Shown: piece after piece, positions 1-64,000 of the stretch
Layout: the number at the start of each line of letters is the position of its first letter
How positions within the stretch are numbered: position 1 is the first letter of the stretch
Origin: an uncultured Pseudomonadota bacterium
Lineage (GTDB): Bacteria; Pseudomonadota; Alphaproteobacteria; RF32; CAG-239
Direction: 5' to 3'
Length of the DNA stretch: 64,000 bases
Assembly (NCBI GenBank): GCA_902785935.1
Contig: CADAAN010000006.1
Span: forward strand, 4,309-68,308
The notes under the pieces: model-generated
Databases searched by the model: none
Seen by the model: the letters and a program-made list of their open reading frames with translations, nothing else
Told to the model about the DNA's origin: nothing
Program-made: the position numbers and the translations under genes

Positions 1-8394: not shown

Positions 8395-9552
8395 CTATTT
8401 TTTGCTGATTTGTATCATTTTGTTAATGGTATCGTTCAATTTATCGCGTAGGTGTTCAACACCCAAATTGACGTAAACTTGCGTGCTTTGCAGACTTTTG
8501 TGGGTTAAGGCTCGTTTTACCATAAAAGCATCAGCCCCGTTTGCTATCAGATATGTACCTAAGGTATGTCTAAGGTCGTGAATTCGGAAATTTGTTATAT
8601 TTGCCCTGCGCAATATAATTGCCCACGATTTTTTAATATCTACCACATGACCTGATTTTGAAGTCGGAGAATAGAATATCCAATCGCTTTGAGCCGATGA
8701 TTGTCTTTGATATAAAACCTTCATTGCTTCTTCAGCCAGAGCAATCGTTACATTCTCATCTGTTTTTGTTTGCGGAATTTTCCAAATCTTAGCAGACATA
8801 TCTATGTCTTCCCATTTCATTTCAAAAACATTTGATTTGCGAGCTCCGGTAAAGATAAGCATTAAAACAATGTCACGCACCAAATCATCTTCATAAGCGT
8901 AAACCGTTTCCATAAAGCGCTTGAGTTCATTATGCTCTAAATAACGCACACGGGCTTCAACTTTGTTTAATTTGACTGATAATGCAGGGTTCCGACCGTC
9001 AAAACGTTCTTCTTTGATTGCATAGTTGAACATTGTACTGATAAGCTTAATAAAATGATTTGCTATGTAATTGCCGTTTTTGACGGATATTTGCCGATGT
9101 AATTCGCGTAGCATATCGCCGGTTATTTCTTTTAGGTGTTTTCTGCCAAGTTTACACAGCTTTGAATTCCATATTCTTTTGTAATCTAATATTGTTTTTT
9201 GCGCAAGATATCTTTCTCTGTCTGTAATAAAATCATCGTATAACTGTTGCAATAGAGTATCTTGTTTATACTGACGCTTTGTAACGTTAGGGTTTTCTCC
9301 ATCATTCATTTTCTTGCGATTTGTAACGGCGGCAATTCTGGCTTCTTCTACAGTCATAGTCGGAGATTCGCCGAGTTTAACGCGAGTATCATGCCCGAGA
9401 ACTCTTTGTCGGATATAGAAACTTTTTGCCCCGTTCGGAGTTATTTGCAGCGACAGTTTAGGCTCTACCGTATCATAATAATAGGTTCTTTTCTTCGGTA
9501 TCGGTAAGTTTTTGATATTTGTGTTGGTAAACTTAAAATGATTAGCGTTCAT
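8395..9552 (-). CDS. int: Tyrosine recombinase, P4-type integrase
   Basis: N-terminal arm-type domain (KRTYYYDTVEPKLSLQITPNGAKSFYIRQRV). C-terminal catalytic residues are in HDLRHTLGTYL and QVYVN. It lies adjacent to the tRNA fragment. Confidence 0.9.
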   Translation of the reverse strand: MNANHFKFTNTNIKNLPIPKKRTYYYDTVEPKLSLQITPNGAKSFYIRQRVLGHDTRVKLGESPTMTVEEARIAAVTNRKKMNDGENPNVTKRQYKQDTLLQQLYDDFITDRERYLAQKTILDYKRIWNSKLCKLGRKHLKEITGDMLRELHRQISVKNGNYIANHFIKLISTMFNYAIKEERFDGRNPALSVKLNKVEARVRYLEHNELKRFMETVYAYEDDLVRDIVLMLIFTGARKSNVFEMKWEDIDMSAKIWKIPQTKTDENVTIALAEEAMKVLYQRQSSAQSDWIFYSPTSKSGHVVDIKKSWAIILRRANITNFRIHDLRHTLGTYLIANGADAFMVKRALTHKSLQSTQVYVNLGVEHLRDKLNDTINKMIQISKK

Positions 9553-9735
9553 AAGCCCCTCTGTCGTATAGTAATTGTTTTCCGGTGCCGCACTGGTGCC
9601 GCATATTTAAACAAATTTTATCCAATTTAATAAAACTTGTCAAGTAAAATTTTTAAAAATAATATAATAAAAACAAACACATAAATGCATTTTCATAAGA
9701 GATATGATTTTCTAAATAAAACATAATATCAATTA

Positions 9736-9780
9736 CTCTTAATCAGTGGGTCCGGGGTTCGAGCCCCCGTGCGCGTACCA
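9736..9780 (+). repeat. att site: 45-nt 3' fragment of tRNA-Lys(CUU), with no 5' half present
   Basis: CTCTTAATCAGTGGGTC-CGGGG-TTCGAGC-CCCCG-TGCGCGT-A-CCA covers the anticodon loop (CUU), variable loop, T arm, 3' acceptor strand and CCA. The upstream sequence is AT-rich and cannot form the D arm or 5' acceptor strand. Confidence 0.75.
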
Positions 9781-9786
9781 ATAGAA

Positions 9787-9810
9787 GGCCGCCTTTCAGG
9801 CGGTTTTTTT
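9787..9810 (+). terminator. Terminator directly after the tRNA fragment
   Basis: GGCCGCCT-ttc-AGGCGG hairpin followed by T7. Confidence 0.65.
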
Positions 9811-9928
9811 GATTCTGCCAAGCCAAAGGAGCGAAGCCCGAAAAGGGGTTTGACTACAAGCAAAATGCGAGCGTAAGCGCGCCGATCGGCCCCAGCCGAT
9901 GAGCGCAGTGAACATAGCGAAGCGAAGT

Positions 9929-9947
9929 AGCCCCCATGCGCGTACCA
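9929..9947 (+). repeat. Second, shorter copy of the att core (19 nt, 1 mismatch)
   Basis: AGCCCCCATGCGCGTACCA, compared with AGCCCCCGTGCGCGTACCA at 9762-9780. Both copies are followed by AAT. Confidence 0.6.
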
Positions 9948-9951
9948 ATTC

Positions 9952-9994
9952 TAAAAAAGCAACCCGCCGGCATAGCCTGCGGGTTGTTTTTTTT
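9952..9994. terminator. Bidirectional terminator (aas / att region)
   Basis: AACCCGC (9961-9967) pairs with GCGGGTT (9979-9985), flanked by an A-run and a T-run. Confidence 0.6.
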
Positions 9995-9997
9995 GAC

Positions 9998-12169
9998 TTA
10001 TGCAGCTTTGGAAAGCTCTGATAAAACATCCTTTTTCAAGGTGACGTTATCAACCTTTCCGGTTGCGGACATCGGGATTTTATCCCGATAAATTATCTGG
10101 CGCGGCAGATAAAGCTCAGGATAGCCGTTTTGCTTGATAAATTCACGCAACATTTCGGTATTAAGCGTTTTTTCGTTGGTTACAACAACAATTTGCTCAC
10201 CTTTCTGTTCATGCGGTACGGCTACGACACCACAGCAAAAATCATCTCTACCGGAAAAAGCGCTGTTAATCATATTTTCAACCGCTTTTAATGAAATCAT
10301 CTCACCGCCGACCTTGGCAAAACGTTTGATACGGTCTTTGATCGTGATAAATCCGATTTCATCAATCTCAACAACATCACCTGTGTGATACCAACCGTTG
10401 TGCGGCGGTACCAAAACCCCCGGATTGTCGGCAAAAATATAACCCTTCATCACATTCGGCCCCTTGACCACAAGCTCACCGCCGCGTTCAATACCGTCTA
10501 CTTTTTCAAGACGACATTCCATTCCCGGACAGAGTTTGCCGATGGTGCCGAATTTATTAAATACCATGTTGTTGCCTGCAACAGCCGGAGAACATTCCGT
10601 CGTGCCATAGGCTTCCATCAGACGTGTGCCCAATCGCTCATTTAATAAATTGCGTGTATCAAGCTTGACGCCTTCTGCTCCCGCATAAACAAGCCTTAAT
10701 GACCCGAAATCAAGCGGATGCGAAATTTTGGCATAGCTTCTGAAGAATGTATCCGTACCAATCATCACTGTTGCACTTAATTCATAAAGCAAATCCGAAA
10801 TGACGCGAAAATGGAGCGGAGAGGGGTACAAAAAGACTTTTGCACCTTGATAAAGAGCATAAAGTGTGCCTAATACAAGCCCGAAACTGTGGAAAATCGG
10901 CATTGAATTTAAGACAATATCACGCTTGTTTAAGGTTTCAAAAGTCGCAATTTGCCATACGTTTGAAATCACGTTTTGATTTGACAATACAACGGCTTTC
11001 GGTGCACCTTCCGAGCCTGAGGTAAACAAAATAACGGCTGCATCGTCAGGGGTTGCTTTATATGGCACATATTTGACTTTGTATTGCAATAAGGCCAAAA
11101 TTTTTGCAAAAATCGAAACAGACCGTCCGACTTCTTCTAAAAAAATCACCTCAAATCCGGCATTTGTAATCGCTTCAGCCAGCGGTTCTAATCCCGCTTT
11201 TTTGATAAACATTTTTGATGTAATCACTTTTTTTGCCTGAACGGTTTTAAGCCCGCTTATTACATTCTGTGCACCGGCAGAAAAGTTAATCATGACAGGC
11301 ACTTGTCCATAGGCATTTAAGCCGAAAAATGTGCATATAGCCGCAACGGAATTCGGAAGCATCACGGCAACCGGCTCTTTCTTGTCCGAAATGAGAGAAA
11401 AATGACGCCCCAAAACATACGATGCAAGCATAATATCCTTAAAAGTTTTGGGTTTGCGCGTAATATCTTCCAAAACGTATGGACGACGCAGGCCAAAGCA
11501 TCTCTTTGCATGAATTTTTGAGGCTTTAATCAATTGTGTAAAGACCGTCATTTTTTTATCATAAATCGATTCAAACATTTGCTCACGCATAATCATGTAA
11601 ATTTCATTTGAAATGTGATTACGTTGATGCCTGAGCTCTGCCTTAAGCTTTAAGGGACGGGGTGCGTCAACAACAATTTTGACATGCGGAAAATAACGAT
11701 GCGGTAATTTTCCGCCTGTTTTTGAAAAATGGCAATACTGCAAGCCGTTAATCCAAATCGGTATGACGGGCGAATCCGTTTTATCGGCAAGAAGCCCCGC
11801 TGATTCATAAATCTTCATAATATTACCGTTGGTTGTCATACGTCCTTCCGGAAAAATGACGCAAAGGCGGCCGGAATTAACCGTTGAAATCAAATGCTTT
11901 AAGTCCGGTACGTCAATATTGTCATGTTTGACAACATCAGCCGTTTTTAAAAACAAACGTACCCAATAGTTGCGATAGAGTTGCCCGTGCAATGCAAAAA
12001 CCGGATTGCCGGGTAAAAACGCAAAAAGCACAATCGGATCAACCCATGATACGTGGTTTGAAATATATACGCCCTTTTTGGGAAGTTTATCAACGTCAAA
12101 ACGCATTTCAAAACGAACCTTAAAGGTCTTAAAAAAACATCTTAAAAGAAAGCGAACAATATCGCGCAT
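9998..12169 (-). CDS. aas: Bifunctional 2-acylglycerophosphoethanolamine acyltransferase / acyl-ACP synthetase
   Basis: 723 aa. N-terminal PlsC-type H(X)4D motif (NHVSWVDP) plus an AMP-binding domain (FTSGSEGAPKAVVLS). Same length and architecture as Aas. Confidence 0.8.
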   Translation of the reverse strand: MRDIVRFLLRCFFKTFKVRFEMRFDVDKLPKKGVYISNHVSWVDPIVLFAFLPGNPVFALHGQLYRNYWVRLFLKTADVVKHDNIDVPDLKHLISTVNSGRLCVIFPEGRMTTNGNIMKIYESAGLLADKTDSPVIPIWINGLQYCHFSKTGGKLPHRYFPHVKIVVDAPRPLKLKAELRHQRNHISNEIYMIMREQMFESIYDKKMTVFTQLIKASKIHAKRCFGLRRPYVLEDITRKPKTFKDIMLASYVLGRHFSLISDKKEPVAVMLPNSVAAICTFFGLNAYGQVPVMINFSAGAQNVISGLKTVQAKKVITSKMFIKKAGLEPLAEAITNAGFEVIFLEEVGRSVSIFAKILALLQYKVKYVPYKATPDDAAVILFTSGSEGAPKAVVLSNQNVISNVWQIATFETLNKRDIVLNSMPIFHSFGLVLGTLYALYQGAKVFLYPSPLHFRVISDLLYELSATVMIGTDTFFRSYAKISHPLDFGSLRLVYAGAEGVKLDTRNLLNERLGTRLMEAYGTTECSPAVAGNNMVFNKFGTIGKLCPGMECRLEKVDGIERGGELVVKGPNVMKGYIFADNPGVLVPPHNGWYHTGDVVEIDEIGFITIKDRIKRFAKVGGEMISLKAVENMINSAFSGRDDFCCGVVAVPHEQKGEQIVVVTNEKTLNTEMLREFIKQNGYPELYLPRQIIYRDKIPMSATGKVDNVTLKKDVLSELSKAA

Positions 12170-12352
12170 TTTATTTGTCCTTATCTGTTTTATATTTTAT
12201 GATGTTAAAATACATATGATAGTGCAAAATGTAAAGTAGGCACTTTGGGGAAACTATTGAAAATCTGTGCATAAATTTATCATTTCGGTAAATTTGGCTT
12301 GAGCTTGATTTATGCATAAAATTATGCTATATTTAAGTAAAGGAGAAGAGTT

Positions 12353-12736
12353 TTGAAAAAAAAATTTTTGTTACTTGCAACCATATTGTTGCTTTTTGCC
12401 TGCAAACCCGATGTTTTAAGCCTCAATGATGACGGCAAAACGTTTCGTACCAATGTGGGAAAAAGCTTTCAGCTTTCACTGCCCGAAAATACTACAACCG
12501 GATATCGTTGGCATTTTAAAACAGAACCTGAAAGCCAAATGGTTATCACCTTTGTTTCAGACGAAACCGTAAGACCTCAGACAAAACGCTTGGGCGCCGG
12601 TTCTAACAGAATTTTTACCTATCAGGCAACAAACAGCGGTGTCGTCAAGCTTAAAGGTTTTCATTCCCGCCCGTGGGAAAGCAGCGAAAATCAACAAATT
12701 CCCGCTGTCGAATATACAATTATCGTCAGACCGTAA
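12353..12736 (+). CDS. Chagasin-family (I42) cysteine-peptidase inhibitor lipoprotein
   Basis: Lipobox LLLFAC and an NTTTGYRW motif (chagasin NPTTGYxW). TTG start with GGAG 7 nt upstream. Confidence 0.7.
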   Translation: MKKKFLLLATILLLFACKPDVLSLNDDGKTFRTNVGKSFQLSLPENTTTGYRWHFKTEPESQMVITFVSDETVRPQTKRLGAGSNRIFTYQATNSGVVKLKGFHSRPWESSENQQIPAVEYTIIVRP

Positions 12737-12742
12737 CAGTTA

Positions 12743-13306
12743 TCAGATTGCTTTTGATATCATTAAGGCTAAATCTGCCAAAAGACGGCTTTGTGCCTTG
12801 GCATAATCGGCATATTTGCGGCCGGCCGGTGTCTTGAATTCAAAATCAGATTGCTTTATCACTTTGTTTGACGGTGTCAAAATTTGATAAACGCCTCTCA
12901 AAACAGCGTCTTGTCCGAAATATCCGCTCATTTTTTCGATGTTGACTTTGATGATGTACTGTGCATTCGAGCCGTATAAAAGCGGCTTGATGGTTGACTG
13001 AGGCATAATAGTTTGCAAATCTTCAATCAATGTATTTTGAATCATAGCCTCTAAATCAGAAGCCCAACGATTAAACTCTGAAACCTTAAGCTCGGGCGAA
13101 TCGCTTTTTTGCAAGACAATCTGCGGCTTTTGCAAATAATCGGGCAGAGTGATGTCATAAACCGCAATGTTTATTTTTTTCTTTGAAATGCTGCTTGCGG
13201 TATTCGTGCTTTCAAGCAGATAAAATGTGCTGTTCGGAGTTGCAAAAAAACAACCTTCAAGCATTAAAATCATCAAAAAAAGTACAATTTTTTTCATGTT
13301 ATTCAC
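12743..13306 (-). CDS. PqiC/YmbA-like ABC-transport auxiliary lipoprotein
   Basis: Lipobox LEGC; FYLL, LPDYLQKPQIVL and FNRWASDLE motifs of the DUF330/PqiC family. Last gene of the Mla-like operon. Confidence 0.65.
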   Translation of the reverse strand: MNNMKKIVLFLMILMLEGCFFATPNSTFYLLESTNTASSISKKKINIAVYDITLPDYLQKPQIVLQKSDSPELKVSEFNRWASDLEAMIQNTLIEDLQTIMPQSTIKPLLYGSNAQYIIKVNIEKMSGYFGQDAVLRGVYQILTPSNKVIKQSDFEFKTPAGRKYADYAKAQSRLLADLALMISKAI

Positions 13307-14105
13307 CTTTTTTACCTTTAATGACAGAATCCGGATGACGTTCTAAATAATCCGCCAAATTTTTAATAGATTTAGATGCATTTGACACATCTTTCAAGGT
13401 TTGATTGAGCTGATTTAAGCTTTGGTTTGTTTGCGGTATGGACTTGTCAAGATATGACCCGAGCTTTGTCCCTGTCGTTTCATACGTTTTAATCAGGCCG
13501 GGCAAATCATTTTCAAGCTTTTCAAGCACATTATCAAAGCGCCTGATAATTTGCTTTAAGGGCAAATCCTGAATATCACGCGCAAAGTTGCCGAAGGCTG
13601 ACAATGTCGTCGGAATTTCAAGTATTTTATGACCATCGTCATCGGCATCATCTTCATTGACGTGATAAATGATTGGTGAAGTTTCATCCCAGAAAAGATC
13701 AATCATCAATTGACCCGTCAAAAAGTTTTGCGTATCAAGTCTTGCGCGCAAGCCTTTTTTAATCAAGAGCTCTAAAAACTCACGGCGCGTGACATGATTT
13801 GAAAAACTCATGTGGCTGAAATCGTTGTCTTGCGAAAAGCGAACATATACGGGAATTGAAAATTCAAGTGTTTTCGGGTCTGTTTTAATCTCTATTTTAA
13901 CAACCTTTCCGACCTGAACACCTTCATACACAACGTTTGAACCGATATTCAGTCCGGCAATCGATTCCGAAAAATACATCACAACAAGGTTGCGCTTGCT
14001 TGCCATGTAATTTTGCACAATGTTTTTGCCGATAAGAAAAATCAGCAAAACAAGTGATGCAAGCATAAAAAAGCCGATAAGTTTTTTGTTGGGTTCTTTT
14101 TTCAT
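13299..14105 (-). CDS. MlaD/MCE-domain substrate-binding protein
   Basis: N-terminal TM helix followed by an MCE domain (GLNIGSNVVYEGVQVGKVVKIEI). Confidence 0.75.
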   Translation of the reverse strand: MKKEPNKKLIGFFMLASLVLLIFLIGKNIVQNYMASKRNLVVMYFSESIAGLNIGSNVVYEGVQVGKVVKIEIKTDPKTLEFSIPVYVRFSQDNDFSHMSFSNHVTRREFLELLIKKGLRARLDTQNFLTGQLMIDLFWDETSPIIYHVNEDDADDDGHKILEIPTTLSAFGNFARDIQDLPLKQIIRRFDNVLEKLENDLPGLIKTYETTGTKLGSYLDKSIPQTNQSLNQLNQTLKDVSNASKSIKNLADYLERHPDSVIKGKKGE

Positions 14106-14854
14106 TAATCTTTTCCTCTCAATAAAAATTGTTTGACACGCTCATTCGGCGGATTTTTTAAGATATCATGCGGGTTGCCGGAGGCTGTGATGGTTTTTGT
14201 TGTTGCATCAAGATAAATTGAGTTGCTTGCAATGGCAAAAATTGATTGCAACTCGTGTGTGACAACAACAAGTGTTGTATTTAAGTTTTTGTTAATCTCA
14301 ATCATCAATTCATCAAGTCTTGCGGAACTGACAGGGTCAAGACCGGCGGAAGGCTCATCAAAATACACAATTTCAGGATCAAGCGCCAAGGCTCTGGCAA
14401 GGCCTGCACGCTTTTTCATGCCGCCGCTGATTTCGGAGGGATAATAATCTTCATAACCCGAAAGCCCGACAAGTGCCAGCTTTAAGGCCACAAGTTCATC
14501 AATCGTTTTTTGATTATAATCACTGTATTGATTGAGCGGTAGGGCAATGTTCTCTTTTAATGTCATGGATGAAAATAAAGCACCGCTTTGATATAAAATG
14601 CCTGTTTTTTGACGCAATGCCTCTTTTTGAACAGCATTTGAAGTGTTAAAATCAAGCCCCAATAAGTCAAATGACCCGTTAAGCGGCGGCATCAATCCCG
14701 TTAAAACTTTCAATAAACTGCTTTTGCCGCAACCAGATCCGCCCATAATGATAAAAATATCGCCTTTTTTAACCTCAAAATCAGCATTTTGAAGCAAAAC
14801 TTTTTTACCATAACCGATACTTAAATTTTTGGCTTTAATCACTGCGTTTGTCAT
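14105..14854 (-). CDS. MlaF-like ABC transporter ATPase
   Basis: Walker A GGSGCGKSS, signature ISGGMKKRAGLARAL, Walker B VYFDEP. I placed the start at ATG 14854, which overlaps the permease stop (ATGA). Confidence 0.85.
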   Translation of the reverse strand: MTNAVIKAKNLSIGYGKKVLLQNADFEVKKGDIFIIMGGSGCGKSSLLKVLTGLMPPLNGSFDLLGLDFNTSNAVQKEALRQKTGILYQSGALFSSMTLKENIALPLNQYSDYNQKTIDELVALKLALVGLSGYEDYYPSEISGGMKKRAGLARALALDPEIVYFDEPSAGLDPVSSARLDELMIEINKNLNTTLVVVTHELQSIFAIASNSIYLDATTKTITASGNPHDILKNPPNERVKQFLLRGKD

Positions 14855-15957
14855 ATGCCCATCCTTTGAAAACAAAAAGTGATTAAACCCGTTGCGATAA
14901 TCATCCAAACAATGCTGTACACCACGGCAGAAGTCGTTGATTTACCGACGCTGTCCGCATCTCTACCGCAATTGATACCGAAATAGCATCCTGACAATGC
15001 AATGATAAAACCGAACACAAACGCATGAAAAAGACCGACCAAAAAATGCTTCAAAAACCACGCGTTATAAGCATATTTGAAAAACTCACTGTAAGGAATG
15101 TTTAAGGCTAAAATACCGACGGCGGCACCACCTAAAATACCTGCAAAGTCAGCAAGCATTGTAAGTAGGGGCATTGTTACGACAAGTGCTTTGAGGCGCG
15201 GTAAAACCAAAAATTCAGATACGTTGATGCCCATCGTTTTTAAGGCATCAATTTCTTCATTGACCTGCATGGTACCGATTGTCGCGGCAAATGATGCACC
15301 CGTACGGCCGGCCATAATGATACCGACCATAATGGCACCCATGATGCGCGTCATACCGATTGTTACCAAACTTGCAACATAAACTTCGGCACCGAACATT
15401 TGCAACTGTACCGCACCGACAAAAGCCAAAATGAGCCCGACCATAAAGCTGATTAACAAAACAATCGGAAGCGCTTTCGGCCCGCAATCTTGCAAGGCAA
15501 ACAAAAAGTCAACATCGCGTGTGGTTGTCCTTCTCAAAAATGAGGAAAAAAATATCCTCAAATTATGCAAAGTAAATTTTGTTGTTTTACGAATCGTCTG
15601 ATAAACGCGAATGGTCAAATCACCCGCTTTTTCCAAAAAGCCGATGCGCGGGGCAGGGGCAAGTTCGGATGCTCTCGGTACGGAAAGCGCAAGCTTAATC
15701 AAAGCCTCAACGCCGTTCGGCAATTTTGATGCTTTGATAACAATATTTTTTTGACTTGCCTTTTGATACAGTTCATACAGCATCACTAAAAATGAGGAAT
15801 CCCATTTTTCAAGCAAAGAAGAATCAATTAAAATTTTGGTGATTTTTTGCGCGTTGATTTGTTCAAACAAAGCCTGCGGCAAATCTTGTTTTACAAAATC
15901 ACCGACAAGATAAATGTTGAGCGCATCGCCCTTTATGTCAAATTTCATCGTTTCCAT
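14851..15957 (-). CDS. MlaE-family ABC permease with N-terminal STAS domain
   Basis: 368 aa. The first ~100 aa are STAS-like and are followed by a polytopic MlaE permease domain. Confidence 0.75.
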   Translation of the reverse strand: METMKFDIKGDALNIYLVGDFVKQDLPQALFEQINAQKITKILIDSSLLEKWDSSFLVMLYELYQKASQKNIVIKASKLPNGVEALIKLALSVPRASELAPAPRIGFLEKAGDLTIRVYQTIRKTTKFTLHNLRIFFSSFLRRTTTRDVDFLFALQDCGPKALPIVLLISFMVGLILAFVGAVQLQMFGAEVYVASLVTIGMTRIMGAIMVGIIMAGRTGASFAATIGTMQVNEEIDALKTMGINVSEFLVLPRLKALVVTMPLLTMLADFAGILGGAAVGILALNIPYSEFFKYAYNAWFLKHFLVGLFHAFVFGFIIALSGCYFGINCGRDADSVGKSTTSAVVYSIVWMIIATGLITFCFQRMGI

Positions 15958-16038
15958 TTTCTTTTGATAAATAAACCCTCAAATTTTGAATGTCAAAGAA
16001 AAATCATCGTTTTTCAGATGTATTTTTAATTTTTTTGT

Positions 16039-16236
16039 TTGACTTTTATTTTAAAGTATGCCATAATCAAAAGCGTAACCAAAATGGTTATGGTGTTTAG
16101 ATAACACATTCGAGTTAAGGCTCCTTTGAAAGAGGAGTTGTTGATATAAGGCAATTTTTGCTCGAATAAGACAAACTGTAACTCGACAGTTATCTAGCTC
16201 CTCCATTTTGAGATTTTTCAAGATGGATTTTTTTTT
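16039..16236 (+). promoter_or_regulatory. Leader family A, copy A1: promoter + ~160-nt structured leader + terminator
   Basis: TTGACT (16039-16044), 17 nt, CATAAT (16062-16067). The conserved GTAACCAAAATGG starts at 16075. Covarying helices are described in the findings. The hairpin TCCATTTTGA/TCAAGATGGA plus T9 ends at 16236, 30 nt before the LRR gene. Confidence 0.7.
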
Positions 16237-16265
16237 CGATGGTTTAAAAAATAAGGAGAAAAAAT

Positions 16266-17324
16266 ATGAAGAAATATGTTTGGGTTTTTGGACTTATTTT
16301 AAGTTATAATGCACAAGCTTATGATTATAATGATTGTTTTGGTGCAAGCGGATGTCAGCCCTGTCCGAATAGTACGGACGGCAAATGTTTTTATGCTGTT
16401 GAAGGCAGCAAAATGACAATTTATGGCCCGACATCAACCGAACAAAATGCAGATGGCAGCTTAAAAGAAACAACATCGATTCCGCGTTATGCCTTTACCA
16501 ACAGCGATAATGCCAGCAATTTGCCGGAAAATATCACTTCTCTTGAAATAACAGGTAATATCACAACCGTTGAAGGTTATGCTTTTTGCTCTGCCCCTCT
16601 GACAAATGTACAATTTCCTGAGACACTTGAAACAATATCGGAATTGGCTTTTTGGAACAATAATTTATCACAAATCAATTTTCCTAATTCGCTTAAAAAT
16701 ATAGAAGAAGGTGCTTTTAATTGGAATCCATTTTCAGAAATTAATTTACCCGACGGATTAATGACGCTGGAGGGGTTAACAGGTGTTCCCCTGGGGCATG
16801 TTGTTATTCCGGATTCGATTGCAGAGGTTAAAGATGCGATTTTTTCTTCAAACTATCGTTTGCAATCATTGGTTGTCGGCGCAGACACAATGCTTGGCAA
16901 TATTTTTACCTACACAACAGGGGCTGTTAGTGTGCAATTTGATAAATTCAAGATGTTTTGCGCAGAAAATAACGGCTCATGCACAACAGCTTTGCAAAGT
17001 GCCGGTGCAACACAAGAACAAATTGCGCAAATACTGATAAGTTATACAAAAGATGACGCAACAGGCGTTTATCAAACAAGTGACGGAAAATATTATGCCG
17101 ATGTCAATTTGATGGCAAGACAAATGGCTTGCGAAAATAAGCAAAGCTGTGAAATTGCCAGTGCTGATATTCGGGCAGGTCGTCCTTTTGATATGAAAGG
17201 AAAATCTTACGCATCTGTCGATGATTTCATTCAAGGAAAATATATTCCAAAGCGTATCTATACCATCGATGAAGCCAATCATGTCGCGGGCAAGACAAAC
17301 ACTTTTACGATTCGGTATCGATAG
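16266..17324 (+). CDS. Secreted BspA-type leucine-rich-repeat protein with conserved C-terminal tag
   Basis: Signal peptide (...SYNAQA-YD), Cys-rich N-terminus, LRR_5-like repeats (ITSLEITGNITTVEGYAF...). C-terminus KRIYTIDEANHVAGKTNTFTIRYR. Confidence 0.85.
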   Translation: MKKYVWVFGLILSYNAQAYDYNDCFGASGCQPCPNSTDGKCFYAVEGSKMTIYGPTSTEQNADGSLKETTSIPRYAFTNSDNASNLPENITSLEITGNITTVEGYAFCSAPLTNVQFPETLETISELAFWNNNLSQINFPNSLKNIEEGAFNWNPFSEINLPDGLMTLEGLTGVPLGHVVIPDSIAEVKDAIFSSNYRLQSLVVGADTMLGNIFTYTTGAVSVQFDKFKMFCAENNGSCTTALQSAGATQEQIAQILISYTKDDATGVYQTSDGKYYADVNLMARQMACENKQSCEIASADIRAGRPFDMKGKSYASVDDFIQGKYIPKRIYTIDEANHVAGKTNTFTIRYR

Positions 17325-17353
17325 AAAAAAATACATTATGAGCTTAAAACTTT

Positions 17354-17827
17354 TTAAAAAAACGGATTATAAGCCCATTGAAGCAGAGCTTGTCTTTGTT
17401 TTTTTCGGCAATCCAAGTCATACATCTGACAGTTCAAAAAAACTTGAGCTTTATGTCTTTTGAAAGCCTTCCAACGCTTGATTTGCAATTTATCAATTTC
17501 ATCAATACGGCGTCCCATATAATAGCGACAATACCACTGAAACCAACCGCGCGGATCAGGACCGATAATCCAACCGCGTTTTTGCCATTCTTGCAGGCTC
17601 ATACGTGATTTAACCCTAAAATAATTACACTCAACACACGGTTTTTCTTTGCTCAAAGGAGCATTTGTAAACCAATTTAAAGGAAATTCTTTGATGCAAT
17701 CATTTAAATAATGTCCCTCAAACACGCCGAGTTTAAGCATTTCATACGGAGTGAGCTCCGGGACAAAATCAGGTGCAAAGTCTTGTCCTTGCGGGGCGGC
17801 ATATGTATAGTGATAGCCTTTTTGCAT
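17354..17827 (-). CDS. Conserved hypothetical protein (GWFQWYCRYYMGRR motif)
   Basis: The track ORF 17354-17938 reads through the gapR terminator, so I moved the start to an internal ATG. 17827 is the chosen start, but 17848 or 17869 are also possible. Confidence 0.55.
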   Translation of the reverse strand: MQKGYHYTYAAPQGQDFAPDFVPELTPYEMLKLGVFEGHYLNDCIKEFPLNWFTNAPLSKEKPCVECNYFRVKSRMSLQEWQKRGWIIGPDPRGWFQWYCRYYMGRRIDEIDKLQIKRWKAFKRHKAQVFLNCQMYDLDCRKKQRQALLQWAYNPFF

Positions 17828-17893
17828 TTTATCTGAAACAACAATCATCAAGCAAAGATAATGGCGCATATTCGTTTTTTCAATAAATGCGAT

Positions 17894-17922
17894 ATAAAAA
17901 AAAGCCCCGCAAAATGCGGAGC
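17894..17922 (-). terminator. Terminator of gapR
   Basis: On the minus strand: GCTCCGC-atttt-GCGGGGC followed by T9. Confidence 0.6.
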
Positions 17923-17944
17923 ATATCAATTTTATCAAATCAAA

Positions 17945-18187
17945 TTACATATCAAGTGCTTTTCGATATGTATCAATCAAAAATTCCTGCTCATCGCGAG
18001 AGGCAGCGTCCATCTTGCGCAATTTTAAGATGGCGCGCATAATTTTGACATCAAATCCGGCACTTTTTGCCTCAGCAAAAACCTCACGGATATCTGTTGA
18101 GATTTCTTTTTTATCTTCTTCCAATTTTTCAATTCTTTCGATAAGCGAACGCAATCTGTCGCTTGCAATACCACCGACTTCGGCCAT
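17945..18187 (-). CDS. gapR: GapR (DUF2312) nucleoid-associated DNA-binding protein
   Basis: 80 aa. SDRLRSLIERIEKLEEDKKEISTDIREVFAEAKSAGFDVKIMRAILKLRK is typical of the alphaproteobacterial DUF2312 family. Confidence 0.85.
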   Translation of the reverse strand: MAEVGGIASDRLRSLIERIEKLEEDKKEISTDIREVFAEAKSAGFDVKIMRAILKLRKMDAASRDEQEFLIDTYRKALDM

Positions 18188-18330
18188 TTTTTTCCTCCGT
18201 ATAAAATATGGTTAAACTTTTTTTCTGAGCTATGAGATAACAAAAAAAACAAAGTTTGACAAGAGATATTTTTGAATTTTTTTTTGTTTGATTGAGCTTT
18301 GAAGCATTTAAAACCAAAAATTATACCCCG

Positions 18331-18367
18331 CCCGTCAAATTTTGCTTGACGGGTTGTTTCTTTTTTT
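18331..18367 (+). terminator. Terminator-like hairpin in the 5' region of the second aas paralog
   Basis: CCCGTCAA (18331-18338) pairs with TTGACGGG (18346-18353), followed by TTGTTTCTTTTTTT. There is no plus-strand gene upstream of it. Confidence 0.35.
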
Positions 18368-18404
18368 ATACAAACCGATATATAGATAACAACGGAGAAA
18401 TATT

Positions 18405-20579
18405 TTGAAAAACTTTGTGAGATTTTGTCTGCGTACGTTCTTTTATATCTTCAAGGTCAGATGCAACATCAAGTTTGACTTGAAGAAATTGCCTAAAAAA
18501 GGTGTTTATGTTTCAAACCACGTGTCTTATTTAGACCCGATTTTGCTCTTTGCCTTTTTGCCGGGCAATCCGATTTTTGCCTTAAACGGGCATTTGTATC
18601 GTCGAAGATTTATCCGTTTTTTGATGAAAACGGCTGATATTGTGGAATTTAATCCGATTGAACCGTCTGATTTGAAGGATTTAATCAATAAGGTGAACGA
18701 TAATCGTCTTGTGGTGATTTTTGCCGAAGGACGTATCACCGAAAGCGGCGGCTTGATGAAGATTTATGAGGCGCCGGGGCTTTTGGCGGACAAAACCAAT
18801 GCACCGATTATCCCGATTTGGATTGAAGGTCCGCAATATGGTTATTTTTCAAAGACAAAAGATAAATTGCCCCACAGACCGCTTCCTAAAATGCTGATTA
18901 CGGTCGGCAATCCGAAACCCTTAAAGCTTAAAGATGAGCTTCGTCGTCAGCGTGACCACTTAAGCAATGAAGTGTATCATATTTTGACGGATATGCAGTT
19001 TTCAATTACCTACAATCCGAATATTTCGATTTTTGCACAGCTTGTCAAAACATCTAAAGTATATTCAAAAACGGGCTTTTTCTTTAAACGTCCGATGGTG
19101 ATTGAAGATATTAACCGCAAACCGATGAGCTATAAGGATTTGTTGCTCCGTGTTTATTTACTCGGTAAGTTTTTTAAGAAAAAAGCCGCGCATATGGAGC
19201 ATGTCGGCTTGATGTTGCCGAATACAATCGCGGCTGCGGCAACGTTTTTGGGGTTATCCGCGTATGAGCGAATCCCTGTCATGCTGAACTTTTCAGTAGG
19301 TGCCAAAAACCTGATTTCAATGTGCAAAACAGCGGAAGTAAAGCTTGTGATTACGTCAATCGCCTTTATTAAAACGGCAAAAATGGAGCCGGTGATTGAA
19401 GTCTTAAAATCAAATGGTATCGAGGTCTTTTATCTTGAAAGTTTGGCTAAAAAATTAGGGATTATCAGCAAATTGGGTGCCATGCTTCGTTATAAAACAA
19501 AGCGTATCCCGCACCGTCACGGCGGCAACAGAAAAGCGGCTATTTTATTTACGTCAGGCTCTGAAGGTGCTCCGAAGGCCGTTGTTTTAAGCCATGCCAA
19601 CATTATCTCTAACATCAAACAAGTTACAACGGTCGAAACAATCAATATGAAGGATTTGGTCTTTAATGCCATGCCGATGTTCCACAGCTTCGGACTGACA
19701 ATCGGTACATTGTTCCCGCTTTTAGAGGGGGGCAGGGTGTTTTTGTATCCTTCGCCGTTGCATTATCGCGTGATTGCTGAATTGATTTATGAGCTGGGTG
19801 CGACAATTTTGTTCGGGACAGATACCTTTTTCAGAGGTTATGGACGAATCGCGCATCCGTACGATTTTTATAACGTTCGGTTTATGTATGCCGGTGCTGA
19901 GGCTGTTAAACTTGATACGCGTAATTTGTTTATGGAGCGGATGGGCGTGCGCATTATGGAAGCATACGGTGTGACGGAATGTGCGCCGTTTGTGGCAGCC
20001 AACAATCACGTTTACAGTCGATTCGGCTCAATCGGCAAAATTGTGCCGGGGATTGAGTATAAGTTAGAGCCTGTGCCCGGGATTGAAAAAGGCGGAGAGC
20101 TTGTCGTTAAAGGTCCGAATATTATGATGGGCTATATCATGCCTGATAAACCCGGGGTTTTGGTACCCTTAAAAGACGGCTGGTATCATACGGGTGATGT
20201 GGTTGAAATTGATGAAATCGGCTATGTCTTTATCAAAGACCGCATCAAACGCTTTGCTAAAATCGGCGGTGAGATGGTGTCCTTAAATGCCGTACAGGAT
20301 ATGGTTATCAAGGCTTATGAATGGATGGGGCCTGACTTTAGTTATGGTATTGTTTCCGTACCGCATGAAAGCAAGGGTGAGCAAATCGTCTTGGTCACGA
20401 ACAACAATCAGGTCAAACAGGAAGTTTTGCATGACTATATCAAAAACAATGGTATGTCTGAGCTGTTTTTGCCTCGAACCATCCTGTATCATGAAAAAAT
20501 TCCGGCCTTTTTGACAGGTAAAACCGATAACGTTACCTTGAAAAAAGAAGTGATGGAAGAATTGGGCTTAAATAAATAA
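18405..20579 (+). CDS. Second Aas-like acyltransferase / acyl-ACP synthetase paralog
   Basis: 724 aa with NHVSYLDP and FTSGSEGAPKAVVLS. Collinear with the 9998-12169 protein and roughly 60% identical by eye. TTG start with GGAG 7 nt upstream. Confidence 0.8.
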   Translation: MKNFVRFCLRTFFYIFKVRCNIKFDLKKLPKKGVYVSNHVSYLDPILLFAFLPGNPIFALNGHLYRRRFIRFLMKTADIVEFNPIEPSDLKDLINKVNDNRLVVIFAEGRITESGGLMKIYEAPGLLADKTNAPIIPIWIEGPQYGYFSKTKDKLPHRPLPKMLITVGNPKPLKLKDELRRQRDHLSNEVYHILTDMQFSITYNPNISIFAQLVKTSKVYSKTGFFFKRPMVIEDINRKPMSYKDLLLRVYLLGKFFKKKAAHMEHVGLMLPNTIAAAATFLGLSAYERIPVMLNFSVGAKNLISMCKTAEVKLVITSIAFIKTAKMEPVIEVLKSNGIEVFYLESLAKKLGIISKLGAMLRYKTKRIPHRHGGNRKAAILFTSGSEGAPKAVVLSHANIISNIKQVTTVETINMKDLVFNAMPMFHSFGLTIGTLFPLLEGGRVFLYPSPLHYRVIAELIYELGATILFGTDTFFRGYGRIAHPYDFYNVRFMYAGAEAVKLDTRNLFMERMGVRIMEAYGVTECAPFVAANNHVYSRFGSIGKIVPGIEYKLEPVPGIEKGGELVVKGPNIMMGYIMPDKPGVLVPLKDGWYHTGDVVEIDEIGYVFIKDRIKRFAKIGGEMVSLNAVQDMVIKAYEWMGPDFSYGIVSVPHESKGEQIVLVTNNNQVKQEVLHDYIKNNGMSELFLPRTILYHEKIPAFLTGKTDNVTLKKEVMEELGLNK

Positions 20580-20593
20580 GCCCAACCTGCTTT

Positions 20594-21493
20594 TTATCTG
20601 TACCTGATTTTGACCGAATTGACTTTGCCTGCGATGGCATTTGCTTCATCGATGGTGTAGATACGCTTTGGGATATAATCTCCTTTTTGCATCGCGGAAA
20701 TTGAGGCATAAGTTTTCTCACCGATACGATATTTCCCGTCAGGTGTCTTAGAATAATGAATAATTTTCGGGTTTTTACCCGTTTGAAGCGCTATTCTTGA
20801 ACATACCTCTTCGGAAGCCGCACAATATAGTTTTTGAAGGTTTGTGTTTGTAAAAGCTTCATCATCAATATTTGTCACACTATTCGGAATAACAAGTGTT
20901 TCAAGTGTTGAAATATCAGCAAGAGACGTCCAACCGATTGAGGTTACACCTTCAGGGATTTCCAGATTTTTAAGTTTTGTTCCGACAAAAGCTCTATCAG
21001 GAATTTCTGTTTGAGCCTGCCCAAGCATCAAATAATCTATTTTTGTTGCCGCAAAACTCCAAGCACCGACATATTGAAGATTTAGAGGTGTATTAATTTC
21101 TTTTAATAAATCTGCACCCTGAAATGCAGCACCGCCAATTTGTTCAATAGAATCCGGCAAATCAATACTGCTGATTTTTGTATAAGCAAGTGTATAACTA
21201 CCGATATTGGTTAAAGAATCCGGCAATGAGACACTTCGAATAGTTTCAAGTTTTTCAACCCATGGTGTTCCCGGCCTTTGGTTTTTAGAATCCCATTCGT
21301 AATTTGTCATTTTTCCGACAGGTGCATTTTCATCTTTGGCTTCAATTGAAAAAAGACCTGTCTGCTCATTTAGTCTGGCAAGGCAATTAGCGCCGCAATC
21401 CCAACAATTGATGTTTAAATCATCACCGCAAGTATTGACTGCTTTAGCTTGAGAGCTCATTGTCAGTAAAAAAAATAAAATCCATTTTCTCAT
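20594..21493 (-). CDS. Secreted BspA-type LRR protein with conserved C-terminal tag
   Basis: Signal peptide (..SSQAKA-VN), Cys-rich N-terminus, LRR_5 repeats. C-terminus KRIYTIDEANAIAGKVNSVKIRYR. Confidence 0.85.
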   Translation of the reverse strand: MRKWILFFLLTMSSQAKAVNTCGDDLNINCWDCGANCLARLNEQTGLFSIEAKDENAPVGKMTNYEWDSKNQRPGTPWVEKLETIRSVSLPDSLTNIGSYTLAYTKISSIDLPDSIEQIGGAAFQGADLLKEINTPLNLQYVGAWSFAATKIDYLMLGQAQTEIPDRAFVGTKLKNLEIPEGVTSIGWTSLADISTLETLVIPNSVTNIDDEAFTNTNLQKLYCAASEEVCSRIALQTGKNPKIIHYSKTPDGKYRIGEKTYASISAMQKGDYIPKRIYTIDEANAIAGKVNSVKIRYR

Positions 21494-21511
21494 ATTTTTT
21501 CTCCATTATGC

Positions 21512-21711
21512 AAAATAAAAAACCGTTTAAGATAAACCAAAAACGGAGGAGCTAAACGAACTGCACTAAATCAGTTAAGCTTATTCGAGGTATTAACCCT
21601 TATATCACTTACTCCTCTCTAAAGGAGTATATTTTTAGTGCAAGTGTCGTTTAAACACCGCAACCATTTTGGTTACGCTTTCATTTAAGCATATATCAAA
21701 ATACTTGTCAA
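21512..21711 (-). promoter_or_regulatory. Leader family A, copy A2: promoter + structured leader + terminator
   Basis: Minus strand: TTGACA (21711-21706), 17 nt, TTAAAT (21688-21683). GTAACCAAAATGGTTGCGGTG starts at 21676. The terminator CCGTTT/AAACGG plus T-run ends near 21512. Confidence 0.7.
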
Positions 21712-21846
21712 GATGTTTTTAGCCTCTGTCACAATCGGCAACAAAATGTGCATTGATAATTGGGGCTAACGCGGCAATATCAGTTGATATATCTGAAAAT
21801 CATTTTATAATCAGCGTATGTTTTTGAACTTTGGAGAACTTTAAAT

Positions 21847-22812
21847 ATGTCTGAAAATAAAGATATTATCGTCGCAAAAGAGGCGATTGATCGCGAAGTT
21901 GAAGCTTTGGAAATGATGAAAGATGAACTTGATGATACGTTGAGCAAAGTCTTGGATGTCATCTTAAAATGCAAGGGTCGCGTGATTGTGACAGGCATGG
22001 GCAAATCCGGTCATATCGGTCGCAAAATTGCGGCAACGTTTGCCTCGACAGGTACGCCGTCTTTCTTTGTTCACCCCGGTGAGGCCAGTCATGGTGACCT
22101 TGGGATGCTTACCGATGAAGATGTTGTTTTGGCGATTTCAAATGGTGGTGAATCAAAGGAATTGTCTGATATTTTGATGTATTGCAAACGCTATAATATC
22201 CCGTTGATTGCTATGACGAAAAATCCAAACAGCACCCTTGGCAAAGCAGGTGATTATCTGTTAAAATTGCCTGATGATGGTGAAGCCTGTCCTTTGGGCT
22301 TGGCACCGACATCATCAACAACCGCAACGCTCGTGATGGGTGATGTGATTGCAATTGCTTTGATGGAGCGCAAAGGTTTTTCTGAAACGGATTACAAACG
22401 TCGTCATCCTGGTGGAAAATTGGGCGCCATGCTTTGCAAAGTTTCAGATTTAATGCATTCGGGCGATGAAATGCCGATTATCCACGATGACGCCATTATG
22501 CAAGAGGCTTTGATGGTCATGAGCGAAAAAATGCTTGGTTGCGTTGGTATTGTTGATAAAAAAGGCTTGCTTGTCGGGATGATTACCGATGGCGATTTAC
22601 GCCGCTGGATGTCACCGAATTTGATTGAAGAAAAAGTGTCAACAGTGATGACCAAAAATCCGAAAACCATTCGCCCCGATGTATTGGCAAGTGAGGCCGT
22701 CTATGTAATGAATAATACGGGCCGAGGTATCACAAACCTGTTTGCAGTTGAAGACGGTAAACCTGTCGGATTAATTCACATTCATGATTGTTTGCGTGCC
22801 GGAGTGATTTAA
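21847..22812 (+). CDS. kdsD: Arabinose-5-phosphate isomerase (KpsF/KdsD; SIS + 2 CBS domains)
   Basis: GMGKSGHIGRKIAATFASTGTPSFFVHPGEASHGDLGM plus C-terminal CBS pairs. Located upstream of the lpt genes. Confidence 0.9.
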   Translation: MSENKDIIVAKEAIDREVEALEMMKDELDDTLSKVLDVILKCKGRVIVTGMGKSGHIGRKIAATFASTGTPSFFVHPGEASHGDLGMLTDEDVVLAISNGGESKELSDILMYCKRYNIPLIAMTKNPNSTLGKAGDYLLKLPDDGEACPLGLAPTSSTTATLVMGDVIAIALMERKGFSETDYKRRHPGGKLGAMLCKVSDLMHSGDEMPIIHDDAIMQEALMVMSEKMLGCVGIVDKKGLLVGMITDGDLRRWMSPNLIEEKVSTVMTKNPKTIRPDVLASEAVYVMNNTGRGITNLFAVEDGKPVGLIHIHDCLRAGVI

Positions 22813-23748
22813 TTGGTTGATGTAAAAAAAATAGATGCTTTTTTTGAGCATGCGCAGCCTCTCAAAACACACCAGAAAGCTCATCAAAGCAAGCGTGAGC
22901 GTTATTATAAAATACTCAAACTTCTGATGCCGTCGGTTGCGGCCGTTTTGATTTCGCTGATTTTGATCTTCCCGCATTTAAAGAAAAATAATTTTGTGTC
23001 GCAGTACGATTTAACGGCGCCAAAAATGGGTGAATTAGAAAAATTGCATGTTGAAAAAACATCGTTTTCAATGACGGATATCGATGGCAAAATCAGCACA
23101 TTTACTGCAGAGTTGATGGAAGAAACGGCGCCTTCGTCGAAGGTTGTGCGTCTAACCCGTCCGAAAGGAAAAATCGCACTTGATCAAGATAAATATGCCG
23201 ACATCAGTGCTGATACGGGTTATTATGACCAGAATGGCAATATTGTCACGGCACAAAATAACGTTTTGGCCGTATACGATAATGATACAACGATTGAAAC
23301 ATCTGCCGCAGAATATGATTTTTCAAAAAATTACGGCAAAGGCGATGCGGCCGTTTATGCCTTCGGCAGTTGGGGAAAGTTGTGGGCAGATGCTTTTGCA
23401 TTTGACAAGACAAGCGAAATATTATACTTAAAAGGCAAATCAAAGGTAGAGCATTTGGAAAACACCTTAACTTCGACCGATGAAATGCGTTACAACAAGC
23501 CGCAAAACAAGCTGGAGGCATTCGGCAACGTTGTCTTAAGAAGACCCGATATGACGCTTTACGCCGATAAAGCCGTATTGTTTTTAGAGGATTTAAAAAA
23601 CAATACGATTAAGCAAATTGAAGCGTTCGGCAATGGCGATAAGGCTGTGTTTAATACAAAAACATCGGTTGCAAAAATGCTTTCATACTCAAAAAACAAC
23701 CGCGTTACAGGTGTTATTCGCGGGACACAAATCAAAGGAAAAAAATAA
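22813..23748 (+). CDS. LptC-like protein with extended OstA/LptA-like C-terminal region
   Basis: N-terminal TM anchor (LLMPSVAAVLISLILIF) and OstA-like beta-jellyroll repeats through to the C-terminus (LEAFGNVVLRRPDMTLYADKAVLF...IEAFGNGDKAVF). There is no separate lptA before lptB. The TTG start immediately after the kdsD stop is uncertain. Confidence 0.6.
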   Translation: MVDVKKIDAFFEHAQPLKTHQKAHQSKRERYYKILKLLMPSVAAVLISLILIFPHLKKNNFVSQYDLTAPKMGELEKLHVEKTSFSMTDIDGKISTFTAELMEETAPSSKVVRLTRPKGKIALDQDKYADISADTGYYDQNGNIVTAQNNVLAVYDNDTTIETSAAEYDFSKNYGKGDAAVYAFGSWGKLWADAFAFDKTSEILYLKGKSKVEHLENTLTSTDEMRYNKPQNKLEAFGNVVLRRPDMTLYADKAVLFLEDLKNNTIKQIEAFGNGDKAVFNTKTSVAKMLSYSKNNRVTGVIRGTQIKGKK

Positions 23749-24491
23749 TGAAAAAAAATAATCAGGACAATCGTGTTTTAGAAATTTTTAACATCGGTAA
23801 AAAATACAAAAACCGTTCTGTTTTAAAAAATGTTTCTTTACATGTCAAACAAGGCGAGGCTGTCGGCTTGCTCGGGCCGAACGGCGCCGGTAAAACCACG
23901 TGTTTTTATTGTGTCATCGGTTTGATTACACCTGATTACGGTGATGTGCATTTGGGCGGTGAAGATATTACAAATATGCCGATGTATCAGCGTGCGCGTA
24001 TGGGTATCGGATATTTGCCGCAAGAAGCATCTATTTTCAGAGCTTTAACGGTTGAAGACAACATTAAAGCGATTTTAGAAATTATCGAAAACGATGAAAA
24101 TAAACGCGAAGCAAAGCTTGAGGAATTGCTTGATGAGTTTTCAATTGCGCATTTGAGAAAATCACCGGCAGTCGCACTTTCCGGCGGCGAGCGCAGGCGT
24201 CTTGAAATTGCACGTGCGCTGGCTTCAAACCCTGATTTTATTTTGCTTGATGAGCCGCTTGCCGGTATTGACCCGATTGCTGTCGGCGAGATTAGATCTC
24301 TTGTATCGCAACTCAAAAACAGGGGTTTAGGTGTTTTGATTACGGATCATAACGTCAGAGAAACGCTTGACATTATTGATAGAGCATACATTCTCCACGG
24401 CGGAAGCGTTTTGATGGAGGGTACACCTGATGAAATTGTTAAGAATAAAGAAGTTCGTCAGGTCTATCTTGGCGAAGATTTCTCGATGTAG
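23748..24491 (+). CDS. lptB: LPS export ABC transporter ATPase
   Basis: GPNGAGKTT, LSGGERRRLEIARAL and ILLDEP motifs. Start overlaps the upstream stop (TAATG). Confidence 0.9.
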   Translation: MKKNNQDNRVLEIFNIGKKYKNRSVLKNVSLHVKQGEAVGLLGPNGAGKTTCFYCVIGLITPDYGDVHLGGEDITNMPMYQRARMGIGYLPQEASIFRALTVEDNIKAILEIIENDENKREAKLEELLDEFSIAHLRKSPAVALSGGERRRLEIARALASNPDFILLDEPLAGIDPIAVGEIRSLVSQLKNRGLGVLITDHNVRETLDIIDRAYILHGGSVLMEGTPDEIVKNKEVRQVYLGEDFSM

Positions 24492-24590
24492 TGCAATTTT
24501 TTCTTGACGCTCGGCAAAAGATGTTATATGGTGCAAAAAGTTTAGGAAAAAGAGATGCTTTATTTAAATATTCAAATACCATTCATCATT

Positions 24591-24616
24591 ATCCCCTAAG
24601 GGGATGCATCTTTTTA
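24591..24616 (+). terminator. Terminator after lptB
   Basis: ATCCCC-taa-GGGGAT hairpin followed by GCATCTTTTT. Confidence 0.5.
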
Positions 24617-24683
24617 TATAAAATCAAAAACTTAATCAATCAAATTCAATTAATAATTTAAATTTTAAATGTAGGTTAAAACA

Positions 24684-27600
24684 ATGAAACATTATGCCGA
24701 AATAGGAGCAAAACCTGATTTTGTGAAACTTGAAAAAGAAGTCTTGAAATTTTGGGATGAGGATAAAACTTTTGAAAAATCCGTTCACAATCGTGACGGT
24801 GCCGCTGAGTTTGTGTTTTACGACGGCCCTCCGTTTGCAAACGGAACGCCGCACTATGGTCATATTATGGTCAGCTATGTCAAAGATGTTGTCGCACGCT
24901 TTCAGACCATGATGGGCAAAAAGGTTGAGCGTCGCTTGGGCTGGGATTGTCACGGACTTCCGGCCGAAATGTCGGCTGAAAAACAGCTTGGTGTTTCGGG
25001 GCGCAAGCAGATTGAAGAATACGGCGTTGAAAAATTTAATGATTTTTGCAGAGCTGACGTTTTGAAATATTCTTCAATTTGGGTTGATATGTTCAAGCGT
25101 ATCGGGCGTTGGGTCGATTTCAGCCATGATTATAAAACGATGGATTTGAGCTTTATGGAAAGCGTGATTAAAAACTTTAAGACCCTTTATGACAAAGGCC
25201 TTGTATATGAAGATTATCGCGTTTTGCCGTATTCTTGGGCAGCTCAAACGCCGCTTTCAAATTTTGAGGTCAATCAAGGCTATCAGGAAAAAACGGATAA
25301 CGCCATTACCGTGATGTTTGAGCTGGAAACGGGTGATAAAATTCTTGTTTGGACGACAACGCCATGGACGCTTCCTTCAAACTTAATGCTTGCGGTGGGC
25401 AAAGATATTGATTATGCCGTGATGCAAGAAGAAGACGGACAAAAATATATCATTGCCGAAGCTCGTTTAGGCGCATACAAAAAACAGCTTGAACATGCGG
25501 TCAAGGTCGGCTCTGTGAAAGGTGCTGATTTGGTCGGGCTTTCATATAAGCCGATGTTTAAATATTTTGAAGGCTTAAAAGCAAAAGGTGCATTTAAGGT
25601 ACTTTCGGGTGAATTTGTTTCAACCGAAGACGGTACGGGTGTTGTGCATATTGCCCCGGGATTTGGACAGGATGACTTTGATGCCTGCCGTGCATACGAT
25701 GAAAATTTTCCGATTGTTTGCCCTGTTGATGAGGCAGGTAAGTTTACGTCTGAAGTGCCTGATTATGAAGGCAAACAGGTTTTTGAAACAAATGAGCCGA
25801 TTATGACCTGGCTTAAAACAAACGGACTTCTTGTGAAAAAAGAGCAATATACGCACTCTTATCCGTTTTGCTGGCGCACCGACACCCCGCTTATTTATAA
25901 AGCGATGTCATCTTGGTTTGTCAAAGTCACTGATTTTAAGGATGAGATGGTCAGGAACAATCAAGAAATTAACTGGGTGCCAGAGCATATCAAAGACGGC
26001 CGTTTCGGAAAATGGCTTGAGGGTGCAAGAGATTGGTCGATTTCGCGCAATCGTTTTTGGGGTACGCCGATTCCCGTTTGGAAATCTGACAATCCGAAAT
26101 TCCCCCGCATTGATGTTTTCGGCTCGATTAATGAAATTAAAGAAAAAACAGGCTTTGATGTCAAAAATTTGCACAAGCCGTATATTGATGAGGTTGTTTA
26201 CCCTAACCCCGACGATCCGTCTGGTCAGACCATGATGCGCAGAGTTTCGGATGTGTTTGACTGTTGGTTTGAATCGGGCTCAATGCCGTATGCGCAGGTG
26301 CATTATCCGTTTGACAACAAAGCGTGGTTTGAAAATCACTTTCCGGCAGATTTTATTGTTGAAGCGATGGATCAGACAAGAGGTTGGTTTTACACATTGA
26401 CCGTTTTATCAACGGCTTTGATGGGCAAACCGGCATTTAAGAATTGCATTTGCACGGGGCTTTTGATGGCCGAAGGCGGACAAAAGCTTTCTAAAAGGCT
26501 TAAAAACTATCCTGACCCGAACGAGGTTTTAGAAAACATCGGTTCTGAGGCTTTGAGATGGTTTTTGGTTTCATCACCTGTCTTGAAGGGCGGCAATTTA
26601 GCTGTTGATAAAGAAGGCAAAGAGATATCAAAAGCGTTGCGCTCGGCATTAATTCCGCTGTGGAATGCGTTTTATTTCTTCGTTTTGTATGCCAATGCGG
26701 AAGAATATCAAGCCAAAGAAATCACTTCTTCAAGCGAGGCGATTGATAATTACATTTTATCAAAACTCAAAGTTTTGCGCGACCATGTAGAACACGGTCT
26801 TTCGACCTATGATGTATCTGAGGCCACGACAGAAGCAACAAACTTTATGGAAGTTTTGAACAACTGGTATATTCGCCGCACGCGCGATCGTTTTTGGTCA
26901 GGCGACAAGCAAGCTTTTGATACGCTTTATACCGTGCTTGTGGTTTTAAGCAAAATTCTGGCACCGTTGATGCCGTTTTTGAGTGAGTATGTTTATAAAA
27001 ATCTGACCAAGGGCGAATCAGTGCATTTGATTGATTTTCCAAAACTTGAAGATATCAAGGTTGATGAAGAATTGGTCAAAGATATGGATTTTGTGCAGTC
27101 ACTTTGTTCGGCCGGTAAATTTATCCGTGAAGAGAAAAATTTAAGAGGCCGTCTGCCGCTTGCATCATTGACGCTTGTCGGGGCTGAATTAACACCGGCT
27201 TATCAGGATATTGTCAAAGACGAGCTTAATGTCAAAGAGGTCAGGTTTGATAACAATTTGAGCCTTTATGCCGACAAAAAGCTATACCTTTATACGCCGC
27301 TTTTGGGCAAAACGCTCGGCAAAGATATGGGCAAAGTCATGGCCGCATACAAGCAAAATGAGTGGAGCTTGAACGATGACGGCACTTTAAATATTGCAGG
27401 GCTAAATTTGGCAAAAGACTTGTTTGAAGTTCGCCTTGATATGAAAGAGGGTATCGCGGGGCTTTCTTTTGCAGACAACAAGGCTGTTGTGATGCTTGAT
27501 ACCAATTTAACGCCTGAACTTAAGCGTGAGGGTATGGCGCGTGACTTTGTGCGTATGGTACAAACGATGCGTAAAGAAAAAGACTTTAACATTTCAGACC

Positions 27601-27776
27601 GCATCAAGCTTTGCTGGCATACGGACGATGCGGAGCTTGCACAAGCCTTAAATGACAATAAGGCCTATATTGCTCAGCAGGTTTTGGCGCTTGAGACGTC
27701 TGATGTTTGCACATCCGGCACGACCGATACCATTGAAGGGCAAAACATCACCTTTGATGCTGTCGTTGCAAAATAA
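24684..27776 (+). CDS. ileS: Isoleucyl-tRNA synthetase (long, type-2-like form)
   Basis: 1030 aa. HIGH-type motif PHYGHI, KMSKS-type motif KLSKRLKN, and a CP1 editing domain. Confidence 0.95.
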   Translation: MKHYAEIGAKPDFVKLEKEVLKFWDEDKTFEKSVHNRDGAAEFVFYDGPPFANGTPHYGHIMVSYVKDVVARFQTMMGKKVERRLGWDCHGLPAEMSAEKQLGVSGRKQIEEYGVEKFNDFCRADVLKYSSIWVDMFKRIGRWVDFSHDYKTMDLSFMESVIKNFKTLYDKGLVYEDYRVLPYSWAAQTPLSNFEVNQGYQEKTDNAITVMFELETGDKILVWTTTPWTLPSNLMLAVGKDIDYAVMQEEDGQKYIIAEARLGAYKKQLEHAVKVGSVKGADLVGLSYKPMFKYFEGLKAKGAFKVLSGEFVSTEDGTGVVHIAPGFGQDDFDACRAYDENFPIVCPVDEAGKFTSEVPDYEGKQVFETNEPIMTWLKTNGLLVKKEQYTHSYPFCWRTDTPLIYKAMSSWFVKVTDFKDEMVRNNQEINWVPEHIKDGRFGKWLEGARDWSISRNRFWGTPIPVWKSDNPKFPRIDVFGSINEIKEKTGFDVKNLHKPYIDEVVYPNPDDPSGQTMMRRVSDVFDCWFESGSMPYAQVHYPFDNKAWFENHFPADFIVEAMDQTRGWFYTLTVLSTALMGKPAFKNCICTGLLMAEGGQKLSKRLKNYPDPNEVLENIGSEALRWFLVSSPVLKGGNLAVDKEGKEISKALRSALIPLWNAFYFFVLYANAEEYQAKEITSSSEAIDNYILSKLKVLRDHVEHGLSTYDVSEATTEATNFMEVLNNWYIRRTRDRFWSGDKQAFDTLYTVLVVLSKILAPLMPFLSEYVYKNLTKGESVHLIDFPKLEDIKVDEELVKDMDFVQSLCSAGKFIREEKNLRGRLPLASLTLVGAELTPAYQDIVKDELNVKEVRFDNNLSLYADKKLYLYTPLLGKTLGKDMGKVMAAYKQNEWSLNDDGTLNIAGLNLAKDLFEVRLDMKEGIAGLSFADNKAVVMLDTNLTPELKREGMARDFVRMVQTMRKEKDFNISDRIKLCWHTDDAELAQALNDNKAYIAQQVLALETSDVCTSGTTDTIEGQNITFDAVVAK

Positions 27777-27794
27777 ATGAAGTGTAACATATAA

Positions 27795-27840
27795 AAACAG
27801 GCGCCTTGATGATATTTAAGGTGCCTGTTTAAATATTTTG
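27795..27840 (+). terminator. Terminator after ileS
   Basis: AAACAGGCGCCTT (27795-27807) pairs with AAGGTGCCTGTTT (27818-27830). Confidence 0.7.
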
Positions 27841-28090
27841 TTGATAAGAAAAGTACTAAAAAATAAGGAAAAAATGCATTTTTATACAAAAAATAAACAA
27901 AAAAATAAAATTTTTTGCATTTTTTGCTTGTTTTTCGATTCAAAATGTGATACATTGACAACATAAAAGTACCATAAGTTATGTTTATAAGAATTAATAA
28001 CTATTGTGAACGGGTTGAAGATTTTTTTGAAGTCTTGCCTGCGTTGTACTTTTGAAATTTGAAAAATTAATCATCAAATATTTTACAATT

Positions 28091-29188
28091 ATGGCAGACA
28101 TTAAAAAGATCGCGGTATGTGTCCTTATGACCATGGCCGCAACAACCATGAAAATTAACGCGCAAAATTTAAGCCAGCAGGTGGCATCAGACGGAGCACG
28201 CTCCATCGCCGCTCAGACCTTCAAAAAGGCTCAGGTATGGCGGACTGAAGAATTTCAGGTCTACGCCGACTGTAGCCTTACCGAACGGGAAGCCACGCTT
28301 CCGACCGGAGAGATTGTCAAAGTGAAAATCGACAAGTCGGAACGGGTTTACGGGCCGATGCAGTCGGTCGCCAAAGACGGATTTTCCGTCGCCGTGGGCG
28401 GAGGTTTGAACTACATGGCGCAAAGAGGTGCGCCTGAGTTCTTCAATAACTTCCAGCCGCAGGCCGGCATCAGCCTCCGTGCAGACGGAATTGGCTGGTG
28501 TAAAACGGAAACGCAGACCCGCGTTTATCGTGAGGTCTACGCTTATGCCGTTGGTGGAACCATCCTCATGGCAGTGATGCCGTGGGAATGGAAAGGCGAG
28601 ATGCCTGGCATCGTTTGGTTCGAAAGAACCAATGAGGGCTATTTCGTCTGGCTCACTCGCCCGAGCGGCCGTGAGGTGGTGGAAGGACAGATCCTTTACC
28701 GTGAGGTGGAGGAAGAGGTCCCCGTTATCACATCCCAGCATCGCCCCTTTGCGGCTGAGCTGGCTGTGAGTGGAAGCTTCCGCCGCTATGAGCCGGGTGC
28801 CGAGTCCGCTTCGAAAAACTATATCAGCTACAGCACCACGCTGTACCTGAAATATCGTTTGTTCGAGGACAAATGGCTCCGCCACCGCCTGAATCTTGTT
28901 GGTTCCGCGGGTTATCAATTCTGCAAGGATGACACCAATGTCGTCCTTGACAAGGAATATCCCATGTACTACATGGGAAGTGGAATAACCTTCGGGGGCG
29001 GGCTGGAATATCGTTTCCAGTTCCCCGCCACCATCAACAAGGCGGGCAAAATTAATAAATTCATGGCAGGTTCTGCCTTGAATTTATACGTAGGAGCCCA
29101 GTCGGTGCCTATCGTGACCCCCGGCTACACAAGGCGGGAAGTCATGGTCATGACGACCCTTTCGTGGTCGTTCGGAATGTTCCGTTAA
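28091..29188 (+). CDS. Secreted/outer-membrane-like hypothetical protein on a high-GC insert
   Basis: Signal peptide MADIKKIAVCVLMTMAATTMKINA-QN, with a beta-rich, aromatic-rich C-terminal part. A sample 60-mer (28261-28320) is 58% GC, against about 38% for the neighbours. I took the start at ATG 28091 rather than the track's TTG at 28052. Confidence 0.7.
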   Translation: MADIKKIAVCVLMTMAATTMKINAQNLSQQVASDGARSIAAQTFKKAQVWRTEEFQVYADCSLTEREATLPTGEIVKVKIDKSERVYGPMQSVAKDGFSVAVGGGLNYMAQRGAPEFFNNFQPQAGISLRADGIGWCKTETQTRVYREVYAYAVGGTILMAVMPWEWKGEMPGIVWFERTNEGYFVWLTRPSGREVVEGQILYREVEEEVPVITSQHRPFAAELAVSGSFRRYEPGAESASKNYISYSTTLYLKYRLFEDKWLRHRLNLVGSAGYQFCKDDTNVVLDKEYPMYYMGSGITFGGGLEYRFQFPATINKAGKINKFMAGSALNLYVGAQSVPIVTPGYTRREVMVMTTLSWSFGMFR

Positions 29189-29203
29189 TTTGCGCAAAAG
29201 TTA

Positions 29204-29234
29204 AAGCACTCCCCTTAAAAGGAGTGCTTTTTCT
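29204..29234 (+). terminator. Terminator of the high-GC gene
   Basis: AGCACTCC (29205-29212) pairs with GGAGTGCT (29221-29228), followed by a T-run. Confidence 0.7.
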
Positions 29235-29406
29235 GTTTTAAAACTTAAAAAAGCAACCTGCCTGCTAAACCGGAGCATTGCTTTTTTTATATTATTTTTT
29301 ATAAAGGGGATAAATTATGAGAAAACGGATTTTGGTTTTAGGATTGATACGTATTAATAACGACCTTGCTTCTTAACTTTATCCGCACACAAAAAGAAAT
29401 TTTTGC

Positions 29407-30540
29407 CTAACGATATCGAATCGAGAAGGTGTTTGTTTTGCCCGCCACCTGATTCGCCTCATCGACGGTATAAATGCGCTTGCCCTCATAGCCGATAATC
29501 TTGCCATCTTCATAAATGGCCGTACTTCCATCGGCTAATTTTTTAGAGTATTTAACTGCCATAATGTCAGCAAAGTCATTCGGGTCAAGCCCTGCCGCCT
29601 CAATATTTCTTTGGCACTTAGCGACAGATCCGGCACACTGTATTTCTATGTTGCTTATATCAAGGTTATCGAAAGGAGAATAAATTCTGTCATAACTAAA
29701 AAATACTTCACAGCTATCCATTTCATATGTACAGCCGGCTTCTAAAGCTTTACTATAAAGTTGTGTATAATCTTCTTCGCTCATATGGCTACGGTTATTT
29801 TCTACATTTTCTAAGCTGTAAAAATCATCTTCTATCACATATCTGCTGAATGCAAAATTAAAATCATCTGATACTGTGATTCTTTCAAGATTTTTAATAC
29901 CCTTAAAAGCACCTTCATCAATATACTCAACCGAATCTGGCAATGTAAGGCTTATCAAACCTGACATACCCATAAAAGCATCTCTCTCTATATTTGTAAC
30001 CGAATCCGGAATAGTAAGATTAGTAACGTTTCTCATATACGCAAATGCAGTATCTTCAATATTTTTCAGTGAATTTGGTAAAGTTAAATTTGTAACAGCA
30101 GTAACATCATAAAATGCACCGCTACCGATATCTTCCACCGCATTACCGATTGTTAAATTTGTTACGTTAATCATATTACTAAAAGCACGATCACCAATAG
30201 AAACCACAGAATCTGAAATTTCAATGGATGTAGCATTTGTAGCTTCTCTAAAAGCATTATTTCCAATTGTCGTTATACCTTTTTCTACAACAACAGAGGT
30301 GATATCTTCGCGAATAGCATGCCATGGCATACTGTAATGATACCAACCAGAATAATTCTTATTTTCAAAATCATCCATAGCACCAGTGCCGGAAATAGTC
30401 AAAATACCGCTATCCGTATCCAAGCTCCAATAGCAATTCTCGCCGCATTTTTTGTAGCCGCTGTTTGTACCAATAATATCTGCTTTGACGCCTGAGGATA
30501 ACAAAATAAATCCCATCATCAGAATACATTTATTTTTCAT
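29407..30540 (-). CDS. Secreted BspA-type LRR protein with conserved C-terminal tag
   Basis: Signal peptide (..SSGVKA-DI) and about 7 LRR_5 repeats (TNLTIPDSVTNIERDAFMGM...). C-terminus KRIYTVDEANQVAGKTNTFSIRYR. Confidence 0.9.
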   Translation of the reverse strand: MKNKCILMMGFILLSSGVKADIIGTNSGYKKCGENCYWSLDTDSGILTISGTGAMDDFENKNYSGWYHYSMPWHAIREDITSVVVEKGITTIGNNAFREATNATSIEISDSVVSIGDRAFSNMINVTNLTIGNAVEDIGSGAFYDVTAVTNLTLPNSLKNIEDTAFAYMRNVTNLTIPDSVTNIERDAFMGMSGLISLTLPDSVEYIDEGAFKGIKNLERITVSDDFNFAFSRYVIEDDFYSLENVENNRSHMSEEDYTQLYSKALEAGCTYEMDSCEVFFSYDRIYSPFDNLDISNIEIQCAGSVAKCQRNIEAAGLDPNDFADIMAVKYSKKLADGSTAIYEDGKIIGYEGKRIYTVDEANQVAGKTNTFSIRYR

Positions 30541-30564
30541 AATTTTTTCCCTTTTAAAGATGTT

Positions 30565-30864
30565 AATATAAAAAAGTTTAACCGCGCCTTTTTAAGTGCG
30601 GCGGGGAGTGAAGAAATCATGTAAACCTAAATGACTCTTGCAACCTTTAGAATAACTCTTGTACATCCTTTGCAAGCTCCCCAACCAAAACTTTGGGGAT
30701 AATCGGCATTTTATACAAAAACACCTTCAAAACAAACAGTGTTATCCGTCACTGAGGTTTACAAAAGCTTCTTCAAAGCTCCGCACCCAATACATAGGCA
30801 CTAAATGATAAGATTTCTCCCATCACTTAAGATTTATTAGAACACGTTTTGATTTAATTGTCAA
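30565..30864 (-). promoter_or_regulatory. Leader family B, copy B1: promoter + ~255-nt structured leader + terminator
   Basis: Minus strand: TTGACA (30864-30859), 17 nt, TCTAAT (30841-30836). Conserved blocks and covarying helices are shared with 41695-41952 and 61258-61513. A hairpin plus T-run lies near 30571-30606. Confidence 0.7.
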
Positions 30865-30946
30865 ATAAAAAAGCAAAATTTTATGTACTTTTACTTTTTT
30901 TTGAAGTATAGTAATGCCAGTTGAGGAAATATTTGGAAAAAAATAA

Positions 30947-32410
30947 ATGAATTTTATCAAAAAATATCCGTTTCAAATTTTTTTAAGCCTGCATTTTTTG
31001 CTTTGGAGCTTTTTACCCCTTTTGCGCAAAAGCCTGCCGATGGACAGTATTGAAGCTGTCGTGTGGGGGATGTATTGCGATTTCGGTACAAACAAACATC
31101 CGCCTTTATCGGGTTGGCTTGCCGATTTTGTTTATAACATCATCGGTTTTGAACAGCCCCTTGCCATTTATATGTTAAGTCAGCTTTGTGTGCTTTTGGG
31201 ATTTATTTATATTTATCGTTTGGCACGTGAATTTATCTCTAAAGAGCGTGCAACATTTGCCGTAATGGTGCTTGCCGGCGTGATTTATTATGGTTTCAGC
31301 GCGATTGAATATAATGTCAACGTGGTATCCTTGGCTTTGTGGCCGATGACGGCCTTTTACTTTTACAAGGCCTTAGATGAAGACAAGCTTACGGATTGGG
31401 TTTTAACGGGGCTTTTTGCGGGGCTTAATCTGTTCAATAAATACACAAGCGGTATTTTGCTTTTTTCTATGGGCGTGATGATGCTTTTTGATAAAAAAGC
31501 ACGCAAACATCTGACAAGCTATAAGCCTTATGTCTGTGCACTTGTATGTACAATAACGATTTTGCCGCATCTTTTGTGGCTTATTGATCATCAGTTTTTT
31601 TCGCTCGGCTATTTTATAGGCCGTGGCTCAAAGGGCGGATTTGACAACTTTCCGCTCTTAAAGCATATTGTTTATCCCATAAAATTTATCGGGGCGCAGT
31701 TGCTTTTCGGTCTTGGCGCATTTTTGGTTTATTTTACGGCATATTACAAGCAAAAACGCTTTGATGTGAAGGCAAACCGTTTTCAAAAAAACTTTTTATT
31801 TTTTCTGGGGTTGATGCCTGTTTTATTAATGACGCTGATAAGCTTTGTTTTCGGCTTAAAGCTCAAAAGCATGTGGGGATTTCCGTGTTATTATCTTGCG
31901 GGCGTAATGCTTTTTGTGTTTTTTCCATGCAAATTAACAAGCGTGTTTAAAAAAAGGATGTATATCGGCGTCTATGCGATGCTCTTTTTGCTCTTTTTTG
32001 CGCAGGGGTGTGTCATTTTGTTTAACAAAAGCGATAAATTTCACTTAAATCAGCAGGCCTACGGGCAAATGCTTGAAGATTTGTGGCACAAAAAATACGG
32101 CCGTTTTGATTTTGCTTATGTCGCAGGCGATGTTTGGTGGGCAGACAATGCCGCACTTTTTGCTCCATCAAGGCCAAAGCCGCTGATTTGGGGTGATATC
32201 AAACAAAATCCGTGGCTTGATGAACATGATATCAATGATAAAGGCGCCTTGGTTGTGACAAGTGACAAGTTTGAATATGATGATATCAAAAATAAGCTCA
32301 AATTTGTTTCAAAGCCTGAGATTTTGGAAATTGTGGTCACAAACAGACTTGGCAAAATCAAGAAAAAAACACTTTATTATGGTTTTTATAACGTTTACGG
32401 AGAAAGATAA
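30947..32410 (+). CDS. ArnT/LgmB-like GT39-family lipid A glycosyltransferase
   Basis: 487-aa polytopic membrane protein with the architecture of undecaprenyl-phosphate-sugar-dependent glycosyltransferases. Precedes the ArnC-like GT2 gene. Confidence 0.6.
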   Translation: MNFIKKYPFQIFLSLHFLLWSFLPLLRKSLPMDSIEAVVWGMYCDFGTNKHPPLSGWLADFVYNIIGFEQPLAIYMLSQLCVLLGFIYIYRLAREFISKERATFAVMVLAGVIYYGFSAIEYNVNVVSLALWPMTAFYFYKALDEDKLTDWVLTGLFAGLNLFNKYTSGILLFSMGVMMLFDKKARKHLTSYKPYVCALVCTITILPHLLWLIDHQFFSLGYFIGRGSKGGFDNFPLLKHIVYPIKFIGAQLLFGLGAFLVYFTAYYKQKRFDVKANRFQKNFLFFLGLMPVLLMTLISFVFGLKLKSMWGFPCYYLAGVMLFVFFPCKLTSVFKKRMYIGVYAMLFLLFFAQGCVILFNKSDKFHLNQQAYGQMLEDLWHKKYGRFDFAYVAGDVWWADNAALFAPSRPKPLIWGDIKQNPWLDEHDINDKGALVVTSDKFEYDDIKNKLKFVSKPEILEIVVTNRLGKIKKKTLYYGFYNVYGER

Positions 32411-33364
32411 ATGAAAAAAGTCAGTATTGTAATTTCGGCTTATAACGAAGAAGGCAATATCGAAAAATTGTATCAGGAACTTGATAAAGAACTCAAAAAA
32501 ATCGAAAAGGTTGGCTTTGAGATTTTGTTTGTCAATGATGGTAGCAAAGACACTACATTTTTTAAAATACAAAATTTGGTCGATAAAGACAACCGCGTTA
32601 AAATGGTCAACTTAAAACGCAATTTCGGCCATGAAATTGCCATGACGGCCGGTATGGACTATGCCAAAGGCGATGCCGTGATTTTTATGGATGCCGATTT
32701 GCAACATCCTCCGCTTTATATCCCCGAGATGGTCAAAGCGTGGCAGGAAGGTTATGAAATTGTTTTGACAAAGCGGGTAGACAATGTTGCCACCTCACGA
32801 TTTTATAAATTCTGCGCCAAGACATTTTATTTTATCTTAAACCTGCTTTCTGAAACAAAAATTGGCGAAAGTATGCCCGATTTCAGATTAATTGATCGTA
32901 AATATGTCGATTTTTTAAAGGGTTTTAATGAGCAAGACAGGCTTTTCAGAGGATTGCTCAGTTGGATTATGCCCAATGACAAGGTCAAAATTATTGATTT
33001 TGTCGCACCCGAAAGATTTAGCGGTACAACAAAATATAATTTTTTCAAAAGCTTAAAACTTGCGATTGACAGCATTACACAATTTTCGGTCAGGCCGCTT
33101 CATTTAGCGACATACTTCGGTTTTTTAGGCGCAGCATGTTCTGTTTTGCTCGGACTGTATGTGATTTTTGAGCATTTTATCGAGCATAATCCGACCCCCG
33201 GATACGCTACGATTGTTTGCGTCGTCGGATTTGTCGGCGCGGTACAGCTCATCACACTCGGGATTATCGGTGAGTATATCGGCAAAATCCATATTGAAGT
33301 CAAAAAGCGCCCGCTCTATTTGGCTGATTTAATTGAACAAAAAGACAAGAACGATGACAAATAA
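32411..33364 (+). CDS. ArnC/LgmA-like GT2 polyprenyl-phosphate glycosyltransferase
   Basis: VSIVISAYNEEGNI, DGSKD and FMDADLQHPP motifs, plus two C-terminal TM helices. Confidence 0.8.
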   Translation: MKKVSIVISAYNEEGNIEKLYQELDKELKKIEKVGFEILFVNDGSKDTTFFKIQNLVDKDNRVKMVNLKRNFGHEIAMTAGMDYAKGDAVIFMDADLQHPPLYIPEMVKAWQEGYEIVLTKRVDNVATSRFYKFCAKTFYFILNLLSETKIGESMPDFRLIDRKYVDFLKGFNEQDRLFRGLLSWIMPNDKVKIIDFVAPERFSGTTKYNFFKSLKLAIDSITQFSVRPLHLATYFGFLGAACSVLLGLYVIFEHFIEHNPTPGYATIVCVVGFVGAVQLITLGIIGEYIGKIHIEVKKRPLYLADLIEQKDKNDDK

Positions 33365-34628
33365 AGTGATTTTCAATGCCGATGATTTCGGTATTTCAAA
33401 AGGCGTCAATGCCGCGATTAAAAAAGCATATGATGAAGGCATATTAAATGCCGCAAGCTTGATGGTTGGCCAAAAATATGCAAAAGAGGCTGTTGAACTT
33501 TCCAAAGAGATGAAAGATTTAGACTTAGGCTTGCACGTCAATTTAACAAACGAATATCCTGTTTCAAAGGCTCAAAATTTATCTTTACTGACGGGCGAAG
33601 ACGGTAAATTTAAGAACGGATTTGTTAAGCTTTTATGGCTCTCGATTTTCAAGCCGAAAGCCTTGCGAGATGAAGTTTATGCTGAAACAGAGGCTCAAAT
33701 ATTAAAAGCTCAAGAAATGGGGGTTCGGCTCACGCACATTGACAGCCACCGCCATGTGCATATGATACCTCTAATTTTTAAGGTTATGCTTGAATTAAAA
33801 GAAAAATACCACATCAAGCGCATACGTGTTATCAATGAATGTGCCTTTTTGACAATGAAGACAAATGCCTCAAAGTCTTATCTTTTTGACGGCGGTTTGA
33901 TTAAGTATTGTCTTTTGCGTTTTTTTGCCGTACTGAACGGATATGCTTCAAAAACCTATTTTTATACCATGCTCTACACCTGCAAGCTTTCTCAAGAACA
34001 TTTCAAAAAAGTTTTGGTCCCCGCTTGTTTTGATGATGTTGAAGTTATGATTCATCCCTCCATCACGGATATTGACAAGCCTTGCAAAGAGGATATTTTT
34101 GATGAAAGTGTGATTTCGCCGTGGCGTGAGGCAGAATTGGCAACTTTGCTTGATAAATCACTTGTCAAAAATTTTGAATTTAATGCAAAATATCCCTATC
34201 TTTACAGGCTTTATTTCAAAGTCGAGCACTTGTGGTTTAAATTTGTTCCCGAAAAATTGCGTTATTTGCTTGTGGGCGGATTTAACACGGTATTTGCATA
34301 TTTGGTTTTTGTGCTTTTGCTTCAAATCCTAAAGATGCCGTATCTTTTGGCTTTAACCGTTCAATATTTTATCACGGTTAATGTTTCAATCGCAACGATG
34401 CGTTATTACGTCTTTCAAAGCAAGGGTGATATCATCAAAGAATTTATCAAAGCGTGGGGCGTATACATTGGTGTGTTTTTGCTCAATTCCGTCGGTCTGT
34501 CGTTTTTGGTTGAAGTATGCAAAATCGAACCTGTTTGGGCTCAGGCAATTTATCTGATTTTTTCAACGATTTTGACATATATTTTGCACAAATATTTTTC
34601 TTTTCACAAAAAAATTAAGCAAAAATAA
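33354..34628 (+). CDS. YdjC/ChbG-type carbohydrate deacetylase fused to a GtrA-like membrane domain
   Basis: The N-terminus FNADDFGISKGVN...HIDSHRHVHM is YdjC family. The C-terminal 4-TM region RYLLVGGFNTVFAYLVF is GtrA-like. ATG 33354 overlaps the upstream stop by 11 nt. Confidence 0.7.
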   Translation: MTNKVIFNADDFGISKGVNAAIKKAYDEGILNAASLMVGQKYAKEAVELSKEMKDLDLGLHVNLTNEYPVSKAQNLSLLTGEDGKFKNGFVKLLWLSIFKPKALRDEVYAETEAQILKAQEMGVRLTHIDSHRHVHMIPLIFKVMLELKEKYHIKRIRVINECAFLTMKTNASKSYLFDGGLIKYCLLRFFAVLNGYASKTYFYTMLYTCKLSQEHFKKVLVPACFDDVEVMIHPSITDIDKPCKEDIFDESVISPWREAELATLLDKSLVKNFEFNAKYPYLYRLYFKVEHLWFKFVPEKLRYLLVGGFNTVFAYLVFVLLLQILKMPYLLALTVQYFITVNVSIATMRYYVFQSKGDIIKEFIKAWGVYIGVFLLNSVGLSFLVEVCKIEPVWAQAIYLIFSTILTYILHKYFSFHKKIKQK

Positions 34629-34676
34629 AGAGTCATGTGCTTCAATAAAAGCCATAAAATTTGAGGATAAATTAAA

Positions 34677-35528
34677 ATGAAACCTATTGTGCCGATCGTC
34701 GGGATATCTAAAATCATAGCCCCTTATGATGTTGTGATAACGGGGTTCGACGGCGTTCTGACAAAAGGTGGTGATTTTTTTGAAGAATCTTTGGATGCCT
34801 TAAAAAAAATCAAGGCACTCGGCAAAGACATTGTTTTGCTTTCAAATACACCTTTAAGAATTTATGAGATTGTGGCGCGTTTTGAAGCGGCAGGTTTTGA
34901 TGTACGCAATTTTAAGGCCGTGATGACAGCCGGAGAAATGGCGCACTTCATGCTTAAATCTCAAAAAAGATTGAAGAATAACTATTACAATATCGGCGGA
35001 GCAGATGCTTCAGGGATATTTAAGGGGTTGAATTATCAAAAAGTATCTGATATCAATAAGGCGGATTTTGTTTTTATTGCTTATGCCGATCCGTCAAAAG
35101 AAGTTATTGAAGATTATGTGCCTCAATTGCAAGAAGCACTTGCGCTTAATCTTGAAATGTTTTGTGTCGGGACGGATGTCGCAAGGCATATCTCAGGACA
35201 AGTGGCCATCGGAGTCGGACACATTGCAGAACAATATGCAGCCATGGGCGGCAAAATCATAACTATCGGCAAAGCAGATCCAAAAGTCTTAAATTATATC
35301 CAGGAAACACTGTCACCCTCGCTAAAAAATATTTTATTCATCGGAGACAGCTTTACAAGTGATATGAAATGTGCTAGCATGATGAAAACGGATATGCTTT
35401 TTGTTTCAAAAGGTGTGCATATGTCGGCACTTGGTGAGGGATATATTCCTGATGTACAAAAAACACGCCTTCTTGCCATGAATCACGGAGTATATCCTGA
35501 TTATGTCATTTCATCACTGAGGTTTTAA
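34677..35528 (+). CDS. HAD-superfamily subfamily IIA hydrolase-like protein
   Basis: 283 aa, with SNTP and GDSFTSD motifs. Motif I reads GFDGVL, so the usual first Asp is not obvious. Confidence 0.6.
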   Translation: MKPIVPIVGISKIIAPYDVVITGFDGVLTKGGDFFEESLDALKKIKALGKDIVLLSNTPLRIYEIVARFEAAGFDVRNFKAVMTAGEMAHFMLKSQKRLKNNYYNIGGADASGIFKGLNYQKVSDINKADFVFIAYADPSKEVIEDYVPQLQEALALNLEMFCVGTDVARHISGQVAIGVGHIAEQYAAMGGKIITIGKADPKVLNYIQETLSPSLKNILFIGDSFTSDMKCASMMKTDMLFVSKGVHMSALGEGYIPDVQKTRLLAMNHGVYPDYVISSLRF

Positions 35529-35538
35529 GGGATAAAAA

Positions 35539-36069
35539 ATGAAAAAATCCGTCATTTTATTTTTGAGTTTTTTATTTTTATTTCATATCCTTTCCATACG
35601 CTTAATTGATATCAAATTAAGGCGGGTATGTCCTATTGTTCCGACAAGTATTGAAGTGTCTCAAAATGAGGCTGACGTATTTTTGCAAAACTTTCAGGAA
35701 TATGTTGCACGTGGCTATGATAAAAAGATTCCTGAAGATTTTTCCTACGATGCGACGGATGTCACGGCAAGGCTTCCTTGGATTGTCAAAAAATGGTTTG
35801 AAAAAGGATGCATTAATCCCGAGCGTTTTTATTACATCGAACAGCGTCTTCGTACCGGCCTGAAAGCTTATGAGCTTAAAAAGCATGCGGATCATGTTGC
35901 CTCTGTTTTATCACAAAAAATAACAAAAAAGATGGACGCGGAACAAAAAAAGTGGTACAATGACATGATTGAAAACCAAAAGAAAATGTCAAAAATTGAG
36001 GGTATTTCAGATCAGGAATTTGATTATATCGCATCAAAAGAAGAAAAAATCAGAGCAATTTTGAGGTAA
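35539..36069 (+). CDS. Hypothetical membrane-anchored protein
   Basis: N-terminal hydrophobic segment and a good ORF; no motif recognised. Confidence 0.5.
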   Translation: MKKSVILFLSFLFLFHILSIRLIDIKLRRVCPIVPTSIEVSQNEADVFLQNFQEYVARGYDKKIPEDFSYDATDVTARLPWIVKKWFEKGCINPERFYYIEQRLRTGLKAYELKKHADHVASVLSQKITKKMDAEQKKWYNDMIENQKKMSKIEGISDQEFDYIASKEEKIRAILR

Positions 36070-36072
36070 AAA

Positions 36073-36960
36073 ATGGATATCGTTCATCATATTTTGCACC
36101 ATGCCGTTCAAAACCGCCAAATTTCTCAAAAAGATGAGCTGGAAAGCTATTTTGAAAATATTTCTGCCGACGTTGAGGATTGGCCTTTTTTTGATGAAGA
36201 AAATCAAACAAATATCAATTATTTACAGGCCAAAGTCGGAACGGATCGATTTGGTTTTTCTTCAGAGCTTAACCTTGATGTGCAGGTCGATGGCAAAAAT
36301 GCGCAATACATCATATCTGAAAGAATTGCTTTAGACAGCAAAATTGAAGTAGAAATCGATTCCGTTTTCAAGAATAATCAAAAAGCTCAACTCAAAGATA
36401 ATTATGTTTATCAGCTTATTCAAAAGCATAAGCAATTTTTGAAGAATATTCTTGAAAAGAATAAAGATAGCATTACTGATGCTTTGATTAAGATTCATGC
36501 ACATTCCGGCGAAGTCAACGGCATTAAAACCCGCGGCGGATACGTTTGGGCAACTTATGGCTTTGATTTTCAAGATCCTTACCAGCTTTCTTTAGCAAAA
36601 AATGAATTTCAAAAATTTGCAAATGAGCATGGCGTTGAAATTGCGCCTAAAGATTTAAAATATTTTTGCCATCCCTGCCATTTTGCAGCGTTTCGAACCG
36701 CAAAGAAGGTCGGCGGAGAAGAGCTTGGTAAAGCATTTTTATTGCAACACGAATGGTTTGGAAAACTATCGGCTCCAAGCAAGAAGAAAAAAGATGAAAT
36801 GCGCGATTATGCACGCCTTTATCATACAAAAGGCAAAGAAGCCGCCGAAAAAGTACTTTCAAAATCTTTTTTGGCCGTACTCAACAAGTATAATCATCAA
36901 AAGTCTTCATTTGGCTTATTTCAAAAACTGTTTCAGGCAAAAAAAGCCATCAAGCGTTAA
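36073..36960 (+). CDS. Hypothetical protein
   Basis: 295-aa ORF tightly following 35539-36069; no motif recognised. Confidence 0.5.
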   Translation: MDIVHHILHHAVQNRQISQKDELESYFENISADVEDWPFFDEENQTNINYLQAKVGTDRFGFSSELNLDVQVDGKNAQYIISERIALDSKIEVEIDSVFKNNQKAQLKDNYVYQLIQKHKQFLKNILEKNKDSITDALIKIHAHSGEVNGIKTRGGYVWATYGFDFQDPYQLSLAKNEFQKFANEHGVEIAPKDLKYFCHPCHFAAFRTAKKVGGEELGKAFLLQHEWFGKLSAPSKKKKDEMRDYARLYHTKGKEAAEKVLSKSFLAVLNKYNHQKSSFGLFQKLFQAKKAIKR

Positions 36961-37012
36961 TAAAATCATAACAAATATTTGTTAAAATTGCGCCATGTTT
37001 TATGACAATTAA

Positions 37013-38119
<1,107 letters not shown>

Positions 38120-38122
38120 TCA

Positions 38123-39226
38123 ATGGCCGGATTTTTTAAAAAACATCTCAAAAATTCTTCGGCGATGAAAAAAAACGCTCCGGCGCCGCATTATGCCGCC
38201 ATCGATTTGGGAACAAACTCTTGTCGTTTGGTGATTGCAACCCCGACCCCGACGTCTTTTCATGTCGTTGAAACTTTTTCGAAAATTACACGCTTGGGTG
38301 AAGGAATTATTAAGGACAATCAACTTTCAAAAGCGGCCATGCGTCGCACGGTCAATACATTAAAAGTCTGTCACAGCGTCATGAGTGAATATGCCCCGAT
38401 TGAAAGCTCGCGTTTTGTTGCAACGGCAGCCTGCAGACGCGCCAAAAATATTGATGAATTTTTAAATATGGTACATAAAGAAGCCGGCATCAATCTGGAA
38501 ATTATTTCACCTAAAGAAGAATCGCGGCTGGCAGTTGTCGGTTGTGTGCCGCTTTTAAACAGGAACATTAAACGCGCATTGATTTTTGATATCGGCGGCG
38601 GTTCGACGGAAATTTCGCTTGCACGCATTACCGAAGACGGCAAAACCTTTATTGAAGGGTATGTGTCTTTGCCTTATGGTGTCGTAACAATTTCAGAAGC
38701 TTTTCCAAATCAGGAAATGACAAGCCTTGCCTATAATACGATTATTGAGCGTACGCAAAATATCTTATCTGAATTTGATGCCAAACACCATATTTTTGAT
38801 GCGATTGAAAATCAAGAAATTCAGGTCATCGGCACATCAGGGACAGTCACGGTTTTGGGTGCGGTGCATTTGGGACTTTCAAGATATAACCGTTCTGCGG
38901 TTGACGGCCTGTCAATTTCAAGGGTGGATATCGAAAATGTCATCAACAAAATCAAAAATATGGGAGATGCCGGCCGGCGCAAGCATCGGTGCATCGGCCC
39001 GTCAAAAGCTGATTTGACAATTTCGGGTTGTGCAATCATTGAAGCTTTGATGACAAGCTTTCCGATATCAGAAATTACGATTGCCGACAGAGGCATCCGT
39101 GAAGGTATTTTGCTTGATATGATTCATAACAAAAAACATCACCAAAAGCCGTTTAAGAAACACTTTAGAAAATATCCGTATTTTAAGAGAAAGAAAAATA
39201 ATGAAAAAAAATATAGCGAGCATTGA
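38123..39226 (+). CDS. Ppx/GppA-family phosphatase
   Basis: AAIDLGTNSCRLVIA and FDIGGGSTEISL motifs (ASKHA fold). Confidence 0.8.
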   Translation: MAGFFKKHLKNSSAMKKNAPAPHYAAIDLGTNSCRLVIATPTPTSFHVVETFSKITRLGEGIIKDNQLSKAAMRRTVNTLKVCHSVMSEYAPIESSRFVATAACRRAKNIDEFLNMVHKEAGINLEIISPKEESRLAVVGCVPLLNRNIKRALIFDIGGGSTEISLARITEDGKTFIEGYVSLPYGVVTISEAFPNQEMTSLAYNTIIERTQNILSEFDAKHHIFDAIENQEIQVIGTSGTVTVLGAVHLGLSRYNRSAVDGLSISRVDIENVINKIKNMGDAGRRKHRCIGPSKADLTISGCAIIEALMTSFPISEITIADRGIREGILLDMIHNKKHHQKPFKKHFRKYPYFKRKKNNEKKYSEH

Positions 39227-40130
39227 TTTAGGATCCAATTCTTGTCGTTTGCGCATTGCAAATGAAAAAGGTGAAGTGCTTTATATGGATTCAAAACCCA
39301 CAATGCTCGGTCAGGGACTTCACAAAACGGGAATACTGAGCGAAGAATCATTCATGCGCGGGCAGAAAGCTTTGAGCGAATTTGCCTGTTTGATGAAAAA
39401 ATATGATGTCAAATCATATCGCGCCATCACGACAGAAGCCTGCAGATCAGCTTTAAACGGCTCTGATTTTATCCGTATGATTGAAAAAGAAACGGGTATT
39501 GTGCTTGAAATAATTGATGCCAAAGAAGAGGCGCGTCTGAATTTAAAAGGAGCAAGCCTCAATGCCCCGAAAGACAAAGAATATATCGCCCTTTATGATT
39601 TGGGCGGTGCTTCGACGGAAATTTCCCTGAGTAAAAATGACGGCAAGTGTCAAATTTTGCACACCGTTTCTATCCCTTGGGGCGCACGCAACGCAGCAGA
39701 AGCATATTGCTTGCGTGAATTTTCGCAGAAACAAGCTCACCGTTTAAGCACGGACATCAAAAAATATGTCGATGATTTTATGAAAAAATGTGATTTTGAA
39801 AAATATCGCGATAAATGCTGTTTGCTTGCAACCTCAAGCACACCTCTTCGCCTTTGCGCCATGGTCAAAAACGACGGAGAATATTCAAGAGACAAAAATG
39901 ACGGTGCATGCGTTATGTGCTTTGATTTTGATAAAGCAATTGATGCGGTGTGCCACATGGATTTACATCAAAGACAGCAATCCGCCTATATCGGCGAGGA
40001 TCGAGCGCCGATTTTTATTGCCGCCGGAATTATTTTTCAGACAATATACAAACAGCTTGGTTTTAATCAGATGATTGTATCATTTAAAGGTGCTCAAGAT
40101 GCGATTATAGAGGAGTTATGCCATGGCTAA
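39201..40130 (+). CDS. Second Ppx/GppA-family phosphatase paralog
   Basis: ASIDLGSNSCRLRIA and YDLGGASTEISL motifs. Overlaps the previous gene by 26 nt. Confidence 0.75.
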   Translation: MKKNIASIDLGSNSCRLRIANEKGEVLYMDSKPTMLGQGLHKTGILSEESFMRGQKALSEFACLMKKYDVKSYRAITTEACRSALNGSDFIRMIEKETGIVLEIIDAKEEARLNLKGASLNAPKDKEYIALYDLGGASTEISLSKNDGKCQILHTVSIPWGARNAAEAYCLREFSQKQAHRLSTDIKKYVDDFMKKCDFEKYRDKCCLLATSSTPLRLCAMVKNDGEYSRDKNDGACVMCFDFDKAIDAVCHMDLHQRQQSAYIGEDRAPIFIAAGIIFQTIYKQLGFNQMIVSFKGAQDAIIEELCHG

Positions 40131-40812
40131 AATGACAAAGTCGGCAAAACTGATTCGCGGGCAAAAAACCCTGACGGTCAGAGTTAAAACGTCAAAATAT
40201 CGCAAAACATCATCAAACAGATGGCTTGAGCGGCAATTAAACGATCCTTATGTGCTTCAATCAAAACGCCTCGGTTATCGCTCAAGAGCGGCATTTAAGC
40301 TTATACAGCTTGATGAAAAATACCATTTTTTAGGCAAGGGCAAAACCATTGTCGATTTAGGGTGCGCCCCGGGCGGTTGGACGCAAATTGCGGTTGAAAA
40401 AAACAAGGGCACGGGGCAGGTTGTCGGTATTGATATCTTAGAAACACAGCCTGTTGAAGGGGCAACGCTGATTTGTCAGGATTTTACCTCTGCTGATGCA
40501 CCGGAAAAGCTCAAAGCACTTTTAAAAGGTCCTGCCGATATTGTGATGAGCGATATGGCTGCCAATACAACGGGACACCAACAAACCGACCACTTGCGCA
40601 CAATCGCACTTGTTGAGGCCGCATATGCTTTTGCCAAAGAAGTTTTGGCTCCAAACGGTATATTTATCGCCAAGGTCTTTCAGGGCGGCGCAGAAGGTGA
40701 ACTTTTGGCAGATATGAAAAAAAATTTTGCGAAAGTATCACATTTCAAACCTGATGCCAGCCGCCAAACGTCGCCCGAAATATATGTCGTCGCCCAGGGA
40801 TTTAGGAAATAA
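40123..40812 (+). CDS. rlmE: 23S rRNA (U2552-2'-O)-methyltransferase RlmE/FtsJ
   Basis: SRAAFKLIQLDEKY and DLGCAPGGWTQ motifs, with a C-terminal KPDASRQTSPEIYVVA. Confidence 0.9.
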   Translation: MAKMTKSAKLIRGQKTLTVRVKTSKYRKTSSNRWLERQLNDPYVLQSKRLGYRSRAAFKLIQLDEKYHFLGKGKTIVDLGCAPGGWTQIAVEKNKGTGQVVGIDILETQPVEGATLICQDFTSADAPEKLKALLKGPADIVMSDMAANTTGHQQTDHLRTIALVEAAYAFAKEVLAPNGIFIAKVFQGGAEGELLADMKKNFAKVSHFKPDASRQTSPEIYVVAQGFRK

Positions 40813-40815
40813 AAC

Positions 40816-41673
40816 TTAGCGATACCGAATCGAAAAAGTGTTTGTCTTGCCTGCAACTTGATTGGCCTCATCGATGGTGTAAATGCGCTTTGGTGCGTAA
40901 TGTTGATTGTAAATATCATTTGGGGAACTGTAAAACCTTCCGTTATAATAATAACCTGTTGAGTATTTTTGATAAAATTTAATTTTATCGCCAATTTCTT
41001 CATCGTCTAAAAGAGCCTGACAACTGGCATTTGTGTCTTCGCAATAAATAGCCAAAGATTCTGACAATGCTTTATTTATGGAATTAGTAAGCATTTTTTT
41101 TGTAATCATGGTCGAACCGGATATGGTTAAAGATTTCAATTCCGTGCCGCCTAATGTCCAATCTTCATCTTCAAGAATAACATCTTTGGGTAATACAATA
41201 TCTTCAACTTTTGTACGATTAAAATTAGCCCCTCCGATAAAAGTCAGACTATTTGGTAAATTAATTTTTTCAAGTGATTGAGTATCATTAAAAGCACCAC
41301 CCGAAATCTTTTGAAGTCCTTCGGGTAAAACAGCCTCTCGCAAATCAAACAAATATTCAAAAGCAGAAGAACCAATTGATTTAAATATTTTATCACTTGA
41401 TTCGTTTTCGATAACGACTTTATAAATTTGTGAAGAATAGGCTCCCCAATCGGCTGTATTATGGCACCATGGGTCACAGCTGTGACTATAATTTTTCATA
41501 TCACCATAACCTTTAATGGTTAATGTATTCGTGTTTTTATCAAGTGTTGCTGTACAACTATCATTTGAGGTTGCCGCACAGTCAAATGTACAAATATCAC
41601 TGTTATCACAAAGTGTATCAGCATATGTATTAAAAGCCGTAAATATACAAAAAATATAAATTACTTTTCTCAT
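40816..41673 (-). CDS. Secreted BspA-type LRR protein with conserved C-terminal tag
   Basis: I placed the true start at ATG 41673 (MRKVIYIFCIFTAFNTYA-DT, with GGAGAA 7 nt upstream). The 67-codon N-terminal extension in the track ORF runs through the conserved leader RNA. C-terminus KRIYTIDEANQVAGKTNTFSIRYR. Confidence 0.85.
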   Translation of the reverse strand: MRKVIYIFCIFTAFNTYADTLCDNSDICTFDCAATSNDSCTATLDKNTNTLTIKGYGDMKNYSHSCDPWCHNTADWGAYSSQIYKVVIENESSDKIFKSIGSSAFEYLFDLREAVLPEGLQKISGGAFNDTQSLEKINLPNSLTFIGGANFNRTKVEDIVLPKDVILEDEDWTLGGTELKSLTISGSTMITKKMLTNSINKALSESLAIYCEDTNASCQALLDDEEIGDKIKFYQKYSTGYYYNGRFYSSPNDIYNQHYAPKRIYTIDEANQVAGKTNTFSIRYR

Positions 41674-41694
41674 ATCTTTTCTCCAAAATTTATT

Positions 41695-41987
41695 AAACGA
41701 AAAAACCACTCTAAAATGAGCGGCGGGGAGTAAAAGAATCATGTAATGGAAAATGACTTCCGTAACCTTTAGGTCAAAACCTTGAACATACGCCACGGAC
41801 TCCCCAACCAAAATATCGGGGATAAGCATTGTTTTAAAATAAAAAAACAACACTAAAACAGCGTTATCTCTCACTGTCCATTACAAAAGCTCTTTTAAAG
41901 CCCCGCACCCTTTTCGGGTACTTGATAGAAAAAGCCAAAACCTTCCTATCTGATTTATATTATTACATATCAAAAACATCTTGTCAA
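41695..41987 (-). promoter_or_regulatory. Leader family B, copy B2: promoter + structured leader + terminator
   Basis: Minus strand: TTGACA (41987-41982), 17 nt, AATAAT (41964-41959). Conserved blocks as in B1 and B3. The terminator CCGCTC/GAGTGG plus T5 lies near 41697-41726. Confidence 0.7.
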
Positions 41988-42025
41988 GAAATTTTAAAAT
42001 ATTTTAATACGTGATTTGGCTGTGA

Positions 42026-42213
42026 ACGTAAATAAAAGCTTAGAATGAGCTAGATGCGACGGAAGCTCTTTTACGAAGTGTACAAAAGAGGTTGTATACG
42101 TAAATAAAAGCTTAGAATGAGTCAAGTACGACGTACGGCCGCTTGCGCAGTGTACAAAAAGGGTACATAAGCAAGCGGCCGCACAAGTAATTGGCCATTA
42201 TAAGCTTTTATTT
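42026..42213. repeat. Nested repeat element: 72-bp tandem duplication plus an inverted terminal copy overlapping the nusG stop
   Basis: ACGTAAATAAAAGCTTAGAATGAG occurs at 42026-42049 and 42098-42121. GTGTACAAAA lies 52 nt after each. The inverted copy TAAGCTTTTATTT is at 42201-42213. There is an internal GC-rich hairpin GGCCGCTTGC/GCAAGCGGCC (42137-42180). Confidence 0.6.
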
Positions 42214-42741
42214 TACTTTTTCTACTTGAGAAAATTCTAATTCCACCGGCGTGTAACGCCCGAAAATGGAAACTGAAACTTTAAGACGCGTCTTTTCTGT
42301 GTCTACTTCTTCGACAACACCGACGAAGGAGGCAAACGGACCATCTGTCACACGAACATTTTCACCGATTTCAAAGGTGGCCACAACTTCAGGACGCTCA
42401 ACACCTTCCTGCATTTGCTTTAAGATGTGATCAACCTCTTTATCGCTGATCGGCTGAGGTTTGTTGCGGCTACCCAAAAATCCGCTGACACGAGGCGTAT
42501 TTTTCACGACATGCCAAACATCATCGGACATTTCCATTTTCACTAAGATATAGCCGGGGAAAAACTTGCGCTCTGAAGCAACTTTTTTGCCTTTTTTGAC
42601 CTCAACGACATCTTCGGTCGGTACCAAGACGTCTAAAATGCGATCTTCCATCTTTTTAATGACAGCCTGTTCTTTTAAAGAATCGGCAACTTTTTTTTCA
42701 GAACCGGAATAAACATTTATCACATACCAACGAGCACTCAT
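42208..42741 (-). CDS. nusG: Transcription termination/antitermination factor NusG
   Basis: NGN domain (RWYVINVYSGSEKKV) and KOW domain (GENVRVTDGPFASFVGVVEEV). Follows secE. Confidence 0.95.
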   Translation of the reverse strand: MSARWYVINVYSGSEKKVADSLKEQAVIKKMEDRILDVLVPTEDVVEVKKGKKVASERKFFPGYILVKMEMSDDVWHVVKNTPRVSGFLGSRNKPQPISDKEVDHILKQMQEGVERPEVVATFEIGENVRVTDGPFASFVGVVEEVDTEKTRLKVSVSIFGRYTPVELEFSQVEKVK

Positions 42742-42743
42742 CG

Positions 42744-42938
42744 TTACACCCCTAAACCTAAAATAAGTTTAACAACCCAAGCCAAGACAACATCAACCGC
42801 AAAGAAAAAAATCGCCGCAAGCGTCACAATAAACAGAACAACAGTCGTGACCTGCGTAACCTCTTTCTTTGAAGGCCAAGTGATTTTTTTCACCTCTTGG
42901 CGAACTTGTCTGAAAAACTGTATCGGACTGACTTTCAA
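42744..42938 (-). CDS. secE: Preprotein translocase subunit SecE
   Basis: 64 aa with a single C-terminal TM helix. Shows the conserved tRNA-Trp-secE-nusG synteny. TTG start. Confidence 0.85.
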   Translation of the reverse strand: MKVSPIQFFRQVRQEVKKITWPSKKEVTQVTTVVLFIVTLAAIFFFAVDVVLAWVVKLILGLGV

Positions 42939-42981
42939 GTTATAATCCTTTTTGTTAAATCATGAAACACAATGGAAAAAG

Positions 42982-43057
42982 TGGCAGGGGCGGCAGGACT
43001 TGAACCCACGACACTCGGTTTTGGAGACCGATGTTCTACCAACTGAACTACGCCCCT
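42982..43057 (-). tRNA. tRNA-Trp (CCA)
   Basis: The 76-nt reverse complement folds as a cloverleaf: AGGGGCG acceptor stem, anticodon loop CTCCAAA, T loop TTCAAGT, encoded CCA. Confidence 0.9.
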
Positions 43058-43151
43058 AATAATTCTCCATCAAACAATTTTTCTTATTGATACACACATC
43101 TTCTTATAAAATCAAGCATTTTTTTTATCTGTGTGCACGTTTTTTATTTTT

Positions 43152-44969
43152 TTAACCTTCCACTTCGGGCTTAAAGCGTTTTCTTGCGAGCGGATCTAAT
43201 ATTTTTTTACGCAATCTCAGTGATTTAGGCGTCACTTCCAACAGCTCGTCCGACTGAATATAAGAAAGCGCTTGTTCTAAGCTGAGTTTTCTCGGAGGAA
43301 TAAGGTCAATCGCCTCATCTTTACCGGCGGCACGAATGTTTGTGAGCTGTTTTGTTTTGGTCGGGTTGACTTCAATATCGTTTGATTTTGTGTGTTCACC
43401 GATAATCATGCCGACATAAACGGGCGAGTTATGTTCAACAAACATCGGACCTCTGTCTTGCAATTTCCAAAGAGCATACGCAACAGCGGTTCCGTTTTCG
43501 GAAGAAATCAAAACACCTGTTCTGCGGCCTTCAATATCCCCCTTAAAGGGCTCATAAGCATAAAAAATTCTGTTCATCACACCCGTGCCGCGTGTGTCGG
43601 TTAAAAATTCGCTATGATAACCGATTAAACCGCGTGACGGCGCATGAAAGATTAAGCGCACTTTATTGCCGAGCTCGGAAGGAATCATATCCGTCATTTC
43701 AGCACGGCGAAGTCCCATTTTTTCAACCACCGTGCCTGAAAATTCTTCATCAACGTCAACAACAACTTCTTCCACAGGCTCCAAAAGATTGCCGTTTTCG
43801 TCTTTTTTGAACAAAACGCGCGGTCTTGAAATCGAAAGTTCAAACCCTTCGCGACGCATTGTTTCAATCAAAACACCAAGCTGGAGTTCTCCCCTGCCCG
43901 CAACTTCAAACGAATCGGTTTTATCCGTCTTTGAAATTTTAAGGGCAATATTGCTTTCCGCCTCTTTCTCTAACCTGTCCCAAATCATACGCGATGTGAC
44001 TTTGTCACCCTCACGACCGGCAAGCGGCGAATCGTTGACGCTAAAGGTCATTGCAAGCGTTGGCGGATCAATCGGCTGAGCTTTTATCGGCATATCCACC
44101 TCATAAGCGCAAATCGTATCAGCCACCGTGCCTTTGACAACACCTGCCACAGCCACAATATCGCCGGCATGTGCCTCATTAAGCGCCACACGCTCAAGCC
44201 CTTTATAAGCCAAAATCTTAGAAATACGTGTCTTTTCGACCTCACCGTCTTTGTTGATGACTTTGACGGCATCATTTAATTTTAACGTACCGGACCAAAT
44301 TTTACCCGTTAAGATACGCCCTAAAAACTTATCACCTTCCAATGTGGTCACAAGCATCGAAAACGGCTTGTCTTTTTCACATTTCGGTTCGCTGACATAT
44401 GATAAAATCAGTTCAAAAAGAGGCGTCAAATCCTTTCTTTCATCATTTAAGTCTTTAACGGCCCAACCATTGCGCCCTGAAGCATAAAGCACCGGAAAAT
44501 CAAGCTGCTCATCAGTGGCATTTAAGCTGACAAAAAGGTCAAAAACCTCATTTAAAACTTCATCGGGACGTGCGTCTGCTTTGTCCGCCTTATTGATGAC
44601 AACAATCGGTTTTAAGCCGATTTTCAAGGCTTTGCCCAACACAAATTTTGTCTGCGGCATCGGCCCTTCGGACGAATCCACAAGCAAAACAACACCGTCA
44701 ACCATGGATAAAATGCGTTCGACCTCACCGCCGAAATCCGCGTGACCCGGGGTGTCAACGATATTGATATGATTGCCGTTCCATTCAACCGATGTACATT
44801 TTGATAAAATCGTAATACCGCGTTCACGTTCCAAATCATTGCTGTCAAGCACACAATCAACAACTTTTTGATTGTCGCGAAATGTGCCGCTTTGTTTGAG
44901 TAAACCATCGACAAGCGTCGTTTTGCCGTGGTCAACGTGGGCGATAATTGCAATATTTCTCATAGACAT
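43152..44969 (-). CDS. typA: Translational GTPase TypA/BipA
   Basis: AIIAHVDHGKTTLVD and DTPGHADFGGEVER motifs, about 605 aa. I took the start at ATG 44969 (AAGGA upstream) rather than the track start at 45026. Confidence 0.9.
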   Translation of the reverse strand: MSMRNIAIIAHVDHGKTTLVDGLLKQSGTFRDNQKVVDCVLDSNDLERERGITILSKCTSVEWNGNHINIVDTPGHADFGGEVERILSMVDGVVLLVDSSEGPMPQTKFVLGKALKIGLKPIVVINKADKADARPDEVLNEVFDLFVSLNATDEQLDFPVLYASGRNGWAVKDLNDERKDLTPLFELILSYVSEPKCEKDKPFSMLVTTLEGDKFLGRILTGKIWSGTLKLNDAVKVINKDGEVEKTRISKILAYKGLERVALNEAHAGDIVAVAGVVKGTVADTICAYEVDMPIKAQPIDPPTLAMTFSVNDSPLAGREGDKVTSRMIWDRLEKEAESNIALKISKTDKTDSFEVAGRGELQLGVLIETMRREGFELSISRPRVLFKKDENGNLLEPVEEVVVDVDEEFSGTVVEKMGLRRAEMTDMIPSELGNKVRLIFHAPSRGLIGYHSEFLTDTRGTGVMNRIFYAYEPFKGDIEGRRTGVLISSENGTAVAYALWKLQDRGPMFVEHNSPVYVGMIIGEHTKSNDIEVNPTKTKQLTNIRAAGKDEAIDLIPPRKLSLEQALSYIQSDELLEVTPKSLRLRKKILDPLARKRFKPEVEG

Positions 44970-45039
44970 CGTTTTATCCTTTTTAAAAATTTCGACGTAC
45001 AATACCGCATTTTTTTTTAAATTCAAGTTTTTTTTACAA

Positions 45040-45072
45040 AAAAAAGAGGCTTTTTGTGATAAAAGCCTCTTC
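45040..45072. terminator. Bidirectional terminator between the LRR gene 3' end and the typA upstream region
   Basis: AAAAGAGGCTTTT-tgtgat-AAAAGCCTCTT. Confidence 0.6.
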
Positions 45073-45086
45073 TGTCCGAAATATCT

Positions 45087-45986
45087 TTATCGATACCTTA
45101 TTTTGAAAGAATTAACCTTGCCCGCGACGGCATTCGCCTCGTCGATGGTATAAATGCGGATATCGGCACGAGCAGGAACAGATGGCAAGACAGATGGAGA
45201 AACAGTTCCTGATGCTGAAGCAATTTTTGCTCTGCAAGAAGTCTCCGTTTCGCAACCCTCTTCCGTTCCTCCCAACATCATTTTTGCTGCTGAAGAGTAA
45301 TAATTATCACCAACTTTATATACCCCATCTTCTTTAGTATATTGTTCAATTTTTGACGTCCCATGGCCTTTACAAATATTAACATCTTCGCAAAAAAGTT
45401 TTGTGTTGCTGGCAAACGGAAAGTTAACAATTGTTGTTCCTCTGCTAATAATGACATTGTTCAAGGATTCATTTTGAAAGCTACTTCCAAAAGCATCCTG
45501 ATTAATTTTCGTTACACCGCTTAAATCAATATCATGCAGGTTGGTTGTATATGTAAAAGCGCCACTTCCAATTTCTTTAACTCCTGTAAAATCCACACTC
45601 GACAAAGCAGATCGCGAAAAAGCGGTTCCGCCGATTGATGTAACACCGCTTGCAAAAGCAAGTGAGGTTACACCTTGAGGAAGCATTGATGTCCCATAAG
45701 TGTCATCTGCAAAAGCTGATCTCGGTACTTTGTATGTGAGATTGCCGTTTGAATCTGTTGAAGTAATTGATGACCCCTGAATGGTCATTTTTCCGTTATC
45801 AATAGTGTAGTATGTGAGCATATGAGAGGCATAGCTACTGGCTTGCGACAAACATCCTTCGCCATAAGTTGAAACACAAGCCTGACAAAATGTGTTCCCT
45901 TCAGGGCACTCAATTAAAGCAATGGAAATTTTTGAAAATGAAACTGTTGCTACTAATGCCGAGGTTAAAAAAATATTTCTAGTCAT
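45087..45986 (-). CDS. Secreted BspA-type LRR protein with conserved C-terminal tag
   Basis: N-terminal signal-like segment, Cys-rich region, LRR_5 repeats (VTSLAFASGVTSIGGTAFSRS...). C-terminus IRIYTIDEANAVAGKVNSFKIRYR. Confidence 0.85.
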   Translation of the reverse strand: MTRNIFLTSALVATVSFSKISIALIECPEGNTFCQACVSTYGEGCLSQASSYASHMLTYYTIDNGKMTIQGSSITSTDSNGNLTYKVPRSAFADDTYGTSMLPQGVTSLAFASGVTSIGGTAFSRSALSSVDFTGVKEIGSGAFTYTTNLHDIDLSGVTKINQDAFGSSFQNESLNNVIISRGTTIVNFPFASNTKLFCEDVNICKGHGTSKIEQYTKEDGVYKVGDNYYSSAAKMMLGGTEEGCETETSCRAKIASASGTVSPSVLPSVPARADIRIYTIDEANAVAGKVNSFKIRYR

Positions 45987-46020
45987 AACTTTTCTCCTAT
46001 TTTTCTTATTTACACTGTTG

Positions 46021-46212
46021 AAAAAATCACTTCAGAAGATATCCGAAGTGGGAGCTAGAAAACTGTATACATTCAGTCAGACTTATTCGACATTTCAAAA
46101 CGCTTATATCATCTACTCCCGGTAAAAGGAGCGATATGTATAAGGTGTTTTCTAGACACCGCAACCATTTTGGTTACTTTTTTATTTTCACATAAAAAAC
46201 GTAGCTTGTCAA
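46021..46212 (-). promoter_or_regulatory. Leader family A, copy A3: promoter + structured leader + terminator
   Basis: Minus strand: TTGACA (46212-46207), 17 nt, GAAAAT (46189-46184). GTAACCAAAATGGTTGCGGTG starts at 46177. The terminator CACTTCGGA/TTCTGAAGTG plus T6 ends at 46021. Confidence 0.7.
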
Positions 46213-46353
46213 ATAAATTTTGTAAAAAATATCTTTTTTTGCTTGAAAAATAAAACTTTAATGATAAATTGTGCTTGAAATTTAAATTAACCCCCGTGCG
46301 GGGAATCCGCACAGCTCTTTTCTTAAGAGTTTACTTTTTTATAAGGATACTAA

Positions 46354-47364
<1,011 letters not shown>

Positions 47365-47383
47365 AAACAAAATCCAATCAAGA

Positions 47384-47412
47384 ATTTCCCCGCCTTTTGA
47401 CGGGGAAATTTC
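47384..47412 (+). terminator. Terminator after gap
   Basis: ATTTCCCCG-ccttttga-CGGGGAAAT. Confidence 0.6.
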
Positions 47413-47433
47413 TAAAATCAAAAGGAAAAATAA

Positions 47434-48639
47434 ATGGAATATAAAACAATTGATGATTTAGGTGATTTGAACGGCAAAGTCGTGATGTTAAGAGCCGATT
47501 TGAATGTACCGATGAATGACAAATTTGAAGTTACAAATACCGCGCGTATCGACCGCACCGTGCCGACGATCAGGCTTTTGATGCAAAAAGGCGCTAAGGT
47601 TGTGGTGATTTCGCATTTCGGACGTCCTGAAGGTAAAGGCGATATGAAAAATTCGCTCAGCCATGTCGCACCTGAACTGCAAAAAGCTTTGGGTTGCAAG
47701 GTCGTTTTTGTCAGCGACTGCCTTGGACAAGAAGTCAAAGACGCCGTTTGCAACATGAAGGGTGATGAGGTTTTGCTTCTTGAAAATCTTCGCTTTTATG
47801 ATGAAGAAAAGAAAGGCAATGAAGCTTTTGCAAAAGAGCTTGTCAGCGTCGCCGATGCTTATGTTTCAGATGCATTTTCAACCGCACACCGTGCGCATGC
47901 CTCTATGGTTGCGGCCGCAAAAGAATTGCCTTCTGCCATGGGTCTTTTGATGAGCGAAGAGGTTGAGGCCTTGACAAAGGGGTTGAACAACCCTGCTCGC
48001 CCGTTGATAGCAATTGTCGGCGGGTCAAAAGTATCGACAAAGCTTGATTTGTTAAATAACCTTGTCAAAAAAGTTGATAAACTTGTCATTTCAGGCGGTA
48101 TGGCTCATACATTTTTAAAAGCCAAAGGCGTTGAGGGTATCAACGAAACAAATTCTTTGTTGCAACCTGATATGCTTGATACCGCACGTGAGATTATGAA
48201 GACGGCCGAGGGTGCGGATTGTGAAATTTTGTTGCCGCTTGACTTGGTTTGGGCAAAAGAATTTGCCGCAAATGCCGAGCACAAAACAGTTGACTTGGAT
48301 CATATTCCCGAAGGCGGTACACTTCTTGATGTCGGCAATCAGACGGTTGAGCTGATTAAGGCAAAGATGCAGTCATGTCAAACGCTTGTTTGGAACGGGC
48401 CTTTGGGTGCGTTTGAATTAAAGCCGTTTGATGCGGCGACAAATGCCGTTGCTCTTGAGGCGGCCAAGTTGACGAAAGCCGGCAGATTGACAACGGTGGC
48501 CGGTGGCGGTGATACGGTTTCCGCTCTTGAATGTGCCGGAGTTGCAAAAGATTTCACATACATTTCAACGGCCGGCGGTGCCTTTTTGGAATGGATGGAA
48601 GGCAAAGAACTTCCGGGTGTTGCTGTCTTGAAAAAATAA
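47434..48639 (+). CDS. pgk: Phosphoglycerate kinase
   Basis: RADLNVP, SHFGRP and GGGDT motifs; 401 aa. Confidence 0.95.
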   Translation: MEYKTIDDLGDLNGKVVMLRADLNVPMNDKFEVTNTARIDRTVPTIRLLMQKGAKVVVISHFGRPEGKGDMKNSLSHVAPELQKALGCKVVFVSDCLGQEVKDAVCNMKGDEVLLLENLRFYDEEKKGNEAFAKELVSVADAYVSDAFSTAHRAHASMVAAAKELPSAMGLLMSEEVEALTKGLNNPARPLIAIVGGSKVSTKLDLLNNLVKKVDKLVISGGMAHTFLKAKGVEGINETNSLLQPDMLDTAREIMKTAEGADCEILLPLDLVWAKEFAANAEHKTVDLDHIPEGGTLLDVGNQTVELIKAKMQSCQTLVWNGPLGAFELKPFDAATNAVALEAAKLTKAGRLTTVAGGGDTVSALECAGVAKDFTYISTAGGAFLEWMEGKELPGVAVLKK

Positions 48640-48661
48640 TATTTTCATATTTTATCTTAAG

Positions 48662-48701
48662 AAAAAAACTTGTATTGATAAAAAACAATGCAAGTTTTTT
48701 T
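48662..48701. terminator. Bidirectional terminator (pgk / amidase)
   Basis: AAAAAACTTGTATTG (48663-48677) pairs with CAATGCAAGTTTTTT (48686-48700). Confidence 0.65.
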
Positions 48702-48717
48702 GGATTTTTTACATAAT

Positions 48718-49971
48718 CTAATAAACCGCGGCAATTTCGGGATCTTTAAAGTATTTATCAATTGCGTTTGCCGCAGATGTTGCCAATTTTTTGCGATAAG
48801 AGGCCTGTTTTAAGAGATTTTCTTCTTCTTTGTTTGAAAGATATCCCATTTCCAAAAGAGCCGACGGAATATCCGGCGCTTTTAAGACGGCAAAACCCGC
48901 AAAACGATGCGTATCATCAACAAGCTTAACCGACTTTTTCATTTCACCGACAACATAAGCCGCAAATTTTGAAGATTTATTACGGCAATCCGTTTGTGAT
49001 AAAGAAATCAAAATATCATTAATTTCTTTTGAATTTTCAGAAAAATCCATTCCGCCGATGATATCCACTTTGTTTTCACGTTCAGCCAAAGCTGCCGCCT
49101 CTTTGTCCGATGCTTTTTCCGAAAGCGTATAAACCGACAGACCTTTGGCTTTTCTATTAACAGCAGAATCGGCATGCAATGACATAAATAAATCCGCCTT
49201 GTACTTTTGCGCAATCTTAACACGTTGTCTTAAAGGAATAAAAACATCGGTTGAGCGCGTTAAATAGACTTTATAACCTTTTTTTTCAAGCTGAGATTTA
49301 AGTTCTTTACCCATGGCAAGCGTCACATTTTTTTCATACGTTTTACCATATGCCCCGATTGCGCCGGGATCTTTGCCGCCATGACCGGGATCCAAAACGA
49401 CGATACGTTGACGCGCCTTAGATTTGACCGGTTTATCCGATGAAAACAGCCAACTGCTTTTTGAAGAATCTTTGGTCGCCGTTTTTGTTTGCTTTGGGGC
49501 GCTTTTATTTGAAATCGCATATTTTGCACCGACTTTGCCTTCAAAATCACGTTCGGAAGCCACAGCCAAATCAACGACAAACCGCCAATTTGTATTTTTA
49601 CTCGGCTCTAACATAAACGCCTGCTTTATCAAAACAGGTTTTTTAAGGTCAAAAACAACGCGCTTGTCTTTGTCGTTTAATTTACCGATTCTGGTCGAAT
49701 CGATTAAATTATTTTTATCCGCGGTCAATGTCTTTTTGATTTCGCAATGATGCGCGTCAACAACAAGCCTTTTAGGCGAAGAAAGCAAAAATACTTCATA
49801 ATCAAATTTTTCATCAGCGTCAAACACAATCCGAACACTGCCGATTTGTTGTCCGATGCGCATATTTGTAATGTTTGCGGCTCTTGCAAAAAGAGGCAAA
49901 ATCAAGCACATCATAAAAGCAAACAAAAAGATATATGCTTTTTTGACCAATGTATTCATCAAATTTTTCAT
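48718..49971 (-). CDS. N-acetylmuramoyl-L-alanine amidase with AMIN domain (AmiC-like)
   Basis: Signal peptide, AMIN domain (VRIVFDADEKFDYEVF), and Amidase_3 domain (VVLDPGHGGKDPGA...HADS). Confidence 0.85.
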   Translation of the reverse strand: MKNLMNTLVKKAYIFLFAFMMCLILPLFARAANITNMRIGQQIGSVRIVFDADEKFDYEVFLLSSPKRLVVDAHHCEIKKTLTADKNNLIDSTRIGKLNDKDKRVVFDLKKPVLIKQAFMLEPSKNTNWRFVVDLAVASERDFEGKVGAKYAISNKSAPKQTKTATKDSSKSSWLFSSDKPVKSKARQRIVVLDPGHGGKDPGAIGAYGKTYEKNVTLAMGKELKSQLEKKGYKVYLTRSTDVFIPLRQRVKIAQKYKADLFMSLHADSAVNRKAKGLSVYTLSEKASDKEAAALAERENKVDIIGGMDFSENSKEINDILISLSQTDCRNKSSKFAAYVVGEMKKSVKLVDDTHRFAGFAVLKAPDIPSALLEMGYLSNKEEENLLKQASYRKKLATSAANAIDKYFKDPEIAAVY

Positions 49972-50126
49972 TGCCCATATTTTAACAATGAGATATTACC
50001 AATTTATTAAAAAGCACAAAAATCAACCCATAAAAGTTGAGCATTAAAAAAATGCATAATGTGATTATTTTGCTTGATTTTGGTATTTTTTTTGAATAAT
50101 ATCCCTAAAAGTTATAACATTTAACC

Positions 50127-50211
50127 GCGGACGTGGCGAAATTGGCAGACGCGCCAGACTTAGGATCTGGTGCCGAAAGGCGTGCGGGTTCAAGTCCCTC
50201 CGTCCGCACCA
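50127..50211 (+). tRNA. tRNA-Leu (UAG), long variable arm
   Basis: 85 nt. Acceptor GCGGACG/CGTCCGC, anticodon loop CTTAGGA, variable stem GCC-gaaa-GGC, T loop TTCAAGT, encoded CCA. One apparent T-stem mismatch. Confidence 0.85.
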
Positions 50212-50228
50212 TTTGTAAAGAGAAAAAA

Positions 50229-51551
50229 ATGAAAGTTACTGAAGAAAAATCAAAAGGTTTGATTAAAAAATTTAAGGCTGTTGTTGATGCCGCCGATTTT
50301 GAAAAAGAAGTTCAAGCACGTATCCAAAAGCTTGCCAAAGAAACAAAACTTCCCGGTTTCAGACCCGGCAAGGCACCGGCCTCAATCATCAATCAAAAAT
50401 TCCGCGGTACGGCTTTGGGCGAGGCTTTGGATAGAGTTGTTCAAAAAGGTGTTGCCGAGATTATCGACTCAAACAAGTTGCGTGTTGCTCGTGAACCTGA
50501 CGTTAAGCTTGAAAAGTTTGAAGACGGCAAAGATGTTGCCTTTAATATAGAAATTGAAACATTGCCTGAAGTCAAATTAAATGATTTTTCTAAAATTAAG
50601 TTAGAAAAACAGATGGCCGACGTCCCTGAAGAAGAAATCAACAAATCTTTGGAATATGTTGCCGCTTCACGTCGCGATAGTGAAGTTGCTCCTGATGATA
50701 AAAAGGCCGCAAAAGGTGATATTACGGTGATTGATTTCAACGGATCGATTGACGGTGTTGAATTTGACGGCGGCAAAGGCAAAGATTATCCTTTAGAGCT
50801 TGGCTCAAATGCATTTATCCCCGGTTTTGAAGATCAGCTTGTCGGCCTTAAAAAAGGTGATAAAAAAGATGTAAAAGTCGCTTTTCCGAAAGATTATCAT
50901 GCTCAAAACTTAGCCGGTAAAGACGCCGTTTTTGCAGTTGAGGTCAAAGAAGTCCGTATCTTAAAAAAGACTGAAATCAATGATGAATTTGCGAAATCAC
51001 TCGGTGCAAAAGATTTGGCCGATTTGAAAGAAAAGGTCGCCGAGCGTATCAAACAAGACTATGAAAGCGCCTCAAAAATGAAGGTTAAACGTGCTTTGTT
51101 GGATGTTTTGGATAAAGAATATAAGATTGAGTTGCCCGAAAGCTTGGTTAAGGCTGAATATGACGGCATTATCAAACAGTATGAGCATGCCAAGGCGCAC
51201 AATGAACTCGACGAATACGAAAAATCCAAAAAAGAAAAGGATCTTTTGAAAGAATATCAGGAGATTGCCGAGCGTCGCGTTAAATTGGGCTTGATTTTGT
51301 CAGAAGTCGGTGCTTTGGAAAAAATCCAAATCACCTCAGATGACTTAAACAAGGCCATTATGAATGAGGCTCGCAGATATCCCGGACAGGAAAAAGCCGT
51401 TTTTGACTTTTATCTCAAAAACAAAAATGCCGTTGAAGCATTAAAGGCGCCTGTGATGGAAGAAAAAATCGTTGATGCCATCCTTGCAAAAGTTCAGTTA
51501 ACCGAGAAAAAAGTTTCGGTCAAAGAACTTTATACTTTTGACGAGAAATAA
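50229..51551 (+). CDS. tig: Trigger factor
   Basis: 440 aa with ribosome-binding, FKBP-type PPIase (FPGFRPGKAP ... GGKGKDYPLELGSNAFIPGFEDQLVG) and C-terminal domains. The start was moved from the track's 50133, which overlaps the tRNA-Leu. Confidence 0.9.
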   Translation: MKVTEEKSKGLIKKFKAVVDAADFEKEVQARIQKLAKETKLPGFRPGKAPASIINQKFRGTALGEALDRVVQKGVAEIIDSNKLRVAREPDVKLEKFEDGKDVAFNIEIETLPEVKLNDFSKIKLEKQMADVPEEEINKSLEYVAASRRDSEVAPDDKKAAKGDITVIDFNGSIDGVEFDGGKGKDYPLELGSNAFIPGFEDQLVGLKKGDKKDVKVAFPKDYHAQNLAGKDAVFAVEVKEVRILKKTEINDEFAKSLGAKDLADLKEKVAERIKQDYESASKMKVKRALLDVLDKEYKIELPESLVKAEYDGIIKQYEHAKAHNELDEYEKSKKEKDLLKEYQEIAERRVKLGLILSEVGALEKIQITSDDLNKAIMNEARRYPGQEKAVFDFYLKNKNAVEALKAPVMEEKIVDAILAKVQLTEKKVSVKELYTFDEK

Positions 51552-51570
51552 TTTTTTCTTAAACTCAACA

Positions 51571-51601
51571 AAACCGTATGTGTGATACATGCGGTTTTTT
51601 T
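51571..51601 (+). terminator. Terminator after tig
   Basis: AAACCGTATGT-gtgat-ACATGCGGTTT followed by T7. Confidence 0.7.
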
Positions 51602-51602
51602 A

Positions 51603-51631
51603 TTGACAAAAGTCAAATAATACCTTATAAT
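51603..51631 (+). promoter_or_regulatory. Consensus sigma-70-type promoter
   Basis: TTGACA (51603-51608), 17 nt, TATAAT (51626-51631). Lies 25 nt upstream of ATG 51656. Confidence 0.6.
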
Positions 51632-51655
51632 GAAGGTGCTTAAAAATTATTATAT

Positions 51656-52186
51656 ATGAAAAATTTAAAAATTAAAAAGGGAGCCCTGCGCATTCGCCAG
51701 GCCTCTTTGGTGCTCGACACCAGAAAAACATTGCTAGCCATCAAGCTCACTGAGGCAGAAGCGTTTTCGCCTGAGGTGTTCTCCAAAAAATTCAAGGATT
51801 ATCCTTTAGGAAAACGCCTTGAATTTGGAGAAAAATACGAGGGATACATTGCCATCTGGCACCTCGGAAGACCGGAGATTAATTTTCTCCGCGGCACGCT
51901 TGAGCTTCAAACGGAGCGTGCCATCTGGAATACCCGGATCAATGAGCTCCTACAGGAAGAAAGGTACCTCCGCGTCGACGGCTCGCTGGAGTATGTTTGG
52001 GCCTTTGCCGATTGTTCATCAGAGATGATGGACACGGTAAAAGAAAAGCTCACAACAGCCCTGAGAATGTCCGCCCTCACCGGTGATGATCCTATTGCCC
52101 GGCTGACGGATGAAGAAGACAGGAACCTCAGGAAATACCTGGGGAGCTCGTACTATAAGACCTTCTTCACTGAACTGGAAGACTAG
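51656..52186 (+). CDS. Hypothetical protein on a high-GC single-gene insert
   Basis: 176-aa ORF with GC-rich codon usage (CTC/CTG/GAG) unlike its neighbours. It has its own promoter and terminator. No motif recognised. Confidence 0.6.
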   Translation: MKNLKIKKGALRIRQASLVLDTRKTLLAIKLTEAEAFSPEVFSKKFKDYPLGKRLEFGEKYEGYIAIWHLGRPEINFLRGTLELQTERAIWNTRINELLQEERYLRVDGSLEYVWAFADCSSEMMDTVKEKLTTALRMSALTGDDPIARLTDEEDRNLRKYLGSSYYKTFFTELED

Positions 52187-52203
52187 CGCGAGCACAAGAC
52201 GAT

Positions 52204-52236
52204 AACCGGCAACCTTTAAAAGTTGCCGGTTTTTTC
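52204..52236 (+). terminator. Terminator of the 51656 gene
   Basis: AACCGGCAAC-ctttaaaa-GTTGCCGGTT followed by T5. Confidence 0.7.
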
Positions 52237-52252
52237 TTCATTTAAAAAGTAT

Positions 52253-52843
52253 TTAGTAGTCCCCTCTGATTACATGATAAAACCGACAGCTATCTAAACT
52301 TGTTTCACATGCCTGACAGCCCTCAATGATATCAGACATTTTGACCTCCGTAATACCTCCTGTAGGCCAATATATATCCTTACCGCCCACCTCTATCAAT
52401 CCGCCTGTCCACCATTCAACCGGGACGGCATTTTCCCATCCTGCAGAGGCAAAAGCAATACACGATTTTGAATCGGTGAAATGGATAACAAATTCACCCT
52501 GAACATATGAACCACCGCTATCATAAAAATCCATATTCAGCGTTCCTATCGGAAGTTTGCAAGCCTCGTCTCCATTAAGATCCGTTGTTACTTGACAATC
52601 CGGTAAAAGCCCGTATTGAATTAAATCTTCGGCATCACGAATCTCAATACCTTCTCCCCAGCCTTTTTGCTCCAACTCCATAAAGCGTTGAAGAATTTGA
52701 TTATATGTGTCAATTGTTTGATTCATTTTGTATTTAAACATTGCGGCAGAATAACCTTTGAGTGCGCCCGCCGACAACACACCGACAATAGCCAACACGC
52801 CCAGCATTTCAACCATACTTCTACCTATTTCATTAATTTTCAT
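52253..52843 (-). CDS. Type IV pilin / pseudopilin-like protein
   Basis: The N-terminus MKINEIG-RSMVEMLGVLAIVGVLSAG has a prepilin-type signal with Glu at +5, followed by a hydrophobic helix. Confidence 0.75.
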   Translation of the reverse strand: MKINEIGRSMVEMLGVLAIVGVLSAGALKGYSAAMFKYKMNQTIDTYNQILQRFMELEQKGWGEGIEIRDAEDLIQYGLLPDCQVTTDLNGDEACKLPIGTLNMDFYDSGGSYVQGEFVIHFTDSKSCIAFASAGWENAVPVEWWTGGLIEVGGKDIYWPTGGITEVKMSDIIEGCQACETSLDSCRFYHVIRGDY

Positions 52844-52863
52844 TGGTTATACCTTTCTTTCAT

Positions 52864-53061
52864 AAAAAAAATTCCGTTTTATATAACCAAAAACGGAGGA
52901 GCTAACTAACTGCCATTGTACAGCTTGCTTTATTCGCGCATCACTAAAATACCTTATATCAGCAACTCCTCATCAAGGAGCTATACAATGGATGTGTTAG
53001 TTAAACACCGCAACCATTTTGGTTACATCCTGATTATTTCATACAAAAGCATAAAAGTCAA
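52864..53061 (-). promoter_or_regulatory. Leader family A, copy A4: promoter + structured leader + terminator (pilin-like gene)
   Basis: Minus strand: TTGACT (53061-53056), 17 nt, AATAAT (53038-53033). GTAACCAAAATGGTTGCGGTG starts at 53026. The terminator CCGTTTT/AAAACGG plus T8 ends at 52864. Confidence 0.7.
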
Positions 53062-53253
53062 ATACTTTTTTGTACATACAAAAAAAATAAATTTTTTTTG
53101 TAACAAAGTACTTGCAAAATTAAAAAAAATGTATATCATATAAAAAAGTGATGCAGATGTTTTTGATTTTGTCTGCACTTTGTTTCTCATTTTAACGAAG
53201 ATTTTTTTAGTATTAACAAAAGCTGCAAGGCTTTGCTTTTAGGTGTTTAAGGT

Positions 53254-53811
53254 ATGAAAAAAAACAACAACAACAAATTTCGGAACAATAACAACAATAA
53301 TATGTACAATTTAAACTATCGTTTTGACAGTTTAAGCCCTGCGGGTAAATGTTGCGGAACGGCACTTGATTTGATTAAACGCTACAACGACCTTGCAAAA
53401 GAAGCAGGCCTTGGAGGAAATTATGTTGAGATGGAAGTTTTTCGTCAATATGCCGAACATTATCGTAAAATTGTGACTGAAATCAATGAGCGCAAAAACT
53501 TTAATCAAAATCAACAGCGTCTTAAAAATCAATCTCAAGAGCAAGATTTGCCTGAACAAGAAGCTCAAGAAGATCAAGTTCAATCAGAAGCACAAGAGAC
53601 ATCTGCTGATAATGAACCCTCTCAGGCACCTATTGCCGAGCCCAAAATTTTGGTTGCAAAACCTTTGTCGCTTAAAAAGAAAAAATTTGAAATTGTTGAA
53701 GTCAGCTCTTCTGATTTAGAACAAAAGCAAGAAGAAGCATCGAAGCCGAAGCGCACTGTCAAGCGCAAAGCAAAAAGTACCGAGCAGGCACAGGAAGTTG
53801 CCGCGGTATAA
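53254..53811 (+). CDS. DUF4167-like protein (Asn/Gln-rich N-terminus)
   Basis: YRFDSLSPAGKCCGTALDLIKRYNDLAKEA...EVFRQYAEHYRKI resembles the alphaproteobacterial DUF4167 family. Confidence 0.6.
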   Translation: MKKNNNNKFRNNNNNNMYNLNYRFDSLSPAGKCCGTALDLIKRYNDLAKEAGLGGNYVEMEVFRQYAEHYRKIVTEINERKNFNQNQQRLKNQSQEQDLPEQEAQEDQVQSEAQETSADNEPSQAPIAEPKILVAKPLSLKKKKFEIVEVSSSDLEQKQEEASKPKRTVKRKAKSTEQAQEVAAV

Positions 53812-53817
53812 TTTGAT

Positions 53818-54954
53818 ATGAAGGAGAAAATGATGATTTTTTTTATCGGTATGACGATTCTCGTCTTGGCGGCAATTGCGGTTGTTTATAAAACACTGAC
53901 CGGATATATTGATTTTGCATGGTACACAAAGCTTTGTATTTTAGCATTTTTGTTTGTGTCGTGGTTTGCACCGATGTGGCTCAGATGGTTGCGCCACGGA
54001 CCTGATTTTTTGGGCGGGACTTTTTATGATGTTGCCTATAAAGCAGGCTATTTTTTGATGGGTTTTGTGCTGATTTTATCGATGCTTTTAATTGCACGTG
54101 ATATTATTTGGCAAATACTTTACCTGATTGTCAGAAAATCAGCGCTTAATCCGGACAACGCACATCATATCAATATTTTGAACTTTGTTACGATAGCTTT
54201 GGCTCTTGTTATTTCAGGATATGGTGTTTATGAGGCACACAAAACGCCTGTTGTGCAAAATTTGACCATCAAAGACGCACGTATCAGAGAAAAATTAAAA
54301 TTTGTAGCGGCATCTGATTTTCACATCAATCAGTCAACACCCGATTTTCATATCAAAAAAATGGTAGATGTTATCAACGCGCAAAATCCGGATTATATTT
54401 TGCTTGTTGGTGATATTGTTGACGATGACCCTGAATTTACGATCAAAAAATTTGAACAACTCAAAGATTTAAAAGCTCAAAAGATTTATATTTCACTAGG
54501 CAATCATGAGTATTATCACAGACCGTACGCTTGGATTATTGAGTTTGCAAAACTCGGCTTTGAAGTCTTGCAAAATTCGGGCGAAAAAATCAATGGCAGC
54601 GGTATTTATGTTGCTGGTGTGCCGGATGTCGGTTCAACAAATGTCAATTATGAGCGTGCATTTGCCGCATCTGATGAAGATAACTACAAAATTTTGCTGT
54701 CACACGCACCGACCGATTTTAAGGATTTGGATAAGTCAAAGTTAGATATTCAGCTTTCTGGACATACGCACGGCGGGCAAATTTTTCCGTTTCAATACAT
54801 CACCAAAAAAGCAAATGACGGTTATCTTGCCGGTCTTTATGATGAAAAAGATGCCAAAATTTATGTTATGAAGGGTACAGGTTATTGGGGACCTCCGATT
54901 CGTTTGATGTCCGAGCCTGACATTTTGGTCTTAAACTTAGAGCCTGAAGAATAA
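53818..54954 (+). CDS. Membrane-anchored metallophosphoesterase (YkuE-like)
   Basis: 4-5 N-terminal TM helices, then DFH, GDIVDD, GNHEY and GHTHGGQ motifs. Confidence 0.8.
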   Translation: MKEKMMIFFIGMTILVLAAIAVVYKTLTGYIDFAWYTKLCILAFLFVSWFAPMWLRWLRHGPDFLGGTFYDVAYKAGYFLMGFVLILSMLLIARDIIWQILYLIVRKSALNPDNAHHINILNFVTIALALVISGYGVYEAHKTPVVQNLTIKDARIREKLKFVAASDFHINQSTPDFHIKKMVDVINAQNPDYILLVGDIVDDDPEFTIKKFEQLKDLKAQKIYISLGNHEYYHRPYAWIIEFAKLGFEVLQNSGEKINGSGIYVAGVPDVGSTNVNYERAFAASDEDNYKILLSHAPTDFKDLDKSKLDIQLSGHTHGGQIFPFQYITKKANDGYLAGLYDEKDAKIYVMKGTGYWGPPIRLMSEPDILVLNLEPEE

Positions 54955-55373
54955 TGTCATTTGATATCAAACAGGCCATGGATATTGCCTTAAATGAAGA
55001 TGTATCAACATCGCCTGACGGGGCTGTTTTGTATTCTGTCAGTTATCTTAAAACAACAAAAAACAGAGATGATGCGTACGCTTTTGTTCAAAAAAACAAA
55101 GATTGCAAAACACTTGATCATACGCCTTGCGGCAAAGCATTATGTGAAATGGATACTCGGAGAACAAACGACGTTTTACCAGAGGCCGTAAAAGAAGTTT
55201 GGAAAAAAGCATCTCAAAGATTTATTGCCTCCGCATCCGGCAACGTAACAGCTTTTGTTGATGGTGCCGATAAGAGAAGTACGTTTTGCAGCGTTGAAGT
55301 CCCTGCTATCCTAAAAAACAATAAAATCAAAACAATCAACGGTATTGATAAGTTTGAATTTTTGAATAAGTGA
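54954..55373 (+). CDS. Hypothetical protein, translationally coupled to the phosphoesterase (TAATG)
   Basis: 139-aa ORF whose start overlaps the upstream stop. Confidence 0.5.
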   Translation: MSFDIKQAMDIALNEDVSTSPDGAVLYSVSYLKTTKNRDDAYAFVQKNKDCKTLDHTPCGKALCEMDTRRTNDVLPEAVKEVWKKASQRFIASASGNVTAFVDGADKRSTFCSVEVPAILKNNKIKTINGIDKFEFLNK

Positions 55374-55490
55374 CAATATATTCATATTTTTTTAAGGCAA
55401 AACAATATTTTTTCTTGACAAACGGACAAAAGTGAAGTATAAGCTATTTTAATACAGTATACATATGTTTCACTTAAATTTATAATAATT

Positions 55491-56090
55491 ATGGAAAAGA
55501 TTAAATCTGCTGTCAATGAAGCAGCGTTTATTCAAAGCGCTGACAGAGAAACTGTCAAGGAGTACATCTCCAGACACCCCCTCCACATAGAAGCTGATAT
55601 CCAGCTCCTTGAACGTGGAGATAAGGAACTTATTAAGCTTTACATCTCGCAGTTTTGCTTTTTGAGCAAGGCTGAAATCAAGCTCATCGAGCTTAAAGAT
55701 AAGGAACTTATTAAGCTTTATATCTCTCGCTGCGGCTTTGAGGATGAGGCCAAAATCAAGTTCCTGGAGATGAAGGATGTGGAGCTGATTAAGTTTTATA
55801 TCTCGAAACGGCCGTTTTTCAAAGCGGACATTAAGTTCCTTGAGCTCGGAAACAAAGAACTTATCGAGCTTTACATCTCGAAGTACAGATTTGAGGCTGA
55901 AGCGGAAATCAAGCTCATCGAGCTTAAAGATAAGGAACTTATCAAGCTTTACATCAAAAATCATCGCCTGAGAGATGATGCTGAGATGAAGCTCCTCGAT
56001 CTGAAGGATATGGAGCTGATTAAGATGTATGCCTTATATCAAGGCTTTTCTGTAAGCACGCAGATAAACATCTGTGAACTTATTGTTTAG
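55491..56090 (+). CDS. Tandem-repeat protein (six ~26-aa helical repeats, consensus AEIKLIELKDKELIKLYISxxxFxxE)
   Basis: 199 aa. There are near-identical 45-50-nt DNA blocks at about 55673-55722 and 55905-55953. GC-rich codon usage. Has its own TTGACA promoter (55420-55425) and terminator. Confidence 0.65.
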   Translation: MEKIKSAVNEAAFIQSADRETVKEYISRHPLHIEADIQLLERGDKELIKLYISQFCFLSKAEIKLIELKDKELIKLYISRCGFEDEAKIKFLEMKDVELIKFYISKRPFFKADIKFLELGNKELIELYISKYRFEAEAEIKLIELKDKELIKLYIKNHRLRDDAEMKLLDLKDMELIKMYALYQGFSVSTQINICELIV

Positions 56091-56109
56091 AATTTTCTCA
56101 TTTACAATG

Positions 56110-56144
56110 TCCCCGCTGCAGTAAAAAGCCGCGGGGATTTTTTT
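56110..56144 (+). terminator. Terminator of the repeat-protein gene
   Basis: TCCCCGC (56110-56116) pairs with GCGGGGA (56131-56137), followed by T7. Confidence 0.7.
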
Positions 56145-56206
56145 AACTGAAATTTATTCTTTTTATGCTTAAACTTGATGTATCTGAACTTTAAGGAGTC
56201 ATCATT

Positions 56207-56614
56207 ATGTATTTAGAACGATTTGTAAACAAAAAAGAATTTGATCAATATGTCAATATTGTGAAATTGGCAGATGATATTGATGAAGACCAAAATCCGC
56301 CTCTTCGACTTAGAAATGAGATGGAAAAGGCTTTTGATTATACCTCTTCTTTGCCGCAGGATTACAGTTTAAGCATCGGGCCTTGGGTTTTGTATGCGTT
56401 GCGAACGGATGAAGGCAAGCTTATCGGAACGATTTGTATCACCGAAGACGGGCATTTCGGCAAGTGGGCGCAAATTGAATATGTCTCAATCTTAAAAAGT
56501 TATCAGCATCAAGGTTGCGGGCGTTTTATGATGCAGGAAATATTCAAAAAAATCAAGCAACATTCCGACTTTGATTGCGCTGTTTTGACAACCGTGCAAA
56601 GCGGAAAAAATTAA
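56207..56614 (+). CDS. GNAT-family acetyltransferase, possibly truncated by an in-frame TAA
   Basis: Motif A region ILKSYQHQGCGRFMMQEIF. The frame continues for 25 more codons after TAA 56612-56614 (EKCAMNYAGT...). Confidence 0.6.
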   Translation: MYLERFVNKKEFDQYVNIVKLADDIDEDQNPPLRLRNEMEKAFDYTSSLPQDYSLSIGPWVLYALRTDEGKLIGTICITEDGHFGKWAQIEYVSILKSYQHQGCGRFMMQEIFKKIKQHSDFDCAVLTTVQSGKN

Positions 56615-56733
56615 GAAAAATGCGCCATGAATTATGCCGGAACAATCTCGTTTAACAATCGGTTGCGCCAATTTTATATTTGCAAAATATAAAAAAATAA
56701 CAAAAAATCTCTATTGTTTCAGATCCGCGCTGA

Positions 56734-57753
56734 TTATAAAAACACCTCATAGTCGTAATGATTTAAAATCGCATTTTTGAAAAACAGCACGTCATCTTCG
56801 CTGACAGGGGCAAAATGGTTGGCATCAACGCCGACATTAAGCCCGTTTTGGCTTACTTTTCTAAGGCCGTGAATATGCCCGAACAAGTTGAACATATCCT
56901 TTTTGCATTCGCTCGGCTTATGGGTTAAATAAACCGTATCGCCGTTTTTTAACGTCAGCGTGGTGTGCTCTAAAACGCTTTCAAAGCATTTTTCAAGCTC
57001 ATTATGCAATGCCGGATTTTCGCTTAAAGCATCGGTTTCGTAATTGCCCAAAATAAAATGAATCTTGCCGTGCAGATAAGGGCGCACACTCAAATTTCCG
57101 AAATCGCCCAAGTGATAAACCACGTCATCGGAAGCCACCTCATTGTTCCAATTTAAGATAAGCGCGGCGTCCATCTCTTTTGTGGTCGCAAACGGGCGGC
57201 GCGATAAATTCATCGCACGCTCGCTGCCAAAATGCGTGTCGGACGTAAAGAAAACGCGGCCGCCGGTTTTTAAGAGCGAGCGCACTTTTTCTAATGTTTC
57301 TTGATAGGTGTGATAAACATTGACATTTTCCGCTTGTAACCGCTTGATGATATAGCTTTTGCCGAAAAAAGCATCATCAATGCCGACAACAACCTGTTTT
57401 CTTGTGTGGTTATAATGGGTTTTTGCCATCCACTCTGCCAATTCAAAACGCGAGGTTTGCGCATAGTCGCGACCGGCGACATCGCTTTCCTTTGCAGGAA
57501 TCCAAAACATAATGACATCGGCAAGCGCCAAAAACTTACTTTCCCAATCAACCTGCATATCAAGGTTAAAATTCATCACATTTTCACGGCGCGGGTTGGC
57601 GACATAAACATCTAAATCCGCAAAATCTTTAACGGCTTGAGATTGCCAATCGGGCGCACCTTTAATGGGACCTGCCAAAAAGACGATTTTTTTATTAAAA
57701 TAATTTTGAACGGGCGATGTCGGCGTGATGAGTTCCATAATATTGTCCTTCAT
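56734..57753 (-). CDS. Nucleoside 2-deoxyribosyltransferase-like domain fused to a metallophosphoesterase domain
   Basis: The N-terminus KIVFLAGPIKGAPDW...ADVIMFWIP...SRFELAEW is NDT-like. The C-terminus FFTSDTHFG, HLGDFGN, GNYE and FGHIHG is the calcineurin-like fold. Confidence 0.65.
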   Translation of the reverse strand: MKDNIMELITPTSPVQNYFNKKIVFLAGPIKGAPDWQSQAVKDFADLDVYVANPRRENVMNFNLDMQVDWESKFLALADVIMFWIPAKESDVAGRDYAQTSRFELAEWMAKTHYNHTRKQVVVGIDDAFFGKSYIIKRLQAENVNVYHTYQETLEKVRSLLKTGGRVFFTSDTHFGSERAMNLSRRPFATTKEMDAALILNWNNEVASDDVVYHLGDFGNLSVRPYLHGKIHFILGNYETDALSENPALHNELEKCFESVLEHTTLTLKNGDTVYLTHKPSECKKDMFNLFGHIHGLRKVSQNGLNVGVDANHFAPVSEDDVLFFKNAILNHYDYEVFL

Positions 57754-57920
57754 ATCTTAAAATCTCGCTTTATGAAAACAAAACAAGCCTTGCCTGTCAA
57801 CATAATTATTGACAGTTTGTGCAAAATTTCATATCATCTGAAAAAAAGGAAAACCTCATGAATTTGTAGAAATCACGAAAGACACCATTATTTATCCGAA
57901 AATTTTGGAGAAGATATAAA

Positions 57921-58523
57921 ATGAAAATGGAATATATCATTTTTGGAACAACTTACGGATTTGCCAGCACCGAAACAACTGATGAAGAACAACGCTATAT
58001 TGAGCAGTTTTATCATGATGATGAGGGAAAGAGAACGTACGTGCACAAAAGGCGCAACAACAAAGTTTATTACACACGCACAATTTACGGCGATAAACAA
58101 AACCGGTTTTGCGACTCGAAGGGACGTCCGGGTGGCTTTTTTGGCATGACCATCGGTTTTGACGGACAATATTGCCGCGATTTTAACAAAATCAATGCGC
58201 TGATGGACAGAGTTTATGAAAACTTTATAAAAAAAGGATTCATCACAGAAAAAAACGGCACACACCAATATCATATTGCTGATTTTCAAACATATAATGC
58301 GCAAATACACGAGATTATGGCAGATGCCGTACAGTATGCAAACTTAAGCTCTGCCGATTTGGAAAAATTTACCTTTCACGAGCTTAAAGGCACATATCGC
58401 TGTCACCCAAATGATATGCCTTCGCTCAACAAGGCGCTGATGGATATGCCATATCATATTGATATTTCAGAAAAATATCCGACTCAGGCTATGCTGCGTG
58501 AAAAATTATCAAAAGTTAAATAA
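57921..58523 (+). CDS. Hypothetical protein
   Basis: 200-aa ORF with GGAG 8 nt upstream and a TTGACA-17 nt-TATCAT promoter at 57817-57845. Confidence 0.55.
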   Translation: MKMEYIIFGTTYGFASTETTDEEQRYIEQFYHDDEGKRTYVHKRRNNKVYYTRTIYGDKQNRFCDSKGRPGGFFGMTIGFDGQYCRDFNKINALMDRVYENFIKKGFITEKNGTHQYHIADFQTYNAQIHEIMADAVQYANLSSADLEKFTFHELKGTYRCHPNDMPSLNKALMDMPYHIDISEKYPTQAMLREKLSKVK

Positions 58524-58637
58524 TCGTCCAAATTCAGCCAAAGCAAAAAAAGTTGAAAAAAAACTAAAAAAAATATTGACAAAATAAAAAAAACGTGATA
58601 ACTTGAGGACAATAGAGTTCAATTTAGGAGAAAAAAA

Positions 58638-59234
58638 ATGAGTAAAATGAAAACAGCCGTTGTAACAGCACTAGTCACAGCTGCTGCTTTATTAGCCGCC
58701 AAAGGAGCTCAGGCTCAGACAAAAAGTGACGGCCCGCAAAGAGTGAATAAAGAAGCCACGGTCAATCAAAATAAAGCAAACGCTCAAGAGCTACTTAATG
58801 TAATGAATACGTTTTTGGGTAATCTTCCTGACATACATCACGATAATGGTGAAGTTTTAAAGCAAAGCGAATATGAGCTTACCGATTCCGGACTTTGGAG
58901 AACAGCAATGATTAATGTCGGTTCGTCTTATATATGCTTTTCAGATACTAGGGATGTTGATTATTCGAACCAGGAGGTGAGTATAACCATAGGTAATGAA
59001 GGTAGCAAGGACTACGTAGCCTATAGTGTCACGGATAATGGAATCAATAAGGTAGGATCTGAAGTACCTCTTTCAAACAAAAGCTATAATGAATTGGCAA
59101 GTATTATGGCAGGCTTTTTCAAGAGAGACGGACAAGATAAAACCCCTGAAGTTAAAGACTTCTGCTCAAATCACCAATCGACTTTGGATTTATCTCCTCT
59201 TCTCATAGCTAAGGCTTCGCAGAGAGGTAAGTAA
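58638..59234 (+). CDS. Secreted hypothetical protein
   Basis: Signal peptide (..AAKGAQA-QT) and a strong RBS (AGGAGAAAAAAAATG). Confidence 0.6.
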   Translation: MSKMKTAVVTALVTAAALLAAKGAQAQTKSDGPQRVNKEATVNQNKANAQELLNVMNTFLGNLPDIHHDNGEVLKQSEYELTDSGLWRTAMINVGSSYICFSDTRDVDYSNQEVSITIGNEGSKDYVAYSVTDNGINKVGSEVPLSNKSYNELASIMAGFFKRDGQDKTPEVKDFCSNHQSTLDLSPLLIAKASQRGK

Positions 59235-59265
59235 TTTCCCGCGCATAACGCAGAGATTTTTATCA

Positions 59266-59296
59266 AAAGCAACCCGCCGGCTATGCCGGCGGTTCT
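59266..59296 (+). terminator. Terminator after the 58638 gene
   Basis: CCGCCGGC-tat-GCCGGCGG hairpin. Confidence 0.55.
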
Positions 59297-59299
59297 GCA

Positions 59300-59880
59300 T
59301 TAACGGCTAAAAGCCTTTACCACTTGCAGCCCCTAAACGGGGCTGTTTTGCGTCTGACAGACGCAATCTGTTACTTCCTACCCCTCTGAAAGCTGGTCTT
59401 CCCTTAGTTGTTGTGATATATAGTTTTGTATCTTTTGGCTATCTTTACCTACCATATCCACATAGTACCCTCGACACCAAAATTCTCGATTTCGATATTT
59501 GTACCGCATTTGACACCACTGCTCGTATATCATTACCTTTTAAGAATCCCATAAAACTGGTGGTATCTCTACTAAATGATGTATATGATCCGGATAAGCT
59601 TCTCCTTCTATAATATTTACTCCTTTCCAGCTACATAACTCTTTTAATATTTTTACTATCTCCAGTCTTTTACTTCCGTAAAATACTTTTCTTCTGTATT
59701 TCGGCGCAAATACGATATGGTATTTACAATTCCAGCTCGTATGTGCTATACTTTTTACGTCATTTTTCATGATTAAATTCCTTATGTTTCTTGTTGCGTC
59801 TGCCAGACACTTCTTTCTAACTTAAGGAATTTATTTTTTCCACCCCTCGCTATAAGCTCTTTCGAACTACCAGCCTTGCC
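59300..59880 (-). mobile_element. Decayed IS200/IS605-family element
   Basis: Contains a frameshifted Y1-transposase gene. Subterminal hairpins: TTGCGTCTG-A-CAGACGCAA (59348-59366), CAGCCCC/GGGGCTG (59327-59345) and the related GCGTCTGCCAGAC (59796-59808). A 5'-UTR hairpin AAATTCCTTA/TAAGGAATTT (59775-59832) sits next to the start codon, as in IS200. Confidence 0.7.
59388..59770 (-). pseudogene. tnpA: IS200-type tnpA (Y1 transposase) with frameshifts
   Basis: The N-terminal 76 aa are intact (HTSWNCKYHIVFAPKYRRKVFYG...PDHIHHLVEIPP). The frame then breaks: SFMGFLKG is in the +1 frame, and VMIYEQ...YKYRNREFWCRGYYVDMVGKD is back in the original frame. Confidence 0.8.
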
Positions 59881-59994
59881 GGTGCTTTTCACAATATAAA
59901 GAACCGCGGGTGAGGAAACCCGCGGCGGATTACAATGTAATGAATTTTTTTAAAGATCATAATAATTTTTGGCAAATCCCACTAAGCTTTGCGC

Positions 59995-60609
59995 TTAGTA
60001 GAATTTCCAAGAAACCGTTGCTTGTTCGGTGCATGTAGCTACAGCACCTGTACCCGAAGCTCCGCCCATCGGATAAGGTTTACCCTCATCAGCACCTAGT
60101 ACTTTACCTTTGGCATAATTTGTACCGGTAGAAGCTTCAATTTCTACACCGATAAAACCCGAACCGGCACCCGAACCAAAATCAGCCGTTGCAAGTGCAA
60201 TGCAAGCCTCCTTAGGTAATCCTTTGTAACTGATTACAAAGGCTGTTGGTTTTGCATCACCAGTAATTGCTGTATTGACAGCAGAAATTGTATTTGAAGT
60301 AGCCATAGCTTCTAAAATTTGAACACTTCCTTTAAATGGGTTTGTTAAAGCGGCAGGAGATGTACCCATTACAGGCGGAACAATTCCTAAACTGACAGCT
60401 TGTGTCGCCAAGCCGGCGTAGTTACCCTGCTGTCCATACATTGTTCGGATGTTTGTCACAAGCATTGTGATTTGTTCCATTGTCGTGTTGAGTTTGTGTT
60501 TGAACATCGCTTTTGAATAGCCTGCCAAACCGCCGGCTGACAAAACACCGATAATCGCCAAAACACCAAGCATTTCAACCATTGAACGACCATTTTGATT
60601 ATTCTTCAT
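59995..60609 (-). CDS. Type IV pilin / pseudopilin-like protein (distal gene of pair)
   Basis: MKNNQNG-RSMVEMLGVLAIIGVLSAGG. The first ~65 aa are nearly identical to the upstream paralog. C-terminus ..VSWKFY. Confidence 0.8.
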   Translation of the reverse strand: MKNNQNGRSMVEMLGVLAIIGVLSAGGLAGYSKAMFKHKLNTTMEQITMLVTNIRTMYGQQGNYAGLATQAVSLGIVPPVMGTSPAALTNPFKGSVQILEAMATSNTISAVNTAITGDAKPTAFVISYKGLPKEACIALATADFGSGAGSGFIGVEIEASTGTNYAKGKVLGADEGKPYPMGGASGTGAVATCTEQATVSWKFY

Positions 60610-60648
60610 TTTTTTATTCCTTTATTAAACTGTTAAAAACTTATATGA

Positions 60649-61230
60649 TTAATAGAACTTCCAAATGATTGTGTTTTTTGCACCTGCACAATCACTAACT
60701 GCATCAGCCATTTCATACGCTTTTCCCTCAGCACGTTTGTTTGCAATGCCTGTACCAATGACTATAGAAGATCCATCTGCTGAGGCTGCTGCAGTACCTG
60801 TTTTATCGGCTATAACACCTACAAAACCTGAACCTGCGCCTGAACCAAAGTCAGACGTTGCCAAAGCAATACAAGCTTCTGTTGGTAAACCATCAAAAGC
60901 GACTGTAAATGATTCATTGTTTGTACCTGTAGCAACAATATTAACATTACCCTTAAATGGGTTTGTAAGTGTGGCTCCACTACCCATAACAGCCGGAACA
61001 ACACCAAGACTTGATGCTTCTGTATTTGTTAATCCCGCATAATTTCCCTGTGTGCCGTACATTGTACGGATATTCGTCACAAGCATTGTGATTTGATCCA
61101 TGGTGGTATTGAGTTTGTGCTTGAACATGGCCTTTGAATAACCTGCCAAACCGCCGGCTGACAAAACACCGATGATGGCAAGTACGCCAAGCATTTCGAC
61201 CATACTACGGCCGTTTTCGTTATTTTTCAT
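60649..61230 (-). CDS. Type IV pilin / pseudopilin-like protein (proximal gene of pair)
   Basis: MKNNENG-RSMVEMLGVLAIIGVLSAGG, Glu at +5. C-terminus ..IIWKFY. Confidence 0.8.
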   Translation of the reverse strand: MKNNENGRSMVEMLGVLAIIGVLSAGGLAGYSKAMFKHKLNTTMDQITMLVTNIRTMYGTQGNYAGLTNTEASSLGVVPAVMGSGATLTNPFKGNVNIVATGTNNESFTVAFDGLPTEACIALATSDFGSGAGSGFVGVIADKTGTAAASADGSSIVIGTGIANKRAEGKAYEMADAVSDCAGAKNTIIWKFY

Positions 61231-61257
61231 TTTTCAATTCCTTTTAAAAATTATTAC

Positions 61258-61548
61258 GTAAAACCGCCCCTAAAAGAGCGGTCGGAGAGTTAAACAATCA
61301 TGGATTAGAAAATGACTCCGACAACCTTTAGATTAAAAATCCTGAACATTCGCTACCGGCTCCCCGACACTTTTCGGGGATAATGTGCTATATTTAAAAT
61401 AAAAAATAACACCACATCAATACAGTGTTATCCTCACTGTCTAATCCAAGAGTTGTTTAAAACTCCGCGCCCGTCTCAGGCACTTGATAGAAAAAGTCAC
61501 CTCTTTCTATCCGACCATTATTTAACAACACAAATGCTTAATTGTCAA
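61258..61548 (-). promoter_or_regulatory. Leader family B, copy B3: promoter + structured leader + terminator (pilin-like operon)
   Basis: Minus strand: TTGACA (61548-61543), 17 nt, TTAAAT (61525-61520). Conserved blocks and covarying helices as in B1 and B2. The hairpin CCGC/GCGG plus T-rich tract lies near 61258-61285. Confidence 0.7.
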
Positions 61549-61613
61549 TTAAAAAAAACTATAACTTTAGTCATAGTTTTGCATTTGAACAATGTCTTCA
61601 TCAAATGCAGGCT

Positions 61614-63437
61614 TTATAAAAAATATTTCAAAAACAGGCCTACTTCGTGATGATGACGAGGCCCGTTTGAACGATATTTCAAATGTGCTTGAAGATCAAT
61701 GTTGCGCTTGATGTGATAACTTGACGTTACACGGCTTTCAAAGGCCGTACCGACTTTTTCGCTTGCAAGTGTTTGCTTAATTTCTGCTTGAAGGCCAAGC
61801 TTTTGTGTTGAAAACAAAATACCACCGATGGCTGAAATGCCGGCATAAGCATTATGTCTTAAAAATCCGCCGTATGCACCGTCGAGGCTTGAAAGAGCGT
61901 ATACAAAAAAGTTGTCTGAAAAAGCATAAGCTCCGCCCAAAGCCAATTCAGTCCGACCGATATGTCCGTATTTTTTTGTATAAAGGTTTTGTATGCGAGG
62001 CACATCAACATTTATTCTGTATGAAGGTGCGTGAAAAGTTTTATCTATCGGGGAAAGTGATACAAGCTCAAGCACCTTTAAGTTTTGCAATACATATCTG
62101 TCTTTGTTATCCAAATGCCTGATATGTGTTTCTAAAAAATTGATGGCCGCACCTTTTAAATAACCTTTCGGATTATCGCTCAAGCTATGATAAGCCGGCC
62201 GGATTTGAAACTCTTGAAAAGCTTCGCCGTTTTCAAAACCGAGACCGAAAGCAATTTTTCCGCTTTCGTGCGAAAGAACGGGATTTTGCCCCTCATGCAA
62301 TTCATCAAATGTTTGTCCGGCATTCATTTGATTGCGTTTTCTTAAGATAAAAAAACTTTTTTTGCGATATTCTTTAAGGTCTAAATCTTTTTTGATGTAT
62401 TGATATTGCACATATTGATATGCTGTTTCCAAAACATCGGCTTGTTTTTCTTTTTCCAAAGCCTCAAGAGGGGCAGAATCGTCTTTAATCAAGCTTAAAA
62501 ATGCGTGATATTGCGATTTATTCATCTGTTTGAGGCGATGTTTGATTTTGTTCATACGTGATGGGCGATAAGTTGTGTCTTTGACAATACCTCGTTGATT
62601 GACAGCCTTAATTGTATCAAGCGGTATAACGTATGTCTTAAAATCTTGCGCAAGTCTTAAATCCGGCTTAACGGCATCTAAAATTTCAAGCAACATATAA
62701 GAACAGTTTTGCGAGAAAAAATAATACGGCGTTGTTATATGCCCGATTTCCCAAATATGCGCCACAAATAAATCAAGCTCATCTTGACTCAAATCAAGGT
62801 GATATTCCCAAATATCACGATTTTCGATGTTGTTATAGGTGTTGATGATGTCATAATAAGGTTTTGTCGTGAGACCGCCTTGAAAAAAGCCCAATAACCC
62901 ATAGATGGCATAAAACGGACTGTCTTCAAAGCCTCTTGTGTATGCACCGTAATTGACCCCGTGAGCTAAAAGTTGCGTGCCTTTGCGCGATGTGTCAATG
63001 CGTATCAGCGTATGACCGAAAAGCGATGAAGAATTGTTCATATACGCATCGGTAAAAAGCAAAGTCACTCCGCTTGGTGATAAATCTTTTTGAAATTGAG
63101 CAAATTCTTCGCATTTTGGAAAAGGTTTTTTGATAATCCCTTTTTCTTTTAAAAGAAGATAGCGTGCCGGAAAAAGGCATTTTTTTTCATTTTGTTCATC
63201 GTTTTCAAAAAGGCTGATTGTTGCCTCAAGCTCTGCTTTCGGATCAGTTTGCCCGTTTTTTGAAAGATAAAAATCGGGGCTTTTGATTGTTCCTTGATAG
63301 GCGCCGAATATCCTCGGCTGATAATGAATGAGGGCAAGCCATTGCCTTGAAAAGGCTAAATCATCGCTTGATTGAAAACCGCATAAAAACAAGCAAAATA
63401 TTAAAACGAATCGACGCATTTGATAAACAAAAAGCAC
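61614..63437 (-). CDS. DUF4105-like outer-membrane-associated protein
   Basis: 607 aa with a signal-like N-terminus, a SSSLFGHTLIRID motif typical of DUF4105, and a beta-rich C-terminus ending in ..LFLKYFL. Confidence 0.6.
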   Translation of the reverse strand: MLFVYQMRRFVLIFCLFLCGFQSSDDLAFSRQWLALIHYQPRIFGAYQGTIKSPDFYLSKNGQTDPKAELEATISLFENDEQNEKKCLFPARYLLLKEKGIIKKPFPKCEEFAQFQKDLSPSGVTLLFTDAYMNNSSSLFGHTLIRIDTSRKGTQLLAHGVNYGAYTRGFEDSPFYAIYGLLGFFQGGLTTKPYYDIINTYNNIENRDIWEYHLDLSQDELDLFVAHIWEIGHITTPYYFFSQNCSYMLLEILDAVKPDLRLAQDFKTYVIPLDTIKAVNQRGIVKDTTYRPSRMNKIKHRLKQMNKSQYHAFLSLIKDDSAPLEALEKEKQADVLETAYQYVQYQYIKKDLDLKEYRKKSFFILRKRNQMNAGQTFDELHEGQNPVLSHESGKIAFGLGFENGEAFQEFQIRPAYHSLSDNPKGYLKGAAINFLETHIRHLDNKDRYVLQNLKVLELVSLSPIDKTFHAPSYRINVDVPRIQNLYTKKYGHIGRTELALGGAYAFSDNFFVYALSSLDGAYGGFLRHNAYAGISAIGGILFSTQKLGLQAEIKQTLASEKVGTAFESRVTSSYHIKRNIDLQAHLKYRSNGPRHHHEVGLFLKYFL

Positions 63438-63477
63438 GGTTTAATCAAATCCCGTGCTTTTATCCTTTTATAAAAAA

Positions 63478-63936
63478 CTATGCTTTCATAATTTCGCAGA
63501 ATTTTAATGTGACATCAGCAACATCAACATTTTCATTCGGGAATAAAACTGCAAAGTTTTGATAAGCCCTTTGTGCAACAACTTTTTCATCCATATCAAG
63601 GATGCCCGCAAGTGTTGTCAAAGTTTCACCTTCACCGGCAGCAACGTCAATAGCGAACTGTTCCATATTATTTTCCAAAAATGAAAAGACCATTTTTTGT
63701 GTGCCGCCCGAAATGCGTCCGTTCGGATCGCAACCCGATGTACCGAAAGTAATACCGAATGTTTGGTTGCCGAAAGTTTCATTTGTCGTTACGGCCAAAA
63801 TTTGCGGCAAAATACCGCTTTGTCCGCGCCAAGCCATTGAGCCCAAACCGCAACCCGTGCTGTCATAAGCATTTGCAGCGTTTGACAAAGCCAAAGCCAC
63901 GCAAAAACCGGCAGATGCCAAAAGTAAATTTTTCAT
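63478..63936 (-). CDS. DUF3015-like secreted protein
   Basis: Signal peptide MKNLLLASAGFCVALALSNAANA. GCGLGSMAWRG...TFGITFGTSGCD motifs. I took the start at ATG 63936 (GGAG upstream) rather than the track's 63993. Confidence 0.6.
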   Translation of the reverse strand: MKNLLLASAGFCVALALSNAANAYDSTGCGLGSMAWRGQSGILPQILAVTTNETFGNQTFGITFGTSGCDPNGRISGGTQKMVFSFLENNMEQFAIDVAAGEGETLTTLAGILDMDEKVVAQRAYQNFAVLFPNENVDVADVTLKFCEIMKA

Positions 63937-64000
63937 TATATTTCTCCAATCTGAATATAAAATATCACACCTCTTTAATTTACCAAAATACATAAAATTG

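What the first reader, a model, noticed from the sequence alone, without database searches (positions are those of the whole stretch)
41695..41987. Leader family B (copy 2): upstream of an LRR-tag gene, and explains a spurious N-terminal ORF extension
This copy has the same architecture as 61258-61548: TTGACA-17 nt-AATAAT promoter, all conserved blocks, and the terminator CCGCTC/GAGTGG plus T5. The six-frame ORF 40816-41874 reads through this leader. The conserved RNA blocks, a GGAGAA RBS and a clean signal peptide starting at ATG 41673 all indicate that the first 67 codons are not coding. The leader follows a nested repeat element and the nusG 3' end, so this LRR unit sits where rplK-rplA normally follows nusG.
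Basis: partly seen in the sequence, partly recalled or inferred. Interest (0 to 1): 0.7.

Follow-up and report, generated by a model that had tools for sequence, protein, structure and literature searches.

The report
New structured leader RNA before adhesin genes
The 290 bases upstream of this secreted leucine-rich-repeat gene are not coding but a copy of a previously undescribed, heavily folded leader RNA with a built-in terminator/antiterminator switch, found more than 130 times in uncultured rumen Alphaproteobacteria, mostly in front of adhesin-like and pilin genes.

Summary
Window 41987-41695 (minus strand) holds a TTGACA-17-AATAAT promoter with an upstream TG, about 250 nt of structured RNA, a 7-bp terminator hairpin with a U5 run, then GGAGAA and the real ATG at 41673. 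The 67-codon N-terminal extension of ORF 40816-41874 is a chance open frame.

The window has three copies; the third, at 30864-30570, is new. In total I found 132 copies in rumen Alphaproteobacteria MAGs and metagenome contigs.

Covariation is very strong. On 93 independent sequences, 98% of cells pair and 42 of 49 pairs show changes on both sides. The fold has P1-P3, a five-way junction closed by P4, a hypervariable loop-to-linker pseudoknot, and a G-rich strand. That strand pairs either in a local hairpin (P7) or with the sequence entering the terminator (an antiterminator).

No Rfam 15 family matches. About 85% of the identifiable downstream genes encode signal-peptide proteins, mostly with a BspA-like N-terminus; about 13% are type IV pilin-like, and a few are other genes.

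Best explanation: a new class of cis-acting transcription-attenuating leader, riboswitch-like, with an unknown effector.

The parts
41982..41987 (-). -35 hexamer TTGACA
   Evidence: Conserved across 78 copies: T85% T97% G64% A71% C70% A56%, preceded by a T-rich stretch.
41959..41967 (-). Extended -10: TGT + AATAAT, 17 nt after the -35. The transcript start is expected near 41952.
   Evidence: 11/12 match, TG present. Family consensus is TGnNNTAAT. The start site is inferred, not mapped.
41924..41950 (-). P1, 5'-terminal hairpin (GAUAGGAAG / UUUUCUAUC)
   Evidence: 91% of cells paired and all 9 pairs show both-side changes. 95.5% paired on independent sequences.
41905..41921 (-). P2 hairpin (GUACCC / GGGUGC)
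   Evidence: 97.8% paired, 5 of 6 pairs with both-side changes.
41887..41904 (-). P3 hairpin. Its 5' arm (segment a) is GGGGCU and its loop (L3) is UAAAAGA, 41897-41891. L3 pairs with 41737-41731.
   Evidence: P3 is 98.2% paired. L3 is complementary to the linker J over 5-8 contiguous Watson-Crick pairs in 114 of 116 copies (mean 6.4), against 4.0 with shuffled partners.
41877..41884 (-). P4 5' arm (GUAAUGGA). It closes the five-way junction with 41750-41743.
   Evidence: 98-99% paired, with 23-75 both-side changes at each of the 8 pairs.
41859..41876 (-). P5 hairpin (CAGUG / CGCUG) with the conserved loop A(N)GGAUAA
   Evidence: The loop GAUAA can pair with UUAUC at 41825-41821 (94% paired, mostly invariant).
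41826..41853 (-). P6 variable hairpin (GUGUUGUUU / AAACAAUGC)
   Evidence: Present in the MFE fold. It aligns poorly across subfamilies (53-66% paired in the MAFFT alignment) and is absent in some copies (L047, L106, L160).
41802..41821 (-). P7 hairpin: strand b CCCCGA (41821-41816) pairs with strand c UUGGGG (41807-41802). Proposed anti-antiterminator.
   Evidence: 98.6-99.2% paired, with G-C to A-U changes at the fifth pair. Hairpin energy -11.9 kcal/mol.
41799..41811 (-). Antiterminator 5' strand: UGG(U)UGGGGAGU, made of the 3' part of the P7 loop plus strand c
   Evidence: It pairs with 41731-41721 (ACUCCCCGCCG): 11 bp with one bulge, -17 kcal/mol. Family-wide the helix is 90% paired, with AU/UA/UG/GU and GC/AU variation.
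41759..41799 (-). P8 (UCCGUGGC / GUUACGGA) with the invariant internal loop GUAUGUUCAAGG...CCUAAAGG
   Evidence: 98% paired and all 8 pairs covary. The invariant columns AUGU.CA.G and C.AAAG lie here.
41743..41758 (-). Junction J8/4 (AGUCAUUU, invariant UCAU) and the P4 3' arm (UCCAUUAC)
41724..41742 (-). AUGAUU (invariant UG.UU), linker J UCUUUUA (the 3' strand of the L3 pseudoknot), and strand d ACUCCCCG
   Evidence: The uORF starting at this AUG varies from 2 to more than 300 codons, so it is not a leader peptide.
41700..41724 (-). Intrinsic terminator: GCCGCUC-AUUUUA-GAGUGGU followed by UUUUU
   Evidence: Across the family, a hairpin starts at the first base after the four C's of strand d in 89 of 112 copies, the median energy is -9.8 kcal/mol, and 92 of 112 have at least 5 U in the next 8 nt.
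41671..41684 (-). RBS GGAGAA and the real start codon ATG (41673-41671)
   Evidence: The spacing from leader to ATG is the same in 77 copies.
40816..41673 (-). Controlled gene: a 285-aa secreted BspA-type LRR protein with a C-terminal tag (...KRIYTIDEANQVAGKTNTFSIRYR)
   Evidence: Pfam LRR_5, E = 7.5e-14. Tag.
41674..41874 (-). Spurious 67-codon N-terminal extension of the six-frame ORF
61260..61548 (-). Family copy 1, upstream of a type IVb pilin-like gene (ATG 61230)
   Evidence: 263 bits. Pfam PilS and Bundlin.
30570..30864 (-). Family copy 3 (new), upstream of LRR_5 gene 29407-30540
   Evidence: 247 bits. Pfam LRR_5, E = 2.4e-50.

Best explanation
This is a cis-acting, promoter-proximal structured leader RNA of a previously undescribed family. 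It most likely controls the downstream LRR gene by transcription attenuation.

Shown:
- A sigma-70-type promoter with an extended -10 lies just upstream, so the transcript should begin a few bases before P1.
- The RNA forms P1, P2 and P3, and a five-way junction closed by P4 that holds P5, P6, P7 and P8.
- The P3 loop pairs with a linker about 150 nt downstream. This pairing is hypervariable but always complementary.
- The G-rich strand c (UUGGGGAG) has two mutually exclusive partners. One is strand b, in the local hairpin P7. The other is strand d (CUCCCCG) plus the first bases of the terminator's 5' arm.
- A terminator hairpin with a U run follows directly.

Inferred:
- When P7 holds strand c, the terminator forms and transcription stops near 41700.
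- When strand c pairs with strand d and the terminator arm (11 bp in this copy), the terminator cannot nucleate and RNA polymerase reads into the gene.
- An unidentified effector binding the invariant unpaired core decides between the two states. That core is the P8 internal loop, J8/4 and AUGAUU. The effector could be a small molecule or a protein.
- The same leader precedes many genes for secreted BspA-like LRR proteins and type IV pilins, so it would put a surface-protein regulon under one signal.
For: Family and independence:
- nhmmer finds 132 copies in 129 sources.
- A covariance model built from 26 genome copies finds 94 further metagenome copies at 79-281 bits.

Structure:
- In a structure-blind MAFFT alignment of 116 copies, 86.5% of cells pair, against 40-53% when partners are slid. 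There are 1065 cells with both-side changes, against 309 in shuffles.
- On the independent set, 98% of cells pair and 42 of 49 pairs have both-side changes.
- The frequent G-U pairs fit only the minus strand.

Pseudoknots and switch:
- L3:J complementarity is present in 114 of 116 copies.
- The c:d helix is 98.8% paired, with AU/UA/UG/GU at one pair and GC/AU at another.
- Its outward extension into the terminator arm shows GC 67, AU 17, GU 15 at pair 232:327.
- P7 and c:d use the same four G's.
- The 3' part of the P7 loop is conserved, which the antiterminator pairing explains.
- Segment a covaries both with its P3 partner and with strand d, as expected for alternative folds.

Terminator, promoter and position:
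- Terminator.
- Promoter conserved at a fixed distance.
- Fixed orientation and spacing to the RBS and ATG.

Energies: P7 -12, terminator -10 and antiterminator duplex -17 kcal/mol, which is roughly balanced.

Gene association: about 85% signal-peptide proteins, mostly with a BspA-like N-terminus, and about 13% pilin-like.
Against: - There is no transcript, probing or binding data, and the effector is unknown.
- In this copy and about a quarter of the others (the CCCCG-CCGC type), the antiterminator overlaps the terminator by only 3-4 nt and needs a bulge.
- 20 of 112 copies have fewer than 5 U after the hairpin. These include window copy 3 (TAAACTTT) and copy 1 (TTACGTAA).
- Strand d can also pair with segment a, so the exact pair of alternative folds is not settled.
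- The pseudoknot energies are rough duplex estimates.
- Many copies are paralogues within a few genomes, so counts of changed cells overstate the number of independent events.
Confidence: 0.7

Rival explanations
1. The fold and the switch are as described, but the effector is a protein or another RNA rather than a small molecule. This would resemble PyrR-, TRAP- or BglG-type attenuators, or the tRNA-sensing T-box.
For: The RNA is large (about 250 nt), with many invariant unpaired bases spread over several junctions. The P5 loop carries a conserved A(N)GGAUAA. A few leaders precede XRE-type regulator genes (L047, L106, L160), which might feed back on the system.
Against: No RNA-binding protein gene is consistently linked to the leaders I examined. 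Nothing in the sequence resembles known protein-binding attenuator motifs (Rfam is negative). These tools cannot separate this from a small-molecule riboswitch.
Confidence: 0.3
2. It is a constitutive expression cassette. A strong promoter is joined to a structured 5' UTR that stabilises the mRNA or helps translation or localisation of mRNAs for exported proteins. The hairpin with the U run acts only as a fixed, leaky attenuator, with no regulated switch.
For: P1 sits at the very 5' end, as stabilising hairpins do. The association is with exported proteins in general. The overlap between antiterminator and terminator is short in some copies.
Against: Three mutually exclusive pairings are each kept by covariation (P7 against c:d, and P3 against a:d), and the P7 loop is conserved. 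Neither is needed for a static stabiliser. A constitutive terminator in front of every gene would be wasteful.
Confidence: 0.12
3. It is a stand-alone small RNA gene of about 250 nt, ending at its own terminator and acting in trans. It merely happens to lie next to surface-protein genes.
For: It has its own promoter and terminator. In about a quarter of copies, 60-300 nt of extra sequence separate it from the next ORF.
Against: It is always co-oriented with the downstream gene. In 77 copies it lies at a fixed short distance from that gene's RBS, and no second promoter is visible in the 20-30 nt gap. At least 19 diverged copies in one genome fit a cis element better than a trans-acting RNA.
Confidence: 0.07
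4. It is a DNA-level repeat (a MITE- or REP-like or recombination element), or a real N-terminal coding extension of the LRR protein.
For: It is multi-copy, and repeat elements lie next to some copies. The frame is open through the leader in this copy.
Against: Compensatory base-pair changes with G-U pairs on one strand only indicate selection on a transcript. There are no terminal inverted repeats. The frame is open in only 4 of 77 copies, and indels break it elsewhere.
Confidence: 0.02

Closest known systems
c-di-GMP riboswitches (GEMM-I RF01051, c-di-GMP-II RF01786), for example in Clostridioides difficile
   Same: Both are multi-copy per genome and act through leader-terminator switching. 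The regulon is strikingly similar: in C. difficile, class II c-di-GMP riboswitches control the type IV pilin operon and the adhesins CD2831 and CD3246 as transcriptional ON switches (PMC11477304).
   Different: There is no sequence or structure match to either Rfam model at E up to 10. This RNA is about three times larger and has a different fold: a five-way junction plus pseudoknots. The ligand is untested.
T-box riboswitch (RF00230)
   Same: Both are leaders of about 250 nt present in many copies per genome. Both use competition between terminator and antiterminator. Both carry a hypervariable, copy-specific element inside an otherwise conserved scaffold.
   Different: The hypervariable loop here pairs in cis with the same RNA, not with a tRNA anticodon. 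There is no T-box sequence and no Stem I (Rfam negative). The downstream genes are adhesin-like and pilin genes, not aminoacyl-tRNA synthetase or amino-acid genes.
Cobalamin riboswitch (RF00174)
   Same: Both are large multi-helix-junction aptamers in which a long-range loop pairing links the sensor to the expression platform (from my own knowledge of that family).
   Different: There is no B12 box and no Rfam hit. The gene context is unrelated.
Processive antitermination RNAs (phage HK022 put; Bacillus EAR)
   Same: Both are structured RNAs near the start of surface-structure operons that influence terminator read-through (from my own knowledge).
   Different: Those RNAs modify RNA polymerase to ignore distant terminators in long operons. 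Here each leader carries its own adjacent terminator and an overlapping alternative helix, and usually precedes a single gene.
Leader family 'A' in the same window (21495-21715, 45990-46210, 16040-16262, 52848-53060)
   Same: It has the same promoter type. It also has a P2-like hairpin, a hairpin whose loop is complementary to a linker just 5' of a C/U-rich strand, a CUCC...GGAG hairpin, and a terminator with a U run. It precedes the same gene classes.
   Different: It is about 100 nt shorter, with no P1, P5 or P6 equivalents. Neither the family B profile HMM nor the covariance model detects it. The kinship is therefore architectural, not demonstrated homology.

Membership tests
Any Rfam 15 family | A covariance-model score at or above the family's gathering threshold | tested here: not met
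   In the whole window at gathering thresholds, only two tRNAs are found. For 41600-42250 at E up to 10, there are only sub-threshold chance hits. Six other copies at E up to 5 give nothing on the leader.
T-box riboswitch | Stem I with a specifier loop and the conserved T-box antiterminator sequence, upstream of aminoacyl-tRNA synthetase or amino-acid genes | tested here: not met
   There is no RF00230 hit. The downstream genes encode LRR_5 proteins and pilins.
c-di-GMP-I / c-di-GMP-II riboswitch | The aptamer fold recognised by RF01051 or RF01786 | tested here: not met
   No hit at E up to 10.
c-di-GMP-I / c-di-GMP-II riboswitch | Binding of c-di-GMP | not testable with these tools
   This needs in-line probing or ITC. 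The gene association resembles that of C. difficile class II.
Riboswitch (generic) | A conserved structured sensor domain supported by covariation, with invariant unpaired nucleotides | tested here: met
Riboswitch (generic) | An expression platform with mutually exclusive terminator and antiterminator pairings | tested here: met
   P7 and the c:d helix share the same GGGG. The c:d helix extends into the terminator's 5' arm with covariation. The terminator carries a U run. This is computational evidence only.
Riboswitch (generic) | Direct, protein-free binding of a small-molecule ligand | not testable with these tools
   No ligand has been identified.
Intrinsic (Rho-independent) terminator | A GC-rich hairpin directly followed by a U run | tested here: met
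   Here the stem has 7 bp (4 of them G-C), a 6-nt loop and TTTTT. Across the family, 92 of 112 copies have at least 5 U in the next 8 nt.
Sigma-70 promoter with extended -10 | TTGACA, 16-18 nt, TGnTATAAT-like | tested here: met
   11/12 match with TG. It is conserved at a fixed distance in 78 copies. Activity is untested.
Leader-peptide attenuator | A conserved short ORF in the leader | tested here: not met
   The ORF from the conserved AUGAUU ranges from 2 to more than 300 codons.

The most novel reading that the evidence does not exclude
This leader and its shorter sister family in the same window would be a new riboswitch class. It would sense one signal, perhaps a second messenger or an envelope- or host-contact cue. 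Through at least 20 copies per genome, it would switch on or off the whole repertoire of secreted BspA-like LRR adhesins and type IVb pilins of an uncultured rumen alphaproteobacterial lineage. The mechanism would be an unusual doubly pseudoknotted antiterminator.
Probability: 0.35. Interest if true: 0.85.

Novelty: new variant of a known kind. Interest (0 to 1): 0.72.

Why it matters
Large, complex bacterial leader RNAs with more than 100 covarying representatives and no Rfam entry are rare. Past examples have usually turned out to be riboswitches for important signals, or RNAs with unusual biochemistry.

This one appears to put an entire adhesin and pilin repertoire of an uncultured rumen lineage under a single RNA sensor. 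It therefore offers a direct handle on how these bacteria regulate attachment.

There is also a practical gain. Recognising the leader corrects gene starts, here a 67-codon false extension. It also marks the members of the regulon in metagenome assemblies.

Tried and rejected
- Rfam: the whole window at gathering thresholds, this copy at E up to 10, and six other copies at E up to 5 gave no family.
- The genome-contig scan with the P5 block was about 80% chance hits in unrelated taxa. Only the rumen Alphaproteobacteria loci were real.
- The viral-contig scan gave one chance match inside a phage DNA polymerase gene.
- The leader-peptide idea, based on the conserved AUGAUU, was rejected because ORF length is not conserved.
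- The coding-extension reading was rejected.
- I looked for an antiterminator formed by the P2 3' arm and J2/3 (GYGCGG resembles the terminator's 3' arm). I saw no covariation with the variable terminator arms by inspection and dropped the idea.
- A CsrA-type reading of the GGA in the P5 loop was not pursued, because there is only one conserved GGA hairpin.
- The family B HMM and covariance model do not detect the family A leaders, so homology between the two families is not shown.
- The covariance-model search with filters off failed for a tool error.
- A GGDEF motif search in the window and the leader-bearing loci was empty, which is uninformative at this sample size.
- Three literature searches found no description of this RNA. 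A fourth attempt was rejected for term syntax and never ran. The 224-motif paper mentions rumen only for Fibrobacteres and ROOL.

Full report
**What is at the coordinates**

On the minus strand, 41987-41695 contains a promoter, structured RNA, a terminator and a translation start.

- Promoter: TTGACA (41987-41982), a 17-nt spacer, and AATAAT (41964-41959) preceded by TG.
- About 250 nt of sequence that folds strongly.
- Terminator: hairpin GCCGCUC-AUUUUA-GAGUGGU (41724-41705) followed by TTTTT.
- Translation start: GGAGAA (41684-41679) and ATG (41673).
- This opens a 285-aa protein, MRKVIYIFCIFTAFNTYA|DTLC.... It has a signal-peptide-like N-terminus (judged by eye), a BspA-type LRR_5 domain (E = 7.5e-14) and a conserved C-terminal tag.
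- The mechanical ORF 40816-41874 starts at a GTG 67 codons upstream and runs through the leader.
- The isolated leader folds at -93 kcal/mol, z = -6.55 against dinucleotide shuffles.

**Copies in the window**

blastn also found a third copy at 30864-30570, 72% identical over 193 nt.

All three are on the minus strand, and each lies directly upstream of a gene. Copies 2 and 3 precede LRR_5 proteins that end in ...IYT(I/V)DEANQVAGKTNTFSIRYR. Copy 1 precedes a type IVb pilin-like protein (Pfam PilS and Bundlin).

The block CAGTGAN{1,2}GATAACRCTGT occurs three times in the window, against 0.00 expected.

**The family elsewhere**

- Scanning one genome per species with that block returned mostly chance hits. 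It also returned a cluster of loci from rumen Alphaproteobacteria MAGs: RUG11221, RGIG10106, RGIG9974, RGIG5118 and SRR873604_bin.135.
- A profile search confirmed 24 copies there, at least 19 of them in RUG11221 alone.
- A metagenome scan with a pattern from the P8 loop gave 113 loci, of which 105 hold a real copy.
- The total is 132 copies in 129 sources.
- A viral-contig scan gave one chance hit.
- A covariance model built from the 26 window and MAG copies scores the three window copies at 247-263 bits, and nothing else in the window above 20 bits.
- The same model finds 94 metagenome copies that were not used to build it, at 79-281 bits.

**It is an RNA structure**

RNAalifold on 26 copies predicts 49 pairs, 31 of them with compensatory changes.

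In a structure-blind MAFFT alignment of 116 copies:
- 86.5% of cells pair, against 40-53% when the 3' partners are slid by 1-3 columns.
- 1065 cells carry changes on both sides, against 309 ± 21 in shuffles.
- P4, the helix that closes the junction, is 98% paired, with 23-75 both-side changes at every one of its 8 pairs.
- P8 is 98.6% paired, P2 97.8% and P1 91%.

On the 93 distinct independent metagenome sequences aligned to the model, 98.0% of cells pair. 42 of 49 pairs have both-side changes, and the slid controls reach at most 45.5%. That alignment leans towards the model's structure, which is why the MAFFT result is given first.

G-U pairs are frequent, which fits only the minus strand.

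Invariant bases cluster in unpaired regions. These are AUGU.CA.G and C.AAAG in the P8 internal loop, UCAU in J8/4, UG.UU after P4, and the C and G runs.

**Anatomy of this copy**

| Element | Coordinates | Note |
|---|---|---|
| P1 | 41950-41924 | 5'-terminal hairpin |
| P2 | 41921-41905 | |
| P3 | 41904-41887 | loop L3 pairs downstream |
| P4 | 41884-41877 with 41750-41743 | encloses P5-P8 |
| P5 | 41876-41859 | loop A(N)GGAUAA |
| P6 | 41853-41826 | variable |
| P7 | 41821-41802 | CCCCGA / UUGGGG |
| P8 | 41799-41759 | invariant internal loop |

**Long-range pairings found beyond the nested fold**

1. The P3 loop pairs with the linker between AUGAUU and strand d.
   - In this copy the pairing is UAAAAGA with UCUUUUA.
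   - Other copies have, for example, UACCAAA/UUUGGUA, UGCUAA/UUAGCA and UUCGAAA/UUUCGAA.
   - 114 of 116 copies have at least 5 contiguous Watson-Crick pairs, with a mean of 6.4. Pairing loops and linkers from different copies gives 4.0.
   - With a 5-bp P3 and 1-2 unpaired loop bases, this has the geometry of a classical H-type pseudoknot (inference).
2. Strand c (GGGGAG, the 3' arm of P7) pairs with strand d (CUCCCC).
   - 98.8% of cells pair.
   - One pair shows AU 82, UA 11, UG 10 and GU 9. Another shows GC 109 and AU 5.
3. The P5 loop GAUAA can pair with UUAUC just 5' of P7. This is 94% paired but nearly invariant, so it is not informative.

**The switch**

P7 and the c:d helix use the same four G's, so they cannot coexist.

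The c:d helix extends outward, from the 3' part of the P7 loop into the 5' arm of the terminator. Examples are UGGUCGGGGAG/CUCUCCGACCG and UGAUCGGGGAG/CUCCCUGAUCG. At pair 232:327 the counts are GC 67, AU 17, GU 15 and other 16. This pairing explains why the 3' half of the P7 loop is conserved.

In this copy the helix is UGG(U)UGGGGAGU with ACUCCCCGCCG. That is 11 bp with one bulge, and it takes GCCG from the terminator arm.

Terminator statistics across the family:
- The hairpin starts at the first base after the four C's of strand d in 89 of 112 copies.
- The median energy is -9.8 kcal/mol.
- 92 of 112 copies have at least 5 U in the next 8 nt.

Rough energies are P7 -12, terminator -10 and antiterminator duplex -17 kcal/mol. 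The two states are therefore close enough for an effector to tip the balance.

Segment a (GGRG, the 5' arm of P3) covaries with two partners:
- with its P3 partner: AU 43, GC 35, GU 28;
- with strand d: GC 59, AU 35, AC 15, GU 6.

The single-sequence MFE fold uses the a:d pairing. So a second alternative is likely, a:d plus L3:J against P3 plus c:d. I cannot say which combinations make up the two functional states.

**Position in the transcript and gene association**

- A T-rich stretch, TTGACA, a 17-nt spacer and TGnNNTAAT are conserved at a fixed distance upstream of P1 in 78 copies. The RNA therefore starts a few bases before P1.
- In 77 copies the ATG lies at a canonical short distance after the terminator, with a GGAG-type RBS.
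- Of 118 copies with an identifiable downstream ORF, 15 encode type IV pilin-like proteins (G|RSMVEML).
- About 85% encode signal-peptide proteins, most with the Cys-rich N-terminus CGxNCxWxLD..GxLTISGTGxM.
- At least 51 of 87 complete ORFs, and about 57 with relaxed matching, end in the tag KRIYT(I/V)(D/E)EA...I(R/K)Y(R/K).
- A few diverged copies precede other genes: XRE regulators, and by N-terminal resemblance only (not verified) glycosyltransferases, SLOG-like proteins and in one partial case gatB.

**The ORF extension**

In the 77 canonical copies, the frame upstream of the real ATG stays open for a median of 8 codons. It is open for 60 or more codons in only four copies, this one included. 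A uORF from the conserved AUGAUU varies from 2 to more than 300 codons. The 67-codon extension is a chance open frame across an RNA element.

**Context**

- tRNA (42985-43057), secE-like ORF (42744-42938) and nusG (42208-42741; Pfam NusG + KOW) lie upstream on the same strand.
- A 72-nt tandem repeat with internal palindromes lies between the nusG stop and the promoter (42018-42161). Related copies occur upstream of leaders in L085, L130 and L142.
- Downstream, the LRR gene abuts a convergent methyltransferase-like ORF (40123-40812, +).
- No rplK or rplA is in the window.
- So the leader-LRR unit does sit where rplKA usually follows nusG in bacteria (established knowledge). It looks like an inserted cassette (inference).

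**Comparison with known systems**

- No Rfam 15 family matches.
- Three literature searches found no description of the RNA (a fourth attempt was rejected for term syntax). The 224-motif paper has nothing relevant either.
- In how it works, this resembles terminator/antiterminator riboswitches.
- In regulon, it most resembles c-di-GMP riboswitches. In C. difficile these control the type IV pilin operon and two adhesins (PMC11477304).
- It fails the membership tests for c-di-GMP-I and -II, T-box and cobalamin.
- No GGDEF motif was seen in the small amount of lineage DNA at hand.

I therefore file it as a new class of a known kind of element: a cis-acting attenuating leader, riboswitch-like.

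**Limits**

- All of the evidence is computational.
- Paralogy inflates the counts of changed cells.
- Pseudoknot energetics are rough.
- The effector and the sign of regulation are unknown.
- In about a quarter of copies, including this one, the overlap between antiterminator and terminator is short.

**Verdict**

Confidence that this is a cis-regulatory leader RNA with a terminator/antiterminator switch is 0.7. Confidence that it is a true small-molecule riboswitch is about 0.35.

Noticed in passing
window 30570-30864 (-): A third copy of the same leader family, not in the finding. It lies upstream of the 377-aa LRR_5 protein gene 29407-30540. Its hairpin is followed by UAAACUUUUUU rather than an immediate U run.
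   Followed up: yes
It precedes three more tag-bearing LRR genes and another pilin gene. It has the same logic as family B: a TTGACA promoter, a GUAACC/GGUUGC hairpin, a hairpin loop complementary to a downstream linker (UAAACGA/UCGUUUA, CUAGAAAA/UUUUCUAG, UAGAUAA/UUAUCUA, UAACUAA/UUAGUUA), a CUCC...GGAG hairpin, and a terminator with a U run. The family B HMM and covariance model do not detect it, and Rfam has no match.
   Followed up: partly
window protein C-termini at 17256-17324 (+), 20594-20662 (-), 29407-29475 (-), 40816-40884 (-), 45087-45155 (-): A conserved C-terminal tag of about 24 aa, KRIYT(I/V)(D/E)EAxxxxxxxNxxxI(R/K)Y(R/K)-COOH. It occurs on five window proteins and on at least 51 of 87 (about 57 with relaxed matching) complete ORFs downstream of leaders elsewhere. 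It may be a sorting or secretion signal. It was not searched against family libraries.
   Followed up: partly
window 42018-42161, arms to 42213: Two tandem 72-nt units (75% identical) with internal palindromes, lying between the nusG stop and the leader promoter. An 18-nt arm is inverted at 42196-42213. Related sequences lie upstream of leaders in L085 (several tandem units), L130 and L142. This looks like a small REP- or MITE-like repeat of this lineage.
   Followed up: partly
L069 606-640, L088 607-643, L029 2306-2340, L072 814-845: In about a quarter of copies, 60-300 nt of extra sequence separate the terminator from the ORF. Examples are GAGTCCCTTCTCGTCACCACTTTGAACGAAGCGAGAT and GTCACCCCT.... 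These recur and may be another small inserted repeat.
   Followed up: no
metagenome loci L130, L204, L123, L112, L176, L110 and others: A variant subfamily in which P5 and P6 are replaced by GAUACC..GGUAUCC..GGAUGCC..GGUAUU. As in the main family, three consecutive mutually exclusive hairpins are possible, and the GGAU/AUCC pairing is kept.
   Followed up: partly
window 59995-61230 (-): Two tandem type IVb pilin-like genes (ATG 61230 and ATG 60609) share one leader. The second has only a short intergenic gap, so this looks like a two-gene operon.
   Followed up: no
window 38123-40130 (+): Two adjacent paralogous ORFs whose N-termini look like Ppx/GppA-type proteins (AAIDLGTNSCRL / ASIDLGSNSCRLR). 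This was judged by eye only.
   Followed up: no

Follow-up and report, generated by a model that had tools for sequence, protein, structure and literature searches.

The minus strand of the window, the 64,000-nt stretch of DNA analysed here, carries at 46212-46021 a unit, A3, that shares a conserved leader core with three other copies in the same window (A1, A2, and A4; together family A) but ends in a different terminator. The locus raises the question of whether A3 is a working regulatory element, and of what its divergent terminator means for the way it may act. Its parts are a promoter of the sigma-70 type, a leader of ~157 nt, and a terminator with a 9-bp stem followed by T6 (Table 1). 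A promoter scan gives the promoter 10/12 consensus matches with the TG present, and the spacing suggests a transcription start near 46177. A T-run plus TTGAC(T/A)-17-TGnCATAAT, 6-7 nt 5' of the 5'-terminal hairpin P0, is found in 47/47 genome copies of the family. The protein encoded 3' of A3 has a signal peptide and BspA-type leucine-rich repeats (Pfam LRR_5, E = 8.6e-11). Its ATG lies 34 nt past the terminator U-run, and no separate promoter was seen between the A3 terminator and this ATG. On the other side of the unit, a GC-rich inverted repeat (GTGCGGGGAATCCGCAC, 46289-46314) that scores terminator-like on either strand lies between the A3 promoter and a divergently transcribed gap gene.

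Table 1. Features of the A3 element, its downstream gene, and the family A copies in the window
Feature	Position	Strand	Sequence	Basis or remarks
A3 promoter	46184-46212	-	TTGACA (46212-46207), 17-nt spacer, TG-extended GAAAAT (46189-46184)	
P0, 5'-terminal hairpin	46161-46177	-	GUAACCA-AAA-UGGUUGC	MFE folds and metagenome alignment
Element (i)	46156-46160	-	GGUGU	Partner is the tail (P1a, fold A) or ACACC 46148-46144 (fold B)
P1 5' strand	46147-46155	-	CUAGAAAAC	Partner 46063-46055
P2 5' strand	46136-46142	-	UAUACAU	Partner 46072-46066
P3 hairpin	46115-46132	-	GCUCCU-UUUACC-GGGAGU	3' strand (element ii) alternatively pairs with the tail
P4a, internal loop, and P4b	46079-46114	-	P4a: AGA/UCU	P4b is the variable hairpin 46102-46091
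Near-invariant internal loop	46110-46103 / 46089-46082	-	GAUAUAAG / CGAAUAAG	Conserved strings
P2 3' strand, junction CA, P1 3' strand	46055-46072	-	P1 3' strand: GUUUUCUAG	P2 3' strand 46072-46066; P1 3' strand 46063-46055
CUG	46075-46073	-	CUG	5' of the P2 3' strand; can pair with CAG
Tail (element c)	46050-46055	-	GCUCCC	Final C is the first base of the terminator stem
A3 intrinsic terminator, class II	46021-46050	-	CACUUCGGA-UAUCU-UCUGAAGUG, then A + U6	Terminator scan
Gene 3' of A3	45087-45998	-	SD AGGAG (45998-45994), ATG at 45986	299 aa
A1	16075-16236	+	Class I terminator CCAUUUUGAG...	127.9 bits; 5' of a 352-aa LRR_5 protein
A2	21517-21676	-	Class I terminator CCGUUUUUGG...	111.3 bits; 5' of a 299-aa LRR_5 protein
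A3	46021-46177	-		121.4 bits, E = 9.5e-28 (model R1)
A4	52864-53026	-	Class I terminator CCGUUUUUGG...	124.7 bits; 5' of a 196-aa protein

The core strings on which the sequence-only reading had built its case are all present on the minus strand. TAGAAAAC (46154-46147) and GTTTTCTA (46063-46056) form a pair within 80-110 nt once, compared with 0.00 times in shuffled sequences; TATACAT (46142-46136) faces ATGTATA (46072-46066), TGATATAAG and CGAATAAG lie at 46111-46103 and 46089-46082, and TAGCTCCC ends at 46050. The terminator hairpin CACTTCGGA/TCTGAAGTG (46050-46028), followed by ATTTTTT, was also called by the terminator scan. A3 can be drawn with all helices of covariance model R1 (P0, P1a/P1, P2, P3, P4a, and P4b) and with its loop strings in register, and its core is the same conserved multi-helix core as that of A1, A2, and A4, as had been proposed; its R1 score is not independent, because A3 is in the seed.

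Examination of other genomes shows that family A extends well beyond the window. A P0-string scan of species-representative genomes, followed by a covariance-model search of the loci found, which added three copies with a variant P0, gave 47 distinct genome copies, the window's four counted in. The roe-deer rumen MAG RGIG5118, labelled Alphaproteobacteria, has at least 35 leader copies, RUG11221 has seven, and a third MAG has one. A metagenome scan with a core-only pattern, blind to P0 and terminator, gave at least 120 loci, and in the first 100 of these (L171-L190 being left out) the covariance model found 109 sites, 93 of them distinct. These relatives come from rumen and human-gut sources with GC up to 0.55, and the loop strings are kept all the way from AT-rich rumen copies to the human-gut copies.

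At the gathering threshold, a search of the whole window against Rfam 15 returned two tRNAs only. Matches at E <= 10 across the A3 region were at chance level and to unrelated families, and a search of 18 diverse relatives gave only tRNA, 6S, and rpsB matches, elsewhere in their loci. A full-text literature search found no description of the leader family, which may be included among the many unnamed candidate RNAs near HTH-XRE genes reported by Fremin & Bhatt 2021 (PMC8040213). Family A is thus a leader RNA absent from Rfam 15, while the terminator-leader mechanism is itself of a known kind.

Other repeated elements were seen in the window. A second leader family, "B", of ~270 nt, occurs on the minus strand at ~30840-30520, ~41960-41640, and ~61540-61200, with a conserved GGGGAG...ACUCCCCG-CCGC tail followed by terminator, RBS, and gene. 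It has no Rfam match, one of its genes begins MKNNENGRSM and is pilin-like, and a CUCC/GGAG theme is common to families A and B. Further direct repeats are found at 55591-56033 (four copies at 78-nt spacing), at 42018-42161 (a 72-nt tandem pair adjoining a family B leader), and at 60410-61256 (a duplicate, 621 nt apart).

The alignments define a structure that we call fold A. P0 is followed by P1a (GGUGU with the tail RCUCC), stacked on P1, then by an internal loop (ACAYNU / CA) and P2, which opens to a three-way junction with P3 (CUCC...GGAG) and the arm P4a-loop-P4b. The internal loop between P4a and P4b is made up of two similar strands, GAnAUAAG and CGAAUAAG. The copies' own minimum free energy (MFE) structures have this architecture in 43 of 44 genome copies. 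Across these 44 copies, 90.8% of cells are paired (73.9% after shuffling), with 328 double-change cells vs. 107 in shuffled alignments and 0/500 shuffles as high, counts that do not represent independent events because the copies are paralogues. The 93 distinct metagenome sequences give 92.7% paired cells vs. 66.5% and 909 double-change cells vs. 264, again with 0/500 shuffles as high, and slid controls for fold A reach 39-49% paired. The core therefore held up in the structure-aware alignment over more genomes that had been suggested as a check, and the leader contains a covariation-supported structured 5' UTR domain of the kind expected of a riboswitch.

The support is spread over the helices. 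P1a pairs are G-C in 44/44 copies. Both sides change in five P1 pairs among the genome copies and in nine in the metagenome alignment, where P2 has changes on both sides in 7/7 pairs with 96.7% of cells paired; P4a (4/4) and P4b (4/4) covary throughout. P0 appears in the MFE of 44/44 copies folded, and in the metagenome alignment 7/7 of its pairs change on both sides. Because the metagenome set was gathered without using P0, this hairpin is independently supported. Its sequence is near-invariant within one genome and wholly different between lineages, with pairing retained. A mini-ORF, NUG-AUA-UAA, after the GGAG of P3 (AUG AUA UAA in A3) was considered and dropped, as many copies have NCG.

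These data bear on one explanation, that the leader is a non-regulatory 5' UTR cassette co-duplicated in a surface-protein family, or that P0 is a DNA operator, with the A3 hairpin a product of drift. The downstream proteins are paralogous (LRR_5, and a shared C-terminal motif), so that their UTRs may have been duplicated with them; 5'-terminal hairpins can merely stabilise mRNA, and P0 could be such a simple stabiliser; and its position at +1 to +17 is a frequent site of repressor operators. However, P1, P2, P4a, and P4b differ almost wholly in sequence between copies yet still pair, the differences being compensatory, which excludes plain DNA duplication, as the sequence-only reading had argued, and points to selection on RNA structure rather than inheritance. 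About 20% of P0 cells in the metagenome alignment are G-U wobbles, which break dyad symmetry and are strand-specific, indicating an RNA hairpin on the sense strand; with pairing kept across divergent lineages, this led us to reject P0 as an operator palindrome. Moreover, one leader type stands before unrelated genes (LRR, pilin-like, and HTH), and a strong terminator acting constitutively only 34 nt short of the start codon would make no sense without regulation. The non-regulatory cassette is largely excluded by the covariation, and we regard this group of explanations as very improbable.

A second set of conserved pairings, fold B, was picked by RNAalifold on the raw alignment and then tested on the metagenome alignment. 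Here GGUGU/GGAGU pairs with ACAC/ACUCC just 3' of the P1 5' strand, and the tail becomes the partner of the P3 3' strand. Pair 32:44 covaries (UA 53 / AU 18), as do the tail:P3-3' pairs 93:195 (GC 42 / AU 22 / UA 16) and 92:196 (GC 65 / AU 12). Examples of the tail:P3-3' helix are GAGGAGU:GCUCCUC, GUGGAGU:GCUCCAC, GGGGAGC:ACUCCCC, and GGGAGU:GCUCCC, and a CUG:CAG pairing becomes CUA:UAG in two relatives (L027 and L060). Fold-B-specific pairs are formed in 91.2% of cases vs. 43-58% in slid controls, and the P3 3' strand is complemented better by the tail than by the P3 5' strand. The start of the tail lies at the foot of P1 and hence ~17 bp away from the junction; a tail:P3-3' pseudoknot alongside P1/P2 was rejected on this geometry, and the pairing must belong to an alternative fold. 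Because fold B leaves P1 and P2 open and is incompatible with them, the RNA has the appearance of a switch between two states.

The tail:P3-3' helix takes in the first 1-2 nt of the terminator stem and P1a ends just short of it; in A3, C128 of the tail (123-128) has two possible partners, G150 when the terminator forms and G58 when fold B does. As the overlap is 1-2 nt only, an antiterminator effect of this helix is uncertain. The predicted energies of A3 are -43.1 kcal/mol for fold A plus terminator, -33.0 kcal/mol for fold B, and -48.4 kcal/mol for the unconstrained MFE, which puts fold A 5.3 kcal/mol above the MFE and makes fold B ~10 kcal/mol less stable than fold A; thermodynamic predictions alone thus do not favour switching in A3. 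The MFE uses a 6-bp CUUAUA:UAUAAG pairing (46146-46137 with 46108-46103) between the J1/2-P2 5' side and the conserved loop string, a complementarity specific to A3 and absent from other copies.

The terminators of the rumen group, to which the two-class split applies, fall into class I (32/47 genome copies, including A1, A2, and A4; CC(A/G)UUUU(U)G(G/A)...) and class II (15/47, including A3; CCCACUUUGGA...UCUAAAGUG). The 5' arm is CCATTTTG or CCGTTTTTGG in A1, A2, and A4 and CCCACTTCGG in A3, so that the TTTTGG segment is indeed absent from A3. The A3 hairpin had been called unrelated to the others. Its arm is different, but the term goes too far, and the hairpin is not a one-off: the class II arm (consensus CCCACUUUGG) stands where the class I arms stand, and the class recurs in the 15 genome copies and in three metagenome copies of other species with a different P0 (L133, L161, and L146). 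Stem positions 6-8 vary among class II copies with pairing kept, and the U-run is at least 6 in every copy. Among the 18 hairpins of class II, that of A3 has the highest predicted stability (-12.2 to -12.6 kcal/mol), owing to a U-to-C change that creates a C-G pair.

Class II differs in the core as well. The C following GGUGU (C23) is found in 10/15 class II vs. 3/32 class I copies (p = 1e-4) and GGGAG in 15/15 vs. 7/32 (p = 2e-7); class II also carries the tail CUCCC, tail type correlating with P3 type. Class II thus forms a coherent sublineage, the change of terminator being accompanied by changes in the core. The view of A3 as a conserved sensor with an exchangeable platform, typical of modular riboswitches, stands insofar as the same core is joined to a different platform; the platform is not a free module, given the linked core changes, and A3 is not a proven riboswitch.

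The two classes also differ in their relation to P0. The class I 5' arm complements the P0 5' half and loop (CAAAAUGG:CCAUUUUG or AACCAAAA:UUUUGGUU), and the class I 3' arm (CAAAAUGG / CAAGAUGG) repeats P0 sequence. When transcripts were folded to the terminator loop, pairing between the 5' arm and P0 was predicted for 19/32 copies of class I and for 0/15 of class II, which makes the missing TTTTGG in A3 mechanistically meaningful. Of all upstream segments, P0 gives the class I arm its best duplex in 28/32 copies (about -9 kcal/mol); the class II arm:P0 duplex is weak (-5.7 kcal/mol, one A-C mismatch), and the best duplex partner of the A3 arm (-6.3 kcal/mol) lies outside P0. A P0 antiterminator for A3 was accordingly rejected: CCAAAAUGG and CCACUUCGG have two mismatches, and the pairing is not in the MFE. 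Altered P0 sequences come with matching arm changes in five relatives (L026, L097, L118, L124, and L054), and a swap permutation of the P0-arm match across the family gives p = 0.0145, a signal concentrated in two lineages; the complementarity is lineage-specific, and many GC-rich relatives are without it. In class II, the sole conserved competitor of the terminator would be the tail:P3-3' helix, which overlaps its first base pair (1 nt in A3). The idea that J1/2 CACUU mimics the class II 5' arm was not retained, as the enrichment was only marginal (6/15 vs. 4/32, p = 0.054). Several RGIG5118 copies (L020, L027, L034, L049, L054, and L070) have, directly 3' of the terminator and before the gene, a GC-rich ~60-nt repeat (GGTTTGGGTTAATATTTGCCACCCC...CCCTCCCCCCTCTTGA.CGCGCCAAAGGC) that could be REP-like or a small mobile element.

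Taken together, sequence comparison and structure modelling suggest, with a little over even confidence, that A3 is one working member of a class of riboswitch-like, two-state leaders that act in cis by transcription attenuation. An effector recognising the invariant loop, the candidate effector site, together with the junction would bias fold A against fold B. In class I leaders (A1, A2, and A4), closure of P1/P1a would set the P0 5' half beside the terminator 5' arm, and the two could form an 8-11 bp antiterminator, leading to read-through; the on/off logic would follow this scheme. In class II, where the P0 antiterminator is missing, tail:P3-3' would be the one conserved competitor of the hairpin, and the A3 terminator would be conditional. 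Since A3 lacks the P0 pairing and has the strongest hairpin of its class, tighter or differently gated termination is predicted: with the same sensor, A3 may be off more tightly by default than A2 and A4, or respond at another threshold.

The genes under the leaders bear on what the effector may be. Each leader in the window and the MAGs runs in the same direction as a gene that has an SD and a signal peptide, with the start codon usually 20-60 nt past the U-run (100-170 nt in a few copies with an insert), too near the terminator for a promoter of its own. Most of the encoded proteins are of the BspA-type LRR kind, together with prepilin-like ones; the A4 protein has a prepilin-like N-terminus (GRSMVEMLGVLAIVGVLSAGA) and no Pfam match. 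Four secreted-protein genes share their C-terminal ~25 residues (...RIYTIDEAN.VAGK.N.F.IRYR; 20595-20668, 29408-29481, 40817-40890, and 45088-45161), which could be a sorting or anchoring signal of a surface-protein family. Metagenome relatives with downstream sequence mostly precede a gene for a 75-100 aa XRE/Cro-type HTH protein (Pfam HTH_31/HTH_3) with a conserved C-terminus, ...Y(G)K.(I/V)KIELVD. One of them (L073) lies in a chromosomal setting, with neighbouring ORFs that look, by eye, HflKC-, DegP-, and autotransporter-like. A custom HMM detected no gene of the associated HTH family in the window, nor in the MAG loci retrieved (~330 kb).

In gut metagenome contigs, promoter-leader-terminator units also form tandem arrays, gene-less between units, that end at the small XRE-type HTH gene; one (L076) has four copies with a 258-nt period on the minus strand (1297-390), and others are found in L153, L110, L112, L131, and L156. 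Such arrays would suit stand-alone sRNA genes, trans-acting or serving as decoy or sponge, with downstream expression a matter of leak-through. Every unit has its own promoter and strong terminator, and at least 35 copies in one MAG would give an abundant ~155-nt RNA. The window and MAG copies, however, all share the orientation of a gene that has an SD and signal peptide and would lack a promoter of its own, and the conserved alternative tail pairings beside the terminator fit a cis switch. A3 itself does not qualify as an independent sRNA gene, for despite its own promoter and terminator the gene follows 34 nt past the U-run. The sRNA reading, which is compatible with a cis role, seems to us distinctly unlikely as the main explanation.

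No coherent pathway that would name a ligand emerges from these genes, which are neither metabolic nor transporter genes. Surface LRR, pilin-like, and XRE HTH genes indicate no metabolite and make a protein effector a live alternative. For the cis-acting leader, we tentatively lean towards a small molecule or second messenger as the effector, only just ahead of a protein, which might be the small XRE HTH protein whose gene follows many relatives.

In its full form, the protein alternative is an attenuator or autoregulatory leader in which a protein, perhaps the HTH protein, would bind the internal loop or P0 and thereby control termination or translation, with the surface-protein genes of the rumen species as its RNA regulon. 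A leader preceding the gene of its own binding protein is a classic signature of autoregulation, and the small HTH gene lies directly 3' of most metagenome relatives with downstream sequence. A P0 near-invariant per genome and differing by lineage is what a lineage-specific partner would give, the pseudo-symmetric loop strands GAnAUAAG and CGAAUAAG would suit a dimer, and there is an HTH precedent in Aca2, which binds its own mRNA. Yet RNA binding is rare among XRE-type HTH proteins, the gene was not found in the window or the ~330 kb of MAG loci, and it may be just another regulated gene. The loop is also invariant while the HTH proteins are highly divergent, unlike co-evolving partners. We judge this alternative to be rather unlikely, though to be taken seriously.

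More speculatively, and with somewhat less conviction still, the leader may belong to a riboswitch class not yet described, whose ligand could be a signalling nucleotide and which would control dozens of surface-protein genes per genome in rumen and gut Alphaproteobacteria through two platform subclasses. The suggestion of a signalling nucleotide comes from the pseudo-symmetric loop and the regulon of adhesins, pilins, and regulators. The co-existing subclasses with and without the P0 antiterminator would then lend one signal a different threshold or polarity from gene to gene, A3 belonging to the second.

If it is a genuine switch, the leader would be the master cis-element governing what uncultured gut and rumen Alphaproteobacteria display at the cell surface, namely BspA-like adhesins and pilin-like proteins, together with a small regulator; with at least 35 copies in one genome, it would have few equals in copy number among known cis-regulatory RNAs. 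Because one sensor is joined to two platform subclasses, the effect of terminator design on output could be compared in a ready-made natural experiment. The family, which is well defined by covariation and has no Rfam entry, is suitable for inclusion in RNA family databases, and the invariant 8+8-nt loop, an obvious candidate binding site, allows a direct search for its effector.

Among known systems, trp/pyr attenuators resemble class I in that the P0 3' arm, the P0 5' half, and the terminator arms form a 1:2, 2:3, 3:4 series. In the family A leader, by contrast, segments 2 and 3 are separated by a structured core of ~110 nt and a leader peptide is absent; the A3 subclass is also without the 2:3 pairing. 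Protein-dependent leaders (BglG/LicT-RAT, PyrR, ribosomal-protein, and Aca2) likewise combine structured RNA with a terminator, and often precede the gene of a small nucleic-acid-binding protein; the leader shares with them a genome-specific conserved hairpin. Unlike BglG/LicT-RAT, it has no RAT-like overlap of protein site and terminator, its associated XRE-type HTH protein has no known RNA-binding role, and its core is far more elaborate.

Terminating riboswitches such as the purine and TPP classes are like the leader in their place in the 5' UTR, their junction and near-invariant internal loop, their covarying helices, the adjoining intrinsic terminator, the mutually exclusive alternative pairings, and terminator stems that vary on a kept core. 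The leader, in contrast, has no Rfam 15 match and a gene context that suggests no ligand; its P0 joins the platform in one subclass, it occurs in at least 35 copies per genome, and its genes are surface, pilin-like, and small HTH genes rather than metabolic or transport genes. Riboswitches of the c-di-GMP-I/II and cGAMP classes can be numerous in a genome and arranged in tandem, and their regulons include pilins, adhesins, and transcription factors. No sequence or structure similarity to them is seen at E <= 10 across A3, and the likeness is one of regulon type only; the pseudo-twofold internal loop of the leader would suit a symmetric dinucleotide.

Follow-up and report, generated by a model that had tools for sequence, protein, structure and literature searches.

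A covarying, switch-like leader RNA upstream of pilin-like, leucine-rich repeat and small HTH genes in uncultured gut Alphaproteobacteria

The leader that precedes a type IVb pilin-like gene on the minus strand of the window (the whole 64,000-nucleotide stretch of DNA analysed here) is, in our reading, one copy of an uncatalogued, cis-acting structured leader that would work as a riboswitch-like termination switch, OFF by default; we put the probability of this at about one half. Comparative computational analysis places this leader, A4, in a family with a consistent position before genes, a covarying fold, an intrinsic terminator and a mutually exclusive alternative pairing. It is thus a covarying, switch-like RNA and not just a promoter and a terminator, and the family also lies before small HTH genes elsewhere, both of which go beyond the first-pass annotation of this DNA. 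The class of mechanism (a terminator/antiterminator leader) is already known; what has no match in Rfam 15 and no description in the literature searched is this family of RNAs, together with its sister families, the four-segment toggle common to them, and a regulon of pilin, LRR adhesin-like and HTH regulator genes in uncultured gut Alphaproteobacteria. The family would add a well-supported orphan riboswitch-like class, with family B as its sister class, from a lineage without cultured members.

The A4 unit and its relatives

A4 occupies positions 53061–52864 of the minus strand and combines a sigma-70-type promoter, a structured RNA of ~140 nt and an intrinsic terminator, the folded RNA with the terminator measuring ~165 nt. 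The promoter (53033–53061, minus strand) has a -35 box TTGACT at 53061–53056, a 17-nt spacer, an extended -10 TG at 53041–53040 and a -10 box AATAAT at 53038–53033. It matches 10 of the 12 consensus positions in addition to the extended TG, and the elements TTGAC and TGnNAtAAT are kept in all four copies in the window. Transcription probably starts at ~53028–53026 and the structured RNA begins at ~53026, with a hairpin (GUAACCAAAAUGGUUGC) ~7 nt after the -10 box, followed by a conserved stretch of ~115 nt ending in UAGCUCCUCC; this hairpin, P1, begins ~7 nt past a -10 box in other MAGs as well. The terminator (52864–52897, minus strand) comprises a hairpin at 52897–52873, UCCGUUUU-UGGUUAUAU-AAAACGGA (whole: UCCGUUUUUGGUUAUAUAAAACGGA), then AA and eight U residues at 52871–52864. 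With its 8-bp stem, a predicted energy of -8.0 kcal/mol (RNAfold) and the U8 tract it has the make-up of an intrinsic terminator, and it was missed by a simple terminator scan, which allows loops of up to 8 nt whereas this one has 9. It ends 20 nt before the start codon of the pilin-like gene (ORF 52843–52253). A terminator hairpin with a U-rich tail is found at the same place in 55 of 57 distinct family members, starting 4–6 nt into a conserved CUCC box, with energies of -5.6 to -16.9 kcal/mol and stem sequences that are unrelated between lineages.

A blastn search of the window with A4 returned three copies at 72–73% identity (E-values 1e-25 to 7e-9), each before an LRR_5 gene: A1 (16038–16236, plus strand; 147.9 bits) before 16266–17324, A2 (21505–21710, minus strand, blastn match 21676–21513; 132.8 bits) before 21493–20594, and A3 (46009–46212, minus strand, blastn match 46199–46103; 141.5 bits) before 45986–45087. 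A4 is full-length and intact, its covariance-model score of 144 bits lying among the 133–148 bits of the four window copies, and since the next match in the window reaches 20 bits these scores are far beyond chance. The first-pass annotation had placed a leader before the pilin-like gene (ORF start 52843) and had assigned it to one family with the leaders of the LRR genes, and both statements hold, with promoter, structured RNA and terminator all on the minus strand. Its description of A4 as almost identical to A2 was right about the family but overstated the likeness, as over the whole unit A4 is nearest to A1 (75% identity) and not to A2 (69%). The terminator with its T8, which was said to be common to the two, is present in A4, but CCGTTTTTGGTTATATAAAACGG is unique in the window even with three mismatches and A2 carries only the first 12 nt (CCGTTTTTGGTT), so that sharing of the full terminator has to be rejected.

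Beyond the window, three conserved blocks were combined in an IUPAC pattern, which gave 44 loci when run over one genome per GTDB species. Fifteen uncultured Alphaproteobacteria MAGs, obtained from the gut or rumen of humans, mice, rabbits, deer and cattle, account for 39 of these; the five outside Alphaproteobacteria (L008, L014, L022, L039 and L044) lack flanking similarity and were discarded as chance pattern matches. A second pattern over metagenomes yielded 41 loci, of which 23, from rumen and human gut, are true by covariance model. In total the covariance model finds ~55 distinct family A copies, in MAGs of at least 15 species and in metagenomes of rumen and human gut, with 2–6 copies per MAG even under the strict pattern. 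The window, too, comes from assemblies of rumen metagenomes. A covariance model (R1) built from 12 window-like sequences, with the structure checked by hand, scores 64–155 bits on the MAG copies. Every copy with an identifiable downstream ORF is co-oriented with it and lies directly upstream, in the 5' UTR, the start codon falling mostly 45–85 nt past the box and farther in a few cases.

No leader in the window matches Rfam 15: among its 4227 models, which include c-di-GMP-I, c-di-GMP-II, T-box, PyrR and ROSE, only those for two tRNAs pass their thresholds over the whole window, and in permissive scans (A4 at E ≤ 10; the L001 leader and the family B leader B61 at E ≤ 1) no hit exceeded 21 bits, against cut-offs of 36–376. 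A full-text literature search found no description of the family A motif.

Structure of the leader RNA and its two exclusive pairings

The predicted fold has six helices, in which 97.9% of cells are paired across an alignment of 59 sequences (58 distinct) that was fitted to the model and in which many sequences are related by descent; slid-partner controls pair only 33–42% of cells. Compensatory double changes occur in 28 of the 36 pairs, and the covariation score of 0.759 compares with 0.230 for shuffled alignments, none of 500 shuffles reaching it. A4 itself folds with -55.2 kcal/mol (z = -4.7 against shuffles).

At the 5' end stands P1 (53010–53026, minus strand, as are all elements that follow), a hairpin GUAACC-AAAAU-GGUUGC with compensatory changes in 6/6 pairs over 58 sequences and 99.4% pairing. 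The adjoining linker GGUGU (53005–53009) is invariant in the conservation profile, and could pair either locally as an 'anti-P2' with CACA/CAYC (52996–52993) or with the CUCC box, extending P2; the local pairing is compensated in L098 (GGCG/ACGC) and in L092 (GGGG/CCUC), and in the minimum-free-energy fold of L092 the domain is closed by GGGG:UUCC. P2 is a long-range helix between UUAACUAAC (52996–53004) and 52910–52902, with 9 pairs, six of which show compensatory changes, and 98.8% pairing; its complementary core differs in each of the four window copies. P2a pairs CCAUUGUA (52984–52991) with 52920–52913 (compensatory changes in 7/7 modelled pairs, 98.0% paired) and closes a three-way junction. 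The 3' strands of both helices, supported by covariation, run together, with P2a at 52920–52913, CA at 52912–52911 and P2 (GUUAGUUAG) at 52910–52902.

The first branch of the junction is the P3 hairpin GCUCCU-UGAUG-AGGAGU (52965–52981; 95.6% paired) and the second is P4 (52926–52964), whose four pairs, UGCU/AGCA, join 52964–52961 with 52929–52926 (99.6% paired). P4 encloses a quasi-symmetric internal loop, GAUAUAA (52960–52954) opposite GAAUAA (52935–52930), closed by a G-C pair (52953:52936) and a variable hairpin P4a (52952–52938; 95.2% paired). The letters of the loop are at least 97% conserved, a figure partly forced by the search patterns, which required three conserved blocks; in copies found pattern-free, via the pilin protein, the loop varies (UGAAAUAAG, CGAGAUAAG, CGAAUAAGG/CAAAUAAG), its first strand being UGAAAUAAG, CGAGAUAAG or CGAAUAAGG. 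Between P4 and P2a lies the junction segment AGCUG (52921–52925), in which CUG is invariant and could form a local hairpin with CAG (52912–52910) around the 3' strand of P2a, as suggested by conservation and by the fold of A4 with the alternative helix enforced; L092 carries CUAUU/AAUAG where A4 has CUG/CAG. In all, conservation reaches 97% or more at ~28 unpaired positions, with the core blocks biased by the search patterns; ligand-binding RNAs typically show this.

The 3' arm of P3, GAGGAGU (52971–52965), is the toggle strand. In the general form nGGAGU it complements both its own 5' arm and the G+CUCC+n of the box, which in A4 is CUCCUCC (52895–52901), offers 7 contiguous pairs and overlaps the foot of the terminator. 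This alternative pairing holds in 99.1% of cells and has a single variable position, which is seen as AU, GC, UA, GU, UG and CG with 31 double changes. The nucleotide concerned, column 126 of the alignment, covaries with column 108 and with column 204, that is with its partner in P3 and its partner in the box, and therefore marks a switch. In raw sequences the alternative helix reaches 7–10 contiguous pairs, with a mean of 7.7 compared to 6.2 when arms and boxes are cross-paired between members, and 0 of 2000 permutations attain the observed mean. Across the family it takes the bottom 2–5 nt of the terminator stem; in A4 the overlap is small (2 nt of the 8-bp stem). The alternative fold requires P2 and P2a to open, the replacements being the local hairpins GGUG..CAYC and CUG(U)..(A)CAG. 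The conserved internal loop of P4 is present in either fold, and its role may be purely structural or that of a protein-binding module. Another possible antiterminator, the 5' GGUG or the 3' arm of P1 acting on the 5' arm of the terminator, was rejected, as it gave 4.60 contiguous bp against 4.70 in permuted pairings.

In A4 the nearest-neighbour energies are -54.8 kcal/mol for the domain plus terminator and -45.6 kcal/mol with the alternative helix enforced. The OFF fold is thus ~9 kcal/mol more stable, which gives the leader its OFF-by-default look and means that read-through would need kinetic control or a factor favouring the ON fold. This dominance would also suit a constitutive structured 5' UTR that stabilises the mRNA, insulates the promoter or fixes a low level of read-through without any switching, and P1 is a classic mRNA stabiliser. 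We nevertheless regard such a UTR as unlikely, because the sequences show selection for two exclusive pairings (three-way covariation and helix extension) along with local alternative hairpins, and 55 of 57 members place a strong terminator ahead of the gene, for which there is little reason unless read-through is conditional.

A further layer appears in the units that precede HTH and Cys-rich genes, where the region of the ribosome-binding site (GGAGUUAA, GGAGCUAA or UGGAGCU) forms 7–9 contiguous pairs with UUAGCUCC. This complementarity of 7–9 bp between box and Shine-Dalgarno sequence (SD) compares with a mean of 4.7 over the other genes at these loci, taken as background, so that in these units the OFF fold would also mask the SD; window-type units are without this layer, A4 having only 3 bp. 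Computationally, then, the leaders possess an expression platform, in the form of exclusive folds one of which carries a terminator or an SD-masking helix.

The same motifs could be read as those of an independent sRNA of ~165 nt acting in trans, for example through its CUCC/GGAG motifs on ribosome-binding sites, with its position before a gene being secondary. Its own promoter, an efficient-looking terminator, anti-SD-like and SD-like motifs and the presence of multiple copies would all be expected of such an RNA. We consider it very improbable nonetheless, since copies whose neighbour could be identified always lie directly before a co-oriented ORF with no other promoter-like spacer, the boxes of HTH-type units complement the SD of their own downstream gene, and the box and P3 arm of each unit vary together with the sequence of its terminator.

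Downstream genes and sister families

The gene downstream of A4 (52253–52843, minus strand) encodes 196 aa with a prepilin-type N-terminus, MKINEIG/RSMVEML (MKINEIG/RSMVEMLGVLAIVGVL; Gly at -1, Glu at +5). The Pfam N_methyl model gives 14.2 bits, against a cut-off of 21.2, and Foldseek alone was not significant for this protein. It is however 50% identical over 82 aa to a paralogue (61230–60649) that matches Pfam PilS and Bundlin, and an AlphaFold model from 39 homologues (pLDDT 88, pTM 0.80) has a helix at residues 12–60 followed by a beta-sheet; N-terminus and modelled fold together are those of a type IV pilin. The LRR genes behind A1–A3 encode proteins with a signal peptide, BspA-type LRR_5 repeats and a common C-terminal tag ending in IRYR.

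Over the family as a whole the downstream genes are of four kinds: BspA-type LRR_5 secreted, Cys-rich secreted, type IVb pilin-like, and small HTH. The LRR_5 type belongs to the lineage of the window and its rumen relatives, PF13306 being found in 8 of 10 sampled secreted proteins, and the HTH type, consisting of monocistronic XRE-type genes of 73–113 aa (PF01381/PF13413), to human-gut and other lineages. Genes for the transport, synthesis or use of one compound, which might hint at a ligand, were not found among them. The regulated genes are non-metabolic and therefore offer no clue to a ligand; the set is compatible only with a signalling-type ligand.

This variety of genes also bears on the notion that the leaders are relics of gene duplication or a mobile repeat, copied together with their genes. 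The LRR genes behind A1–A3 are indeed paralogues with a common C-terminal tag, but one leader stands before unrelated families (pilin, LRR, Cys-rich and HTH), compensatory changes have altered its helices without touching the unpaired core, flanking repeats are absent, and phage, plasmid and IMG/VR viral collections contain no family A copy. We find this explanation scarcely credible; like the constitutive UTR and the trans-acting sRNA, it is poorly compatible with the three-way covariation and the gene contexts.

The link between leader and pilin was followed through the protein, which has ~100 full-length homologues in Alphaproteobacteria MAGs. Twelve homologue genes (that of the window and 11 others) were fetched by exact protein look-up, blind to the leader, and all 12 are single genes between housekeeping genes. 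Family A precedes six of them, with 87–116 bits (window, L090/L091, L095, L098, L099 and L100), family B three (L086, L087 and L088, the L086 protein being 79% identical to that of A4) and a variant C one (L092), while two have no recognisable leader (L093 and L094). With leaders before 10 of 12 homologues, the association of leader and pilin is conserved, and closely related pilin genes swap leader families.

Family B is represented by three leaders in the window, all on the minus strand (~30835–30555, 41965–41680 and 61525–61240), before two tag-bearing LRR genes and a two-gene pilin unit. All five tag-bearing LRR genes in the window and both of its pilin transcription units accordingly sit behind A or B, and essentially every adhesin-like or pilin gene that can be recognised in the sampled region appears to be under the control of these leaders. 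The proposal of the first-pass annotation that pilin-like and LRR genes form one class of regulatory unit is supported by these gene contexts (a family A leader on 6/12 pilin homologues; LRR_5 in 8/10 secreted proteins), and it was also correct that family B makes this link independently, being found on 3/12 pilin homologues and, in the window, before both kinds of gene. Taken together, the contexts support the view that the leaders tie the two gene types into a single class.

A fold of the window B leaders with three B sequences from other contigs (RNAalifold) gave 72 pairs, 28 of them compensatory. For family B this predicts a 5' hairpin pair and, as the counterpart of the linker pairing in A, GGRG joined to a CYCC box that directly precedes the terminator; one pair there changes from A-U to G-C. 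The 3' arm of its internal hairpin UCCCCG/CGGGGAG also matches the box, and L086 shows a compensatory GGGGUA/UACCCC. Variant C (L092) has the architecture of A with the toggle CAGUC/GACUGG/CCAGUC, the alternative pair GACUGGA/UCCAGUC and a GGGG closing the domain. Its internal-loop strands are swapped relative to A (UAGAAUAAG ... UGAAUAUA), from which it follows that the loop is quasi two-fold symmetric. The idea that B is a divergent form of A was set aside, as model R1 scores only 20 bits on the B leader B41, from a common P1 and GCGG. A further model, R2, detected neither B nor C, and the A models miss both; A, B and C therefore share logic and not sequence, having different sequences but the same three-partner toggle design. 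We treat B and A as separate families with a common design. The occurrence of a four-segment toggle in three structurally different leaders would be a natural example of modular expression-platform design.

A termination switch and its possible sensors

In the mechanism that we propose, transcription would begin at the leader's own sigma-70-type promoter and the RNA would open with P1. In the OFF fold P2 and P2a would close the three-way junction with P3 and P4, giving a compact domain of ~115 nt, the CUCC box would be left free or weakly held by the 5' GGUG, and the adjacent hairpin with its U8 would end transcription 20 nt before the start codon of the pilin gene. In the ON fold the 3' arm of P3, GAGGAGU, would leave its 5' partner and pair with the box, GCUCCUC, P2 and P2a giving way to the local hairpins GGUGU..ACAC and CUG..CAG. 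As the ON helix takes the bottom 2–5 nt of the terminator stem, the polymerase would read through into the gene. In HTH-type lineages, with their box complementary to the SD region, this OFF state would prevent translation too. The folded domain would be the sensor, and an effector would shift the balance between the two folds; we infer this direction of switching, the existence of an effector and control of expression as such. The units are short and self-contained (promoter, sensor, terminator) and present in multiple copies, so that the hypothesis is directly testable in vitro.

The effector is most likely a small molecule bound directly, which would make the leader a riboswitch. A covarying structured domain with conserved unpaired nucleotides and a consistent position in the 5' UTR are general features of riboswitches, and we favour a small molecule because the domain is large and conserved, because it is used in multiple copies and because C. 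difficile offers a close functional parallel. That bacterium has 16 c-di-GMP riboswitches, belonging to two unrelated classes, which act by termination or read-through on pilA1, adhesin genes and further surface genes; class I is an off switch and class II an on switch (PMC6200980). Like leaders A and B, c-di-GMP-I (GEMM) and c-di-GMP-II are thus two unrelated RNA classes present in multiple copies in one genome (PMC6200980), and as here they lie in the 5' UTRs of type IV pilin (pilA1), adhesin and regulator genes. Their mode of action, termination or read-through, is the one proposed for A4, and truncated leader RNAs are seen in C. difficile. In contrast to both c-di-GMP classes, A4 matches neither Rfam model in sequence or structure at E-values up to 10, is built as P1 followed by a P2/P2a three-way junction with a symmetric internal loop, and comes from uncultured gut Alphaproteobacteria.

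We tentatively suggest, while holding it to be rather doubtful, that A (with C) and B are two new riboswitch classes for a second messenger or for a signal derived from the host or gut. The obvious guess for the signal, given the pilin/adhesin regulon and the two-fold symmetric loop, would be c-di-GMP or another cyclic dinucleotide, and A and B might be of opposite polarity, as the classes in C. difficile are. No GGDEF signature was found in the examined loci, a sample too small to judge c-di-GMP signalling, and one truncated PAS-GGDEF gene is annotated on the related contig L094. If the reading is correct, two classes would gate the whole adhesin/pilus repertoire, and small HTH regulators, of an uncultured gut and rumen alphaproteobacterial order, and the identity of the effector would reveal the signal by which these gut symbionts remodel their surface.

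A protein effector is a serious rival, and a possible though less probable one: the same two-fold attenuator would be tipped by an antiterminator or a terminator-promoting RNA-binding protein, which might recognise the quasi-symmetric internal loop or the 5' P1-GGUG module common to A and B, in systems resembling PyrR, TRAP, BglG/SacY, ANTAR or LoaP. The regulon of paralogous surface proteins and small regulators is non-metabolic, and the presence of A, B and C before homologous pilins suits cognate protein/RNA pairs as well as it suits different aptamers. The two-fold symmetry of the loop would allow a dimer to bind, and with a thermodynamically dominant OFF fold an active antiterminator would be useful. 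However, no candidate protein was identified, and no regulator gene is conserved next to the leaders, the flanks differing at every copy examined. Known protein-binding attenuators are also much simpler than six helices with ~28 conserved unpaired positions, and the PyrR model of Rfam scores 17.4 bits on A4 against a cut-off of 54, with similar models unmatched and no other protein-dependent attenuator family reported. PyrR sites, the BglG/SacY RAT, ANTAR and TRAP RNAs resemble family A in being cis leaders in which an upstream element decides the fate of a terminator, but they are short hairpins or repeats, and A has no linked gene for a cognate protein.

The termination switch proposed for A4 can also be compared with other leaders of similar layout. 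With trp-type 1-2-3-4 attenuators and riboswitch platforms family A has in common four segments (GGUG, the CUCC of the P3 5' arm, the GGAG of the P3 3' arm and the CUCC of the box) in two exclusive pairings, one of which permits a downstream intrinsic terminator. Unlike classical attenuators it has no conserved leader peptide: only window-type copies carry an AUG in the loop of P1, P1 elsewhere is without a start codon, and leader peptides were rejected as the short ORFs from this AUG are unconserved. Its nested pairing closes a large conserved domain and not a bare hairpin, and its antiterminator reaches no farther than the foot of the terminator. T-box leaders are likewise long multi-helix 5' leaders with a choice of terminator or antiterminator and several copies per genome, but family A has no Rfam T-box match, a specifier loop and T-box sequence are not evident in it, and none of the genes behind it is an aminoacyl-tRNA synthetase or amino-acid gene.

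Finally, the P4 internal loop resembles, at the level of sequence only, a recurrent structural module of RNA, the UAA/GAN internal-loop motif. Both strands of the loop read GA(N)...UAA, so that it can be written as two modules related by two-fold symmetry, and the swapped strands of L092 fit this symmetry. A4 differs from the motif in having an extra A (52957) between the two modules.

Family B leaders and variant C

Three leaders of about 280 nt, at 30555-30835(-), 41680-41965(-) (B41) and 61240-61525(-), make up family B in the window, where the genes behind them are two tag-bearing LRR genes and a pilin pair (61230-60649 and 60609-59995). They have a covarying structure of their own, with compensatory changes in 28 of the 72 predicted pairs, and are laid out as GGRG, an internal CCCC/GGGG hairpin, a CYCC box and a terminator, a design common to families A and B; Rfam returned no match for the family B leaders. 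A third leader variant, which we call C, lies at L092:5808-5990(+), in front of a pilin homologue. It has the architecture of family A, but with CAGUC/GACUGG/CCAGUC as its toggle, the segments that can pair in alternative ways, and with each strand of the conserved internal loop in the other's place; its predicted fold has an energy of -67.5 kcal/mol (z = -6.2).

Family A and HTH-type leaders in other genomes

Two family A copies, at L003:3515-3680(-) and L011:9-175(+), are degenerate: the 5' strands of the long-range helices P2 and P2a are missing from them. They score 42-60 bits, and each is in tandem with an intact copy just downstream. In leaders preceding small XRE-type HTH genes (e.g. 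L001:4540-4570, L005 and L010), the U-tract of the terminator (UUUUGUUUU) and the AACAAAA that comes after it are complementary and form a weak conserved hairpin directly 5' of the Shine-Dalgarno sequence.

Genes adjoining the leaders

Between the terminator of A4, the family A copy before the pilin gene 52843-52253(-), and that gene lies a candidate upstream ORF of seven codons (AUGAAAGAAAGGUAUAACCAAUGA, 52840-52863(-)), which starts directly after the U-run and whose UGA stop shares bases with the start codon of the pilin gene (AUGA); no Shine-Dalgarno sequence precedes this ORF, and it may be incidental. Beyond the pilin gene, a GC-rich hairpin with T-runs (52204-52231) separates it from the convergent gene 51656-52186(+), and probably terminates transcription from both sides, that of the pilin gene included.

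The ORF 40816-41874(-) was called mechanically from a GTG at 41874 and is too long at its 5' end; the DNA down to ~41685 belongs to the B41 leader with its terminator, and thus the true start must lie below that position. Just upstream of the B41 promoter are repeated segments (42018-42213), among them a 23-nt stretch that occurs twice without a mismatch, at 42027-42049 and 42099-42121 on the minus strand, with 72 nt between the two positions. The pilin homologues of L093 and L094, which have no recognisable leader, carry a similar GACTCATT(C/T)T motif in their upstream DNA.

Five LRR_5 proteins of the window, with ORF ends at 17324(+), 20594(-), 29407(-), 40816(-) and 45087(-), have in common the C-terminal tag ...(R)IYTIDEANxxAGKxNxFxIRYR*, a possible signal for sorting or secretion.

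Other features of the window

Within ~6200-9600, the genes for an HTH_17/pentapeptide protein (6214-7152), an AbiEi antitoxin-like regulator (7542-8303) and a phage-type integrase (8395-9552) probably mark a small element that has integrated here. The trigger-factor-like ORF 50133-51551, as called mechanically, begins inside a tRNA that has a long variable arm (50127-50208(+), 53.5 bits); the true start of this gene must be further downstream.

What the first reader, a model, noticed from the sequence alone, without database searches (positions are those of the whole stretch)
59995..61230. Pilin-like proteins with an atypical G|RSMVE prepilin motif, occurring as orphans
All three pilin-like proteins (52253-52843, 59995-60609, 60649-61230) have ...G-RSMVEMLGVLAI(I/V)GVLSAG. 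The +5 Glu and the hydrophobic helix are canonical. The +1 residue, however, is Arg rather than the Phe/Met that is normally N-methylated by prepilin peptidase. The tandem pair is nearly identical over the first ~65 aa and at the extreme C-terminus (WKFY), but diverges in the Gly/Ala/Thr-rich globular part. That is a pattern of diversifying surface exposure. No assembly genes are nearby.
Basis: partly seen in the sequence, partly recalled or inferred. Interest (0 to 1): 0.55.

Follow-up and report, generated by a model that had tools for sequence, protein, structure and literature searches.

The report
Scattered type IVb pilin genes, Arg-first
These three genes encode real type IVb pilus subunits from an uncultured rumen alphaproteobacterium; they sit apart from the pilus-building genes and belong to a very large, many-copy family whose mature protein would start with arginine.

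Summary
Three minus-strand ORFs (60649-61230, 59995-60609, 52253-52843) all carry M-K-x-N-x-x-G-RSMVEMLGVLAI(I/V)GVLSAG.

They are type IVb pilins. The evidence is Pfam Bundlin/PilS hits above cutoff, profile hits to BfpA, PilS and TcpA, and an AlphaFold model whose only significant PDB matches are CofA-type, TcpA and PilS pilins.

G-RSMVE is invariant in 119 of the 120 best homologues (more than 5,000 hits), all from uncultured gut and rumen Alphaproteobacteria. The Arg after the Gly is therefore a fixed lineage trait.

In human-gut relatives (CAG:495-like), pilins with the same N-terminus lie inside an R64/BFP-like type IVb operon. Two ruminant-gut lineages have that operon without any pilin gene. 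Their pilins are dispersed, often as tandem pairs, with at least 8 genes at 6 or more sites in one genome. This explains the "orphans".

No A24 prepilin peptidase was found in any operon or locus, and the window's own genome could not be searched.

Variable loops evolve almost neutrally (dN/dS 0.74-0.87). The N-terminus is under strong purifying selection.

Two extras turned up. A roughly 1 kb variable block has been exchanged between pilin loci. A covariation-supported structured leader of about 330 nt, absent from Rfam, precedes both the pilin pair and two BspA-like LRR genes.

Verdict: a new variant of a known kind.

The parts
60649..61230 (-). Pilin gene 1 of the tandem pair (193 aa). Type IVb prepilin with a 7-aa leader MKNNENG; predicted cleavage G7|R8 (codons 61212-61207).
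   Evidence: ORF. Pfam PilS 7.8e-14 and Bundlin 6.8e-13, both above cutoff. RBS AAAGGAA at 61244-61238.
59995..60609 (-). Pilin gene 2 of the tandem pair (204 aa). Type IVb prepilin with leader MKNNQNG; predicted cleavage G7|R8 (codons 60591-60586). Invariant Cys136 and Cys193.
   Evidence: Family profile vs PDB: BfpA 2e-11. AF2 model with pLDDT 85. All significant Foldseek hits are type IVb pilins. Invariant columns.
52253..52843 (-). Third, divergent, solitary pilin paralogue (196 aa) with the same G|RSMVEMLGVLAIVGVLSAG N-terminus; Cys-rich globular part.
   Evidence: hhalign vs the family profile: 99.7%, E 4e-25 over 176 columns. Pfam gives only a weak N_methyl hit.
61231..61571 (-). Conserved leader of the pilin pair. 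It has a conserved TTGACA hexamer (61548-61543) with an A/T-rich TAAT-type motif 17-18 nt downstream, which I read as promoter-like. About 280 nt of structured 5' leader follow. The leader ends in a GC-rich hairpin (about 61283-61264) plus a U tract just before the RBS.
   Evidence: Single-sequence fold z = -5.0. RNAalifold: 54 pairs, 24 with compensatory changes. 95.7% of cells paired vs 43-48% when partners are slid; 0/500 shuffles reach the observed values. No Rfam match. The promoter and attenuator readings are inference.
61294..61384 (-). Core of the leader (three-hairpin module) as matched by covariance model R1.
   Evidence: cmsearch: 95.6 bits, E 3.4e-20.
59903..59926 (-). Intrinsic terminator closing the two-gene pilin unit.
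   Evidence: 9-bp stem with 7 GC pairs plus a T tract.
41666..41984 (-). Second copy of the same structured leader, in front of a BspA-type LRR_5 gene. The listed ORF is 40816-41874, but its true start lies just downstream of the leader.
   Evidence: nhmmer E 7.8e-48. R1: 93.4 bits at 41735-41826. LRR_5 Pfam hit.
30546..30866 (-). Third copy of the same leader, in front of LRR_5 gene 29407-30540.
   Evidence: nhmmer E 4.8e-39. R1: 81.2 bits at 30613-30703. LRR_5 annotation.

Best explanation
The three ORFs encode major-pilin-type subunits of a type IVb pilus of the R64 thin-pilus/bundle-forming-pilus kind. The organism is an uncultured, host-associated rumen alphaproteobacterium.

Shown:
- They belong to the Bundlin/PilS family by sequence and by predicted fold.
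- The N-terminal 40 residues, including Gly(-1), Arg(+1) and Glu(+5), are invariant across the 120 best homologues from rumen and gut Alphaproteobacteria; G-RSMVEML...GVLS also holds in the human-gut pilins. This invariance comes from purifying selection.
- In human-gut relatives the same kind of pilin lies directly after the assembly ATPase and platform genes.
- In two ruminant lineages the assembly operon has no pilin gene, while pilin genes lie dispersed through the genome as singles or tandem pairs, each with its own leader, RBS and terminator.

Inferred mechanism:
1. The prepilin inserts into the inner membrane.
2. An A24-type prepilin peptidase encoded elsewhere removes MKNNxNG at G|R. 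Mature subunits then begin with Arg, whose guanidinium could pair with Glu5 (i to i+4, or across subunits).
3. The BfpD/PilQ-like ATPase, the BfpE/PilR-like platform and the PilN secretin polymerise and extrude the subunits.
4. Because all paralogues share one assembly interface, any of them, or both members of a co-transcribed pair, can enter the filament. They present different surface loops.
5. The repertoire is reshuffled by recombination through the conserved gene ends.
6. Expression probably runs through a shared structured leader that also heads BspA-like LRR surface-protein genes. Pili and LRR adhesins would then form one surface-adhesion regulon.
For: Family and fold:
- Pfam Bundlin and PilS are above cutoff for both tandem genes.
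- The family profile hits BfpA (2e-11), PilS (7e-4) and TcpA (8.5e-4) in the PDB.
- The AF2 model has pLDDT 85.3. All 15 best Foldseek matches (13 at E <= 0.001) are type IVb pilins: ETEC type IVb pilus 9iuf, TcpA, CofA and S. Typhi PilS. Nothing significant follows them.
- 115 of 120 homologues have exactly two Cys, at invariant columns.

Motif conservation:
- RSMVE occurs in 119 of 120 homologues. Leaders are 7-8 aa in 116 and 18 aa in 3.
- The motif is the same in all fetched loci.
- A distant GC-rich R64-like operon has G|RTMIE after a 25-aa leader.

Link to machinery:
- L052 and L094 carry TcpQ/PilL-like, PilN secretin (TIGR02520, 287.6 bits), PAP_PilO, PilP-like, T2SSE ATPase, T2SSF, pilin-like, pilin and PilT-like genes.
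- Ruminant operons L102-L104 and L107-L108 have the same genes through T2SSF but no pilin.
- L108 comes from the same rumen metagenome as pilin contig L028.
- Several of these ATPases carry accessions from the same ruminant genome submission as the pilin-bearing genomes.

Multiplicity:
- At least 8 named pilin genes in genome IJ830.
- 18 tandem pairs spaced 605-724 nt apart.

Selection:
- dN/dS is 0.02-0.12 in residues 11-60 although pS is 0.5-0.76. It is 0.74-0.87 in blocks 101-120 and 161-170.

Precedent and extras:
- On the Bosea sp. RAC05 megaplasmid the major pilin lies about 420 kb from its type IVb operon.
- Cassette exchange.
- Leader structure and its copies before LRR_5 genes.
Against: - No A24 prepilin peptidase was found. 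Pfam annotation of every operon context lacks it. A jackhmmer search seeded with an E. coli BFP-type peptidase hit nothing in about 1.1 Mb of fetched DNA. A motif scan also hit nothing. Processing at G|R therefore rests on analogy.
- The assembly operon was found in related ruminant lineages, not on a contig proven to belong to the window's own genome. The two ruminant operon loci share no leader element with the window lineage.
- Pfam N_methyl and TIGR02532 both score below their cutoffs on these N-termini.
- The classical type IVb descriptors of a long leader and genes clustered with the machinery are not met here.
- Nothing shows that the proteins are expressed or assembled.
- dN/dS never exceeds 1.
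Confidence: 0.8

Rival explanations
1. The genes are uncleaved, membrane-anchored surface or periplasmic proteins. They descend from pilins but are no longer assembled into filaments. The N-terminal helix serves as a signal anchor, with Lys2 and Arg8 as the positive-inside charges.
For: No prepilin peptidase was found in any operon or locus. N_methyl models score below cutoff. A basic residue right after the Gly is outside the usual cleavage-site set (my recollection of PROSITE PS00409). Human-gut operons also encode a pilin-like 197-aa protein with no class III motif.
Against: Gly(-1) and Glu(+5), which a plain anchor does not need, are invariant in 119 of 120 homologues and even in the distant L096 pilin. 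The first 60 residues, which form the filament assembly interface, are under far stronger constraint than an anchor requires: dN/dS 0.02-0.12 at saturated synonymous sites. Relatives place the same protein in the major-pilin slot of a full assembly operon.
Confidence: 0.08
2. The dispersed loci form a pilin variation system. Only one or a few loci are expressed at a time, and variable cores are moved between loci by recombination through the conserved 5' and 3' ends. This changes the pilus surface to evade host immunity, protozoa or phages, or to change binding partners. It extends the best explanation and does not replace it.
For: A block of about 1 kb is 97-100% identical between two different genomic contexts. 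Its breakpoints lie inside the conserved 5' pilin segment and at the conserved 3' end, and the flanks are only 67-87% identical. An identical 204-aa protein occurs in two contexts with different partner genes. There are many paralogues per genome. The loops are near neutral. Every first gene of a locus carries a long leader ending in a hairpin plus U tract that could gate expression.
Against: All copies seen are complete genes with their own RBS. No promoterless silent cassettes exist in the window. The two contexts come from different samples, so the exchange may be between strains and not programmed. Synonymous divergence between paralogues is saturated, so conversion is rare. No invertase or recombination-site signal was tied to the loci.
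Confidence: 0.3
3. They are pseudopilins of a type II secretion system, or subunits of a type IVa or Tad (type IVc) pilus.
For: Weak NCBIfam similarities limited to the N-terminal helix: GspG 0.13, GspH 0.032, PpdD-type 2e-4. The short 7-aa leader resembles type IVa. JGI labels a few homologues PulG or PilE.
Against: All these scores are far below family cutoffs and cover only the shared helix. The globular domain matches Bundlin/PilS by sequence and only type IVb pilins by fold. The linked machinery in relatives is PilN/PilO/TcpQ type, not Gsp, PilMNOPQ or Tad. At about 195 aa, these proteins are far larger than Flp pilins.
Confidence: 0.03

Closest known systems
Bundlin (BfpA) of the enteropathogenic E. 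coli bundle-forming pilus
   Same: It is the best sequence match among solved structures (profile E 2e-11, aligned over residues 45-188 including the two Cys and the GxNPFxG motif). Pfam Bundlin is above cutoff. The relatives' assembly ATPase is about 35% identical to BfpD, and JGI labels it bfpD.
   Different: BfpA has a 13-aa leader and Leu at +1, and it sits first in a 14-gene operon that includes its own peptidase BfpP (the gene content is from my own knowledge; compare the BFP-like plasmid locus, which has an A24 peptidase). Here the leader is 7 aa, Arg is at +1, the genes are dispersed and multi-copy, and no peptidase lies in any operon.
PilS major pilin and the pilL-V thin-pilus operon of IncI1 plasmid R64 / Salmonella Typhi
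   Same: Pfam PilS is above cutoff. The S. Typhi PilS structures are among the fold hits. The relatives' operon follows the R64 order: TcpQ/PilL, PilN secretin (TIGR02520), PilO, PilP, ATPase, platform, pilin. A more distant relative also has PilM and a Shufflon_N PilV.
   Different: R64 carries its peptidase PilU and the adhesin PilV with its shufflon inside the operon (my knowledge). The gut alphaproteobacterial operons lack both. Variation here lies in many major-pilin paralogues, not in a shuffled tip adhesin. These operons are chromosomal and sit next to TrbC/VirB2 genes.
TcpA (Vibrio cholerae) and CofA/LngA (ETEC) type IVb pilins
   Same: These are the top structural matches (9iuf 6.9e-7, 8uhf, 3s0t, 3hrv). 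The N-terminal helix ...GV(L/V)SAG... is similar.
   Different: Sequence identity is only 13-20%. Their leaders are long and Met is at +1 (my knowledge; one search shows only the mature TcpA sequence). They occur as a single major pilin gene in an operon.
Bosea sp. RAC05 / ANAM02 megaplasmid type IVb system (Alphaproteobacteria)
   Same: It has the same operon type: TcpQ, secretin, PilO2, ATPase, T2SSF, second ATPase. No A24 peptidase is annotated in the operon. The annotated type 4 major pilin lies about 420 kb away on the same replicon, making it an orphan major pilin.
   Different: Only one such pilin was seen in the pilin locus and the operon region examined. It has a 20-aa leader and G|LTLIE. 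Identity to the window pilin is 26%.
Neisseria pilE/pilS pilin antigenic variation
   Same: Both have many pilin-coding loci per genome with a conserved 5' part and variable 3' part. Both show transfer of variable segments through flanking conserved sequence.
   Different: Neisseria pilS copies are promoterless and 5'-truncated, and they donate to one expression locus (my knowledge). Here every copy is a complete gene with leader, RBS and terminator. The pilin is also type IVa there and type IVb here.
Streptococcus sanguinis PilE1/PilE2
   Same: Two adjacent, similar major pilin genes. This offers a model for a heteropolymeric filament built from a co-transcribed tandem pair.
   Different: That system is a type IVa pilus of a Gram-positive bacterium with genes clustered with the machinery, as cited in PMC10191384. 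No evidence here shows that both proteins enter one filament.

Membership tests
Type IV pilins in general (class III signal peptide) | Short hydrophilic leader ending in Gly, followed by about 21 hydrophobic residues interrupted by Glu at +5 (Berry and Pelicic 2015, PMC4471445). | tested here: met
   MKNNQNG|RSMVE(12)MLGVLAIIGVLSAGGLAG. G7 and E12 are invariant in 76 aligned homologues and in 119 of 120. The definition is quoted.
Type IV pilins in general (class III signal peptide) | Match to the curated N-terminal methylation-site models (Pfam N_methyl PF07963, TIGR02532). | tested here: not met
   N_methyl scores 18.7, 17.1 and 14.2 bits against a cutoff of 21.2. TIGR02532 scores 15.7, 12.9 and 11.3 against 16.3. 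These are near misses, plausibly caused by Arg+1 and Met+3.
Type IV pilins in general (class III signal peptide) | Cleavage by a dedicated A24 prepilin peptidase encoded in the genome. | not testable with these tools
   No A24 gene was found in the window, in any operon, or in about 1.1 Mb of fetched related DNA.
Type IVb pilins (Bundlin / PilS / TcpA / CofA) | Globular domain homologous to Pfam Bundlin (PF05307) or PilS (PF08805). | tested here: met
   52.3 and 49.5 bits for Bundlin (cutoff 22.3). 36.1 and 52.3 bits for PilS (cutoff 22). The third ORF reaches this only through the family profile.
Type IVb pilins (Bundlin / PilS / TcpA / CofA) | Type IVb pilin fold. | tested here: met
   AF2 pLDDT 85.3 and pTM 0.78. 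Foldseek ranks 1-16 are all type IVb pilins, with TM 0.44-0.62. This rests on a predicted structure, not a solved one.
Type IVb pilins (Bundlin / PilS / TcpA / CofA) | C-terminal disulfide-bonded D-region. | tested here: met
   Cys136 and Cys193 are invariant. 115 of 120 homologues have exactly two Cys. The Cys align with the BfpA Cys positions. Bond formation itself was not tested.
Type IVb pilins (Bundlin / PilS / TcpA / CofA) | Long leader peptide (about 15-30 aa). This is a classical descriptor, stated not to be discriminatory in PMC10191384. | tested here: not met
   The leader is 7-8 aa in 116 of 119 homologues and 18 aa in 3. The distant L096 relative has 25 aa.
Type IVb pilins (Bundlin / PilS / TcpA / CofA) | Pilin gene clustered with its assembly genes (classical descriptor). 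| tested here: not met
   There are no assembly genes in the window or in rumen-clade pilin loci. The feature is met in the human-gut relatives.
Type IVb pilus system of the R64 PilL-V type (machinery, in relatives) | PilN-family lipoprotein secretin, PilO, PilP, T2SSE ATPase and T2SSF platform in one operon. | tested here: met
   Seen in L052, L094, L099, L102 and L107. The secretin scores 287.6 bits against a TIGR02520 cutoff of 287.65. This was not shown for the window's own genome.
Type II secretion pseudopilins (GspG/H) | Score above the TIGR01710 or TIGR01708 cutoff, plus a gsp operon context. | tested here: not met
   12.2 bits against 88.85 and 14.2 bits against 80. No gsp genes were seen.
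Type IVa pilins (PilA/PilE) | Phe (or Met) at +1, a type IVa globular fold and PilMNOPQ-type machinery. | tested here: not met
   Arg is at +1. PilA models score 21.7 bits against 400. No type IVa structure is among the significant fold hits. The relatives' machinery is type IVb.

The most novel reading that the evidence does not exclude
Arg(+1) may mark a distinct maturation route. No A24 peptidase accompanies any of the seven or more operon contexts seen, whereas classical type IVb operons carry their own. The pilins could be processed by a divergent or shared peptidase and left unmethylated, with Arg1 replacing the methylated amine as the partner of Glu5.

The dispersed, recombining pilin repertoire and the BspA-like LRR adhesins would then be co-controlled by a previously undescribed structured leader RNA, acting as an attenuator or riboswitch. 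Together these would form a programmable surface-variation system. Small-genome, partner-dependent gut Alphaproteobacteria would use it to attach to changing host or microbial partners.
Probability: 0.2. Interest if true: 0.7.

Novelty: new variant of a known kind. Interest (0 to 1): 0.5.

Why it matters
Type IVb pili are known almost entirely from a few enteric pathogens and conjugative plasmids. There they are encoded by one compact operon with one major pilin and its own peptidase.

Here the same machine appears in a large, uncultured group of rumen and human-gut Alphaproteobacteria, with a different layout:
- the assembly operon lacks a pilin gene;
- several to many (at least 8 in one genome) complete pilin genes are spread through what appears to be a small genome;
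- the mature N-terminus is fixed as Arg;
- the leader peptide is short;
- a shared structured RNA leader also heads leucine-rich-repeat surface proteins.

If these pili mediate attachment to a host, protist or bacterial partner, the repertoire would be the main variable interface of an abundant but unstudied gut lineage.

The fixed Arg1-Glu5 pair is a natural experiment on two open questions in pilus biology. One is why pilin N-termini are methylated. The other is how Glu5 is neutralised.

The leader is a candidate new cis-regulatory RNA class with good covariation support.

Tried and rejected
1. The genome-contig scan with the single pilin chose poorly conserved peptides.
2. The first ATPase homologue search was saturated by near-identical human-gut sequences and showed no ruminant lineage. 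The search of 50%-identity representatives and a second profile search were needed.
3. I tried to tie an assembly operon to the window's own genome through contig lengths, accession ranges, amino-acid composition, shared leader elements and nucleotide similarity. Only family-level relatedness emerged: HisRS about 70% identical to rumen pilin loci, and a shared metagenome for L108 and L028.
4. The peptidase hunt found nothing. I used a GxGDxK motif with a hydrophobicity filter, jackhmmer from an E. coli A24 peptidase, and a hydrophobic-segment survey of every operon protein. T2SSF, with three hydrophobic segments, is the only candidate polytopic inner-membrane protein in the operon.
5. Rfam gave only noise for the leader at permissive and gathering thresholds.
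6. The class-1 leader covariance model did not detect the other leader classes. Their homology rests on my reading of alignment A6 and is not claimed as shown.
7. Silent cassettes: tblastn found no partial pilin copies in the window.
8. Positive selection: dN/dS never exceeded 1 and synonymous sites are saturated, so I rejected the word "diversifying".
9. PHROGs gave only weak pilin hits and no phage link.
10. Literature searches on RF32, Rs-D84, CAG-495 and pili found no description of this system. The Rs-D84 paper (PMC12306168) mentions no pili in those Alphaproteobacteria. I could not establish whether the window belongs to that order.
11. VirB11 genes lie next to some pilin pairs (L027, L014). 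I considered this a possible functional link and set it aside as unsupported.
Full report
**1. The observation.**
The window holds three minus-strand ORFs at the stated coordinates: 60649-61230 (193 aa), 59995-60609 (204 aa) and 52253-52843 (196 aa). All begin M-K-x-N-x-x-G-R-S-M-V-E-M-L-G-V-L-A-I-(I/V)-G-V-L-S-A-G.

The tandem pair differs at only three of the first 60 residues, and both proteins end in WKFY. The middle, rich in Gly, Ala and Thr, diverges, and the pair is 61% identical overall.

Each gene has an AAAGGAA ribosome-binding site. The genes are 39 nt apart with no terminator between them, and a strong terminator follows the second at 59926-59903. The pair is therefore most likely one transcription unit.

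The third ORF is a full-length, much more divergent paralogue (hhalign 99.7%, E 4e-25). No further partial copies exist in the window.

**2. What the proteins are.**
Pfam places both tandem proteins in Bundlin (PF05307) and PilS (PF08805), well above cutoff. The N-terminal methylation-site models score just below theirs.

A profile of 76 family members hits three type IVb pilins in the PDB: BfpA of the EPEC bundle-forming pilus (E 2e-11, over nearly the whole globular domain), S. Typhi PilS and V. cholerae TcpA.

An AlphaFold model built on that alignment (pLDDT 85.3) matches only type IVb pilins: the ETEC type IVb pilus 9iuf, TcpA, CofA and PilS. Nothing significant follows them.

Two Cys are invariant, and 115 of 120 homologues have exactly two. 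This fits the disulfide-stapled D-region.

These are type IVb major-pilin-type proteins. They are not type IVa pilins, type II secretion pseudopilins or Flp pilins, whose models score far below cutoff.

**3. The family and the Arg.**
The database search returned more than 5,000 hits. The 120 best are 54-100% identical overall yet share an invariant stretch GRSMVEMLGVLAIIGVLSAGGLAGYSKAMFKHKLN. Those that carry a name are labelled uncultured Alphaproteobacteria, and fetched genome records come from rumen samples, such as roe-deer rumen RGIG genomes and RUG11221.

RSMVE after Gly occurs in 119 of 120. The leader is 7-8 aa in 116 and 18 aa in 3.

A metagenome scan added a human-gut clade that links to "Proteobacteria bacterium CAG:495". 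Its pilins are 42-54% identical but have the same G-RSMVEMLGVLAIIGVLS. A distant, GC-rich R64-like operon has a pilin with a 25-aa leader ending ...CERG|RTMIEMAGVLAIIG.

Arg at +1 is therefore a fixed, old trait of a whole branch of type IVb pilins. Type IVb pilins are known to vary at +1: Leu in BfpA and in the Bosea pilin, Met in TcpA. Even so, a basic residue there is outside the usual pattern, as far as I recall PROSITE PS00409, and I found no description of it.

**4. Why the genes look like orphans.**
The window has no pilus assembly genes, nor does the 10 kb to its left on the parent contig. They contain housekeeping genes, BspA-like LRR and ankyrin proteins, and a defence/integrase island.

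In the human-gut clade the pilin lies directly after the machinery. The order there is: an unknown ORF, TcpQ/PilL-like lipoprotein, PilN-family secretin (TIGR02520, 287.6 bits against a cutoff of 287.65), PAP_PilO, a PilP-like protein, a 560-aa T2SSE ATPase (labelled bfpD by JGI), a T2SSF platform, a pilin-like protein without a class III motif, one to three pilins, and a PilT-like ATPase. This is the R64 thin-pilus/BFP gene order.

Working from that ATPase, I reached two ruminant-gut lineages:
- L102-L104, GC 36%;
- L107-L108, GC 40.6%, which comes from the same rumen metagenome as pilin contig L028.

In both, the operon runs from TcpQ to T2SSF and then stops. It has no pilin and no PilT-like gene.

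Conversely, rumen-clade pilin loci never carry machinery. They are dispersed. One genome (IJ830, GCA_017476145.1) has at least 8 named pilin genes at 6 or more sites. Tandem pairs spaced 605-724 nt apart are common.

The cultured alphaproteobacterium Bosea sp. RAC05 gives a precedent. Its annotated type 4 major pilin lies about 420 kb from the type IVb operon on the same megaplasmid.

"Orphan" is thus a matter of gene order in this lineage and not a sign of a missing machine. I could not place an assembly operon on a contig of the window's own genome. That step is inference.

**5. The unresolved part: the peptidase.**
Classical type IVb operons carry their own A24 peptidase. The BFP-like E. 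coli plasmid locus fetched here does.

None of the alphaproteobacterial operon contexts does. A jackhmmer search seeded with the E. coli enzyme found nothing in about 1.1 Mb of fetched related DNA. T2SSF, with three hydrophobic segments, is the only candidate polytopic inner-membrane protein in the operon.

The peptidase must be elsewhere, or it is unusual. Whole genomes could not be searched. Cleavage at G7|R8 is therefore inferred from the invariant Gly(-1)/Glu(+5) register.

**6. Selection and variation.**
Across 45 distinct rumen-clade genes, synonymous differences are near saturation everywhere (pS 0.5-0.76). This includes the invariant N-terminus, where dN/dS is 0.02-0.12. The N-terminal identity therefore reflects strong purifying selection on the assembly helix and not recent gene conversion.

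The most variable blocks are residues 101-120 and 161-170, with dN/dS of 0.74-0.87. That is close to neutral but never above 1. "Diversifying selection" is not demonstrated. Relaxed or mixed selection on surface loops is.

Variable cores do move, however. The identical 204-aa protein occurs in a second genomic context (DUF192 / YihA-YidC) with a different partner N-terminus. At the DNA level, a block from about 61055 to about 60040 is 97-100% identical between the two contexts. The upstream region and the conserved 5' pilin segment are only 67-87% identical. This points to recombination through the conserved gene ends.

**7. A shared structured leader.**
The roughly 340 nt upstream of the pilin pair (61571-61231) is conserved in other pilin loci. 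It contains:
- a conserved TTGACA followed 17-18 nt later by an A/T-rich TAAT-type motif, which I read as promoter-like;
- several hairpins;
- a final GC-rich hairpin plus U tract 20-35 nt before the RBS.

The window copy folds far better than shuffles (z = -5.0).

In an 11-sequence alignment, 54 predicted pairs are 95.7% paired, against 43-48% when partners are slid. Twenty-six pairs show changes on both sides, and none of 500 shuffles reaches the observed values. These sequences are related, so the shuffle count is not a probability. The slid control is the stronger argument.

Rfam has no match.

The same element, detected by nhmmer and by covariance model R1, sits before two BspA-type LRR_5 genes in the window (41984-41666 and 30866-30546). 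It also sits before LRR_5 genes in two relatives. Other rumen pilin loci carry at least two further sequence classes of leader.

I read this as a shared 5' regulatory leader, possibly an attenuator, for surface-protein genes. The function is inferred, not shown.

**8. Mechanism, with likelihoods.**
- Type IVb pilin identity: about 0.9 (shown by sequence and predicted fold).
- Assembly into pili by a separately encoded PilN/PilO/ATPase/platform operon in this organism: about 0.75 (inferred from relatives).
- Cleavage at G|R by an unlinked A24 peptidase, giving an Arg1 N-terminus: about 0.7 (inferred).
- Tandem pairs co-transcribed and possibly co-assembled: about 0.5.
- The repertoire used for surface variation through differential expression or cassette exchange: about 0.3.

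The host-associated gene content, the adjacency of the operon to TrbC/VirB2 genes in three lineages, and VirB10/VirB11 genes near some pilin pairs suggest attachment to a partner cell. No data here test that.

**9. Comparison and verdict.**
The proteins belong to the known type IVb pilin family. The system differs from every described type IVb system in five ways:
- the fixed Arg(+1);
- the short leader;
- the uncoupling of many complete pilin genes from a pilin-less assembly operon;
- the lack of an operon-encoded peptidase;
- the shared structured leader.

I rate it a new variant of a known kind, of moderate interest (0.5). The most valuable follow-ups are a whole-genome search for the peptidase, determination of the mature N-terminus, and tests of the leader RNA.

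Noticed in passing
window 61231-61571 (-), 41666-41984 (-), 30546-30866 (-); also L003 3910-4251 and 11099-11365, L014 3311-3595, L021, L023, L026, L027, L030: A structured leader of about 330 nt with strong covariation support and no Rfam match. It has a conserved TTGACA, several hairpins, and a final hairpin plus U tract before the RBS. It precedes both pilin pairs and BspA-type LRR_5 genes, so it is a candidate new cis-regulatory RNA for surface-protein genes.
   Followed up: partly
window 60040-61055 vs L003 about 4420-5440 (L004 likewise): A block of about 1 kb is 97-100% identical to a pilin locus in a different genomic context. It covers the variable part of pilin gene 1, the spacer and nearly all of gene 2. 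The upstream region and the conserved 5' pilin segment are only 67-87% identical. This indicates cassette exchange through the conserved gene ends.
   Followed up: partly
L010, L014 (9664-10003), L018, L019, L028, L036, L038, L042, L043; L017, L031-L033, L041, L044; L035, L037, L040: Other rumen-clade pilin pairs carry at least two or three further sequence classes of long upstream leader. By eye these keep a similar hairpin layout to the window's class. The class-1 covariance model did not detect them.
   Followed up: partly
window 59378-59770 (-): An IS200/IS605-type Y1 transposase gene, split into 76-aa and 51-aa ORFs (a likely frameshifted pseudogene), lies immediately downstream of the pilin pair. 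A weak sub-threshold Rfam hit (STnc490, E 0.04) lies just before it at 59780-59887.
   Followed up: no
window 16266-17324 (+), 20594-21493 (-), 29407-30540 (-), 40816-41874 (-), 45087-45986 (-): Five BspA-type LRR_5 paralogues lie in 64 kb. An ankyrin-repeat protein lies just left of the window. Together they suggest a host- or partner-associated lifestyle.
   Followed up: no
window 1-9600 and the 10 kb to its left (L109 1-10000): A low-GC stretch (30% against about 40%) contains a tyrosine integrase, AbiEi, an HTH protein, an HSP70-like ATPase and glycosyltransferase/APH/NUDIX genes. To its left lies a TerB, BrxC/BrxD-like and helicase cluster. This is probably an integrated defence island.
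   Followed up: no
window 55491-56090 (+): A 199-aa ORF built of tandem repeats of about 33 aa (...KELIKLYIS...AEIKLIELKD...) has no Pfam or PHROG match. A long ORF on the opposite strand mirrors it.
   Followed up: no
L094 12821-13414; L052 9166-9858: Human-gut operons encode, between the platform gene and the pilin, a pilin-like protein of about 197 aa. Its globular domain has weak PilS/Bundlin similarity and ends in WHFQ. It has a plain transmembrane helix and no Gly/Glu class III motif.
   Followed up: no
L094 1613-2786 (-), L099 221-583 (-), L107 3926-4273 (-); L014 1-3250; L027 1-738: In three lineages the type IVb operon is divergently adjacent to TrbC/VirB2 genes. VirB10 (about 1,400 aa) and VirB11 genes lie next to or near pilin pairs in two rumen loci. 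This may link the pilus with a type IV secretion system.
   Followed up: no
L102 1774-3848; L107 13531-15533: An OmpR-type response regulator and histidine kinase pair flanks the pilin-less assembly operon in both ruminant lineages, upstream in one and downstream on the opposite strand in the other.
   Followed up: no
window 50127-50208 (+): A tRNA overlaps the listed GTG start of the trigger-factor ORF (50133). The true tig start is therefore further downstream, probably at MKVTEEK.
   Followed up: no
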